Below are positions 1-64,000 of a stretch of DNA of 64,000 bases, piece by piece. A program made the translations under genes and the position numbers. Position 1 is the first letter of the stretch; each line of letters starts with the position of its first letter. The DNA is from Anthoceros angustus (lineage: Eukaryota; Plantae; Anthocerotophyta): NCBI GenBank assembly GCA_010909165.1, contig MU008162.1, positions 1,302,001-1,366,000 on the forward strand. The letters run 5' to 3'. The notes beneath the pieces are model-generated. The model saw only the letters and a program-made list of their open reading frames with translations. It did not search any database and had not been told where the DNA came from.

Positions 1-315
1 GAATAATTCATGCCATCATCCTACGAGAAGCGTCCAGTTCGGAGGACGTCCACAATAGTGCGGGCCCCGGGAAGGTACTCCAGCACCAAGACAACTCCGC
101 CTTCCGAATCAAACGAAGCAAGCAGCTGCACAATGTGGGGGTGCTGAAGGGGCTGAAGCCTGTGATGGATCTCCATGGCCAGTTCCTTCTTGCATCAAAT
201 AGGATTCAGAATTTCCTTCAAGGCCACAAGACGGCCGTTGGATCCTCGACGAGCTTTGTACACGTTGTCACGGCGTCCCCCTATTCGCTCTAGCACCTCG
301 TACTGATCAATTACT
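1..315 (-). pseudogene. Ser/Thr protein kinase N-lobe pseudogene (CDK-like), running off the window edge
   Basis: Manual minus-strand translation gives VIDQYEVLERIGDA, a frameshift, then DNVYKARRGSNGRLVALKEI...HPHIVQLLASF...VLVLEYLP (subdomains I-V). In-frame stops at 195-197 and 21-23. Confidence 0.75.
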
Positions 316-819
316 GGAGAAGCGCGCACCAGCGAACCAGCTTGACCTCCCGCCATTCCTCCTCACTGCTGTATGAATCCGGACCAGCAGCTGGTAGCCT
401 TCCCGTTCTCCTTGATAACGCTCGCAAAAAACGGCAGCACGAGTATATGTATCGTGGACGCTCACAATGCTGTCCCCAAGGCCTCGTCTCCGATTCCCTC
501 ACTCATGCATGCCCAGGCTGGGATCAAGACCATTCCCCTCCTTCTAACCAATATCATCTCCAGCGGGCAAATGCAAATCCAGGAGCCACGGAAACTGTGC
601 CCCCATTCCCGATCAGATCGACTGAATAATGGCTATGGCCTGCTGCAGGAGAGTGACATTGCCGCTGGTTCGTCTTCAAACGAGGAATGCTGCATGATCT
701 GGAACTTCTCCCTTGGAATCACGAAGATCGCCGATGTTTGGGAAACTGTTTTAAATCAACAACAATAAACGAGGAAAACCATGGCATGCCCGTCCTTTGA
801 GAAAGCCCGTTTCTTTTGT

Positions 820-1425
820 TTGCTTCTTCATGTGCCGATGGATGTAATGGAGTCCCAGGCTGTGTACAATGCAGGAGCTGGCGCTGTCCCAGACCCAGAG
901 GTGTCACCAGCTCCATAAGGAGGCATACGAGTGGTTTCAAATCAGCTTCGACAAATTCGGGCGGACTTCCACAGCGCAGCAGACCGAAACATGCCCGGCT
1001 GTGTTCCACAAACTGCTCACCAGGGGCCAGCTGGTGGAGAGCAAGATGGAGCAGCTCTACTGCCTGGCCTGTCAGCGATTCCTTGCGGATAGGTTTGTGG
1101 AATGCACGTGTCCCATTTCTGGCTGTGGCTACGAGGAAGCCAATGTGATCGATGCAGCAAGCGTTTGAAGGCCACTGTCCTTGTTGAGCCGAGGTGTAAG
1201 GGCTGCGGGAACTTTCCGGAAATTCGTGAATCGGAGCGTGTTTGTCTGGATCTCACCAAGCTCCAGGACCAGGTGGAGGAGTATATTGGCAAGGCGTCTG
1301 CTGCCGGGGTTTGGAGTCAGAACGCTGTGCAGACGACAAGAGCGTGGATTAGAGATGGCCTTGAACCCTGCCGCATCACTAGGGATTTAGAATGGGGAGT
1401 GCCAGTGCCGGTGGAGGGCTTCTCT
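820..1425 (+). pseudogene. Cytosolic methionyl-tRNA synthetase fragment (intronless, frameshifted)
   Basis: HKEAYEWFQISFDKFGRTST...QLYCLACQRFLADRFVECTCP, then a shifted frame CDRCSKRL...WSQNAVQTTRAWIRDGLEPCRITRDLEWGVPVP. A deletion near 1140 removes the RGD of the ARGDQC knuckle. No HIGH or KMSKS segments are recognisable. Confidence 0.85.
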
Positions 1426-1906
1426 CGCTCACGGGTACTGGGATGGGGACCATGAGTAGGTACCTTTCCTTATTCCTCACGAAGAGTATTGTCCTGCAAG
1501 GCATTCCCTTTCAAGGCAAAGGGAGACGCTGGGATGGTCGGGGGATGCTACGGGGAACTATGCTGGTCTGCCCGCACCTTTGATCCTGCCCGCACCACAT
1601 CTGCTGGTGCGTGGAAGGTTGAATCCATATCCATCCGAAACGCTGCGATACGAAAAAAGATTCCTGGCAGTGAGCTGCACCACTGGCCACAGCCAAGGGA
1701 CTGCTGGCTTCCGCAGGGCCAGCAAGGTGTAATCATGACATGTTCGAGACAGGGGGAGAACGCGCGCTGGCGTTGGGACGTGCCGGGTGCAGATATGCTC
1801 ATAAGAGCGAGCCACAATTCTTCAGCACACGACTTAGAATTTCAACGATTTTCAAGTTTCCGCTCAATTCAGGCTGTCACGCATCTAATCAGCAGCATAG
1901 AGGGCC

Positions 1907-4900
1907 TCATTCGTGCAGAAACGCACGCCCTAAGTTGGACGCAAGGGCGAGCTTCACTCTGTCCAGAGAGACTTGATCGCCGTGAGAAACATCCAGGTCT
2001 CCACGCATCTTTGCTAAGGCAAGCGCTTGAATGCAGTTTAGCAGGGTGAAGGTCTCTGCTGCACTTACAAGAACATGATCTGGCCACTCGAGAAGCTCCA
2101 CCTGATCATGAACATGCAAGTGAAGTCAGCAATGAGAAGAGAATGGACCAGCGAGAGCGGATGGCACGAAGACTCACGGAGTCTTGGAGGAGCGACGTCC
2201 AAAACCTCTGAGGAGTTACTCCAGGCTTGAGAAGCTGCAAAAGATGCCACATGGCACTTGATTACGAGGGGACACATCACCTGAATCGGTGCAACAGGCA
2301 TTAAAAATTGGAGAGCAGTTTACCTGCAACAAGCACTCTGCTGCTTGCCGCGCAACTGTCGCGAGTTTCTGATGTTCGACGTCTTTTGGTCGAGACTCTC
2401 TAATATATTGCAAAGATTTCTTAAGATCCCTATACCTGCACTTCGAAGGGCACGTAAGCGGTGTCTGCAAGCTCAACTTGACCGGCACTGAACAATCGGC
2501 ATGATTAAGTAGTAACACACCTGTGGAGAAACTGGAAGCCTCCTACGGAGTGGACCTCTGAACCCAGCAAATCCACCAAGCCCTCCAATTGCTGCCCCAA
2601 GGGCCCGGCACACAAAAATCGTTCACCGAAAGGCATTGCATGACATTCACCGCATACTACTGAAGTACCATGGCTTTTGTGCTCACCTCAAGCGCATTGC
2701 TACCCGTAGCTTGAATTTGCGCAAATGACTGCAAAAGTTGATCGGCGATGGCCGACAGGCGGAGATCATCGTGAGCTCTTTGCAACCATGTGATTCCAGC
2801 TCCTTTCTTCCCGTGCTTCCAGTTGTGGACTCCGACCACCTGCAGAAAAATGAAATTCCTCGTCTCATGTCCCTGAAGTAAATATAAGAGAAATTCGTCC
2901 GATGGGTTTGAACGGAGGGGTTGGTGGTGAAGAGGCAGATCTCACCCTACAGATGACAGTTCCCACTTCGTCGAGCTCGTAGAGGCGACATATATCCAGA
3001 GCCTGAGACACGTAACGAGTCTCAGAGAAATTAGAGGTGATGAAAGTTTGCTCCACAGTGCTTACAGAGCAAAACACCCATTACCTTCAACGCAAGCCGA
3101 TGATGTTTGTACACTGGCTGCTTCAGAAGTAGAACTCTCAGCGTTCCCAGGCCTTGTCTTGGACAAGATGCCAGGTAGACAGGAGCAAGCTGAGATCCTA
3201 TCGGCAGAGTCAGGACACCACTCTGGGCTCAACACAAGCTATACAGATTCCTCCATGAAACTAAACAACTTGCCTGCCAAGTGAGAGGATGCGACGACAA
3301 AACTTGGGCATAGTGGAGTCGATAGTTTTCTTCGAGACTTATTCCTCCTAGACCCTCTCTTTCCTGCCGCAAAACCTCCTGAGCATGCGTGCTATGTGCT
3401 GTAAGGAGTTCGACAATATGTGCGCTCATCCTGAATCAGGCAACTGAGTGTTCAGCGCTTCCAGGAGGAATGGCGAAACACCAAATGCAATTCAGTTCAA
3501 ACTAAAGAATTGAGATAACCAACTCAAAAAGTGTCAAAACTCTTAGCTCACCAGGGATCAAAGAGATGTGCACACTCTGCAAGAACCACCTGATGCAGAA
3601 ATACAAGTTGAGAATTCAAGACTAAAAGGCATCTTGAAGATGAGAACATCAAAAAAGAGGCGAACCTCTGTGTCATCACCAATGATTGCAAGAATCAGCT
3701 CCCGAAGTGGGTCATCTTCAGGTGGAGGCTTAAACTGTATACATCTTGACGCAACATTAAGCAATCCTTCTAATGCCTGGCAACATTGATGCCATACATA
3801 AGTTAGTTGAGAGGACGTCATCCTCGGCTTCTAGCACTTGGGGGTTTTCAGCCAGCATACCATAGATGATGCCCTGACGTGTAAACCGTGCGCCACAAGC
3901 AGCTCCATCCAGTAAGACGTGGATGCTGCAAGGACTTCCACATTTCCTAGAAGTATTTGCAGCAGTGTCTTCAGGCCCTTGATAGTGGCACGGTTGTCAC
4001 ACTCACCCCAGAGAGCAATGGAATCTAGCATGGCAATATGACCTCGCCACTTTTCCCATGCCTGCATGGGACTCACACGTCAGGAAGCGCCAAAGGAAAT
4101 GGCACTGAAATGTAAAACTTGTTCCAGGTGATGAGACATTGCCTTAGAGAACTCCGGTTTAAAAATAAAGGCTACACCAGGAACACCATCTGATACACTG
4201 GGACGAAGCCGAGGCATTTGAGCGACAAGCAGAGCGACCGTTTCCACCAGACCATTTTCTTCCTGCACAAGAGAACACAATGTGGCACAAGAGGTCATTC
4301 ATCGGATATCCCCACCAATTGCAACTCTAGCCCAATGGAATTACTGAAAAGGTTTAGCAAGATCCATATCATGCCTGCAATTCATCAGGGCTTGGCCACA
4401 GTACCTTTCGATCATCAATCTGGTCATGCTGATAGGACCCATGCACGTGCAAAAGTTCCACCTGCAGCAAAAGACGACAGCTCTCTTTTACGGTGTCCAA
4501 AGGATCACTGTATATTGAAGCAATGTCGGGAAAATCAGAATTCGCTACACAAAGGCTTCACTTGCCTAGAGATACAGACCACAATATCAAGCCAGCCCAC
4601 AGCTAGCGCAGAAGCTATTCCATTCCAGTACTCTTCGTCTTCCTCTGGAAACTGCAAACAACGACACTACAAATCAGTTGCACTCTTGACCCTTGGACAA
4701 CCTCCTTTCCTGATGATACACCAAGCCCTTAATCCATGTGAACGTGGCCGGTATACTACAATTAGAGGACACATACCTGTAATCTAGGGAGCCTTTGCTG
4801 GAGAATAACAAGCTTCCTGTGAAGCGATGCTTCAAAATTCGAACAGACATGGTCATAGCTCTGCCACGACAAAGCACAACGCTCATCAACTCGTAGAATA

Positions 4901-5823
4901 ATCAGCTTCCAGACTATTTCGCCCAGGATACTCAATCATCCACTACCACTATCGCAGAACTCACCCTCAGCCAATCTGCAAGCCGCTCAGAGTGCCATGT
5001 GGCAGCACCCTTATCCACAAAGAATATCTCAGCCAAGTCCCACACTGCCTTCACCACAGCTGTCTCCGCAGAGTCCTGTTCCACGTTAAGAGCGGACTCC
5101 CGTCAAGGGCTTAGGTCTTCAACACTAGTGCGTCAAATGCCCCATCAAGCACTTGCTGTAAGCCCAACCGAGAGACAACGGACTATGCAAAATCCGCAAG
5201 GGGCTCAAACAAGCCATCATCTCAACCTTGCCTTAGCTGGTTTAGATGGCTGATTCAATGATGGGACCTCGTCCGGACCAAGTACTTTACTTACACTACG
5301 GCTGTACTCCAGAACATGTTCCCACCTGTAAATAAAAACATCAGCAACCAAACGCCCATTAAACAGAGCAACAATACCAGACACGCACGATCCATCAAAG
5401 ACTGCAATGCGACACGACAATTGAGCCTCTTCCAGGTCCTCACCAGTCCAGAGGCATTCCCCGATAAGGACCTTCCCCCTCAGACTGCAACTGCCGATGA
5501 CTCTGCAGCAGAGAAAATGCAGGCAGCGAGCCATGCGCAATCCTTCTCTTCTCAGCCCCGCTCTCTGGACCAAGCCCTGCCCGGCTCAAATTCAGCTCCA
5601 CTACCGCGCCCCCCTGATCCATGCCTCCAGCATCCCCCCTCTCCGGCAAGTACGCCACCCGCAGCTGATTCCCATTGCCCCAGCAGATGCTCGGCCGCAC
5701 CCTGCCCTCCACCCCGTGCTTCACCCTGTACACCGCCACCTCCTCCTCCCCCCTGGACCGCGGCGCATACAGCACCAGCTGCCCCCCGCCATTGCTCCTC
5801 TCCCTCCCCGCAATGCTTGGCAT
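1907..5823 (-). CDS. NUP85: Nuclear pore complex protein NUP85 (multi-exon)
   Basis: N-terminus MPSIAG...QLVLY...ISWGNGNQLRV-like; internal LEGLVDLLGSEVHSVGGFQFLH and PQRFWTSLLQDS; C-terminus DRVKLALASNLGRAFLHE*. Short GT-AG introns and one GC-AG intron. Confidence 0.9.
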
Positions 5824-6150
5824 CGCAGGACTCCAAAATCCTCGACCTTCACGATCCGCGAGAAAGACCAAACAGCAGCAAGCCTGGACGCAACGACGCG
5901 AGCCAAGCCGGGAAGAAACGCGACTCAAAACGCAACCTAGGGCTGGACCGTGAAAGCCGACCGGAGCGTGAAGCAATGCCGGGCATCGCAGGGCCTGACC
6001 GCGGAGCTCGGGAGCTCCAAAATTTCGAACTTCACGCTCCGCGGGAAAGGAAAGATCGAGAGCAGGCGAAGCCGCGACGTGAGCCGAGTCCAGGACAGAA
6101 AAACGCATATTCTAGGGCTCCATCGTGAACCCCGACTGGAGCGTGAAACT
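5810..6150. repeat. Degenerate ~165-bp tandem duplication in the NUP85/nicalin bidirectional promoter
   Basis: 5810-5972 and 5973-6150 share the blocks gcaatgc..ggcatcgcagg, ctccaaaat..cttcacg.tccgcg, cgacg.gagcc and ctagggct..cgtgaa..cgac.ggagcgtgaa. Confidence 0.8.
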
Positions 6151-6204
6151 AAAACCAAAACGAAGCGGGGAGCTGGAGCGAGCTCCCGGCTATGGCGGAG
6201 GCTG

Positions 6205-6300
6205 TGTTGGGCGGAGGTTTTGTTGGGCGGTAGATTTGTTGGGTGGCGGCGGAGGTTTTGTTGGCGCGGTAGATTTGTTGGGTGGCGGCGGAGGTTTGTG
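6205..6300 (+). repeat. ~39-bp GT-rich tandem repeat in the nicalin 5' leader
   Basis: ggcggaggttttgttgggcggtagatttgttgggtggc occurs about 2.5 times. Confidence 0.8.
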
Positions 6301-6313
6301 GGTGTCAGCGGCG

Positions 6314-7930
6314 ATGGCGGTGGGGAAGCTGGCGATGCTGCTGGCGATGGCAGCCTTCACGCTCGGGTGCCTGCTGAGGATGTGCGAGGGGGCGGTGGTG
6401 ACGGAGGTGTTCCGGCTGGTGCAGTACGATCTGAACGGGGAAGCTTTGGGATCGCGCAAGACGTACGTGAACCACTTTGCGAGCGCGGGAACAAACCAAT
6501 CCGGGCAGGACGCCTCCCGGGTGGTGCTGATTCTCCCGGCGAGGGAGCTGGATTTGCCGGGCTTGCAAGAGCATGTGCAGCGGCAGCGGGATCTGGGAGG
6601 GCTGCTGCTGCTGCTGCCGGAGGAAGGGAGGGAATCGGACCTGGAATGGGAGCTGCGCCTGCAGCGGTGGCTGGTTTCTTCCCAGTTCCGCTTCCCGGTC
6701 TACTTTCTCAGATCCAACGAGGAGGTGGATGAGGTTGTGAGGAAGGTTCGGGCGGCAGAGGAGGCTGGCCGCCCGGCGTCCGCCACGCTCGGGGGGTACA
6801 AGCTCTCGGTGCCGGTTGTGGAGGCCAGAAAGCTTCCTCCTGCCAGCCTCGGGATCATCCAGGGATGGCTGCCCGGCCTTCGGGAGGAAGGAGACGAGTC
6901 TGTGCCGAGAACCATCGCGATTGTTGCGCACTACGACACCTTCGGGGCAGTTCCGGGCCTGGCGGCTGGGGCGGACGGGAATGGGAGCGGGGTGGCAGTT
7001 TTGATGGAGCTGGCGCGGCTCTTCAGCAGGTTGTATGAGAGTGGGAAGACTAGAGGGAGGTACAACCTGCTGTTTGTGCTCACATCCGGGGGGCCGTACA
7101 ATTTTGCGGGCACGGCCAAGTGGCTGGGATCGCTGGACCAGCGGGTGAAGGAGAGCATCGAGTTCGCCTTGTGTTTGGACGGGCTGGGGAGGCCTGGGGA
7201 TCGGCTGTTTTGGCATGTGTCGAAGCCGCTGAGCAATGCGGAGATGCAGGAGGTGTATGGGAATGTGGGGAGTGCGGCTGCAGCTGTGGGGGTCGAGGTG
7301 GAGGTGAGCCACAGGAAGATTAACATTTCCAGTTCCCGAGTGGCCTGGGAGCATGAGCAGTTTTCCAGGTACAGGATCATGGCGGCTACCCTTTCCTCGT
7401 ACAAGGGGGGCTCGGAGCTACTGGAGCCGAGGGGAGGGATGTTCGATGGGAGGGGGGTTGTGGGCGATAGGGATGTCTTGCGTGCTGTGAAGGTTGCAGC
7501 GGAGGGGCTCGCCAAGCTTGTTTACGGGTTGAAGGATGTGGAGGTTTTTGCAGAGGGGAGTAGTTTGGCGGTTAGTCCTCTCTACGTGCGGGCTTGGTTG
7601 GATTTCCTGGCTCGTACTCCCCGTGTTGCTCCCTTCCTGCTGAAGAACAGCTCTGTTGTGAGTGCCTTGTTTGACGAGCTCTCGGAGAGGACAAGCGATG
7701 TCACGGTGAGGTATGAACCGTTGGACGAAGCCTTCGTGTTCTACGACCCTGTGAAGGCAACGCTGAGCATTCAGGAGGTTGCGGGAGTGACTTTCGACAT
7801 TGTTACCATGCTTGGAGTTGTCACCTACCTCGGCCTGCTGTTCATCGTGTTGTTGGGGACCACGAAGGGGTTGGATGACATTTTTGATGTGCTCCGGAAG
7901 CCGGCTTCCAAGAAGGTCAAGTCCATGTGA
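6314..7930 (+). CDS. NCLN: Nicalin (M28 peptidase-like ER membrane protein), single exon
   Basis: Signal peptide, then VFRLVQYDL, RTIAIVAHYDTFG, GADGNGSGVAVLMELARLFSRLY, AWEHEQF and a C-terminal TM helix. The likely start is MAVGKL at 6314. Confidence 0.92.
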   Translation: MAVGKLAMLLAMAAFTLGCLLRMCEGAVVTEVFRLVQYDLNGEALGSRKTYVNHFASAGTNQSGQDASRVVLILPARELDLPGLQEHVQRQRDLGGLLLLLPEEGRESDLEWELRLQRWLVSSQFRFPVYFLRSNEEVDEVVRKVRAAEEAGRPASATLGGYKLSVPVVEARKLPPASLGIIQGWLPGLREEGDESVPRTIAIVAHYDTFGAVPGLAAGADGNGSGVAVLMELARLFSRLYESGKTRGRYNLLFVLTSGGPYNFAGTAKWLGSLDQRVKESIEFALCLDGLGRPGDRLFWHVSKPLSNAEMQEVYGNVGSAAAAVGVEVEVSHRKINISSSRVAWEHEQFSRYRIMAATLSSYKGGSELLEPRGGMFDGRGVVGDRDVLRAVKVAAEGLAKLVYGLKDVEVFAEGSSLAVSPLYVRAWLDFLARTPRVAPFLLKNSSVVSALFDELSERTSDVTVRYEPLDEAFVFYDPVKATLSIQEVAGVTFDIVTMLGVVTYLGLLFIVLLGTTKGLDDIFDVLRKPASKKVKSM

Positions 7931-8079
7931 GGATATACCTTGGGAGAGATGGCTGCTGGGGAGCAGCTGCAGTCGAGGTGAGTTTTGGAGCGGTGCCGTC
8001 TTTCTTGCCCCCAAACAGCAAAGCAAAGCAGAGCAGAGCAGCCCGGAGGATCCATTGGAACGGACCTGGTGGAGATGGT

Positions 8080-8900
8080 TGTATCCTCGGGCAGTTTTCG
8101 GATGTATGGAGCAAGCCAGTTCCAAAGCCAGAGGCGATTTTTCTGAAAGTTTTGACCTTGCCGGCTTCTTTGGGTCCAAAGTTACTGTAGCTCATTGATG
8201 GGTGCATCATCTTGGACGGCATGCACCCTGAGAGTGAAGTGTCCACTTGCCATGGGCTGAGACTGAATTTGAGGCCGCGCCTCTTCAGTGTTGCTCTTCC
8301 CCAAAGTGTCTATCAGCAATAAGACGTACTGGTTGCTCCAAGGCTACAGTACGTGGCGGGGAACCAAAAGCAAACGACCTCGGGATCCGGGAATCTCACC
8401 TTTCACAACAGTGGAGAGTCCGGTCTCTGATTTGTTTTACTAAGTGGAAAATAAACCTTCGAATTTATACAGTTTTGCTCTTCTTCAAATCTATGCTTAT
8501 CGACAACCTCAGGAACCCGGTAGTCAGGCAAATCCATCTGAAAGCCAAAGGGAAGCAAAAGACGTCCTAGAAGAGGGGATGACGGAGAGAGATGTCACAA
8601 GTCTGAGGTGGCTGAGTAGCTGTGGACAGCGACTGAGACCGGGACCGGGACTCTGACTGGAAGGAGGTCTCTCTCACAGACAAGTCATCACAGAGACGCC
8701 ATACGCAGTCCAGCAAATCGGCTGTGGACTCCCAAATGACTATAAAGGCAGGATCCGAACCATATCACTGCATGCAGCAAAACACCACGAAGGGGTTGGA
8801 TCTTTTCAACTCGTAGGCAACACATGTACAATTGCATCTTCAGGAGCTTGCCAAGATGGAAGCCTGCTCTGGACGCTCCCGTGGTAAGGGTGGCATAGCC
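8080..8900 (+). pseudogene. Heavily degraded PLS-class PPR relic
   Basis: Scattered motif remnants: KPEAIFLKVL..ASLG, LIDGCII.DG, SMLID, GMTERDVTS, TACS..KGLDLFNS. Many stops and frameshifts. Confidence 0.4.
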
Positions 8901-9843
8901 ATACTGAAGTTGTTGCTCCTCATCACTCTCTGGTATGTGGTGATCTGCTTGTGCTGGATGGCGGTTCCAAATTGTTCTTTCCCCTGAGATAATGCCGATC
9001 CCGTCATTGTCTTCGCACTGTACAAGGCAGGATCTGCTAGCGAGCAGCTCCTCCTACCGGCCAGTCCCGCTTGGTACTGTGGTCGTCCTGATCAACTGGA
9101 GGTGAAGATGCCGTGCACTAACCTAACCTGTTCAACAGTTTTCGATATATTCCGGCCCTTTGAGGCGTGACTTTGCTAACTAGAAAACTCTGGAGAGGGG
9201 TGAGTCGCAAGGTAGCAAAGATGTAAATCTGCTGTCGCAGAGGACGAGTCAAGAAGTCATCCCGAACAAGACAGGACATGTGCAAGAGCCTCCGACACAG
9301 ATAAGAAACAGCACTAATGTTCACCTGTAGACAGGTTCCTGCAAACAACACTCAGTAGATACATCGAAAGGTGGCACAAACCACACTAAAAAGAATCGTC
9401 AATTGGTTAAATACTCAACGTCAGATGCTGAAAGAATGTCTAGTCGCCGGTATTCACAACTCTGAAATCATCCAATCTACAATGGTATATACATAATTTA
9501 CAGCTTCGCCAGGGCTGAGTCCACAACATCTTCAGTCAGCCGACCAAAATTTAAAAGAATCGGAGCCTAGTGAAACAAATAGTGCTTGCAGGAGAGCGGA
9601 GCGAAAACTTGGTTGTTAGACAGAGAAAGTGACTTCACACAATTTCTTTCCTTCACAGACAGCACCACCTTAGAAGACCACAATGTGAAACACCCCCGCG
9701 GAGGTGAAAGAACTTTGCCCTCGGCTGGGATAACCTGTAAAATGCACCATTACAAGTGGACCAATGATCCTGACTACTCACAGATGAGGCCAATCCAGGC
9801 AGCTCTTTCTCCAAGGGAAGTCCCCAGAATACTCACCATCATC

Positions 9844-12800
9844 CTAGGAGGATGGAGGCGTTTCTATGTCAGAGCCCTTGGGCTGCTCAGCGTCCAAGCC
9901 ACCACCTTCATCATCTGCTGAGAGGTCGCGTAACTCCCTCCTTGAAGAAGTTGGCTCTTCATCCAGCAGCAAATCAGGGTTTACCATTCCTGGACCTGCC
10001 CCTAAAGGCTTTGGAATGCCTCCAGGCGGAACTTGACGTGGCTTGGGAACCTGACCATGACCTCCCCCCCTGCCTACACCTGTACCCAGGCCTAACTGCA
10101 AAGCATTGGCATTGGTGACAGGAATGGCAAGGGTTCCATGCCCAGCACCAGGAGCCAAATTGCCTGCCCCCTGTTGAACCCCATTTTGAGGACCACCCTG
10201 GCCAGTTTTCTTACTATTAGAGTTCGCTGCAGAAGGTTGAGAAGCAGAATTTGCTGCAGGAGAAGGTTGCTGGGCCCTGGGCGGTGGTGACTTTGGACGA
10301 AGAGATTCTATCTCTGGAGTAGTGCCTACTAGGTGAGGAGCATCGACTGGAGGATTCCCTCTGCCACCATGCCACACCTTTCCATCGCCATCGGCATAAT
10401 ACTTCACATATGTCTGCATAAACAGATCACGTGCTTGAGATCGCCATTCACTACCATAGGCAAAACCACAAAAATAACTGATTTGACACAAACTGATGCA
10501 TGAGGGTAGTAAATTGAAGCAGGTCACCGTTGGATTGAAATTAGAAGAGCTAAGGCCCTTGCCCACTGTCAGCCACCCTGCACGGATATTGTGGTCCTCT
10601 CCAAAAAGTTCAATCCGTCGCTGGCCTTGAGCAAAATGCTCAATAATATGATACAACTCTTCTGGCTTTGCAGTAGAGCCTGCAAAGGACAGAGGCACAT
10701 ACACCCGTTACTACGGTAAACAGAAGTCTCCACCAAAGGAGTCAAAATTACAAACCATGTTCAATATATTCACCACATAAAAGACGAAATGCACATGCAT
10801 CCCAGCCAGGAGCGAATCACATACCATAAGCTGGCTCTTCCGATATGATGATGTCCGTATCCACATTGGCATGGATTATGTGCCCGTCCGTGCTCCGTCG
10901 AACTGTGCCTTTTATGCCCATCAAGCAGTGCTCCTGCAACATCCAATTGAACCCAATCAGTTTCCTGTCTGCACAGAAAAGGCTTCTGTCCAGCAAGAAA
11001 TATTCCGTGGTATGCACAACATACCACATACTGATGCAGAAAACCAAGTAGCTCACTAAATCCAAAATGGGAGGCCAGACTCCTTGTTCATACTTTGGAG
11101 TGCTGGAACAGTGTATTTGCATCATGTCGCAAAGCTGGAGTAGGATTTTCCCTGTTCGTCTTCACCCAGCATATGTCTTCACATCTCCGGAAACCCCACT
11201 GCACAGAATTCTTCAATGTCATTGCAGGTACCTCTAGTCCAAAGCCTGGCAGATGAGCCGCGGACATCCAAAGCCAGCATACTCAGAGCCAGCATATCCA
11301 CCACCCCTTACAATGAAAACAACAGTGCGTCTGTCCTACCTTTTTCAAACAGAGCCGCCCCTGGTCAAGCCCCTCAGCATCTCCCACCCACAAGAAAATG
11401 AAAGCAGGTGTATCCGCAATCGCCTACAGCACATAAGGAAAAAACAGTATCAATGTTAAAACATTTTTTACAGCAGGACTTCGACACCTGCCAATCACAT
11501 CATGGGTGTCATTCAAACTTGAGTTTCTTACCTCAATCCGAAGATTTTGAATGTCTTCATACGACCACCACTCCATTGAGTCTCCAACCCCAGGGGCCCG
11601 CCGGACATATTCCTCCCAGGGTGGATCTACAAGAATCACATCAAATTTTGTACCAAACGATTCTGGCCGTAGCTCTGTGGTGCGCAGGTCACATTGCAAA
11701 TACATCGGTGGGCAGGCATGGTCAGCGATAAGCTTATCCTTTCTGGAAATCAGCTCCTTGAGCTTAGGGTACTCCTCAAACCTGTCTGCTAGATCCACAT
11801 CCCTAATAAAATTCTGAGGTCGCAATCCAGTATCCACAAAATGCTGGGAATAATCATTTTGCTCTCCTCTGGATGGTCCCCTGCCAGCAGGAGGATGGAC
11901 TCTTCCTCCCCCTCTAACAGCACCAGGGCCCCTCTCTGCAGGCAATCCACGCCCCCCATAGAGAGGACCACCTCCAAACATGACCCCAGGCATTCCACCA
12001 GGACCTGCACCTCTGCCAGGTGGATTAAAGAACATGTTCGGACCGGGAACAGGCCCAGGTCCGAACCTAAGGCCTGGCCCAGGTCCAGGCGGAGGGCCAC
12101 CCATCATGCCCATGTCTCCCCCTCCTCGGCCACCCCACCCCATAGGTCCACCAAAAGGGGGTAGAGGAAAAACTCCAGGTCCCATGCCAGGTCCTGGCCC
12201 CATTCCAGGTCCCATCCCTGGAAGTCCCGGAGGCCCTAAGTGACCGAAATGATGGCCCATCCCGGGCCCAGGTCCCAGGCCTGGTCCTGGTCCTGCACCC
12301 ATAATAGGAGACATGATCCCCCTTCCGTCTCTTGGACCACTGACCCTTCCTCCTTTGCCTCCCATTCCTCTGACACCTCTTACACCCTTTCCTTGCGCCT
12401 GCATCATTGACCTTGGCATTTGACCAGAACCCTGGTTATTCATACAAGGGACACGACCATCATGGCCCATCATCATGCCCCTCCCTCGGTTGTTTGGAGA
12501 ACCTTTAGGGCCCCTGCCTCGTACAGCATAATGATTTCCACCCTCTCCACCCCCTCTCCCAGGACTGCGCCCATAGCTCTGTTCATGCCCATGAAGACCC
12601 TCATCATCCAGCAAATACCGTTCCCTTGGATCCCCACCAGCAAGATACACACCATCTCCCATTCGCATCCTTTCATCTGGAATGTGGCCATCCCATTCGT
12701 TCTCCCCTAGAGCCATTGCCTCTCCAGGAAACAAATCTCTAGGCGGAAAGGGACCACCGTGAGGCATGGAAAAGCCCCTTCCAGGGTCCATATGCAATAT

Positions 12801-15536
12801 AGGGCCATTCCCTGCACCACGTCCATCATTGCCTTTAACCTTCATTTCCTCCATCCTTTCTCGCTGTGTCCTGTCTCTGTAGTGGTCCTTCCTATGATCG
12901 ACTGACTCCTCCCACTCCCGGCCTTGCTCCCTGCTGTCCCGATCCCATCCCCATTCAATCTCTTTCTCCCAGGCTGGTCTGTCTCTTTCTCTATGTCTGT
13001 CTCGCTGTCTGTCCCGACCCCTTCTGTATACCTTCTCCCTATCAAAGTCCTCTCTTTCCTCTGACCAATCCTTGTCATGATCATCACCTTCTGCGGCATG
13101 CCAGGCTGCTCTCCCATCCGGGCTGGGTGATCCCCTTGCAACTTTTCCACTACGGCTCCTTGAAGCATATCTCATGTCCTCAGATTCTTCCCATCCTGAC
13201 TCATTACTATCTCTGGCCCTCACCCTGTCTCTTTCTTCACCTCCGCGTCCTCCTCTTCTTGATGACCTTCCCACATCCTCAGCACCATCCACATCCTGAT
13301 GAACAATGCGGACCCTGTCCCTGCCACATCGATGCTTATCAAGTTTATCTTCCTCCCCTCGTTTGCTTCTTCCAGCTCTCCCTGTCACTTCCAGCTCATC
13401 CCAACCAATGTCAGTTCTATCCCTCGCTCCTCTCGGCCGATCCCTATGATCCTCCACCCTTTCACTCTTCCTTCCAGCCTGTTTGGCCGGATCTTCAAAC
13501 TCCTCTCCTTCCAATTCAGGATGACCTAGATCCACTCGTTCTTGGCTGTCAATTTTGTCACACCTTGAATCAGGTTCATCTTTAGGATGTCTCATGCCCC
13601 GATCTTTTTCTCGCCCAGTTCTCTTCTTTTCAGAAGAAAGCAGGTTCTCTTGATCCTCCCACCCAGCTCGTTTGTTATCAACCTCCTTCCCCCTCCGGCT
13701 TCTCTTCATATTAACATCTGAACCAGGTCCCTGAAGCTGGACATCTAGGTTTCCCCGCTCCAATCTAGCCTCCCTGAATCCTAAGTCCTGATCATAATCA
13801 TCCATGTCTCCCACCCTCCCAGCTGGACTAACCGACCCCCGGGCAGCCTTTCCACTGCGGCTCTTGCCGGCATGTCTTGTATCTTCAGACTCATCCCAAC
13901 CTAATTGTACAGCATCTCGTCCCCGCAACCTATCCTTCTCGTCATCTCCCCGGCCTCCTTTGAAGATGGACCTTGCCCCATCCTCTAAGTCATAATGGCT
14001 ACCACCAGCTTTTTCCCTGCACGGCCGGTGTTTCTCTAGCCTCTCTTCTTCTCCCCTTTTGCTTCTACCTGGTCGACCACTTCCTTCTAAATCATCCAGA
14101 CCACCATCTGCTCGCTCTCTCCCACTTCTGAGGCGATCCCTATGGTCCTCAACCCTATCATTCTTCCTTCCAGCTTGTTTGACTGAATCCTCCAAGTCCT
14201 CCAATTCAGACTCCCTGTTAGGATGACCCAGATCTACAAGTCTACCTGAGCCATCATCATCCTTTGCTTGTCTCATACCCCGATCTCTGTCCCGCCCATT
14301 TTTCTTTTTCTCAGCAGCAAGAGAGCTTTCTTGGTCGTCCCGCACAGACCTCCTACTTTCCAGGTCTCTACCCCTCCTACTCTTCTTGGAGCTGCCATCC
14401 AAACCTAACACCGTGAATTGGACATCCTGTTTCCCCCTCTCAATCACGTCATCAGCTCGTAGTTCTTTCCCATCTGCAGACTCGTAGACTAAATCATGGC
14501 GTTCCCCACTGGCATTATCAACCTCTTCCTCACTGCGATGTTTGTCAGATTTGCGGCCCGTCTTCCCTTCAGAAGCTCTCTTACCTGAGCGTGAATCTAA
14601 AAAGTCACCTGTGATGCTGACAACCAGATCCTTCTCCCCCTTCGCCCCAGGTACAGTGATCTTTCTGCGGGCGAGACCTGAAGCCTCTTCCTTCAGTCCC
14701 CTCTCAAGTCTGCCTGATTTCTCACCTTTCTCCCTCCTACTCTCAGACTTTCCTCTGTCATCCACATCCTTGAGCTGCTTGCTGCCCCCTTTGAACTGCT
14801 TCTCAGGGTGCTCCTCCCAGTCCCTCACTTCTTTGAACTCACTGACATCATTCACCGCCACATCCTTGAAAGACCTGTGTGTTTTCCCTCCTTTCTCGTT
14901 GTAATCGTCCTGCACCTCCCTAAAAGACCTTTCACCTCTGTCATAGTCGGCTGTGTGCTCCTTTCCCCCTCTTGCCCCTTTCTGAACAACTTCTTCAGCG
15001 GGCTCCTCCCCGAATCTCCAGCCTCTGTCACCATACTCCTCACACTCCTCCTTCACCTCCTTCGTGCGCATCGATCTGTCCCCCCCTCTACCCTCAAATT
15101 CGTCTCTGACATCCTTAGACCCCCGCGACACCCTCTCCACCCACTCCTCTCGGCCGGCGCCATCAGCCCTGGAAACCCGGTCCGATCTTGACGATCTTTT
15201 CTCCTTACTCCCCTTCTCCACCCCATTCCTCCTCTTGTGACTTAACCTACCCGCATCCTCCGACTCGTCCCACAGCCCCTCCACTCGATCGCCCCGCTTC
15301 TTTCCACTGCCCCGGTCCTCATCCACAACCTCAGCAAACCCGTCTTGCTCCTCGCCCCGACCTCGCCTCCCTGCCGGCTCCTTCTCGCTCTTACCTTTCC
15401 TTGACTTCCCATACCTATGCCGCCGGTCCGGCTCTTCCCACTCCCCTTCCCTACCCTTGTAGTACTCGGAGCTCTCCGAGATCTTCCGCCGCTTAGCCAG
15501 GTCATGCTCCTTATTGCTGGCTTCGGGGCTATCCAT
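9844..15536 (-). CDS. MTB: m6A mRNA methyltransferase subunit MTB (METTL14 orthologue)
   Basis: A ~4-kb first coding exon ends [21 protein letters not shown]...[19 protein letters not shown]. Downstream exons give [48 protein letters not shown] and [20 protein letters not shown]. Confidence 0.95.
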
Positions 15537-16494
15537 GGATGCCCCTGCTCAAGCGGCTGCAGCAGAGTAGGGCAAAGTCCGCACGCACTGCAACAGTGTC
15601 TCGTTCCAACAGCTCTCATCTTCGTGCAGGCACCCGGCAGCCTCCATGCTCACCCGCACATATCACGAATCCGGCAACCCGCAGCCCCTCAGCATCCGTA
15701 AACACTCCACTTCCTGCCACAATCTCAGCATGCCAGTTCTTTCACCCTGCCACAGCTTGGTCCAGCACTGCTGGACTCACTGAAACCCTAGAACAGACGA
15801 GCACCAACTCCCGCTTCCTAAAAAATGCTCCTCGAACCCAGCAGGCCCCGAACGCTCTGCCACAACCAATCCAGCCCACAAACCCTTTCTGGAAGTTAGC
15901 AAGCAGAGTCGCTTGCCTCACAAGACGCCGTCACCTCCGAGCCTGCAAAACCGAACTCCCACAACCAATTTCTCCTGCTGTCTCCAGAACGCTCGAGACC
16001 TAGCAAATCTGCGGAACTCCACTCTGTAGTCCACCCCCCAGTCCCGCAGCAAAAGCGAGACCCCAGCAGCCGTAGCCTCGCACCAGAGACAAGGTCAGTC
16101 CAGGCAGCGTCACGCTCCACCTGCAGCGTCCGCTGCTACAGTGGCCGCAGCAAGATGCAACGCAACGGTGCAAAAATCATTCCATCGTCCGCCTGGCAAA
16201 TGCGAGAAATCAAGCAACACAGCCTCTGCAAAGAGCTCTGCCGGGAGATGCGCGGGCACCGGGAACTGGCACCAGGTCCGGTTACCGGGGCTGCTGAACC
16301 ACCCGTCCAGTTTTTTGGTTTGAACTTCGGGGTATACGTACATAGGTACTCCTGGGTTCGGCTAACTTGCACCCTGTCAGTACTCCTTTTCATATTATAA
16401 AACATGTTTTCAGAGAATTCGGAGACTTTACATAGAGATTTCAAGGTATACATGAAGTCCCGTACTGCTTTTAATGCTATAAAAGATGGTACTC

Positions 16495-16575
16495 TGAGAG
16501 CTTTAATTTGGGGTCCCGTACTATGGGAGTTTTAATTTGGAGTGCCCCACTGTGGGAGTTTTAATTTGGAGTAAT
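16495..16575 (+). repeat. ~29-bp tandem repeat
   Basis: (g/c)ttttaatttggagt...act(a/g)tggga repeated about 2.7 times. Confidence 0.7.
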
Positions 16576-16980
16576 CCGGTAGAGCACTAGTAACTGGAGT
16601 TTGAAATCCACAGGCCTCGCACACTGCGGAGAAGAGGGCATAATTTTAGGGCACTAAAACTAAAGTTTGAAATCTAGAGGGCCCTATACACTATGGAGAT
16701 GAGAGCATGATTTTTTAGCTGAGGAATGGGTGGCACCCCATCCAAATAGTAAACCGTCCAAAGGATGCTTAACTGTGGAGTTCCAATGAACTCATGCTTT
16801 TGAGGAGTCACAAAAGATGTTTCAATGAGTCTTACAAACCATCTACAACGGATTGTCATTTGAACATTTGAAGTCTAACATATATAAGGTGTTTTTATTG
16901 AGGAAAGAGAAAATAGGGGTGAACCCATCTGTAAAGTACATCAAAGGGAGATCCCAAGGGTCAAAGTAAAGAAGGAGCAA

Positions 16981-17480
16981 CTATGCTCCATGTCTGAGAT
17001 GTGCGAGATAATAAAATGTGAGACCTTCTATGTGTCTAAAGTCACCTATAGCGCCTAAGATGTCATAACTAGGGAGATTGAATGGCCTACATATTAGTGA
17101 ACTAGTCGAGAATGCATGTCCAACAGTCAACGATATCCATAAGATGGCCACTACAAGTGCACGTTGGAGGGCAATGGCCACTCGCTGCCGAAAGAACGTT
17201 GCGGAATAGGAGAGAGGTATCCCCACTTCATATCTCCTAGCATGGTATGCTTTGGCATTGGACTCGATAAATTTATCGAAGTCTTCAACCCACGCTCCAT
17301 AAGTCTCCAAGGCAAGCGGGATGAACAGGTGGACATATTGAAGATACCTCCGTACAAGTTTAGAAATTCATTTGAGGGAGGATATTATGTCCCTGTTCGG
17401 GTGAACGATGTCACACTATAGTGAATAACACAGATGTGTCCGGACAAGTGGCCTTGCACTGGTCGTAAGCAAACGTGCAT
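16981..17480 (-). mobile_element. 3' remnant of a CRE/SLACS-like (REL-endonuclease) non-LTR retrotransposon
   Basis: DIVHP...HLFIPLALETYGAW...SATFFRQRVAIALQRA is the typical tail of a restriction-like endonuclease domain. Frameshifted. Confidence 0.7.
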
Positions 17481-19132
17481 AGAACATGGAGACTAAAACC
17501 ACAAGCTCCAACGAATCAGTGCTCAAGCAATCTTGCAGACTAGTTTAGTTCTTAATGCTAAAATGCTAATTATCTCGCTGAACTTCTTGAAGCACTTTGA
17601 CCAAAGTGCACAAAAACCACTGGCTTGCAAAGTGCGGTTTAAACAGCCAATCCTCCAAGTTGTGCCCTTCAACGAACCATACCACTACTGGAGTGTCCCA
17701 AGTGCTGCACAAACGAAGCCACCGTTCTGCACCCCAAAGGACGAACATTTTCTCACATTTGGCTATCGTAAAGTGCCAAGCTATTTCTTGAATTGGGTTC
17801 CACTATAGCTGCCCTAACTGCTTATGTGCAAACAAGATCTCATAAATTGTCCCAAACCCACAAGATGCCGCTACGAGCATAAGCCACCAGAATGGAAATC
17901 ACGGTTAGATGCTTCTACTTGTCTAGTGGAAATTGCACCACGGTGGATTGGAACAACCACAATTGCCTAGATACGTCAGGTGTGAGAACTAGGACTGGAT
18001 ACTCCTTGTGGAGCACATTCAACAACCTCCACATCTGCTTCTTTCCTCCTCCATATGATGAGCATGATGACTTTGAGCGTCTTACATGATGGTTCATGGC
18101 CCCCTGGTTTCCAACCTTGGGCTCATCTTTCTTGTTCAACGCACCACTTCCTTTGGGTTATGACACTATCTTTCTGATCCTTCTTCAGCTAATCCTAGAG
18201 CTTTTTCAAGGTCTGCACGAAGAATTTGGTAAGCCCCTCATTGCCATGCCGTCCACCTCGTCTTCAGCCATAGCCACGCCCTTTGACCTAATCGTTTGAG
18301 TACCAACCAGTCGCCGTGGATATGCTCCCGGTATTGTTGCCCCAACAATGTTTTTTGGTGACTGGGCATACTAACTTGTGGTTAGTTCTTATAACAATTC
18401 TTGGTCTTCCTCAAGGTGTCTCCGAGCTTCCTCTTCTACTATCGCCTCTTATCCCTGAGAGGCGGGGACAGGTGGCAATTCCTTCAGCATGAGGGACCCC
18501 TTGCAATCTGTTGACCGCGTCACAGCCTACAAAGCTAAGACTTGGCTCCGATACAAATATGTCAGGGCCAAATGGCTAGGACATGCTTGTGGCTCTAAGC
18601 GAGGTCCAACTTCTAGCGACATCCTGGATACTTATAACTTCAAAATGATATACGTGTCCATATCCGTGGGAGCATGGGTATTGCACATCTTCCCCATGTC
18701 AAATCTACTCTATGTTTCAATGTATGACTCATCCTCAACCTACTGCGCTCTAGACAATGTTCAACTACCGTACCGTTCTAGTTACCCTAATTCATGTCAT
18801 TACCAATACTTTCCGTTATCCGTTACATTGCTTCTCCTTGAAAGAGACTTGAATTGAAGCCCACAGAAACCATTTGCAGGGAACAAGGAAAAAAAAGGCA
18901 TAACTTGAAAGCTTGGATTTATTAGCGAAAGGGACGTGCAAGTTACCACAATAATGTAATGTTTGAAGCGGGTAATATACAAAGCCGCTTCAAGGAAAAT
19001 GGAAGCCACTTACAAAAAACTTGACGTCGTTTTGAGTATGTTTTATTTTTCCGCCGGTAGGTATTATTGGCTATTATTTGTCTTGGGTCATGTTTAGGCG
19101 AAATAGCTGTTACGTATGTATGGTGGTCCTGG

Positions 19133-19291
19133 CTTTCTCTTAATAGGGCATCGGCATGCCCGTACCCTAAAAGAAACCTTATCTAATAAATTAAAATAAC
19201 TCAACTTGTCCCGACTTTCTCTTAATAGGGCATCGGCATGCCCGTACCCTAAAAGAAACCTTATCTAATAAATTAAAATATCTCAACTTGT
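19133..19291 (+). repeat. 82-bp near-perfect tandem duplication containing a gggcat-cggc-atgccc hairpin
   Basis: Copies start at 19133 and 19215. Confidence 0.9.
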
Positions 19292-20319
19292 GACTTGATC
19301 TTGACACCTTTAGTTTGTAGAGCCCTGTACTTACCACTTCATCAACTTGTTCCAAACTTGAGTACATACCTCTTCACCAACTCCGTTGCAGACGTTATTT
19401 TGGTTTGCTTGAAAAAGGATATATATAACTTTATAAAAATGCTAGCATGCTGGCACCTCATGTTCTTATTGTCCCTCTAAAAGGCGTCGGTATGTCGGTG
19501 CCCTTAGATAGGTTGTGTGTGCACACCGATATGGCTGCTCCACATAGACACTCTGGCTTGCAACCACTTGTCGCGTACCAATATACATTATGTCTTATCG
19601 CGCTAGACCATGGGGCGAGAGACTTAATATTTCTAATCAGTCCAGCTTCTCGATCCTTGTGATCAGCTCGATAACATGACAAACAAATGAGCAACGAAGG
19701 CTTTATGTAGTAAAAAGAGATGGAAAATTCTATCTACCCCAAAACGAAGGGGAACAACCGTCAAGGGTGCACCATGCCAAGGGGACTAGCCACCGCAATT
19801 GCCTTTTTTTTAATACTACCTATTATTCTAAGAATGTCGTGGTCTGGGATATGAAAAGGCCTAGGCACCTACCATTGCTGCCAAAGATGCCGCATCCCCT
19901 GCACTTGCTGCCGTCCTATACACTATATTGACCAGTATCCTTTGCAGAGCGATCGACACCTGTTGTCTGAAAAAGACAACCATGTAAGAAAGGGGCAAAC
20001 CAACCCAAACATGGGATTGTGATATTAAGCTTTGGAACAAGCCTCGATGAACCTGAAGAAATCCTTACCCAAATCATACATTAAGGATTATCAAGCCCAA
20101 GGGTCCGCACCAGCCATACCGGCACTTTATGTGGTATATCCAGCTCCGTTTACCAATGAACGCGGCCAATTATTTAGCCGGCGGCGCAACAATATCGCCG
20201 CCAAGGACCAGAAGGATGCTTCATGTGCAGCTTCGCCAATTGGCATCTAATGGCAGCAGGTGGAAGCCAATGAGATTGTGTTTCACCATCTTCAAAACCG
20301 AGTTTTTCGCGCTGTTAAA

Positions 20320-22965
20320 ATGGCTCGCGTTTTCTGCGGGCTCCGTTCCTTTCGGGAAGACAAAGGCTACGTGTTACTGGCTTTCTGCTCTGAAGCAAAT
20401 GCATTGCTCCTACCCTCTGGTGATGGCTGCTGTGCCCATTGCGTGTTGCAATTCTGGCGTGTGGTGAACACAGTTGCCGGGGAAGACAGCACTTTTGGTT
20501 TTTGCATTTCAAAGTGAAAGTTGTTCGTAGTGGCGAGGTGGGTCCTTTCTTTTCCTCACCGTGTCGGAGATCCTGACGGTTTGGACCTTGGCAAGGTGGC
20601 TGATTCCAACAGTATTCTTTGACTCTTGCGAAAATTGCAGCCATGGAGGGCCTGGCAACGTACTGGAAATGTAGTGCCATGCCGGATTCCCAAGCTGTGC
20701 AGAGGCATGGTACTGTCCTGAATTCAAGCAGCCAGACAGGAGCAGGATGTGATACCAGAATGGGGGCAGGTTGCCCGGCAATCATCCCCGCCTCCCAGTC
20801 CAAGGTAGTTGGAATGCAGCCAGCTGTGCAGCCAGTCGTCCTCCAATTTGGTATCATAGTTGCCACGATTTGGCTGCTTTGCTGGGTTTCTTGTACTGTG
20901 GGGGAGAAGGAAGTGTTTGTTGAAATGCGTGTGTTGGGCGTTGCCAGCTCGGTTGCAGCTTCAGGGGGCAGAGGTTAAACAGGAGGTCAATGACTCGCAG
21001 ATTTGGAGTCATGGGACTGAAGGTCAGACAGCTGCAACCGCGAACAAGTCGATATGGCTGGAGAGCACATGTGCACCCGCCCAATGTGGATCTTGGTAGA
21101 CCGTTTGAAGGTTTGAGTGGTGTCGAGGAGAATTTTCTTGATGATGTCAGCAGCTACATCTTCAGGAGACTGCGGGCTGTCCTGGGACCTTATTTCCCTC
21201 AGGACTTCGATCCCCTTGCTTGGCTGCCCATGGAGATCCATTGCAAGCTTCACAGAAGTGAGGTCATTGTAAGTTTTGCCTGTCCTGGTGTTTTGAGCAT
21301 CTTGGAAGAGCATGAGGTCTGGAATCTTGTATGTATGATATGCTTCAAATCTGTTTGCTTCTTGTGGCAGGCCACGCTCTTGGTTCGTGAGTCGCTTATG
21401 TTTGCCCTCGACTTCTTCTTGTACAGACGAGTGGAGGGTATCTGCCGCTGGGCCTGCCGGTATGCTGCTTGTACTGAACTCTCGCCGTCCTGCTACCATG
21501 GGGTGTTTGTGGTTGCATCGTTGGACTCATCCATCGCCTCTTGAGGCAGGACGTACAACACGAGGCTGCACTCAGAGCGCACATGGTCTGAAGAAGACTT
21601 CAAGGACTCTGTCTTCCGGGCAATGTTGAACCCCGTCAAGTTCACCATTGTTCTTTGGTCCGTCACCCGAGCGTAAGTGACAAGCAAAGCATATGATGTT
21701 ACACATGTCCCAAAGCATATGATGTTGTATGTCGCTTGCTGATTGTGGTGCCTCCTGCCTTGCAGATTGCACAATGTAGCGCCCTTGTTCAAGGTGAAAA
21801 CAAGTGTGCATTGGGTGGGCAACACTCGTGCTGTAGGACTTATTGTGGCCCTCACCTGGTTCCTCTCAAACTGGAAGAGCATGTTCGTGCGGCAACTGGC
21901 AAGCGAACACAGGACCGATGCAGTAAGCCACTTCAACTACTGAAACAAAAGAGTTGCACCATTGCCTGTACTTGACATATGTAGCCTACTCTCTTGCAGC
22001 CTCGGATTGTTGCCGCTGATAAGGTCGTCTCTCTGCTCCTGTACTACTTGGCCGTATCTGCTGCTGGAGAGATCACGGGCTTCGGCCTCCGTTCTCTCCT
22101 GGCAGTTGGAGGTATTTCAAGTAAGGACACCGTCTGTCTCAGCCGTGAAAACTTGACTGCATTCGTTTTCTTCGTCTCATCCAACACCTTTCCCTTTCAG
22201 GTATAGCTGTCGGACTAGCTGCTAAGGAGATTGTGAGCAACTTCTTTGGTGGCACTGTGCTTTTTGTAACCCGCCCGTTTGTGATCGGCGAGCGAATCAA
22301 GGTTGGTGCCCTCTTCTGCAGTTTGGTGCAATGCCACGGCTCCTTCGCACTGCTGACCACCCATGGCACTAAGCTACCCGGCCGCATGCATGTTGCAGGC
22401 TGGGCAGTTTTCAGGGCAGGTGCAGGATATTGGGTTTCTCCAAACAAAGATTCTTGGGTTCGACAAAGTCCCCATCCTTGTTCCCAACCAAGCCTTCATC
22501 AACCAGGTTATCACCAATTACTCCAGAGCCAAGGGTAAACTTATGGACGTTGTGTTCCCAGTTCGAAATCAGGATGTCTTCCTCGTGGAGAAGATAACAG
22601 CTCGAGTTCTGGAGTATTTGAGGACACACCCAGATGTGGATAAAGCAATGGGAGCTCCAACCTGCCATTTGAAATCGCTAGGGTCCATGGGCACGGAGAT
22701 AGCTCTCACATGTGTCATTCCAACCAAGGTTAGTTCAGTTCATCACCTGCCTGCTTGACCCACGGCCATGGCTAGCTTTTCTCATCAAGCCGCCGTTCTA
22801 TCACAGAGTGGAGTCGATTTCTACCAAGCCCAGCAACGTATCGTCTTGCGAGTGGCCCAGATAATTGTCGAGGAAGGAGCCTCCCTTGGATCCAACGCGC
22901 CATTTTCGCCCACAATACCATCTTCCGAAGTCGTCATACAGGGTCCTGTTCCAGCTTCCCAATGA
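20320..22965 (+). CDS. MscS-family mechanosensitive channel (MSL1/YnaI-like), multi-exon; 5' end uncertain
   Basis: Exons from ~21550: FKDSVFRAMLNPVKF, LTWFLSNWK, LRSLLAVGGIS-GIAVGLAAKEIVSNFFGG..LFVTRPFVIGERIK, GQVQDIGFLQTKILGFDKVPILVPNQAFINQVITNYSR. The start at 20320 is tentative. Confidence 0.8.
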
Positions 22966-23307
22966 CAAAGGACTTGGGATTGTACCCTTCCCGTAGTAAT
23001 TTCAGCGCCTTTTTCGACACATTTCTGTAGCGAAAGTTTTACAAAACAATTTCACCGCTTTTTTCGACACATTTCTGCAACGAAAGTCTTACAAAACTCT
23101 TCCAGGAAACACTTTCCCTTCCCTAGAAGTACTTTTTGTTTTCAAATATATTTCAAGCTTTCTTACTATTACTCGAAAAAAGACGGGTCAGATGTCGACC
23201 TTCCTGACTCAAATTTATCCGAGCAATAGCTCGTCCCGGATACACTGAATGGTACAAAACCATGCAGGCAGCTCTGGGTGCTCTATTGAAAACCACCCTA
23301 TTCCTAC

Positions 23308-24182
23308 CTATGACTCCGTCTGCTCCCGAAGCCTTCTGATGGTGCTGCGCACTGTTACAGCACTGGCCGTGCTGCAGGACGAGGCGACATCGCGTGTCAG
23401 AAAGGGAACCATTTAGAGACTTGCGATTCCAGACATAATAGGAAACTTGGCGACACAACTCACTTGAGAGTGTATGCACCGCCGGCCTTCACCTTCCCGC
23501 AGTCTTTGCAGTTCCAGATACCCACAGCTTTCCTCTTCACTGCGAACTGCACAGCAATACAGACTCCAGGCGAGGTCAGGGCAAGTTTAATAAATTTGTG
23601 AGCCCTGATTAGGGCAAGATGAAAACCAGAGCAGAGTGTCATGCAATTCCACAGTTCTCCTCAGAAAAAAGGCACAGTAAGCTTCAAACACAAACACAGC
23701 TGCGCTGAGGCTGGGGGAGTCCTTCAGATTTAAAAAGCTCAATTTTTGCATCCTCATGGAGGAATAGGTATTGGATCTTAGTTTCACATCATCGGTACTC
23801 AACCCCCCAGCCAGAGCTACCCGCATGGCAACCAAAGCAAAACTACCGGAGTAGCCATACCTTGCCACAAAACTCGCAGAAGTATTTTGCGTGTTGGGAC
23901 ACCTCCATCTTCTTAATCTGCTTCCGCAAACTGGCACCATATCGCGTGCCTGCAGCAACGAATCGTTTCAGCATCACCATCCGACCAAGCGACAGAACCC
24001 CAGCCCTAACGCTGCCAAAACCAAGAGTGCGGTGGCCTACCATATTTGCCGACAATACCGGCCTTCTTCGTCCGCTTCGTCTGCAAACAGCATGACAACA
24101 GTCACTCGTTCAGCACCAAGGCCGCCTCATCCACAAACCCTAAGCGCCGCTGCACGCAGCAGCAAGCAATGTCACGCACCAT
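23308..24182 (-). CDS. RPL37A: 60S ribosomal protein L37a (eL43), 5 coding exons
   Basis: ATG-only first exon, then [70 protein letters not shown] and [21 protein letters not shown]. Confidence 0.96.
23711..23810 (-). ncRNA. U36a: Intronic C/D box snoRNA, U36a/SNORD36/snR47 type (18S Am619/Am668-equivalent guide)
   Basis: C box ATGATGT(GAA) at 23792-23786; D box CTGA at 23727-23724. The guide GAGCTTTTTAA (23740-23730) is complementary to conserved 18S UUAAAAAGCUC. A terminal stem pairs ctggggg..gagt.cc with ggactcccccag. It lies in RPL37A intron 3 on the sense strand. Confidence 0.85.
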
Positions 24183-24296
24183 GTCTGCCCGTCCGGAGCT
24201 CCAGCCGCGCACACAGCTCAACTTCAGCAGGGGGGGAGAAAGAAAGACCTCTCTTGTAGGAACTAAGTTGTAGAAAAACGAAGCAAAAAGGGAAAC

Positions 24297-24319
24297 AAAC
24301 CCTAGAACAGAAACCCTAA
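24297..24319 (+). promoter_or_regulatory. Two telo-boxes (AAACCCTA) in the RPL37A/NERD1 bidirectional promoter
   Basis: AAACCCTA at 24297-24304 and 24311-24318. Telo-boxes are typical of plant ribosomal protein promoters. Confidence 0.7.
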
Positions 24320-24392
24320 CATGAACGGAACTGCAGCACGGACTGGAGCGTGAGCGGTGACCAGATGGTCCGTTGCCATTGCCGGGGCCAGG

Positions 24393-26531
24393 ATGCGGAA
24401 GCGGGATCTGGGGATCGTGTTGCTGGCTGCGTTCGCGCTGTTCTTTGCTGTGCAGAATGAAGGGAGCTTCTCGTTCAGGGAAGCTTGGTATCATCCTAGG
24501 GACGATGACACTCCGGTGAAGCACGAGGCCGAGCGGCTGCCCCCGCCGCTCGTGACGGATCTGAATGGGGACGGCAGAAGCGAGGTCATTGTGGCCACGG
24601 CGGATGCAAACCTCAGGATTCTGGATCCCCGGCTGCCCCGGCCGGATCAGGGTTTCGTGGATGCCAGGGTGCTGAAGGAGGTGTCTCTGCTGCCGGACAA
24701 GGTGCGGGTGGCCGCGGGGAGGAGGCCAGTGGCCATGGCAGCTGGATGGGTTCAGAGGTCGTACAACGGGAAGCGGAAGCAGGTCCTGGTGGTGGTGACG
24801 TCGGGCTGGGCCATTCTGTGCTTCGACCACAACCTGAACAAGATCTGGGAGAAGGATGTGCAGGATCGGTTCCCGCATGGAGCCCATCACAGGGAGGTGG
24901 CCATCTCCATCAGCAACTACACCTTGAAGCACGGGGACACGGGCATGGTGATTGTGGGGGGAAGTATGGAGGTGCAGCAGGTTTACATGGATCCGTTCGA
25001 GGAGGAGCTGCATGTGGAGCGGGAGGGTGAGAGGCATCGGGTGGGAGCCAGGGCGGATGAGAGTGCGGATGAGACGAACGGCACGGCCTCGACAAACACG
25101 AGGCACTTCTCGTACTATGCGTTCGCGGGGCTTACAGGGGAGCTGCGGTGGAGTCACAGTGGGGAGGACTTTCACAGGGATCCTGCTTCGTTGCATGATG
25201 TGGTTCCGCAGCACTTTTACAAGCTGGATGCGGCGTCCCTCAATGGGAAGCATACATCAGAGAGGGAGTGCAGGCGGTATCGTGAGTCGGTGCTGGCGGT
25301 GTTGCCGCATCGGTGGGATAGGAGGGAGGATACACGTTTGGAGCTGGCTTACTTTCCCCCGAGAGTCAGACGCAAGCATCACAAGGACCAGGGAGGGAAG
25401 AAGGATACTTTCCACACGCAGGACAAGCCTCCGGAAAAGGCTGTTCCAGGGAAGGATTCGTCCAACAAGTTCGCTCAGGCTCTCAGCAAGGCCGCTCATT
25501 TGGCAGGCACAGCGAAGGGGCAAAGGAGAGGTTTCTGGGTCTCTACCATGATCACCAATCACACTTCCTCGTCGTTGGTGCCTAATGTGGTAGTGGCCCA
25601 CCTGAAGGAGGGCATTGAGGCGGTGCACCTGGCCACTGGACGAACTATCTGCAAGCTTTATTTGACAGAAGGAGGGTTGCACGCAGATATCAATGGAGAT
25701 GGGGTGTTGGACCATGTGCAGGCTGTTGGTAGCCATGGTGCGGAACGGTTTGTACCAACAGGGATGGTCGAAGTTTTGAGGCCATGCTGGGCCGTGGCAA
25801 CGTCGGGGGTTCCTGTGCGAGAGCAGCTGTTTCACGGCCCCATTTGCAGGCACTCGGCTTTCTCAACTATCTTTCAGAAAGGAGGTCAGTTCGCCAACTC
25901 ATTCGGAGGTCGTTCCTTCAGTCGGTCTGTGGAGACAGGGCCTGTGGAGGTTGCCACCCCCGTCCTCTTTCCTCGTAGGGACGGGCACAGACGTCGTATC
26001 CATGGGGATGTCATTTTCCTAACCAGCAAGGGAGACGTAACATCTTACAGTGTGCCTCCCGATCATGGGACTCACAATCACACAGAGCCTCTCCTTCCTC
26101 TGTGGCAAGTTGCAACAGAAGCCTCTTGGATGAACCCGTCAGTTCCCGTTGGCACAGTCGTGGACAGGATTGTGCCCACCCTGGAAGCTCTTCCTTTGAG
26201 GACCCATGGCCCTCCTGAAGTGATACTGGTTGCTGGCGAGACTGAGGCTGTCATCCTTTCTCCTTCTGGAAACAAGCTTGCCGTCGTGAATCTTCCTGAA
26301 GCACCTGCTGCTCCCCTCGTCTACGCTGATTTTTCAGGTGATGGCTTGAATGATCTAATTCTGTTCGGATCTGATGGGATCTACGGTTTTGTGCAAACTC
26401 GTCAACCCGGAGCTCTTCTTTTCAGCTCCCTCCTCGCAATCCTGATAATAGTTATTGTGGTCATCTTCATCACTCAACATTTTAATGGTGCTAGAGGGAA
26501 GCCTAGAGTCGTAGACAGAAGTTTTACTTAG
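24393..26531 (+). CDS. NERD1: FG-GAP repeat protein, NERD1-like, single exon
   Basis: MRKRDLGIVLLAAF, PPPLVTDLNGDGRSEVIVAT, HADINGDGVLDHV, ADFSGDGLNDLIL and a C-terminal TM helix. The gene symbol rests on recalled similarity to Arabidopsis At3g51050. Confidence 0.85.
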   Translation: MRKRDLGIVLLAAFALFFAVQNEGSFSFREAWYHPRDDDTPVKHEAERLPPPLVTDLNGDGRSEVIVATADANLRILDPRLPRPDQGFVDARVLKEVSLLPDKVRVAAGRRPVAMAAGWVQRSYNGKRKQVLVVVTSGWAILCFDHNLNKIWEKDVQDRFPHGAHHREVAISISNYTLKHGDTGMVIVGGSMEVQQVYMDPFEEELHVEREGERHRVGARADESADETNGTASTNTRHFSYYAFAGLTGELRWSHSGEDFHRDPASLHDVVPQHFYKLDAASLNGKHTSERECRRYRESVLAVLPHRWDRREDTRLELAYFPPRVRRKHHKDQGGKKDTFHTQDKPPEKAVPGKDSSNKFAQALSKAAHLAGTAKGQRRGFWVSTMITNHTSSSLVPNVVVAHLKEGIEAVHLATGRTICKLYLTEGGLHADINGDGVLDHVQAVGSHGAERFVPTGMVEVLRPCWAVATSGVPVREQLFHGPICRHSAFSTIFQKGGQFANSFGGRSFSRSVETGPVEVATPVLFPRRDGHRRRIHGDVIFLTSKGDVTSYSVPPDHGTHNHTEPLLPLWQVATEASWMNPSVPVGTVVDRIVPTLEALPLRTHGPPEVILVAGETEAVILSPSGNKLAVVNLPEAPAAPLVYADFSGDGLNDLILFGSDGIYGFVQTRQPGALLFSSLLAILIIVIVVIFITQHFNGARGKPRVVDRSFT

Positions 26532-27042
26532 GGCGACGTTGTACCTGATAACATAACCTTGCTCACTTTAATGCATCATCACGATCCGCTGGTCTGTAGA
26601 TAGCACTCAATTGGATGCCAAGAATTAGTACTCGCCTAGTACCTAGGTAGTTCAGTGGGACGATGGTTTAACAACTTCATAACTCTGTATAGTGTTACAC
26701 TGTTAACAAATGTGAAATACATGCCCACAAAGCGGAGAGTATGATTCTGTGTGCAGGAAGTTTGAGGTCATATTGGACTTCGTTCGTACTCCAAGCTGAA
26801 ACCTTTCTTTGCAATTTTCACACACTGCCGCAAAAAGACGAGCAGAAACAAAGCCAGTCTGCTTGCTCTGCGCAGCGTCCTAGCTCAGGAGCATCAGAGA
26901 CGCCCGCTGTAGTAGTCCTCGACCTGTGCAGGTGATGAACCGTAACTATCTGCGAGCAACCCGTGTCCCAATTGCAAGTGGCATTGAGCTGCATGGGTTT
27001 CCATAGCTTGCTCCCAACCAATCTCCAGCCCACCGACTGGAC

Positions 27043-27908
27043 CTAAAAATCAAGTCCATTTTCCCTTGCAGCATCAGCCAGGGCCTGAATCCTTCCGTGG
27101 TATACAAAACCGCCCCTGTCAAAGGCAACCTTGCTGATCCCCTTCTCTGCGCACGCCTTGGCTATCTCTGCACCTACTCTCTTGGCGGCCTCCTGATATC
27201 AAATCGCATTAGAATAGTGAAGCGGAAGAAGGACAGGCACGGCACGGCACAGAAACAAACATCACGGCATCCACAGCCACTCACAATCGTAGGGCCGGCA
27301 GACAGCTCCAACTCCTGCCGCAGCGCCTTCTGTGCAGTCGAGGCCGCAGCCAGGGTGGAGGAAATAGTGTCATCAATCACTTGCGCATAAATGTGCTTGT
27401 TGGATCGGTACACTGCGAGCCGTGGCCTTTCGGAAGTCCCGTTCAACTGCAAAACGCAGCGCAACAGCAAGAGAAAGTGAAAACCCTGCCATCTCCGTCC
27501 CAACCAGCTCACAATGCCCGCCATCACACCGCACCTTCTTCCGAATGCGCCTGTGCCGCACTTTGGTGGACTCCCGCCGTGTCGGATTCCTGGCCTCAAT
27601 CCTCAACGGCGCCTGCAGCAACCCTGCTTCCACATACACACATTCCATCCCCGTCATCCACCAAGCACCAAACCCTGCCGAGACGCCTTCCTGCGAAGAC
27701 GTCTCAGTCTCAACTGCGAAGCAGCAGCAGCACACAAACACAATCGGTCACCTGCGGAGCGCGAGGGAGCTGCAGCCGCGGCTGGCAGCCGGCACGCAAA
27801 GCTCTTCGCAGATGAGAGCCCGGAAAAATCCTTCGCCGAAGAACCGGCTTTGATGGAAAGCGACGCCATGGACGTTGCCACCGCTGCCATCGCCGTCGCC
27901 GCGGCCAT
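27043..27908 (-). CDS. RPL18: Plastid 50S ribosomal protein L18 (nuclear-encoded, with transit peptide), multi-exon
   Basis: Ala/Ser-rich transit peptide; [33 protein letters not shown]; [26 protein letters not shown]. Confidence 0.93.
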
Positions 27909-28440
27909 GCCTTGAAGTTCCTTCCCCTTCCTTCGCCTCCCGTCTCCTCTCCCTCCTCCCTATCCGCTTCATCCATTCTCACGACCCGGATTTACTATTA
28001 TCTACATTCACACCACGGTTAAAACGAGTAAGAAAATGGAAAAGGCATTTCAGAACACACACGCAGTCTCCTGTCTCATTGACTGTCCCAACAGCTCTCC
28101 AGAAGCCTCGACAACCAGTAGGCTCTGTGGCGACTGTCCAGCGAACTTGACCGCAATGCAAAGAGTCCGGCCTCGAATCTGGGAAGCTTCCTGGAAACGA
28201 CTCGCACCATGCAAGGAACTAGCGGATTGCGGACGGTTACCGGTAGGGAAGCCTATAAAACAGCTTGGGATGACAATATCAAGACAGCGCAAGCATCAAG
28301 GCATTCCTCCTGCACTGACTGAGGAAGAGGAAGGGCCAGATTCTGCGAATTCTATAAGAGAGGGTGTTGCTAACATCTAGTGTGAGCTGCTGGGAGTCTG
28401 ATTGTTGCTGGAACTGCCGTTTGCTGCTGCTGTTTCCACG

Positions 28441-29184
28441 ATGGCGAGCAAGATCCAGCTCTACAGCCTGGCCACTCCGAACGGCGAGAAGGTGAGGGAC
28501 ACAGACGCAGCTTTGAGCTTGAGCAGCAAATTAGGGGAGGAGGGAGGGTTTCTCATGTTCGTTGCTGTGTGGATTTTGCAGATAAGCATCGCTTTGGAGG
28601 AGGCCGGGCTGGCGTACGACGCGCACACGGTGAACATTTGGAAGAACGAGCAGTTCTCGCCGGAGTTCGTTGCTGTGAACCCGAATTCCAAGATCCCTGC
28701 CATCACCGATCCCAACGGGCCAGGAGGGAAGCCTATCAGTGTGTGGGAGAGTGGAGCCATTCTGCAGTACATTGCGGAGAAGAGCGGGAAGCTGCTGCCG
28801 AAGGATGAGGCCCTTAAGTGGGAGGCCATTCAGTGGGTGTATTTCCAAGTGGCGGGGATCGGGCCCATGCTGGGGCAGTTCGGGCACTTCAACAGGCTTC
28901 CCAAGGAGAAGATGGACCACCCCTACCCCGTAGAGCGCTACAGGACCGAGGTGCTCCGCCTGTTCCAGGTGCTGGAGACCCGCCTGCAGGGAAGGAAGTA
29001 CCTCGTCGGGGAGGAGTACACCATTGCTGACATCGCCTCCTTCCCCTGGCTCTGGCTCTACTTCTCGCATCCCCAGCTGAAGGATCCTTTGAACATAGCT
29101 TCTCTGCCGAATGTGGTGGCATGGCTGGAGCGAATTGCGGCAAGGCCCGCCACCAAGCTGGGCCTCGGAGTCTGTCCGTTCTAG
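28441..29184 (+). CDS. Ure2p/YfcG-type glutathione S-transferase; one 90-nt intron at 28492-28581
   Basis: MASKIQLYSLATPNGEK-ISIALEE, VNPNSKIPAITD, VWESGAILQYIAEK, WVYFQVAGIGPMLGQFGHF, YTIADIASFPW. Confidence 0.92.
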   Translation: MASKIQLYSLATPNGEKVRDTDAALSLSSKLGEEGGFLMFVAVWILQISIALEEAGLAYDAHTVNIWKNEQFSPEFVAVNPNSKIPAITDPNGPGGKPISVWESGAILQYIAEKSGKLLPKDEALKWEAIQWVYFQVAGIGPMLGQFGHFNRLPKEKMDHPYPVERYRTEVLRLFQVLETRLQGRKYLVGEEYTIADIASFPWLWLYFSHPQLKDPLNIASLPNVVAWLERIAARPATKLGLGVCPF

Positions 29185-29221
29185 GATCAGTCCATACCCA
29201 GGAAGGAAACTTTTGTTTACA

Positions 29222-29285
29222 CTCGTTCCTAGGTAGCTAGTCTATATATGTATCTATATATGTATGTATATATGTATGTGTAGAG
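29222..29285 (+). repeat. TA/TATG microsatellite
   Basis: ctatatatgtatctatatatgtatgtatatatgtatgtg. Confidence 0.75.
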
Positions 29286-29417
29286 TACTTGTTTTCCATA
29301 ATCCTTATGAGCTGAACGGCTTCCCATTCGGTTTTCCGTGCACTGTGACTTGGTCGCTAAGTCAGATAAAGTAAGCGAATCCTCGGAAGGCTACTGCGAG
29401 CATAGCAAGTTCTGGCC

Positions 29418-33623
<4,206 letters not shown>

Positions 33624-34342
33624 CTTTGCCACTATCATACGATGCTCACCTCACGTGACTTCCTCCTCCGTTTGGTTTTCCAACAACGGCTGTTACGGTT
33701 TCTACGCAGGAGAACTGCGCACAACTGTCAGAATGCATGTTAGAGGGTACGTACGAATGTATGCAGAAGATCTTCGTTGTATTCATGTCGTTGGGCTGGG
33801 AGAAATATATCTGGATGTACTGTACGTATATCAGATTATGTAACCCTTAATCTTGCCGGTGAGAGTTGGTATCAGTTGTGTTTGAACGAAGATCATATCT
33901 TCCTTCGGAGACTGAAATATTTCAATGTGATAGGTTAGCAACAATATTTATTTCGCGTCGGAAAGAAGCTACTAGCCAATCATAGGGTCAGCTTGCTTCC
34001 AGCAGCCTTAGGCCCGATGACTCCATTGGGCAGGCGAGAAGCTTTCAGAAGCGTCTCTGTGGCTGAAAGTTGAGCTCAAGCTCATCTACCATCAATCTTG
34101 TTGAGTCACTTATTTTCAATATCCCAATTTGGGATGCTGCGCACAGAACAGCAATGTCCATAAATACGTGTCTTCTGCAGAAATGGAAAAAATGGAGAAC
34201 TTTGCGTCGCATTCGCAACCACCTGCAGAGAGCCTATATCTTAGACTTTAGACTCAAGCCCCTACAGGGGCCGTTGCGCATCCCCTACCACGGGGAGCCT
34301 ATGCTACGAAAAGGAAGAGACCCCCAGCATGACAAGCCTCCC

Positions 34343-37300
34343 TCAGAACAGCTCTTCCGAATTGAACTTGTTCCATGCTTCCTGCATGGCAAACCCAAAG
34401 TTTCAGAACTCACACTACAGGAATCTCAAAAATCCCACAGCAGACGAAAGATAGGGTTTCATTGAATCTCAGGTGCCCTTTCAGTACCTTAAGTAGATCG
34501 AATACTTTCTCTGCTATGTACTTTTGCTGCACTGTGGCCCCTTTCTGCTGGACCTTGTCTGGGTGCACACACAAGGTTGCCTTTCTGTATATCTTCTTCA
34601 CAGATGCAGCTGTCATCAAGTCTGCTAGGGATACCTGTTGCCATCCACACTCTGGCCACAGAACCTGCCGACAGGCCACACCGAATTTTAGATTATGGCG
34701 CCCGTCATTCACGAAAACTTCGGATTTTGACCCACAATTGAACGCTGACGGAATACATGTGCACTGCCTTACGTATTGCAGGCTGGACAGCAAAGCACGA
34801 AGGTTTCCCTCCTTCCCCGCTGCCCACTTCCGTATCTCCGCATCAAGTACCTCCCCAGCCCTCTGCAAACATCAAAAGCCACTGAACTTCATAACCTAGT
34901 GAAGAGGAAGCACGAACAACAGGGGTTGGCACTTGATAACTTGTGCTAGACGAGAGGAGTTATATTGCTCACATGCTTCTCAGCTTGCTCCCGCTGCATG
35001 TCGAGTTCCCTTTGATTCTTCTCTGCTAGCGCCTTGGCCTGCAAAATCAATGCTACATCAGGCCCTGACTAGCTACAAGGCAGAGCTCAACCCTAGAGCA
35101 TGAACGAAAGGCCTGACATCCAGGAAGGGATGCCAGAGATGAATCACACGTACCGCCCGCTCCATTGTTCGCTGATGGCGCTCCCACCTTGCTTTCCTCC
35201 GATCTGGAGCCTCCCCATCTACCTCCTGGAAGTCTTCTTGCACAGGAGGACCTGTATTATCAGGTTGTCAGAACATAATAAATAATGCTATGGAGGATAC
35301 ATGTCCCCCAACCATTTATGCCAGGAAACCACGACAGGATCCATAGTTTCTCACTGAAAAGGGAGGTCCAGTCGTCAGCCGTATTTGTAGTGGATGGCCC
35401 TTTACTCACACCAGCTGTTGAGGATGACGCTCTCCGTTGCTGCTCGTTGACAAAGGCCTGACTCGGTCTCTGACTCGATGAATGGTCCTGATAAAGGTCA
35501 GCAAAGCGGATCAAGAGATGTGGCTTCCCAGCTGGAGATCATGAGAGAAGGATATTTACCTGATTGGATGGGCGATGCTGCGGATCACTGTTCGCTCGCG
35601 TGCTGAAGAGCTTGTGGAAGTCATCCCCCATACGTTGCTGGTCCTTTGCACGCTCTCTCTCCATCCTCTCACGAGCTTCTGCGGCAGCTTTCTCTGCAGC
35701 AGCTTTCTCTGCAGCAGCTCTCTCTGCAGCAGCTCTCTCTGCAGCAGCACGGTCAGCCGCTGCCTTCTCTGCAGCAGCAGCAGCAGCTCTGTCAGCAGCA
35801 GCCCGGGCAACTGCCCTCTCTCTTGCTTCTGCAGTGGCTTTTTCCACGGCAGCCTTCTCTGCTTTCTCCCGAGCCTCAGTGGCTGCTCGTTCCCTTGCTT
35901 CTGCTGCTGCCATCTCCAATGCAGCTCTTTCAGCTGCTCGATCCTTCTCCCGTTCTCTCTCCCGCTCCTTCAGCTGCTCGATCCGCAACCTCTCTTTCTC
36001 CCTCTCCTCTTTGGCCTCACGCTCTTCTTTTTCTCTGGCCATTGCTTTAGCTATCATAGCCTCTCGCTGCTTCTCTTCTCTTCCCTTCTCACGAGCTTCC
36101 TTGGCTAGCCTTATTTTAACCTCTGCTCGCTCCATGGCATCCCTTATTTCAGTGGGAGCCCCAGCAGCAATCTGTCCAGTCTCCAATTCCCCTTCTGGAG
36201 ACGTGTTGAAGCCTGACTTGCGCAGGACACCAGATACAAACTCCTCCAACCCTTCTACACCTCTGGCTGCTGCTGCAGCCATGACATCACTACCGACTGC
36301 CGGGCCCGAAGAAGAAGAGGAACAAGATCCCATGCTGGAGGGCCCAGAGTTCTGGTCCATGGACTCAGGAATGCTTACATTACCAGGGTATCCATTCAAA
36401 TGGGCAAAGCGCATCCTCCCTGGTCTCGGTGCTCGGCGAGCCGGTGGAGGCTGACTTGAAGGTGCTGTCTTCAGCGTCACGTCGTCAATTGTCACCCAAC
36501 CCGGCTCAAACGCGGGTTGTCTCCTGTCTGTGTCCAAGAAGGCTGACTGATGCCCCGAGCTGAAGGGGGCAGGGAAATTCCCCGAGCCTTCTCTGCTGAT
36601 GGGCTGTGACGCTGAGCCCACCGACTGCCTGCGCTGCTCTCTAAGAGAGCGTGCTGACCTTGCAAGTTGCGGTGCACCAAATCCGTCGCTCCCATCCCTG
36701 TCAGGAGAACTGGCACGCTCCAACGAGCTCTGCACAGCATCACTCGCCGTGCGACCTGACTGCTGCTGCCAAAGGAAGACGGTAGGATCGACATTGCCAG
36801 CTCCCTCTCCCACCTCGAATGGATGAACGTTGTCTGGATGCTGCGAAGACAGCGAACCTGCATTTCGACTGCGCAGCAGCGAGCAGGCATGAGAAGAAGA
36901 AAACAGGAGCGTGAATTCCCAAAACCCTACCACCTCCAGAGCCACCAGAGAGCACGCTCAAGCTACATACCACTGACCTAAGGCGTGCAGAAGATCAAGA
37001 GCATGACAGGGAACATGTCTGGGGAGAAGGATGGGGAGAAGGCCTGCTTTGCACAAGCGTCAAGTATCGCGGAGGCACCAGCCAGCATGTGCTGCTCAGC
37101 AGCTCTCTACAAAGCATGACAAGAACATGCTACACGTTAAGGCTGCACTTCACAGCACAGGAGAGCACAGCACCGCACCGCACCGCACAGCAGAGCACAG
37201 CACACCACAGCATGCCTCGGGAGAGCAGGACGGAAAGGAAGGCCTGCCTTGCCTTGCGCAGCCCGCATCAAGCAGCCAAACCGCATCCAAAACAGCATCG

Positions 37301-38104
37301 AGGTGAGGACAAGGAGCCAGCATGCTTCTCAAAACCTCTCCACCAAGCATGGCAGGGCATGCTCACACGCAGAAGCTTCAACACATGGTGCTACATCCAT
37401 AGCCGGCAAGGGGTGACCAAGAAAGCAGCAAGCAGTACGTACTTGTTGGCCCTGGCCGGTTCCGCAGCATGCACACTTGCCCCTCCTCCCAAAAATCCTC
37501 CACTTCCGCCTCTGCCGGCAGCAATTCCAATTCCACCCAGCAATTCATCGACAGGGGAGCTGGAGGAAGGCCCTGCTCCTGCTCCTGATCCTGTTCCTCC
37601 GCGGAAGACATCATCGAAGGCCGCCGGAGACGTCCTGGCCCCAGGCGCACCCACACCCGCAACCACCTCTTCATCATTGTACAGAGGCCTGTGGAATGCA
37701 GGCCAATTGGAGCTCCTGGCCCGCGCGGACTGCGTCCTGGAAGGGACCCTAAAGACGCTATCCTCCGCATTGCCAGAAGCAGCAGCCAGGCGATGCCTGG
37801 AGGAGGAGGAGGGAGAGTACTTGGTCGAGGGCGGGCCTCCGAACACATCGTCGTACCCAGCAGCAGCAGCAGCAGCCTTGGCCGCCCCGAGGTGATCGCT
37901 GCTGTTGCCCCTGGCAGGAGCCCTGGCATTGGAGAAGAGCAGCCCGTCCGGCCCGTCCCCGTTCCTGGCACTCCCAGCTCTCCCGTTCTCCCCGCTCCCA
38001 CCAGCAGCCGCAGCGGCCAGCCCCCTCGCAGCTGTCATCGGGGCCGCCTTCCCCTGCGGCTTCAATCCGTAATCTCGCTGCAGAATGTTGGCAAATTCCT
38101 CCAT
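34343..38104 (-). CDS. Auxilin-like J-domain protein (clathrin uncoating co-chaperone), multi-exon
   Basis: [24 protein letters not shown]-terminus; AAAE(K/R) coiled-coil repeats; [53 protein letters not shown]. Confidence 0.93.
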
Positions 38105-38299
38105 GCCTTCCGATCTGCGGGGGGCCGACCTGTGTCCCCCAAGCACCATGCCAATCAATCCGCTCCTCCTCCCGCCTTCCCGCAGCTGGGCGGAGGCAGC
38201 GATGCTACTCCTGCTCCGCAGCCACGTCAGGCGACATCCCACGGCTCAAGCGCGCCCCTCGGCGCCTCATCACGACCACCCAGATCCAGCCAGGCGCCC

Positions 38300-38375
38300 G
38301 CCTCCCTTCCTTCCTTTCTTCCTTCCTTCCTTCCTGCCTTCCTGCCTTCCTGCCTGCCTTCCTTCCTTCCTTCCA
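38300..38375 (+). repeat. (CCTT/CCTG)n microsatellite upstream of the auxilin-like gene
   Basis: ccttccttcctttcttccttccttccttcctgccttcctgcc... Confidence 0.85.
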
Positions 38376-38879
38376 AGGCAAAGGGCAAGGCAATGCGCAC
38401 CAGCCCAGCAGCCCAGCAGGCAGCCCAAGGAGCGAGAGCAGCGAGAGGGAGGGAATGCTGCCCGGGCAATTGCGGGGGAGTGGAGTCAGGGAAGCGGGAC
38501 ACCAGAATGAGATGCTCATCAGCTCAGCAAAAACGCAGCATTCAAGGGACTGCCTGGCTTAAAAGGACGTGTCAAAGCTGGCAAAGCAAAGCACGGTCTC
38601 ACACAGTCATGGGTCAGGCTGGGAGCCTCTCTCTGTCAAACTTAAACAGGGGCCCAAGACCAGGCCCGGAACCCGGGAGCAGGCCCGAGACCAGGCCCCG
38701 CCTGCATTTGCCTGTAACAAGGAAGGCCTTCCTTCTTCCGTTGTGGTGCTTCTGGCTTGGGGGTTTGCAGCATGTGGCAACCCCCGCCTTTGGGGTGGAG
38801 GTGGAGGATTTCTCTATCAGCTCCCTGCCTCCATGATCACCTGGGAAGGAAAGGCCTTGGTTGAGGCCAGACGGGGGCT

Positions 38880-39850
38880 GGCCTTTCTCTGGCTAGGCAA
38901 TGGGCTCCTTCCGCCTGTTACCCGACACCACGTCTCGCTCTTGGACAGCCGTGATCTCAGGGTTTTGTGAGAGCGGGCAAGAACGGGATGCACTCAGACT
39001 GTACGAGCTAACGCAGGAGACTGAGGTGGAGCCCAAGAAAATTCCCCTTCGTCTGTCTATTGAAAGCCGGTGGATGCCTCGGTGGCGTGGAGCAGGGCAA
39101 AAGGGTTTGTGCTGATGTTGTGAGATTTGGATGCGAGTGTCATGGGCTTGGCGCCACCACTTCGCTCGGGGTGTTTGTAAAATGTGGTAGCATGGCAGAC
39201 GCACGCCGTCTGTTTGACACATTCGCCTACGCGTCACGTGGCTTCGTGGAATGCAACAATCTCAGGAAATGCCCACCGGAATCAGCGTGAGCAGGCTTTG
39301 CAGCTGTATGCCCACATGCAAGTGGCAGGAGTGCAGCCAAACAATCAGCGGCGGCGCGAAGGAGCGATCCGAGGTGGTGGATGGGTAGAGGGTTAAGGTC
39401 GAAGCTGCCTTGTAGAGTGGATGTGGAAGCTCGGTTGATGCTCAGCAGGGGTTTGACTCCCTGTCTCACCTCACTCTGGTGACATGGAATGCGCCCTTAG
39501 AAGGTTATGTCCTGCAAGATCAAATGGACCAGGCTCTGCAAATTTTTTGTGAGATGCAGAGGAGAGGTGTGAGGGCATACTGTCGATCCTTCGTTTGTGT
39601 ACCGAATGATGTGGAAGAAGCATGGTAGCACAGCTTGTATTTGATATATCACCTCGGTGAGACATCGTCACTTGGACTGCCATGATTGCAGTCCACACTG
39701 AGCAAGAACAAGGTGAACAGGCGCTGCGCCTGTATGCAGACATGCACAGGCTCGTAGTCAGACCAAACCAAGCGACCTTGCTCAGCAGACTGAAAGCCAC
39801 CAGCCAAATCGGAGCCTGAAAATATGTTCCCAGGCTCACCATGATATTCT
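38880..39850 (+). pseudogene. Degraded PLS-PPR pseudogene, copy A
   Basis: SWTAVISGFCESGQERDALRLYEL, VKCGSMADARRLFD, ASWNATISGNAH..QALQLYAHMQVAGVQPN, VTWTAMIAVH. Many frameshifts. Confidence 0.8.
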
Positions 39851-40109
39851 TGAAAGTCATGTGTTTCTGGGTTGTACGACACAATTTATGTATTTGGTGT
39901 CAAATCATTCTGAAATTCTAGACTGGTTGATCTCAGCCTACTGCTGGTGATGAAAGCGCTCCACCTTGGGAGTTGTGTGCGTGAGACCACAAATTTCTGA
40001 GTTGAATTGACTTTGAACTTCAGCATGGAAGAGAGGCTGTGATCCGTTGGAGCTGAAACTTGGACTGCTGTGATCTGCCAAGTCATAGCTAGTACGGAAC
40101 CCCTGGTGA

Positions 40110-40192
40110 TAGGTAGTAGAGCACTGAAGGAGTAGTAATACATAGAGGTAGGTAGTAGATCTCCGAAGGAGTAGTAACACATAGAGGTATAT
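40110..40192 (+). repeat. 39-bp tandem repeat (2 copies)
   Basis: aggtagtaga(gcact/tctcc)gaaggagtagtaa(t/c)acatagaggt x2. Confidence 0.8.
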
Positions 40193-40959
40193 GATTGAAC
40201 ATTACGTGACATACCTACAAAACCATGGAGACATAGCTGTTCATCAGGTGTTTCGCGTACATGTTTTCTGACTTAACAAAGAACCCGGCTCCGTGGCTCT
40301 TTTCTAGAGCCTTCTATCTTGGCAGGCAGGCAGTGTAAGTGTCAGTGTTTTCTACAACCTTCACACGGCAGGACTCTTCAACGGAAACTTGTTACCACAC
40401 CTGACGGAAATTTCCACAATCCTGGATTCACAGAGCAACATCACTTTCTAGTACAGACAGCAAGGATACTAGTCGGCACACAACTTGCTTCCAGCCTCGC
40501 AATTGCCGGACACTCAAACAAAACTCTGAACCACTTTCTACATATGCACTTTGGTAGTCCACCTCCTTCTGAAGACCAGCCCAACTGGGCAGGAGTACTA
40601 CACAGAAATTGTACACCCCTTTACAAGGCAGTACACATCTTAAGCCTGCTCCTGACTGGTCGCTGTACAGCCCCAGGACGCAACTCTGCTCCTGCAAGAC
40701 TTCGACATGTCGCTGCACAGAAAAAAATGGTGGTACGTAGCAACCCTGACGTGTGATGCGGCTGTGACTGTCGCTTTCTGCTTCTCCACCCCAAACTCGG
40801 GTTCAACTGTGAGTCTTGCAACCCCCTCAATTTGGATTTCCTGATGGGGCTGACGTGTGCAGGGTTTCTGGCCAGCAATGGGCTTCATCTGTCTGAGACC
40901 TTTTTGGGGGCTTTGGCTGTCGAAATGCTGGTCAACTGTGGGAGTCTTTCTGATGCTCT

Positions 40960-41610
40960 GGAGGTCCTTTGGCTGTTACTCGAAAACCGTAATCTTAGGG
41001 TTTTGTAAGAAACGGATGCACTCAGAATGTACATACAAGCGAATGCAGGAAGCCCGTGGATGCCTCGGTGACGTGGATTCATGCTGATGTTGTAAGATTT
41101 GGATGTGAGTCTGATGTGCTTGTCGCTACCACTTTCCTCGGGATGCTTGCAAAATGTGGTAGCATGGCAGATGTGTTCGACGCATTGCCTAATTAAGCGT
41201 GACGTCGTCTGATGTCAAATGCAAGGGTGGGCAGGCTTTGCAGCTGTATGTTCAGATACAAGTGGCAGGAGTGGATGAGCAGCATGACAAGGTAGGATGT
41301 CTGCTGAAAGGGATGGGGGTTGATTTCAAAGCTGCTTGTGAGGGCGGTGATCCAATTTCCACATGTATTTGTTGGGAACACTCTGATTGACAGGTGTAGT
41401 AGATGTAGAAGCTTGTTGGTTGACGCTCAGCAGGTGTGACTTAGATGCCCTGTCACACGGCGCTGTGGTGACATCGAATGAGAGCTTTTGGCAGGTTCTG
41501 TCCAGCAAGATCCGACTGACAAGACACTGCAACTTTTTAATGAGATGCAGAGTGAAGGCAAACTGTCGATCCTTCGTTACTGTACTGAAAAGAGTGTGGA
41601 AGAACACCTG
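40960..41610 (+). pseudogene. Degraded PLS-PPR pseudogene, copy B (paralogue of copy A)
   Basis: Shares nucleotide blocks with 38960-39620: aaaatgtggtagcatggcaga, gcaggctttgcagctgtatg, caagtggcaggagtg, ctgtcgatccttcgtt. Confidence 0.75.
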
Positions 41611-42895
41611 ATCGCCAGGCCGCCAGATCCTTGCGCGCCTGGTACATACTGTTGAGGCGGGGCCTACCCTGGTACGCTAGAGGATTTTATATTGTCTGCT
41701 TCATAAATGTGAATACCATAAAGGCATCCACACTTTGGAGACAGCCAGCAAATGCAAAACAAACCAAACCAAACGCAAATGCAGATCCACCGAGGACAGG
41801 TAGCTTCCGGGTTGGCATTTGTGGGGCTAGGCCCTGGCTCATAGGCTAGAGGTCGATGTGGTTGTTCTTCGAGCCTTCTGGCTTGGAAAAGATCCTGGTA
41901 GGGAACGCATATTGATTATGACTTTTCATTCTATGGATATCACCTTCAGGTTATGAAGACTAGGTCTATGTTACGGACAACTCACTACAGGTCAAGTGGC
42001 TTTCTTTCGTGGGGATGAACTGGTGGTGTTTGGCCCTCGTTGAAATTGACACTAATCATTAATTGAAGATTATTTGTCTTGTTTGAATTTTACCTTTACA
42101 TTCGTCCAGACTATTTTACCGCAATCTTGTAGTTATCATATTTCAGTCCTATAACGGAAATCCGTCCTGAGTGGACTTATATAAAATTCTTCCTCTTCTT
42201 CTTCTTACCCTTTAAGTGGGTTGCCCCCCTCGGGGTAGATGGTTTTCCCATCACTTCTATTTAATAAAGTCTCCATTGTTCTTTGTTCGATCCACAAAAT
42301 AAAATAGGTTTATTTATTTATTTATAGATCATTAAGCGTATGCAGCCGTGAGACTATGACGCCTGAACAGGAATCAAGAACATGAATGAAGTGACATTTG
42401 GGAGAGCATAAAAGCAAAGAAAGTAGATCAAACAAAAATTAGAAGACTAAATAGCTTTGCGAAGGAACTTGCACTAAAAGTAGTCGCCAATCAGCTTGAA
42501 GTAAGAGATAAGTTTCCCTTTGAGTTTGGAAATACTGAGGAGTTGGCGCATATCAGAGTAAGAGCCCTGGAAAACCTGGTCCCCCTTGTTGCGGGTAGCC
42601 GAGCACTGACCAAGGATTGTGCTGGCGGGTTTCTTCGGAAGACATACATCTCCGACAAAATGGGTTTCCAGCAATGTTAAATCGCCTGAAATAAGCCCCA
42701 ATAGCCATATGCCAAGTCCGTAACTGGGTGAGAAAGGATGAGACCTTACGATCATGAAGGCCAAGACGGTGTAACGCCGACGCCGAGGGGGCACCAAGCA
42801 CCACTCGCTTTAGCGCAGAAGCTTTAGTAGATGAGGCCCACTGTACATGCCACTCCTGCAAACTTGCCACATCAATCAGTTGACGCGCTTTGGAA

Positions 42896-44016
42896 CAGCG
42901 TCTATGTAGCAAGGGGTTTCTCCTGAAACCCCTTTTTGCACACGGACGTGGCCGGACCCCTTTTTGCACTTGAAAAAATCCACACTATAATCAGCCTTTT
43001 TGGTATTTCTCTGCAGACATGTCACCCGCAACCTTTTGAATAATTGTTTTAATACACGTTATTTGAGATTGTAGATTGCAAGTATGTGGCAAAAACCTAC
43101 TGGACACAGAATTCGTGCGCAAACTTATGCGTGCACTTACATCTAAACAGTCTGCAACAAGTGGCAATCATTGCCAGGTGTTGGACGTATACAAATGTCT
43201 ACAGTTTTTAGGCCTTGCTGTAATTCTGGTGCGCAAACAACCTTTCATTCATACCAGTCAATCCTAAGACTATACTCTCGCTTTGGGAATTTTACAGGAC
43301 TTTGTTTCTTAGACATTGGGACAATAATATCTTCGTTGACCTGATGCTCTTGATCCGCTTGCAGTGCGAGAATGAGAGTGGCATGGTCTGCACTTGGAGC
43401 TGGGCCCACGCCAAACGTTTCAAGATTCAAAAGATGCAAAAGGTTCTCACTACTTGTTCAAAGTTTTAATCACTAGAAAAAAGATGAGGACTAAGTAAAG
43501 ATAAGAACATATCTACATTAGGGAGGTGCACAAAAAAGGTTGAAAACGTTGAAAGGAACCCTTTAAAACAACAAAAAAAATCAAAAAATACAGAAAATAT
43601 CAAAAAATATCAAAATTTTAGGGCAAGTGCGTGCACTTGCATCAAAAAATTGGATTTTTTTGGGATTTTTTGGGGGTTGTTTTAGATTTTTTGCTCTTTT
43701 TTTCTTTGGATGAACTATCTGGGAATGCACTAGGAGGCATGAACCATATGGGTTCATGGTCTTAGGCCCTTCTTGACCTTGGGTGCGCGCACCTGGGCCC
43801 CCTTGCCCCCTGGTGCGCCATGAACCTGAGTACAAGGCGCCAGCGCGGTGTAAATGACTCGACAGGAAGTGGTGCCAGAGCCGAGAATGCCCGAACCTGA
43901 TGGATGAACACCTAAAAAAACCAACAAAAACCAAACCAACTTCAATGGCGAAATAGGGTTGGGATTTTTTCCAAAATCCGTTTTAACAAGAGAAACCCCT
44001 TTCTACACAGACGCTG
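42896..44016. mobile_element. Non-autonomous hAT-like DNA transposon nested in the LINE
   Basis: ~30-bp TIRs CAGCGTCT(A/G)TGTAG(C/A)AAGGGGTTTCTC(C/T)TG. 8-bp TSD ctttggaa (42888-42895) and ttttggac (44017-44024). Excision restores the LINE reading frame. Confidence 0.85.
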
Positions 44017-44630
44017 TTTTGGACATAGATAAGGTATAGTCTTCACTGGAAATTGGAAGAAGAGTGGCTGCCTTAGCGGTAACATCTGCCAACTCATTGC
44101 CGACTACATTATTATGGCCCGGAATCCAGTGAAGGTTTAGGGAAACTTAAGGGTGAGCAAGAGAGAGGGCATGGAGAGCGGCCCGAGCCCTTGAGATAGC
44201 TTGGGAGGAGCGCGCAGATGTGTCAGTTAAAGATAAGATAGCTGGTTAGTTATCAATGAATATGTTAACTGCGGGAACCCAGAGAGTGTGGCTAAAAGAG
44301 TAGGTAGGTACGAGATGGCCTTAACCACAGAAAGGATTTCTGCCTCAAAAATCCCATAGTAAGTCTCTAAACCAAAAGACAATTGATGCACATGATCCCT
44401 GTTGAAATAGAAAACCGTCGCCCCTCCAGCTTTACCATCTATGAGGGAACCATCAGTGTAAATTGCAAGAGTATTAGGAGCCAGCAGATATTGAGAATGT
44501 GAGGCAATGGCTAACTTAGGAGATGGTAAAATCACAGTGGTTAAGGGTAAAGACAGGGGGGGAAGTCCAAGGGGGAACAAGGCGAGGGAAAATGGTCTCA
44601 ATGGCAGTAGGGGTGGGCAACTGTAATACC

Positions 44631-44710
44631 GAGTAGAGAGGAGCTTTAAGCTACGGTTAGCTTTAAGCTAGCCGTAGCCGACTCACCCTCCTTCCCAATA
44701 ATACAAAGTT
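44631..44710. mobile_element. 80-bp hairpin-containing insertion with a perfect 9-bp TSD
   Basis: tgtaatacc at 44622-44630 and 44711-44719. Internal inverted repeat gctacggttagctt/aagctagccgtagc. Removal rejoins the LINE ORF in frame. Confidence 0.7.
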
Positions 44711-45339
44711 TGTAATACCATTTTTTGTGGTTAGAGGCCGGTAGAAAGGCTTGGTGGATTGGGTGGAAAGGAGGGCAAGAGAGGTTACGGAGAAGAGAGC
44801 GGAGAGAATGGCGTTGAAGACGGATCTCAGTGGGCAGAAGGAAAGCTTTAAATTCAAGGGCCTCATTGGAGGTGGTTCGAAGCGCACCAGTAATTGCTTT
44901 ACAAGCTAGACGTTGAACCCGTTGAAGATGTTGAATATGCGTGCGGCCGCAATTAAACCAAACACCGCAGCCGTAATCGAGTTTAGGCAAAACAATAGTA
45001 ACATATAGTTGTCGCAGGAGGTTAGCTTTGAGTCCCCAAACAGAGGTATCAAGAGAGATAATAGCTGATTGATAGAGCTAGTACGCATAGCTGAAGCCGA
45101 AGCCTGTTGCACATGGGTGTTCCAAGTTAACTTGGAGTCTAAGTAAAAGCCCAAGAATTTGATACACTCTGAGCGAGTAATAAGGGTGCCATTGGGCAAA
45201 GAAAGAGTATACTCCTTAATATTTTCCTTGCGCTTGAGAGAAGAATGAATAAAATAGGTTTTAAATGGTCAATGTGTATCCAAAATAAAATTTGTTCAAA
45301 ATGGTCACTCCTTTCTTGCGTGCTTCCAAGGCTCGGGCA

Positions 45340-47290
45340 GAATCTGCACAACATACGGACCAGGTCCAAGGTGGTACAACAAAGTGTAGGCCATGCGAGT
45401 GAATGTGCCTGTGCAACTAGAGCCCTTCGCCCGCTTCCCATGGCCCCTGCTTCTGTGGAGACTATTGTTGCGCTTTGGACCCTTCATCCACCCCCAGTTC
45501 CATTCCTCGAGCTCAGACATATTCAACTATGTCACGGAGATCATTTCTCTCCTGACTGGACTGCTTTTGCTCTAGCTCTAGCTCTTTCTATAACTCCACG
45601 TTTATCCTCTGCTAGGGTATCGAGCATCGTATTTGAGCACTTAGAACTACATTCTCCCACCAGTGGCCTTTCTAAGCTCTTCCTTCTGGCTGTTCTGGCT
45701 TGGGGTGAGACACCTCAGTGGATCTCCCAAGTTGTGGTAGCTAGCAAGTTGTTCGCTATGGACAAACCTCCCCCAAGGTTTGGTGTGCGCCCACTTGCGG
45801 TTGGGGAGGCCTTTTATGCAACTTGTTAGCCGCATTATTGCCCTTAAGTTTTGCACTCTCCTCCAACAACATCTCAATCCCCTTCAATATGGGACTGCCA
45901 CCACGTGAGGGTTGCGAATTCGTGGTGTTTGATGTGAGAGTATGCCTAGAATCTCACCCGAAGTAGGTGGTCTTGCAAGTGGATGTTGCAAACGCTTTCA
46001 ATATCATTTCTAAGGCTGCCATATTTAAGGAGCTCAAGGATGCAGGTGGCGTCTTGGCGAGCCTCATCTCGTCTTTTTGTTGTTTTTATGGCGAGTCTTC
46101 CAACCTCTATTACCAGTAAGAAATTGTACCTTGAGATGTCCTTATTTTGGAATTGGCCGTAGGGACCAGACATGGTGACCCTTTAGGTGGTGCTCTCTTT
46201 CCCTTACTCACTAGGGCCCTATACAAGACTACTTCTTCAATGCGTGATTATGTTTTTCCTTCACTGGTGGATGACTTTCACATCCTTGGGGCCGAGGACA
46301 AGGACAAGCAGGCCTTTGAGTTATTTTTCCATGAGCTCTCTTTGAAGGGTAAGAGTCAAGCTCTCCAAGTGCCAAGTCTAGTCTCCATCGGGGCTCACCC
46401 CTCCTTTACAATAGTTCCTTGTAGGTGAGATTACTTCTGCTCCAAGGTTATGAATTTTTGGGGTCCCTTTTGGTGATCTCGACTTTGTTGAGAGCTTTTT
46501 GGACCAAGCCTTGGCAGATGATCTTTCCCACATTGCAGACCTTTAATCCTTGCTGGAGGACGCACAAGTGACTTTAGGCATTCTCTCCTCATACCACTTT
46601 GCCAAATGCCCAAGTTACCTTATCTACATATTGCCTCCTTCTCCTGTTCTTTTCCCGCGCTTAAAGGGTATTGACTAAAAGATCATGGATGGCTTGGGAG
46701 ACATTGTTGGCCCAAGTTCTTGTTTGTGGTCTTCGGCGCAACATTACTCGTGGATTAAAAAAGAAAAATTAAAAGTAAAGAGTGTCCACCAGGCAATCTG
46801 GCACGTCAACAAGCATCCTTGCTAGTGGCTTACAACGAAACAGGTCTGGTTTCCAATAAGAAATCCTTGTATGCGGCATTTTTTGGTAGTTGGGCTTTGT
46901 TTGCCTTTGCTCTGGCTTCCTATTTGTTGCTTCATGACAAACCCTTCTTAGAGGCCTTTATATCAGAGGAGGGAACTCTCCCTCTTCTAATGTCCTTGAG
47001 GAGCTAGAGACCTGTTAACAATGGAAGCAAGGTAGCTCTTTCCTCCTTTCATGACCTCCCTCACTAACGCTTTCAGGAGGTTGCAAGAATCCTTGCTCGA
47101 CAATTGACAACTCGACCAGTCTTTTCAGTCCATCCCTTTGGACCCTTCTATTTCAAAGCTCACAAGAGCCCTCCCCGCACTTGTTCTGGGAAGGGTGCAC
47201 GAGCTTGGTTGTTGGCTCATCCATGCATACCTGGATTTCACATCGTACCTTTGACCTTCACTACAGTACTAGTGATGTGCTTCCTTCATG
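45340..47290 (+). mobile_element. Degraded CRE/SLACS-like non-LTR retrotransposon RT region
   Basis: ALWTLHP, KLFAMDK..GVRPLAVGEAF, GTRHGDPLGGALF..FPSLVDDFHILG, AAFFGSWAL, GKGARAWLLAHP...FTTVL. Many stops and shifts. Confidence 0.8.
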
Positions 47291-47384
47291 GGCAAAAAAC
47301 TGGGGGAGTCCCAATAAATAAACCTTGCACAACTATAGTAACATTGTGAAGGATTGACCCAGGCCAGAACAAAACCCGGCCCCT

Positions 47385-47625
47385 GAAAGCCTTAAATAAT
47401 CCAGGCCTTGAATTATCTAGGCTTGAATGCTCCAGGCCTAATTGCCTAGAATTTCAAGCCTAAAGTATCCAGGCTGCTCAAGCAATTTCAGGCCTCAACG
47501 GCTTGAATATTTTAGGCCTGGGTGGCATGAATATTTCAAGCCTGGATGGCCTGAATATTTCAAGCTTGGATGGCCTAAATATTTCAAGCTTGGATGGCCT
47601 CAAATATCCAAGCCTGAATGCAAGC
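47385..47625 (+). repeat. ~24-bp degenerate minisatellite
   Basis: Units resembling ggcctgaatatttcaagcttggat, roughly 8-10 copies. Confidence 0.8.
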
Positions 47626-48702
47626 ATGGTCTGCATTCCACATAAGAAGCATGAACGCAAGCGACCACAAGTTCCCTTCAAACATTATACTAAAAATTAA
47701 AACCTTACCTTGCACGTGGAGGTGTTCTAGGAGCACCTCATGTTGATCCAACTTCTGTTTTCGCTTAGGACCCTTTGGGCCCTTCTTGTCCGTAACACGA
47801 CATTCTTTTGGAATAAGCAGTTCATCTTCCTCATACAAAGCTTCATAAGGAAGATGAGGTGCATCTGACCTGATAGTGAACGAGTGCTCTCTATCTTGCT
47901 CTCGTGAAGGTTGTAGTGAAGCTGAGGGTGGCAACGATGGAGAAGAACGAGATCTAGCCTATGGACGTCACTATGTCGTCGTTGGCAATATTTCCCTTAG
48001 AAGGGCAGTTTAAAAAGGTGCCCATGATGCAGTTGTAGAGTTGCTGTCTTGCAACGCTGCTGCTCCCAATTTCTGGTTTTCGTTACTCAAATCCAAGTCT
48101 GTGTCAGAGGAGAAGATGGAAATGGCCACGATCACTACTAATTCCCTAATATTGTGGTATAAACAATCATGGTCACTTCGAAGCTCTCTTGCTCTTGAAA
48201 ACCCTCATGTACAAACCCTCAAGTTTAAACTCTCAATTTGAAACCCTCAAGTTCAAACCCTCATGTCAAGGCCTTGTAAAATAAGTGTCCACGTTGTTTT
48301 CATTGTAATTGATGTATTGTCCCGTGTAAACCCGTCTGTAGTAAACAACAAGCCCCGTTGTAAACACACTTTGTTGTAAACTAGCATTAACCCGTAAGAA
48401 ATGCTTGCGTTTTAAACACCCTCCCCCGTTGTAATTTCTCGCATCGTAGTAAAACAATCAACCACCATTGTAAATGGGTGCATCGTTAAGTACCAACCTC
48501 GGTTGTAATGTCTTACTCCATAGTAAACCTCAAGTGCCCACATAGTAAAAGAACATGTGGTGTGTCCATGTCATTAAAATAGCCAATGCCGAAATAAGCC
48601 CTGTAGTAAAATACCAAAACTCTTATTGCAAAGTCAGGGGCTATGCATGAAAATTATACGTCGACCCAAAAACTCTCATATTAAACCGATCCGATGCCGA
48701 AA

Positions 48703-48783
48703 TCTCTCATCTCTCTACGTATTTGCAATTAGTAAAATGAGGTCTCTCATCTCTTTACGTATTTGCAATTAGTAAAATGAGGC
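48703..48783 (+). repeat. ~40-bp tandem duplication
   Basis: tctctcatctct(c/t)tacgtatttgcaattagtaaaatgagg x2. Confidence 0.85.
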
Positions 48784-49610
48784 ATGGTGCTTTCATTTTG
48801 GTGTAGCAATTGTCAACAAGGGCTGTTTTTAAAGTCTGGTTTTTGCTACTGGTGGGTATCAACTATAAGACTTGTGTTTGAGTTAGTGGAGGCTAGCTAT
48901 TACATGTCTTGTGTGCGAAGTGTGAGTGTATATTTACAATCTGCGAGGTGGTAGTCAATTGCTTAAGCGTAAGAAAGGATGCCTCGAGCACCCTTTATAT
49001 TGGTACTGTATTCAGTGTTCAATGGCAATTCAACAAGAACAAGCCAAGAGCCTACATGCCTTCGCCCACTGTTCAGGCCATCAGGTCCCTCTCCTAGCAT
49101 TGGAGCCAACAAGCCCTTTTGCGTATCCATACTACAACATTATCGTCTGTGCACGAGTGTCCAGTTCCTGTGAATGAATGCCACTGCCGACCAGTTCTGT
49201 GGGATTGTGAAAGTAGTCCATACTGCTGTGAACAATGATAACCGGTTCTTTTTTTTAAGAAAAAATAGAATCAGATTATTAAGCTTGAAGGTACAGCGGC
49301 CCTTATTGCTTAAAGGGCAAAGCAGACAGCAAAGTAGTAAAATGAAACCTAGCCAATCTGGCTGGGAAGTGTCATGCCGTGTGACACTAATCTCTCCACT
49401 TGGATTTAGTGTTTGATTAACATTAATTAATAATACTAATTACTTACTTAAAATTGGTTTGCACCTATATGTGCGTATTAGATTTGTTTTTCTTAGTTGT
49501 CTATTGAGGAAGTGCTCACATGAATGCAAGTGCTTACCTTGTACGACAAAAGGGAGACTGCATCTGTGAGTACGCTGGAGCTGGACATCTCAACGTCTAG
49601 CACCAGTGGA

Positions 49611-49742
49611 ACACACCCACCTACATCTCCTCTACGTGCCAGCACCGCATGAACTTCCAAAGGAATAGTTCCATCAACACACCCACCTACATCTCCTCTA
49701 CGTGCCAGCACCGCATGAACTTCCAAAGGAATAGTTCCATCA
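49611..49742 (+). repeat. Perfect 66-bp tandem duplication
   Basis: 49611-49676 is identical to 49677-49742. Confidence 0.92.
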
Positions 49743-50899
49743 TCGGTACTGCTACATCTTGATACACTGACCCTAGAATGTCCGTAGTACGAGTATGTGT
49801 ATGCCCTCCTACTTGAGTTACTAATGAGCATTTGCAGATCCGTCCCAGTGCATCTACATGCCCGTACCTGTCATAGGATTTTCAAAGACTTTGTAATGTC
49901 AAGAGCATTTTGAGTCTCCCTTGGTATGGCCCAGTAACAATACCCTCACCTTACATGTCCATGTATGTACATATGCATGTAGATCTCATTAAGTGAGACC
50001 AACCTTAAAGAACACGAAAATAACATTTTACATGAAAATATATATATGTATATAAACTAAATATATAAAGTATTATTCATGTAAAAATATCCCACCCCAC
50101 TCGGTGTGCCGTCGTTCCGGCGCAATTCGAGACTCCCTACCAAGAGCGAGTTCTAAGGCGCGGCGAGAGCTCTTGATGACGAAACAACAAAACCAGTGTA
50201 GCTCACTGAGCCTGGGGCCTGGCAAGGTGAGCCTCAGCCCTGGTCCAGGTTACCACATCTACGACAGCAGAAAAGGGAAATGCATTTTCTGGAAACCGAG
50301 GGAGCTCTTAGCCAAGCCTGGATTATTACCTTGCACAAGGGCGCAAACTTTGGTGTTGAGACGAGCTCTGGTTCGGGAAGTCTGCGGACAACTGGACAGA
50401 GTTGTCATCAACGCAGCTCTCTCTGTATGTGATTGCCACCTGTTGGAGCCCTGCGAAGTCGTCCAACTTGGTAGCACTTCCTTCATCAGCTGAACCACAA
50501 CGACCCCGGGTGGAGGAAGGTTGCAGGTGCCAGTGCTGTATACATTCTCCAGAGCAGGTGCAGGTTGCAGGTGCCAATGCTACTGTCTCCAGGTGCAGTC
50601 TAGCGTTGCTATTCTGCAGCATTTTGCCATGTCCTGAGCACAGCTTAACTGCTCGCTGTTCCGCTGCTTCGTGGGCACTGCCTTTCACCGTCCAGGTCAG
50701 TCCACCAATCCTGGCCTGGCCTGGCTGCTCTGAAGGCTGTGGGTTAGTGCGCGTAGTGGGGACGGGTTTGTGAGCCGCCTTGTCTTGTCGATGCACCTCC
50801 AAACTACCTACACGCCCGGTTGGTGTGGTCATACACAGTCCCTGGGCATTCTGCCATAGTCTGTTGTGAGACTCACCTTCTGACAGCGCTCCCTGAAGG

Positions 50900-53796
50900 A
50901 TGGCCACAATATGGCAACCAGACCCCTTGTGGACCCAAGAAATTGGTGTGAGTACATGGATTCTACGAGGAGCTCCCGCTCACCTCGTCTTGGGGTGTCA
51001 ACCGCTGGCAAACAAAGCCTCCAGGTGCAGCAGTGTAAGAAGCCCAGCACTTCCACTTCCGAGAAAGTGTGAGGGTAGGGAAGGGGTTTCCAGCGATAGC
51101 CTTTGCCAGGAGCAGGAGCGCTTGTGGCAACAATTTTTTCTGGACCCTACCATGTGGCGGGACAACAGACGGGATAAGAAGAGCTCCCGTTCGCCTGACT
51201 ACCGGCATAAGGGGTCCGGCGAGGTGCTGTGGTTAAACAACATGTTTAAGCCAGCTTGGGTTGATGAGCAGCTCATTTCTTTGAATATGCAGATGGGCCA
51301 TGGTGTCTCTCCTTCCAAGTTCAGCTCTCTGGATAAGCCTGAACCTGGTAGCCGTGGAGAGTTGGAAATGGGCGGCGTAACGGCTGGAACCGTGAGCTGG
51401 TTATGTCAGCAGGGGGAGCTTTCTGAGGCCGTTGGAGCCCTGGAATCTCTGGCGCAGACAGACTCAGTTGTTCCTCAGTCTCTGTTATACACTGTGCTAA
51501 AACTGTGTACAGCTAAGAAGGATTTGGTTGTGGGGCGACGAGTTCATAATCTCACTGCCAAACTTGGGTACGAGTCAAGTGCATACTTGGGGAATCATAT
51601 CTTGCGCATGTATGCATGTGGGGGTAGGCTGCAGGAGGCCTTGGATGTTTTCACCAGGGTGGGTAAACCAAATGTCTTCATGTGGGTTTCCATAATTTCT
51701 GCACATGCTAACCACGGGAAACCTAAGGAGGCCATACAACTCTACCATGAGATGCGTAGGTCAGGAGTGAAGGCAGATGCTCACGTCTTTGTAGCTGCCC
51801 TTCAAGCTTGTGCATTGCTGCCGACTTGGAATCTGGCAGAAAAGTGCACTGTGATGTGTGCAGAGTGGCATTCCTACTAACTTGTTTGTTGGCAACTGCC
51901 TGGTGGACATGTATGCAAAATGTGGTGAACTGAAAGATGCACGCCAGGTTTTTGACAGCATGGCACAAAGGATGTGGTGACATGGAATGCCCTGATTGCT
52001 GGGTATGCACAGCAAGGACTCGGCCAAGAGGCGCTTGTGTATGGACAAATGGAGCAGGAGGGCCTCATTTTGGCTGACTTTTTGCTTGCCTTCTGAAGGC
52101 CTGTGCAAGCACTGGTCTCTTACAGAAGGGCAGGCAGCTGCACTCACAGATTGTCAAAAGAGGACTGCTGGATGACGTAGTGGTGGGCAACTGCCTGGTG
52201 GACATGTATGCTAAATGTGGTGAACTGGAAGATGCACGCCAGGTTTTTGAAAGCTTGGTCACAAAGGATGTGGTGACATGGACGGCACTGATTGCTGGGT
52301 ACGCACAGCAAGGACTTGGCCAAGAGGCGCTTGTTCTGTATGGACAAATGGAGCAGGAGGGCCTCATTTTGGCTGACAATGTTACTTTTGCTTGCCTTCT
52401 GAAGGCCTGTGCAAGCACTGGTGCCTTACAGAAGGGCAGGCAGCTGCACTCACAGATTATCAAAAGAGGACTGCTGGATGACGTAGTGGTGGGCACCTGC
52501 CTGGTGGACATGTATGCAAAATGTGGTGAACTGGAAGATGCACGCCAGGTTTTTGACAGCATGAACACAAAGAATGTGGTGACATGGAATGCCCTGATTG
52601 CTGGGTATGCACAGCAAGGGCTCGGGCATGAGGCGCTTGTCATGTATGGACAAATGGAGCAGGAGGGGCTGATTTTAGCTGACCATGTTACTTTTGCTTG
52701 CCTTCTGAAGGCCTGTGCAAGCACTGGTGCCTTACAAAAGGGCAGGCAGTTGCACTCACAGATTGTTGAACGAGGACTGTCGCATCACATAGTGGTGGGC
52801 ACCTGCCTGGTGGACATGTATGCAAAATGTGGTGAATTGGAAGATGCACGTGAGGTTTTTGACAGCATGGCGACAAAGGATGTGGTGACATGGAATGCCC
52901 TCATATCTGGGTACGGTACTTGTGATAAAGGTCACAGGGCACTAGCTTGTTTTGAGGAGATGTTAGTTGCTGGTGTTCAGCCTAATGACGCGACTTTTAC
53001 TTGCCTTTTAGCAGCATGCAGTCATGAGGGGCTGGTCCACGATGGTCATAAGCACTTTGATTCCATGGCTGAACAGCATGGCATCAAACCTGCTATTGAG
53101 CATTACAACTGTATGATTGATCTTCTTGGGCGTGCTGGGCATTTAGATGAGGCAGAGAAGATGCTATTATCATGTGAGGGCCAAAGTAATGTTGTGGGAT
53201 TGACGACTTTGTTGAATGCCTGCAAAAGTCACGGGGATGTAGAGAGGGCGATGTGGTGTTTTCAAAGCATTGTTAGGCTGGTCCCCCAGGAGGCGCCCGC
53301 CTACGTGCTCATGGCCAATGCCTATGCAGATGCAGGTAGGTGGACCGATGTGGACAGGATCGAAACACAGAGAAGGGCAGCAGGAGCTAACAAGAATCCT
53401 GCAGTGGTTAGCATTGAGGTGAATAACGAGGTACACAGATTTCTGGTGGGAGAAAAGAGAAAGGATATTGCGCTTAAGGTAGAGAGCACAAATGCACGTT
53501 TGAAGTACGAAGGAGGCCACGTACCTCACACAAAGTTGGTACTGAAGCCTATGTGTGAGAAGGAAAAGGAAGATGTGCTTTGTGGGCATGCTGAGAAGCT
53601 AGCTCTAGCGTTTGGTCTATTGAACACTCCAAGTGGGACACCTCTGGTGATAACGAAGAATCTACGCATGTGCAGCGACTGCCACAGTTCCACGGAGATC
53701 ATGTCAAGGCTTGAACAGAGGGACATTGTTGTAAGGGATGGTTACCGTGTGCATCGATTCGCAGCTGGTTGTTGCAGTTGTAAGGGTCGACCTTGA
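50900..53796 (+). CDS. PLS-class PPR-E-DYW:KP (GRP type) organellar RNA-editing factor with an N-terminal OSB-type PDF motif; frameshifted at ~51815-52090 (pseudogene or assembly error)
   Basis: ORF 50900-51880 (PDF-like motif plus the first PPRs) and ORF 52180-53796 (PLS triplets, P2L2S2, E1/E2, NPAVVSIEV...HAEKLALA...CSDC...CSCKGRP*) join into one collinear array after correcting -1, -1, -1, -3 and -7 nt lesions. Confidence 0.9.
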
Positions 53797-54131
53797 GAAT
53801 AGTGAAGAAGTAGCCAGTGCTTTTGTGCGAGAGATGCCCGCGGTTATGAATGCGTCTGAGCACTTGAACGTGTCCAATGGGTTGATGTCCCGTTTGCGGG
53901 TTTGCTAGCGTGTGTGAACTGTGAAGGACTTTTGTGCTTCCAAGAACACGAGGCCACCGGTGCGCCCAACGAGATTGGCTAGGTAGTACAGAAGCAAATA
54001 GCTAGGAAAGAAGCAAGTACCGGTATCCTAGACCATATAGAATGTCATGAATAGTGTTGCGGTTGTGTTGTTTGCATGAGACAATCGGTTGTTCGCAAGA
54101 CAGTTGACTTCATTAACCAGGTGCAGCTCGA

Positions 54132-57100
54132 TCATATGATGCCTTTGCTCTTCAAAAAGGCTTCCTCAGAGGGTTCTCTACCCAAAAAATTCTTTATAAT
54201 CTGGGCAGCATCAATCTGTGCTCCAGGAGCTAGTACCTGGAATGGAACACGAACAGGATAATCAGTCCCTCGTCCTATATTGTGCAAATGCAGTTTTCTG
54301 ACGCCGAGCCTATTCATAAACGAGCAGGAATGAACCTTTTCTCTGTACTCCCGTCCGGCTGCGGTGCTAAGGACATTACCCTTGAATTTTGCGTCAAACA
54401 TGTCAGCAGAGAAAACCTGCAAAACGGATGCCCCGCAGTTAGGATCTGAAGGGTAGGATGCGCAGAACGTTATCAAGGTCATGATGTGTGCTGCCCTCAC
54501 CTCACTCCACAGGTACCCGTAATAGGCAGCATCATAACCACCAACCAAGTGACTGAAGGAAGCACTGAAGTTAGTTCCTTCTTCAAGTGGAATACCCTCC
54601 ATTACCTGCCACGTCATTTGGAGCCTCAGCGATAGCATATGAGGCCACCCATACTTGCGACAATCAAAACATGACATGATCCTCTAAAACTTCAGTGGAC
54701 ATACATCTACCTGTGGATGCAGTTCTCTAAGGATAGCTGTGGTGTCTGCCTGCTCAGAGGTATGAATGGCTTGGTCAAGGAGGCCTGTCCATGCAAGAAC
54801 GGAAATACCTCAAATCTCACAGATTTCAGACGTGTCACGCTGGAATAACGAAGCAGTTGTGCTCTACACTAGAATAGCATGAAAAGAGTCAGTTGCAGGC
54901 CAAGCATAAGAACACACCAAAAAGCAGTTGTCTCTTAGTTAATAGCCCAGCATGCGCTCTCTTCTTTGCCATCAAGGCATCACATATTGCATCTGGAACA
55001 GGTTGCTTGATATCCTGCAATAGGCAAGGGAGTTACAAGTCAAGATGTGAAAACACCCGTCACATGACTCTTTCTAAGTTACTCATCCAGTACGGCACAA
55101 AATGGCCAGAAAAGCGGTCGAGATGCATGCCTTGTAGAAGCCACTCATAAGCTTCAGCGAGTCCTTTTCCACGCACCTGGGAGCCAGAAACTTTAGACCC
55201 ATTCTAGAGAGGTTTTACAACAACATACTGACACAGCAGACAAAGCATTGTCACCAGTTTTCCAACATCTGGCTGGGAGCTTCAACAAAGTCGTCTTCAA
55301 CTCTAAGGCCAGAAAAGCGTGAAAATGAAGACCGGCTGCAGAGGTGATGCATCTGCAAACATGCTTACAATTAAGGTTGAAGCAATCCTTCCACAAGCAA
55401 GAGCTGTAGATCTGGTGGCTTACAAGGCCATGTGAAAACATGAGTCGCAAATCTCTAACACACGAGGAACATACCAGATGTCCGAACTCATGGAAGTAAG
55501 TCTCCACCTCAGAATGTCCGAGCAATGATGGTTTCCCTTTGCTTGGTTTAGGAAAGTTTGCAAGCATGGCACCTACTGGCAACTGCAGAAAGTACAGACA
55601 ACGTAAAGGACAGCAGATTGTAAACTGCAGCTTTCCCAACCTCACACAATCAGAGAAAGTAGCACAGAGGTAAAGATGCCTGACATACCATTCGCTCCCC
55701 ACTTTCCTGCACACAACCAGGTTGCAATGAACAGACACAGGCATGGCCATACTTCCCCTCACTGTTCAGATGGAGGCAACATGTCAGTGCTTCTGAATAG
55801 ACACACTTGACGATGGTTATTCATTCAAATGACAAGCCAAACCTACCGAGGATAGAGGTCAAGGTAGAAATATCCCATTAGCTCCCCCGTACCAGAATCA
55901 GAAACAGAGAACAACCGGACTTCTGGATGCCAAACCTTTGGATGACTCATTACTGAGAATCTCAAGCCTGCAAAGCCCATGGTACACTACTTTCAATCTA
56001 ACAGCAAGAACTCTTTGTCGTAGTGAAAACGAAGTGACGTCATCATGCCAAAATATCAAGAGGACATTCATACCAAGAAGGTCTTGGTATATTTTCAAAA
56101 GGCCGTGAGTCACAACTTCCATGGGAAAGTACTCCTTGACTTTCTCATAGTCCACCTGAAACTCGATCTCTTCAGCTCTACGCATATAATATCGCAGATC
56201 TGCCATTCCAAAGCTGTCATGACCTTCCTCTTCTTTCTGCACAGAGTGACTGCTCGTTTGAGACCATCTAACACTGTAAAAAAATTGGTCTACTTGCCTT
56301 CAACAACATAGAAGATGCTTCTTCACGGTGTTGGGTGAGAACCTTCAGTGCTTTGAGTACTTGCAGCTCCTTGTTGGCCAGGATTGAGATCCTACTTGAA
56401 ACACTTTCCAAAAACTCTTTCACCTGTTCAGCATTAGACCATAAATGTATATATGAGGACATTGCAAACTTCTGATAAGAGTGCAATATACTGCCAAGCA
56501 CTGCCAGTCACAGCTCACACTCAGATACAAAAGAGTAGCCTGTGCCAGATGCAGCACGTCTTTCCAATGCATCACCTTTTCTGGTGTCTTTGCCATTCGG
56601 ATTGCTATGGAATATTCTGCATGATTATTGTAACCCAACAATTTGGCCATCTCATGTCTCATCTCGACCTGCATCACCATTGAGGTCAGTACAACGCGAG
56701 TCATCTAGTAAAGCATGAGTATCATGCATAAGGAGAACAACCTAGGCCAACCAGATATTGCAGGACAGGCCTGGAAAGTGCTTACCACTCTTTCTAGAAT
56801 TGGTAGATTTTCTTTCAAACATCTCCGATCGAAAGCACAGGACACTTCTCTCCTTGTGGCACTCACCTGTTGCAGTACACAGGGACATTAAAACAGGGAA
56901 AGCATGTAGGGCAGAGTGAGATTCTTGAGGGAACGCAGCGATATTCCTAAAATGCCTGGTTGTAACATAAACAAATCAAAGAGATGACCTTGCATTGCTC
57001 CATGATGGGAAAGTAATGAGGATACTTCAAGCTGACTTCCAGCTTCCCATCTTTCGTTCGATTGAGCTCCTAAACAAAGAGGCAACGAGGCCCATAAGGT

Positions 57101-58645
57101 TTACAACAGAAGAAATAGAGATCTTATTGCTCAAGAGATGCAAAATGCAACTGGAAACTGTGAGGCTTGCAGACCTTGATGAAATCAGCAGGCATTCCTG
57201 CCAGCTTATCTTCGGCAAAGAGAAGCACCGTGTTGTCTTCATTGAGATTTTGCTGAAAGCGAATACAGCTTTCTCCAATACTCGTCTTCAGCTGTTCTAC
57301 CCTTTCTCTGGTTTCCTTGCTTAGACTCAGACCGAGTCTCTCGTAGTCTCTAACCTTAACAGGCAACGATATATCTTAACATACACACTTGAGAACTCAT
57401 ATCTTTGGATGAAATTAGCATTTTGGGGGGTCAACCCCAAATAAAGAGGGATATCTGGCTCCGAATACTGACCAGGCGATCAACAAAGCGCTGAGCTTCC
57501 GGCATCAGCTTGATCTTCTTCTGAGAGAACGCCTTAACCACACGATAGACATCCTCACGCATACTGCAGCAACCCAACAAGGATGGACTTCAGTAGTATT
57601 CCCAACTCAGCACTTAACTCATTGTTCTTGCTACTTTTCACATAATTGGGGCACAACCTGCACTTCACATTGTAGGCATCGATCTTCTTCTCTGCCTCTG
57701 AGCTGGCATCTCGAACATCCTTCAAGACAGCAACTAGTCCAGGAAATACACAGCCTTGAATCTGGGCAAACTCTTCATTTTCCAGGTTCGCCAAAGGAGC
57801 GATCACATTTGCATATGATACCTGCATGAAGAGTAAGCACCCCACCCTCCTTTCAACTGTCACGCCTGAAAAACTCAAACAATCTTAAATCCAAACCGGC
57901 AACAACAATCATACCTGATCAAGTGGCACAGCTGCAACAGCGTCATGGACTCTCTGTGATCGTGCAATCACCTCATCAGCCTGATCCCAGATCTCTTCTG
58001 GACTCAGATTGATTGGGAAGACAATGCCAGGCGGTACACCTGCAAGGCCACAACGGTAACCTGAAAAGAAAGTTCCGCTCATGTAATCATAACTTCAGTG
58101 TTGACATACTTAGATAGCCACCCTGCGGTGCAAACACCCAGTTTCCTCATCTGAAGGGCGCAGACAATCTTCACACTTCACTCACGAGCAAGGCAGACAC
58201 GAGACAGTTCACAAGATGCAGATTGCTGCAGCCTAGGACTTCCAGCCCAATCCTGGAAGAAGAGTGGGACACCCTCAAATTACAAACGTGTCCACTAACA
58301 GATTCACTCACCTTCATCCTACATTAACAGGCCGGTTCCGGTAACACACACGAGAGACAAGACAGTCCATGGCATTTTGGCCAGCGCAGCTCCAAAAAGC
58401 AGCATGCAATTATTCTCTACAGAATACAATCCGAAAACTCAACCACCGAACACAGTGGAGCTCCCACCACTGGCTCAGACCTTGTCCACTGAAGTGTGCA
58501 AGCAGCCAACGGGATGCTCACCTCGGTCTCCCCTGCGCAGGAAGTCGATGAGAAGCTTGGCAGCAACAGCAAATCCTGCTGCAGCTCCCAGCAGTGCCAG
58601 CAGCGTCCGCTGCCGAAGGCTCTCCTCCTGCTGCTTCTTGTTCAT
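54132..58645 (-). CDS. M3-family zinc metallopeptidase (thimet oligopeptidase-like) with an N-terminal hydrophobic anchor, many exons
   Basis: [59 protein letters not shown] (HExxH), [36 protein letters not shown]. Confidence 0.92.
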
Positions 58646-59085
58646 GATGCCTACTCTACTATGTCTCCTTACTGTGTCTTCTTCCCGCGCTGTTGTATTG
58701 CGTCATCAGGCGGGCCACACTTCTGATTGCCTGCTTCTCAGGCACAGCAAGATATGTCGTCGCTGCCGCCGCCACATCGATACCGGTCTGCCTGTTTTCT
58801 GCAGATTGCAAGGTGTCTTAACAGACGCCGAGATTCACAGGCATCACATTCCCGGAAGGGCGATGGAATTCATCAGATTTGGCACATACGAGTTTGGTTG
58901 GATTGCGGAGCGACAGGAAGGCGAATCTGGAGTTCGGATCGGTAGGAGCATAGTCTTCGCTCGCCGATGCGAGCCTGATCCAAGTGAGTGTTCTTGGCAG
59001 CAGAGCGTTATTCGCAACAATTTTAATTCGATTTGTTCACCCAAAATGATGATTTCATCGTTGGATGCTTCCTTCCTCTTCAGGG

Positions 59086-62000
59086 CTATGCGTGGAAATC
59101 CAGGCCGGACCCATACTGCCATGCCTCAAATCGTCTGTTCCAGACGTACTGGTCCTCTTTGGAGAGGGAACTGACCCAGGGCCTGGCAAAGTGGAGATGA
59201 CCACGATAAGGACGACAGAGTGACAGGCTGCAGAGAGTTACATCATCAGTTGAAGGTCTTGCGAGTCCTTCATCGATAGTGAGCTTACCGCAACGCAGGT
59301 GTGACTGCAGAGCTTAGGAAGGTGTATGCACCCAGTCCCATGAAATGCACCAACCAATCCACCAGTGGTACTGGCCCGATCTGCAGGCAAGGTATCAGGA
59401 TCTGGGTCTGGGAGACCACGTGTGATGGGAAGGAAGACCTACTGACAGGGTGCAAGTAAAAGTCACCTCGGAAAAGATCTCTGGTAGAATTTGAGGCCTG
59501 CTGATCACCATCGAGCCCATGACCTTAGCCAATGCCCAGAACTGCGTGACATCCTGGTTGGCGGGAGGAGGCCACGCAGGTGAAGATGCGTGAACATGGC
59601 TTCATGGCAGAGATGATCACTCACAAAAGTTAACTAACGTTTGAAGGGCACCTGGAGAAATGGCCTTATAACTGGGTCGCCAAGCTTCTGGAAGAACACA
59701 GACAATCAAGTCAGAGTCAGGGCTTGAAGATGGTCCCAGGAACCCTGCTATAGTGGAGATTCAGACGGTTTGCCCAACCTGCATGCTTTGGAAGTTGGCT
59801 GACAGAAGGTCGTTGATGAACTCTGGACGAGGGCTCCTTCCTGGACGTACAGACATGGCCCTTTGCAACAGCCACGCTCCGCTCAAGTTGGGCTGGAGAG
59901 ATACAGAGTGTTGGGTACTTCCATACTTCTCATCGACGTTACGTGCCTCAGCAATGACCTAGGGTTTGATACATGCATGTACAAAATGCAAGCTGTTGGA
60001 CATACCTGATAGGAGTTAATTAGTGCGAGGCTTTCCCTGTCAAGGAAGTCTCCTTCAAGGGCTTCTTGCAGTCCTGGATAGAACACATCGTTCCAGCTAT
60101 TCATAAGGAAAATTCAGATGCATCAACTTACTGACAGTATGACGTGTATCAATCGAGTGAGACCTACCAAAGCTTAATCTTTTCAAGTGACGAGTAATAG
60201 CACCAAATCCCCCAAAAGAAATTGGTGACTGGATCCCACTTGCATCTCCAATCTGCATGGCAAGGTCCTTGAAGATGTCATTGTGCAGAGAGAGCTTCAA
60301 ACCTTACTTGAAAATTTTCGGAGTTTATACCTGCAAAACTCGGTCGAAGGCAGGTTTCAATGGGCTGCAGCCAGCACACAGGATAAGAGAGGTGTCAAGC
60401 TAGAAGAAACTCAAAGTCTTTCCAATACAAGGTACCATTACCTGGACCGATACGTAGGAAAGACACCGAAAAGTACTCTAAGGATCTCCACATCCTCAAG
60501 CTTGATACCCTGCAGATACTGCAAACTGTCAGAAAGCTTGCCATCAGTTTCCATGGCCCAAGATATTCATTGAAGCCTTCCCCAACCTGATATTTAGGCA
60601 TTGATTCCCAATAATCCTCCAAGAGATCTTCTAGAGATGGACGATCAGGAGTTGCATCCAAGTATGTGAACATGTAAGTGGTCCGATCCGTAGGCCCAGA
60701 ACCAGAGGGAAATGCCTGTTCCGAATCAAGTTAACCTCTCCCTGACAATGCTAGTTGATGATCAATCGAAGTTGTTCGACCCAAGAGTCGCAAAAAGTTC
60801 GCTCACCTCCCAAAAGTACTGAACCTTGGACTTGCCAACATCTCTGACCGGAGAATCAGAGTAAATCACATCACTGGAAGAATTGTTTTGAAAACCCCGG
60901 GCACAAGTACCAACCACAAGACAAACCCCATCTGGACTCTGTCCCCACCTAATCTGGCCAGAGTTCCCACCAGACCTCCAATCAGACATACTTGATAACC
61001 TACGGAAGGAACAGCAACAGAAACACAGTCTGAACTGTCGCACGCAGTCACCGCACCTGGCCAACAATCGGGGAGTAGTTTCCCATGGCATCAATAACAA
61101 GTCGAGAAACCACCCTGTCTCCATTCTCCAGCGACAATATCTGCCTCACAAAACAAAGACAAAGGGTCATGAGGCCGGCATACCGCAATCTCACAAACTT
61201 GGACCACATACAGAAGAGCCAATCTGCTACGGATTCAGCAAGCACGCAAGCACCTCACCGTGCCATCATCGAACACATCTAATTTGGTAAACCCCGTGCC
61301 CTCAATAAGCATACCTCCAGTCCTCAAAAACCGTTGTTTCACCGTCTCTATCAGCTTTTCAGGCCTGCCAAGTCCCAAACAGTCAAAGGCCAGTTCCATC
61401 ACCCCTGCCAATCAAGACAGCAAACTTGCTACACAACCATGGCCATCGTCAAAGAACTCACGAAACTCCCAAATTCAATATGTCTCTAACCCACACCTCC
61501 GTGCCATCATAGAACCCACACCGGTTCTGCAGTGCAACTACATGGCATCAGTTACAGAACAGAACTCCCGTCTCATCCACCACTCTTACCAGTAGCCATT
61601 CCTTCCAAACAGACTCCTTCATCACCGAGTTCCTGAGACAGACGAATACTCACTGGATTGAACTCAATGTTGATGACCTTCTCAGCCTCAGGTCCAGTTA
61701 GCACACCTGACTCCACAAGCTCGTACAGCTCCTTCCTGGATATATTCCACTCTTGAACTCTCTGTTCCCCGACAATGCAACCCAACCCAACCCAACCCAA
61801 ACCAAGCCGTCCTCAAACCACACCCAGCAGCAAAACAGTGCTGTAATCCTAAAACGCCAACATGCTACACAAAACCACGACTCACGACCCACACACCCCT
61901 CGAAGCACGCCCTTCTCCACGACTCCCACCCGGAGCCCCTTGAGGGCCAGGGCTGTGGCAACGAAAATGCCCAACGTTCCTCCGCACACCACAACATCTA

Positions 62001-62531
62001 GCACCCTGGAGCTCCTTTCCGCCATCCCCGACTCCCTCCAGGAGCCCCGCCGCCTGCCCACAACCTCAGGTGCGGGCCCATTCCCGGATTCACTCCCGGG
62101 CTCACTCCCCTGCCGCAGTAGAAGCCACTGCTCGTCCATCCTCCTCAAGGCCTGGTACGACATGCTTCCTCCAGCCCTGCCAGCCTCCACACCGCCGCTC
62201 ACGCCCTCCATGATCCGCTGCAAAATGCGCCCACCTCACAAAATCAACCAATCATCACAATCCAGCTCTACCCAATCCCCCCCCACCCCGCCGTCCCAGC
62301 ACCCACCTGCGTCCGAGTCGTGGAAAACGCTTCTTCCACGACCCCGCACCGGGGAGCCTCCCACCCGCTCCGCCCCGGTGCCACATTCCTGAACCCGCCA
62401 GCCAGGCCCAGCATTCCCCGTCCCAAAACTCCGCCCACAACCTCCAATTTGCACAATCTCGCAGGACAAAGCTTGAGGCCCAGGTGCGGGGCCGGGGCGG
62501 CCGAGCTGCTCAGGCAGCTCCTCACCTCCAT
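59086..62531 (-). CDS. CruP: CruP-like FAD-dependent oxidoreductase (lycopene cyclase paralogue), plastid-targeted, multi-exon
   Basis: RTQRIMEG..GGSMSYQALRRMD, DVVVCGGTLGIF, REQEWNISRKEL, GDASGIQSPISFGGFG; ends WQYGSGLDFHA*. The start at 62531 is inferred from a transit-peptide-like exon. Confidence 0.85.
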
Positions 62532-62792
62532 CTCCAAAGCACCAACCTGCCAAGATTTACACAACGTTCCCACCACGGTCCCCCCGACGCCCAAGGCCTT
62601 CATCTCGCCCAGCTCGCAGCTGCATCCACCACAGCTCGAAGATCAGGAAGCAGGCCAGGCCTGGTTCTGCCACTCGGGTTACCCTGACTCGGGGCTCGAG
62701 TTACTCCAACCTGGGCCTATAACCCGGGTTATTACCTTCCCAGGTTAGTTCCACCTCTGATTTCTCGGTAGACTGTTTCCGGCCCCCAGGCG

Positions 62793-62827
62793 TCTATATA
62801 TGCAAGCCCTAGCGGAGTGTAGGGTTT
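62793..62827 (+). promoter_or_regulatory. TATA-like box and telo-box upstream of RPS14
   Basis: tctatatat at ~62793 and TAGGGTTT (reverse telo-box) at 62820-62827. A (GAGC)n run lies in the 5' leader at 62886-62909. Confidence 0.6.
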
Positions 62828-62944
62828 CTCAGAGAAGACCGGCCTTCCAGCTCGAGCGAGGTCTTTGGCGCCTGGCTATCTTCTGAGCGAGCGAGCGAGC
62901 GAGCGAGCAGCTGCCGCGCACGAGGAGAAGGATCGTCGGCCACC

Positions 62945-63400
62945 ATGTCGGGGAAGAAAAAGGTTCGCGAGGTGAAGGAGGAGAATGTGACGTTGGGCCC
63001 GACGGTTCGGGAAGGGGAGCATGTCTTCGGCGTGGCGCACATCTTCGCCTCCTTCAATGACACCTTCGTGCACGTGACGGACTTGTCCGGGAAGGAGACC
63101 ATAGCCCGCGTCACCGGCGGGATGAAGGTGAAGGCGGACAGGGATGAGGCGTCGCCGTACGCGGCTATGCTTGCCGCGCAGGATGTGGCGCAGAGGTGCA
63201 AGGAGCTCGGCCTGACGGCGCTGCACATCAAGCTCAGGGCCACAGGCGGGAACAAGACCAAGACGCCTGGCCCCGGTGCGCAGTCCGCTCTGCGTGCGCT
63301 TGCCCGATCTGGAATGAGAATCGGACGGATTGAGGATGTGACGCCTATTCCCACGGACAGCACCAGGAGAAAGGGAGGGCGCAGGGGTCGTCGTTTGTAG
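62945..63400 (+). CDS. RPS14: 40S ribosomal protein S14 (uS11), single exon
   Basis: [64 protein letters not shown]. Confidence 0.97.
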
Positions 63401-64000
63401 AGCCCTGGTTTTGATTGTAAGTTCTCGTCCGGTGTCGGATTGTGGTGTTCCTTCTGTCTGGTGCTGTTTTGAAAGGCAGCTGACAAAGGCATTCGGGCTT
63501 TGGTGTGGAGCAGCTCAGCGGGTCTGGTAGGAGGGAGCACTACTATGTTTTAGGTGTTGAGGCGGCCAGGTTTTGGACTATCTGGCCGGAGGCAAATTGC
63601 TGTCTTGATGGTAGCGACTGTAAGTGTCCCGGTGCCGTGGGCTGGGCTCCTTGTGGGGGTGGCGAGGTCTGCCCACGGTCGGTTTGGTGCCTAGGAAAAT
63701 GCATTGGACATTCGTTGTATGTGTTTGTTGTTGGCTAATTTCTGCCAATGATGATGCAAAATGATTTTCTACACGTTGCATCCCTACAATTTTTCGTAGG
63801 AAATTGTTTAACGCCTGCCGAAAACATTGAGAACATAATTCTTCTACTTCAACACGACTTCATTTATTTCCTCTATAAGCTGGCTTGTACACCACTTGTT
63901 TTTCCGCTCGCACAAACTCCCTCAAGGTTCATCCGCTCGCGTAATCCTGTTTTGACAACATGAACAAAACATTATCGGGGAATGTCCGAATGCTTGCAAT

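Follow-up and report, generated by a model that had tools for sequence, protein, structure and literature searches.

An N-terminal OSB-type PDF motif on PLS-class PPR proteins: a probably decayed gene copy in the hornwort Anthoceros angustus and intact carriers in other seedless plants

In the usual description, a PLS-class PPR editing factor consists of a targeting peptide, a PPR array and E/DYW domains, and relies on helper proteins acting in trans. A locus of the hornwort Anthoceros angustus raises the question whether such a factor can also carry, in its own chain, a PDF motif as found in OSB proteins, and what this motif would do there. OSB proteins (OSB1-4 in Arabidopsis, OSB2 being the same as PTAC9) bind ssDNA in organelles and combine an SSB-like OB fold with 1-3 or more PDF motifs at the C-terminus. 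The locus lies in a stretch of 64,000 nucleotides from contig MU008162.1, which was analysed as a whole and is called the window in the following. It had been interpreted in a preliminary description as an OSB-type PDF motif fused to a PPR-DYW:KP RNA editor. With a conserved and well-folded extra domain of this kind, the editing apparatus of mosses, lycophytes, ferns and hornworts would have one more component.

The PLS-class PPR gene at positions 50900-53796 on the plus strand is, in our view, probably decayed. It comprises a presequence, one PDF, a linker, a PLS array, the E1/E2 motifs and, at its end, a GRP-type DYW:KP-like domain. The ORF with the PDF domain (50900-51880, plus strand, 326 aa) begins with the ATG at 50900, includes only the first PPR motifs and is terminated by the stop codon 51878-51880. 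Its residues 1-60 (50900..51079) are disordered in the AlphaFold2 model (pLDDT 32-40) and represent a presequence that probably acts as an organelle-targeting peptide. The PDF domain follows at 51098..51286 and is supported by an OSB-only profile, phmmer, pLDDT and Foldseek; the core motif initially noticed spans 51122-51274. Residues 134-156 (51299..51367) form a flexible linker to the PPR part, with pLDDT values below 50 compared to more than 90 on both flanks. The first PPR helices (51383..51877) are read in the same frame as the PDF, with the Pfam families PPR, PPR_2 and PPR_1 matching residues 256-305, and the helix pairs from residue 162 on are modelled with pLDDT 92-98. In the modelled 326-aa ORF, the PDF segment is an independently folded module of approximately 65 residues, which a disordered stretch of approximately 23 residues connects with the PPR solenoid. 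Further downstream, a broken stretch (51815..52079) is followed by the PLS array of near-identical 306-bp P-L-S units with P2/L2/S2 and the E1/E2 motifs, as recognised by Pfam (52180..53388), and by a DYW deaminase-type domain of the GRP-type, DYW:KP-like but with NP for KP (53389..53796, stop codon 53794-53796), all on the plus strand.

The 51 residues translated from 51122-51274 on the plus strand are identical to the sequence originally quoted, and their assignment to the OSB-type PDF motif is borne out by profile, similarity search and fold. A profile built exclusively from OSB motifs (312 PDF motifs from 135 non-PPR proteins) finds a single match in the six-frame translation of the window, namely the PDF segment, with 70.2 bits and E-values down to 1e-15 even at database-sized search space. 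When a 75-aa segment was compared by phmmer with 1.84 billion representatives, a threshold of E<=1e-3 was passed by 554 proteins, of which 130 remained at E<=1e-10. Among them are proteins named by NCBI as OSB3-like (Chenopodium, E 7e-50) and OSB1-like (Populus, E 1.5e-20), both of which bear the Pfam SSB domain. The invariant D22, R24 and D34 as well as ten near-invariant PDF columns are all retained, corresponding to the signature W..(L/F)F..P..WWDNR..K....PDFKHK..GE.LWL....P.WV, and the sole change in the conserved columns is the conservative replacement of F35 by Y within the 'PDF' triplet. Word-indexed protein searches with the PDF segment returned the query only, which carries no weight because the index demands several shared 5-mers. 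Judged from sequence and predicted structure, homology of the segment to the OSB motif is nearly certain.

The PDF is modelled with a pLDDT of 92.9 and has beta strands between two helices. A Foldseek search against 550,000 Swiss-Prot models matched only Arabidopsis OSB1-4 (E 6e-6 to 3e-4, TM 0.69-0.84); over the aligned stretches the PDFs are 36-42% identical and superimpose with an rmsd of 0.8-1.3 A, predicted models being compared on both sides. Moreover, three PPR/DYW clusters of the ESM Atlas (57-127 members each) have a representative with the PDF fold at TM 0.86-0.90. Among solved structures, neither a sequence match nor a fold match was found, the best VIA-align Z being 3.9. ESM Atlas phage clusters with Pfam Phage_gp49 (score 0.75) had raised the idea of a phage link of the PDF, which is unsupported: the Atlas shape search yielded two viral clusters at TM 0.63-0.68, but Foldseek of the PDF against BFVD gave nothing, Pfam and PHROG scans of 137 PDFs found no significant family, and the phage matches were not reproduced with a canonical OSB PDF as query.

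The gene at 50900 shares with OSB1-4 the PDF module itself with all conserved positions. Nevertheless, it does not encode an OSB protein, since an SSB/OB-fold domain is absent (Pfam SSB gave no match at E<=1 in the 326-aa ORF) and the 60 residues before the PDF are modelled as disordered. Furthermore, its PDF is N-terminal, not C-terminal, and is followed by the PLS array, E motifs and the DYW domain. The PDF very likely belongs to one gene with the PPR-DYW array, because the PDF and the first PPR motifs share one ORF and the remainder is collinear. Locus L001 from another sample also contains a PDF ORF plus PPR-E-DYW in collinear arrangement with 50900-53796, as judged among other things by tblastn. 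There, the PDF ORF and the PPR ORF were called as two genes 43 nt apart, and the break between them may be an intron. This two-gene call would favour the view that the PDF is an artefact, its resemblance being due to chance or the stretch being part of an OSB-like gene of its own that happens to lie upstream of the PPR gene. Such an artefact is hardly credible in view of the E-values of the profile, the joint ORF at 50900-51880, the missing SSB/OB-fold domain upstream, and 31 proteins in which PDF and PPR occur in one chain.

With respect to the downstream part, the Pfam PPR families score with E 1e-45 to 1e-66 on the 538-aa ORF, where PPR, PPR_1 and PPR_2 match 7-9 stretches and E_motif covers residues 351-413 (E 2.7e-12). 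The 306-bp P-L-S repeat units show 92% mean column identity. The DYW_deaminase domain (PF14432, E 5.7e-33) is 63-64% identical to that of relatives ending in GRP, and the zinc ligands HAE and CxDCH (CSDCH here) are retained in alignment with them. The C-terminus of the protein is the non-DYW triplet GRP, after which a hornwort DYW:KP subgroup is named (PMC9478123). The proteins of this GRP subgroup are candidate U-to-C editing factors (Gerke 2020 and Gutmann 2020, as cited in PMC9478123). The DYW:KP subclass is defined by Lys-Pro where DYW:PG has Pro-Gly (PMC11845758). In the present copy, the KP pair is absent: the N-terminal box of the DYW domain reads K-N-P-A-V-V versus K/R-K-P-A-x-A in GRP and DRP relatives, with Lys changed to Asn and Pro-Ala retained. 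The gene resembles the hornwort GRP-subgroup PPR-DYW:KP proteins in its PLS triplets, E1/E2 motifs, DYW-type domain with HAE and CxDCH, and terminal GRP, whereas the additional N-terminal PDF, NP in place of KP and the broken frame set it apart. The proposed fusion to DYW:KP holds only partly: the PDF shares its ORF with the first PPR motifs and the array is collinear, but the frame is interrupted and KP reads NP.

After 51880, the rest of the PLS-E-DYW gene continues collinearly but in other reading frames, as seen in three-frame translation. Within the broken stretch the frame changes four times, and besides the stop codon 51878-51880 there is a 3-bp deletion that leaves the frame as it is. 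Two of the frame changes are located near 51815 and 51860; the other two coincide with the loss of 1 bp (51963/51964) and of 7 bp (52078/52079). These two losses and the 3-bp deletion (52037/52038) are evident when the stretch is aligned with the two 306-bp PLS units that follow it; tblastn places a frame switch at 52078. We infer that the copy at 50900-53796 is likely non-functional; being broken, it is not itself an 'editor', contrary to the label that it had received. The gene is a member of a very large family of near-identical sequences. Its CDS is covered by 10,000-46,000 short contigs of paralogues, and this contig depth begins at approximately 50914, shortly 3' of the ATG 50900. Because the public contigs of the family, only 65-116 nt long, stem from many paralogues, the present copy is not separable from them. 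An extra T after 51814 occurs in approximately one fifth of the contig depth, and many contigs diverge from this copy at 51858-51859. The frame breaks may be an assembly error, as the check on them consists only of these short contigs of many paralogues. The sequence family is also present in runs guessed to be RNA.

Does the fusion occur outside this locus? A PDF followed by a PPR array was found in annotated proteins of Ceratopteris, Adiantum, Pteridium, Selaginella, Diphasiastrum and Sphagnum, and three Pteridium transcripts hold PDF and PPR in one chain. Examples are KAH7429238 and KAH7415344 (Ceratopteris), KAI5076972 and KAI5061374 (Adiantum), XP_024517303 (Selaginella), KAJ7568880 (Diphasiastrum) and CAM6033764 (Sphagnum). 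All PDF-plus-PPR proteins examined (31/31) have 1-3 PDF copies N-terminal to the PPR array, the same order as in the window. In the carriers from public databases, such as those listed above, the PDFs are 47-57% identical to the one in the window. In contrast to the copy in the window, these carriers are intact gene models that end after the E motifs or in DYW:PG. Intact homologues of the PDF-PPR fusion hence exist, but none of these carriers has a DYW:KP domain. In Sphagnum and Diphasiastrum, canonical DYW:PG proteins have the N-terminal PDF, and in ferns, Selaginella and again Diphasiastrum it is found on PLS proteins that lack a DYW domain. This speaks against the link between PDF fusion and U-to-C editing that had been implied. 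Because the fern, lycophyte and Sphagnum carriers end in a canonical DYW or lack the DYW domain, the PDF-PPR fusion is old and not specific to U-to-C editing. The contigs of the nearest GRP/DRH/DRP-type relatives fetched (56-62% identical) contain no PDF; therefore, the PDF module is optional. None was found on PPR proteins of Arabidopsis, and PDF-PPR fusions were seen in seedless plants only, with none found in seed plants. In a PDF tree, PPR-linked PDFs cluster, with 8 label changes compared to 14.4 in shuffles, the 68 columns being too few for a verdict on a single origin. As presumed in the preliminary description, no searchable paper was found that describes such a fusion. Its carriers are already present in public databases, where they are described only as 'hypothetical' or 'PPR-containing' proteins.

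Regarding the function of the PDF in these proteins, its position gives a hint. PPR arrays run parallel to the RNA that they bind, the N-terminus of the protein lying at the 5' end of the RNA, so that the tethered PDF of intact relatives would sit just 5' of the sequence recognised by the PPR tract. There it would most likely add a sequence-independent grip on single-stranded nucleic acid, which would raise the affinity or keep the target unfolded, and the PDF would be a built-in helper that takes no part in catalysis. Designer DYW:KP proteins edit U-to-C without PDF (PMC9478123), hence in such designer proteins the PDF is dispensable for U-to-C catalysis. We give the role of an accessory single-strand binder, for RNA or DNA, a little less than an even chance. 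The PDF is the part of OSB1 that binds ssDNA (PMC6963530, PMC6451138), and recombinant OSB1 and OSB2 favour ssDNA over dsDNA or RNA (PMC4166229, PMC6963530); their preference over RNA is an argument against a purely RNA-directed role (PMC4166229).

The ssDNA preference of OSB1 and OSB2 (PMC6963530, PMC4166229) would also suit a different role, in which the PDF tethers the protein to ssDNA that becomes accessible in organellar nucleoids during transcription or replication and thereby permits co-transcriptional editing. The PDF is reported as the ssDNA-binding element of OSB, PPR-linked PDFs retain every conserved residue of the OSB motif and hold the conserved aromatic and basic signature at least as strongly as OSB PDFs, and the flexible linker would fit tethering. 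However, close GRP/DRH factors lack a PDF and designer KP proteins edit without it, hence tethering is not a general requirement, and we consider such a nucleoid tether rather unlikely. It is quite improbable that the PDF is a protein-protein module that oligomerises or docks to OSB or other nucleoid proteins without contacting nucleic acids. OSB2 has been reported as tetrameric (PMC6963530), and PDF tandem arrays, which reach 12-13 copies per protein, would be suited for avidity or scaffolding. However, the literature ascribes ssDNA binding to the PDF motif itself (PMC6963530, PMC6451138), and its conserved Trp, Phe, Arg and Lys would be usual for single-strand contacts. The proposal that the PDF steers the deaminase-like DYW domain to ssDNA and thus to editing of organellar DNA draws only on the adjacency of a domain described as ssDNA-binding and a deaminase fold. 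It is very improbable, given that a DYW domain is missing from many PDF-PPR proteins, that the PPR array in between is an RNA reader, and that the PDF and the catalytic domain lie at opposite ends of the protein.

In its role as an accessory single-strand binder, the PDF may be compared with the MORF/RIP and ORRM proteins of seed plants, which raise RNA binding or efficiency of PLS factors; the analogy would be a functional one only, as these helpers have unrelated folds and are separate polypeptides. MORFs are limited to seed plants (PMC13386178). It is tempting to see PDF-PPR proteins as an ancient editing-factor design of seedless land plants, in which PLS factors are held on nascent transcripts or nucleoid ssDNA by a built-in single-strand-binding domain that does the work of a MORF-type helper. 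In this broad form the idea is doubtful; if true, it would explain thousands of editing events without MORFs in hornworts, lycophytes and ferns. The only studied relatives of the PDF bind ssDNA in organellar nucleoids, so that the PDF could connect nucleoid DNA with RNA editing in a concrete way that is open to experiment. Finally, designer PPR editors derived from seedless lineages have so far omitted the N-terminal region, and the PDF is therefore of relevance to those who build them.

The assignment of a short segment to the PDF motif, which is known from plant organellar ssDNA-binding OSB proteins, is supported by four agreeing lines of evidence, i.e. a single-sequence search, a profile made from non-PPR proteins, the conserved positions and the predicted fold. 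The 51 residues quoted in the preliminary description are the exact translation of positions 51122-51274 (+) and belong to an ORF of 326 residues, whose ATG lies at 50900 and whose stop codon is at 51878-51880. When all six frames of the window were scanned with a pattern and with a profile, this PDF-like segment was the only one detected. A phmmer search of 1.84 billion representative proteins with the 75-residue stretch 51086-51310 returned 554 matches at E<=1e-3, of which 130 reached E<=1e-10 and 16 reached E<=1e-30. The majority of the matched proteins have 250-650 residues with one to several matched stretches toward the C-terminus; several contain a Pfam SSB domain (protein matches P0004, P0022, P0030, P0035), and two are named by NCBI as 'protein OSB3, chloroplastic/mitochondrial-like' (Chenopodium) and 'protein OSB1, mitochondrial-like' (Populus). 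Pfam holds no model for the PDF motif. Scoring against a PDF profile had been set beforehand as a test, and the OSB-type profile, built from 312 motifs of 135 phmmer matches without PPR that had themselves been retrieved with the window segment as query, gave a single match in the window at 51098-51286 with 70.2 bits (E 9.6e-15 with the whole library as search space). Across 137 aligned motifs the columns D22, R24 and D34 are invariant, and the window segment retains all three; at the near-invariant columns (W10, P17, W20, K27, P33, F35, L44, W45, P52, W54) its sole departure is a Phe to Tyr exchange in the eponymous triplet (F35).

From the same 137-motif alignment, AlphaFold2 predicted a confident small fold (pLDDT 92.9, pTM 0.79) with short beta strands between two helices. 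In a comparison with 550,129 Swiss-Prot models, only Arabidopsis OSB1, OSB2, OSB3 and OSB4 matched it (E 6e-6 to 3e-4, TM 0.69-0.84, rmsd 0.8-1.3 A), and more OSB-type proteins with this fold were found among the AFDB cluster representatives. No solved structure resembling the PDF was found by sequence, Foldseek or VIA-align (best Z 3.9). The AFDB matches also include two representatives of unstated origin, A0A7S2HFR7 (TM 0.82, 24% identity) and A0A3M1NXI7 (TM 0.62). Two viral (Uroviricota) clusters appeared in the ESM Atlas at TM 0.63-0.68; a phage link of the fold was unsupported by sequence checks and a BFVD check.

A model of the complete 326-residue ORF was based on 23 aligned PDF-PPR N-termini. 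On the plus strand, the ORF encodes a disordered presequence (residues 1-60, pLDDT 32-40), the folded PDF domain (residues 61-133, pLDDT 82-96), a disordered linker (residues 134-156, pLDDT 45-56) and, from residue 162 onward, regular PPR helix pairs (pLDDT 92-98). Since residues 256-305 are also matched by Pfam PPR models, the PDF and the first PPR motifs share one reading frame; as modelled, the PDF is a tethered, independent module ahead of the PPR helices. The downstream ORF at 52180-53796 (+), comprising 538 residues, contains nine PPR stretches, an E motif and a DYW_deaminase domain (Pfam, E 5.7e-33), which ends with GRP, is 63-64% identical to GRP-ending relatives and keeps HAE and CxDCH. 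GRP and DRH are the two DYW:KP subgroups of hornworts (PMC9478123). The KP box at the start of the DYW domain (53401-53418) reads K-N-P-A-V-V instead of the K/R-K-P-A-x-A of the GRP relatives, so that in this copy Asn takes the place of the Lys that defines the KP pair (for the KP/PG definition see PMC11845758). The active-site Lys in T-K-N-L-R is retained.

The coding sense shifts through all three frames in the interval that separates the two ORFs. Positions 51860-52797 hold three tandem 306-bp P-L-S units with 92% mean column identity, the first of which is the damaged one. Compared with the next two units, it carries deletions of 1 bp (51963/51964), 3 bp (52037/52038) and 7 bp (52078/52079), and two additional frame changes occur near 51815 and 51860; the protein of a related locus aligns collinearly to the window with a frame switch at 52078. 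An extra T after 51814 is found in about one fifth of the public-contig depth, and many public contigs diverge from the window copy at 51858-51859, which fits lesions private to this copy. An assembly error is a formally possible cause of the frame breaks, as no public contig (65-116 nt) spans this particular copy, but base-calling errors are an unlikely source of multi-base deletions. As assembled, the window copy is a pseudogene, and nothing is expected to work at this locus because the gene is broken. Of the initially proposed fusion of a PDF motif to a PPR-DYW:KP editor, the PDF on a PPR editing-type gene thus stands, whereas the gene is frame-broken and its KP pair reads NP.

The window copy belongs to a very large family. 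At an identity of at least 95%, four public runs placed 10,923 to 45,902 short contigs (65-116 nt) on the region, and their summed depth reached 1e5-1e6 over about 50914 to 53802 compared to flanking values of 0.6-1,300. The limits of this depth coincide almost exactly with the start and stop codons; hence, it is the coding sequence, and not the flanks, that the paralogues have in common at 95% or more. Such coding-only sharing is unexpected under segmental duplication and hints at gene conversion, or at retroposition without UTRs. In run X3, a public sequencing run guessed to be DNA, PDF-segment and DYW-segment depths are of the same order, so the PDF-bearing N-terminus appears about as abundant as the C-terminal domain, which is a rough reading rather than a copy number.

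The fusion is not restricted to this family. At least 15 of the best 150 of the 554 phmmer matches also contain a PPR array. PDF-PPR proteins were found in the ferns Ceratopteris (KAH7429238, KAH7415344), Adiantum (KAI5076972, KAI5061374), A. nelumboides (MCO5580573) and Pteridium aquilinum (three transcriptome ORFs), in the lycophytes Selaginella (XP_024517303) and Diphasiastrum (KAJ7568880, KAJ7231026) and in the moss Sphagnum compactum (CAM6033764), whose C-terminus is a canonical DYW. The PDF also occurs in 10 of the best 120 PLS matches to the second ORF, including Sphagnum fallax and two Diphasiastrum proteins with a DYW end, and an ESM Atlas shape search gave three PPR/DYW clusters (57-127 members) whose representatives carry the PDF fold at TM 0.86-0.90. 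All 31 PDF-PPR proteins examined have 1-3 PDF copies ahead of the array, 3-79 residues from the first phmmer-detected PPR, and the PPR-linked motifs retain the PDF signature at least as well as OSB proteins. The nearest relatives of the window C-terminus among the best 120 end with GRP, DRH or DRP (56-62% identical), and on the contigs of four such relatives (57-62% identical) no PDF was found in any frame. At a related locus in the same sample as these contigs (L001), a PDF ORF and, 43 nt downstream of it, a PPR-E-DYW:KP-like ORF are arranged collinearly with the window. At L001:6001-8506 the two ORFs comprise 162 and 657 aa, the latter with a K-T-P-A-K-A box and an ERRN end, and either a short intron or a frame break may account for the 43-nt gap; upstream, in head-to-head orientation, stands a 1,007-aa PLS gene that has no PDF. 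This distribution marks the fusion as an old and optional one that does not depend on the KP type. Hence, the suggested special link of the PDF to U-to-C editing was not borne out, since the motif also sits on DYW-ended proteins and is absent from the four near GRP/DRH/DRP-type relatives.

A review reports no OSB detected in Selaginella (PMC4166229), although this genus does have a PDF-PPR protein (match P0124, XP_024517303); in this lineage the PDF may survive on PPR proteins only. Further PDF motifs were found in proteins of Coptis (P0041, KAF9616283), Striga (P0047, CAA0829756) and Kingdonia (P0001, KAF6142360), where the architectures are a kinesin-motor gene model (3 copies), a protein with the name 'Interactor of constitutive active ROPs 2' (3 copies) and a protein of 1,160 residues in which 12-13 PDFs stand in tandem and Pfam recognises no domain. 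Either gene-model fusions or additional architectures may underlie these cases.

As had been supposed, the association of a PDF domain with a PPR editing-type gene is apparently undescribed: the literature searched, with partial coverage, contained nothing relevant to a PDF-PPR fusion. Among the non-subscription papers covered, searches for the PDF motif with PPR or pentatricopeptide yielded only reviews that deal broadly with organellar DNA replication, and a 2026 survey that covers editing factors and domain fusions kingdom-wide makes no mention of OSB or PDF (PMC13386178).

What could the motif contribute? PPR arrays bind RNA in parallel orientation, which would place a flexibly linked N-terminal module immediately 5' of the recognised sequence. 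There, the conserved Trp, Phe, Arg and Lys of the PDF would be suited to contact single-stranded nucleic acid, and such a grip could raise the affinity or hold the target open. We tentatively favour this sequence-independent single-strand grip as the most likely role. The main rival, tethering of the factor to nucleoid ssDNA, seems to us less probable; it draws on the ssDNA preference of OSB proteins, since, in reviews, the PDF of OSB1 is stated to be sufficient for ssDNA binding (PMC6963530; PMC6451138), and OSB1 and OSB2 to prefer ssDNA over dsDNA or RNA (PMC4166229). Catalysis does not require the PDF, given that U-to-C editing by designer KP proteins that lack it has been observed in bacteria and in human cells (PMC9478123).

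Elsewhere in the window, a 1,370-aa ORF at 11424-15536 (-) matches no Pfam family, and an ORF at 6125-7930 (+) has a Peptidase_M28 match. Adjoining the PPR gene, exon-sized ORFs with Pfam Peptidase_M3 matches (E 1e-13) at 54132-56242 (-) point to an intron-containing M3 oligopeptidase gene.
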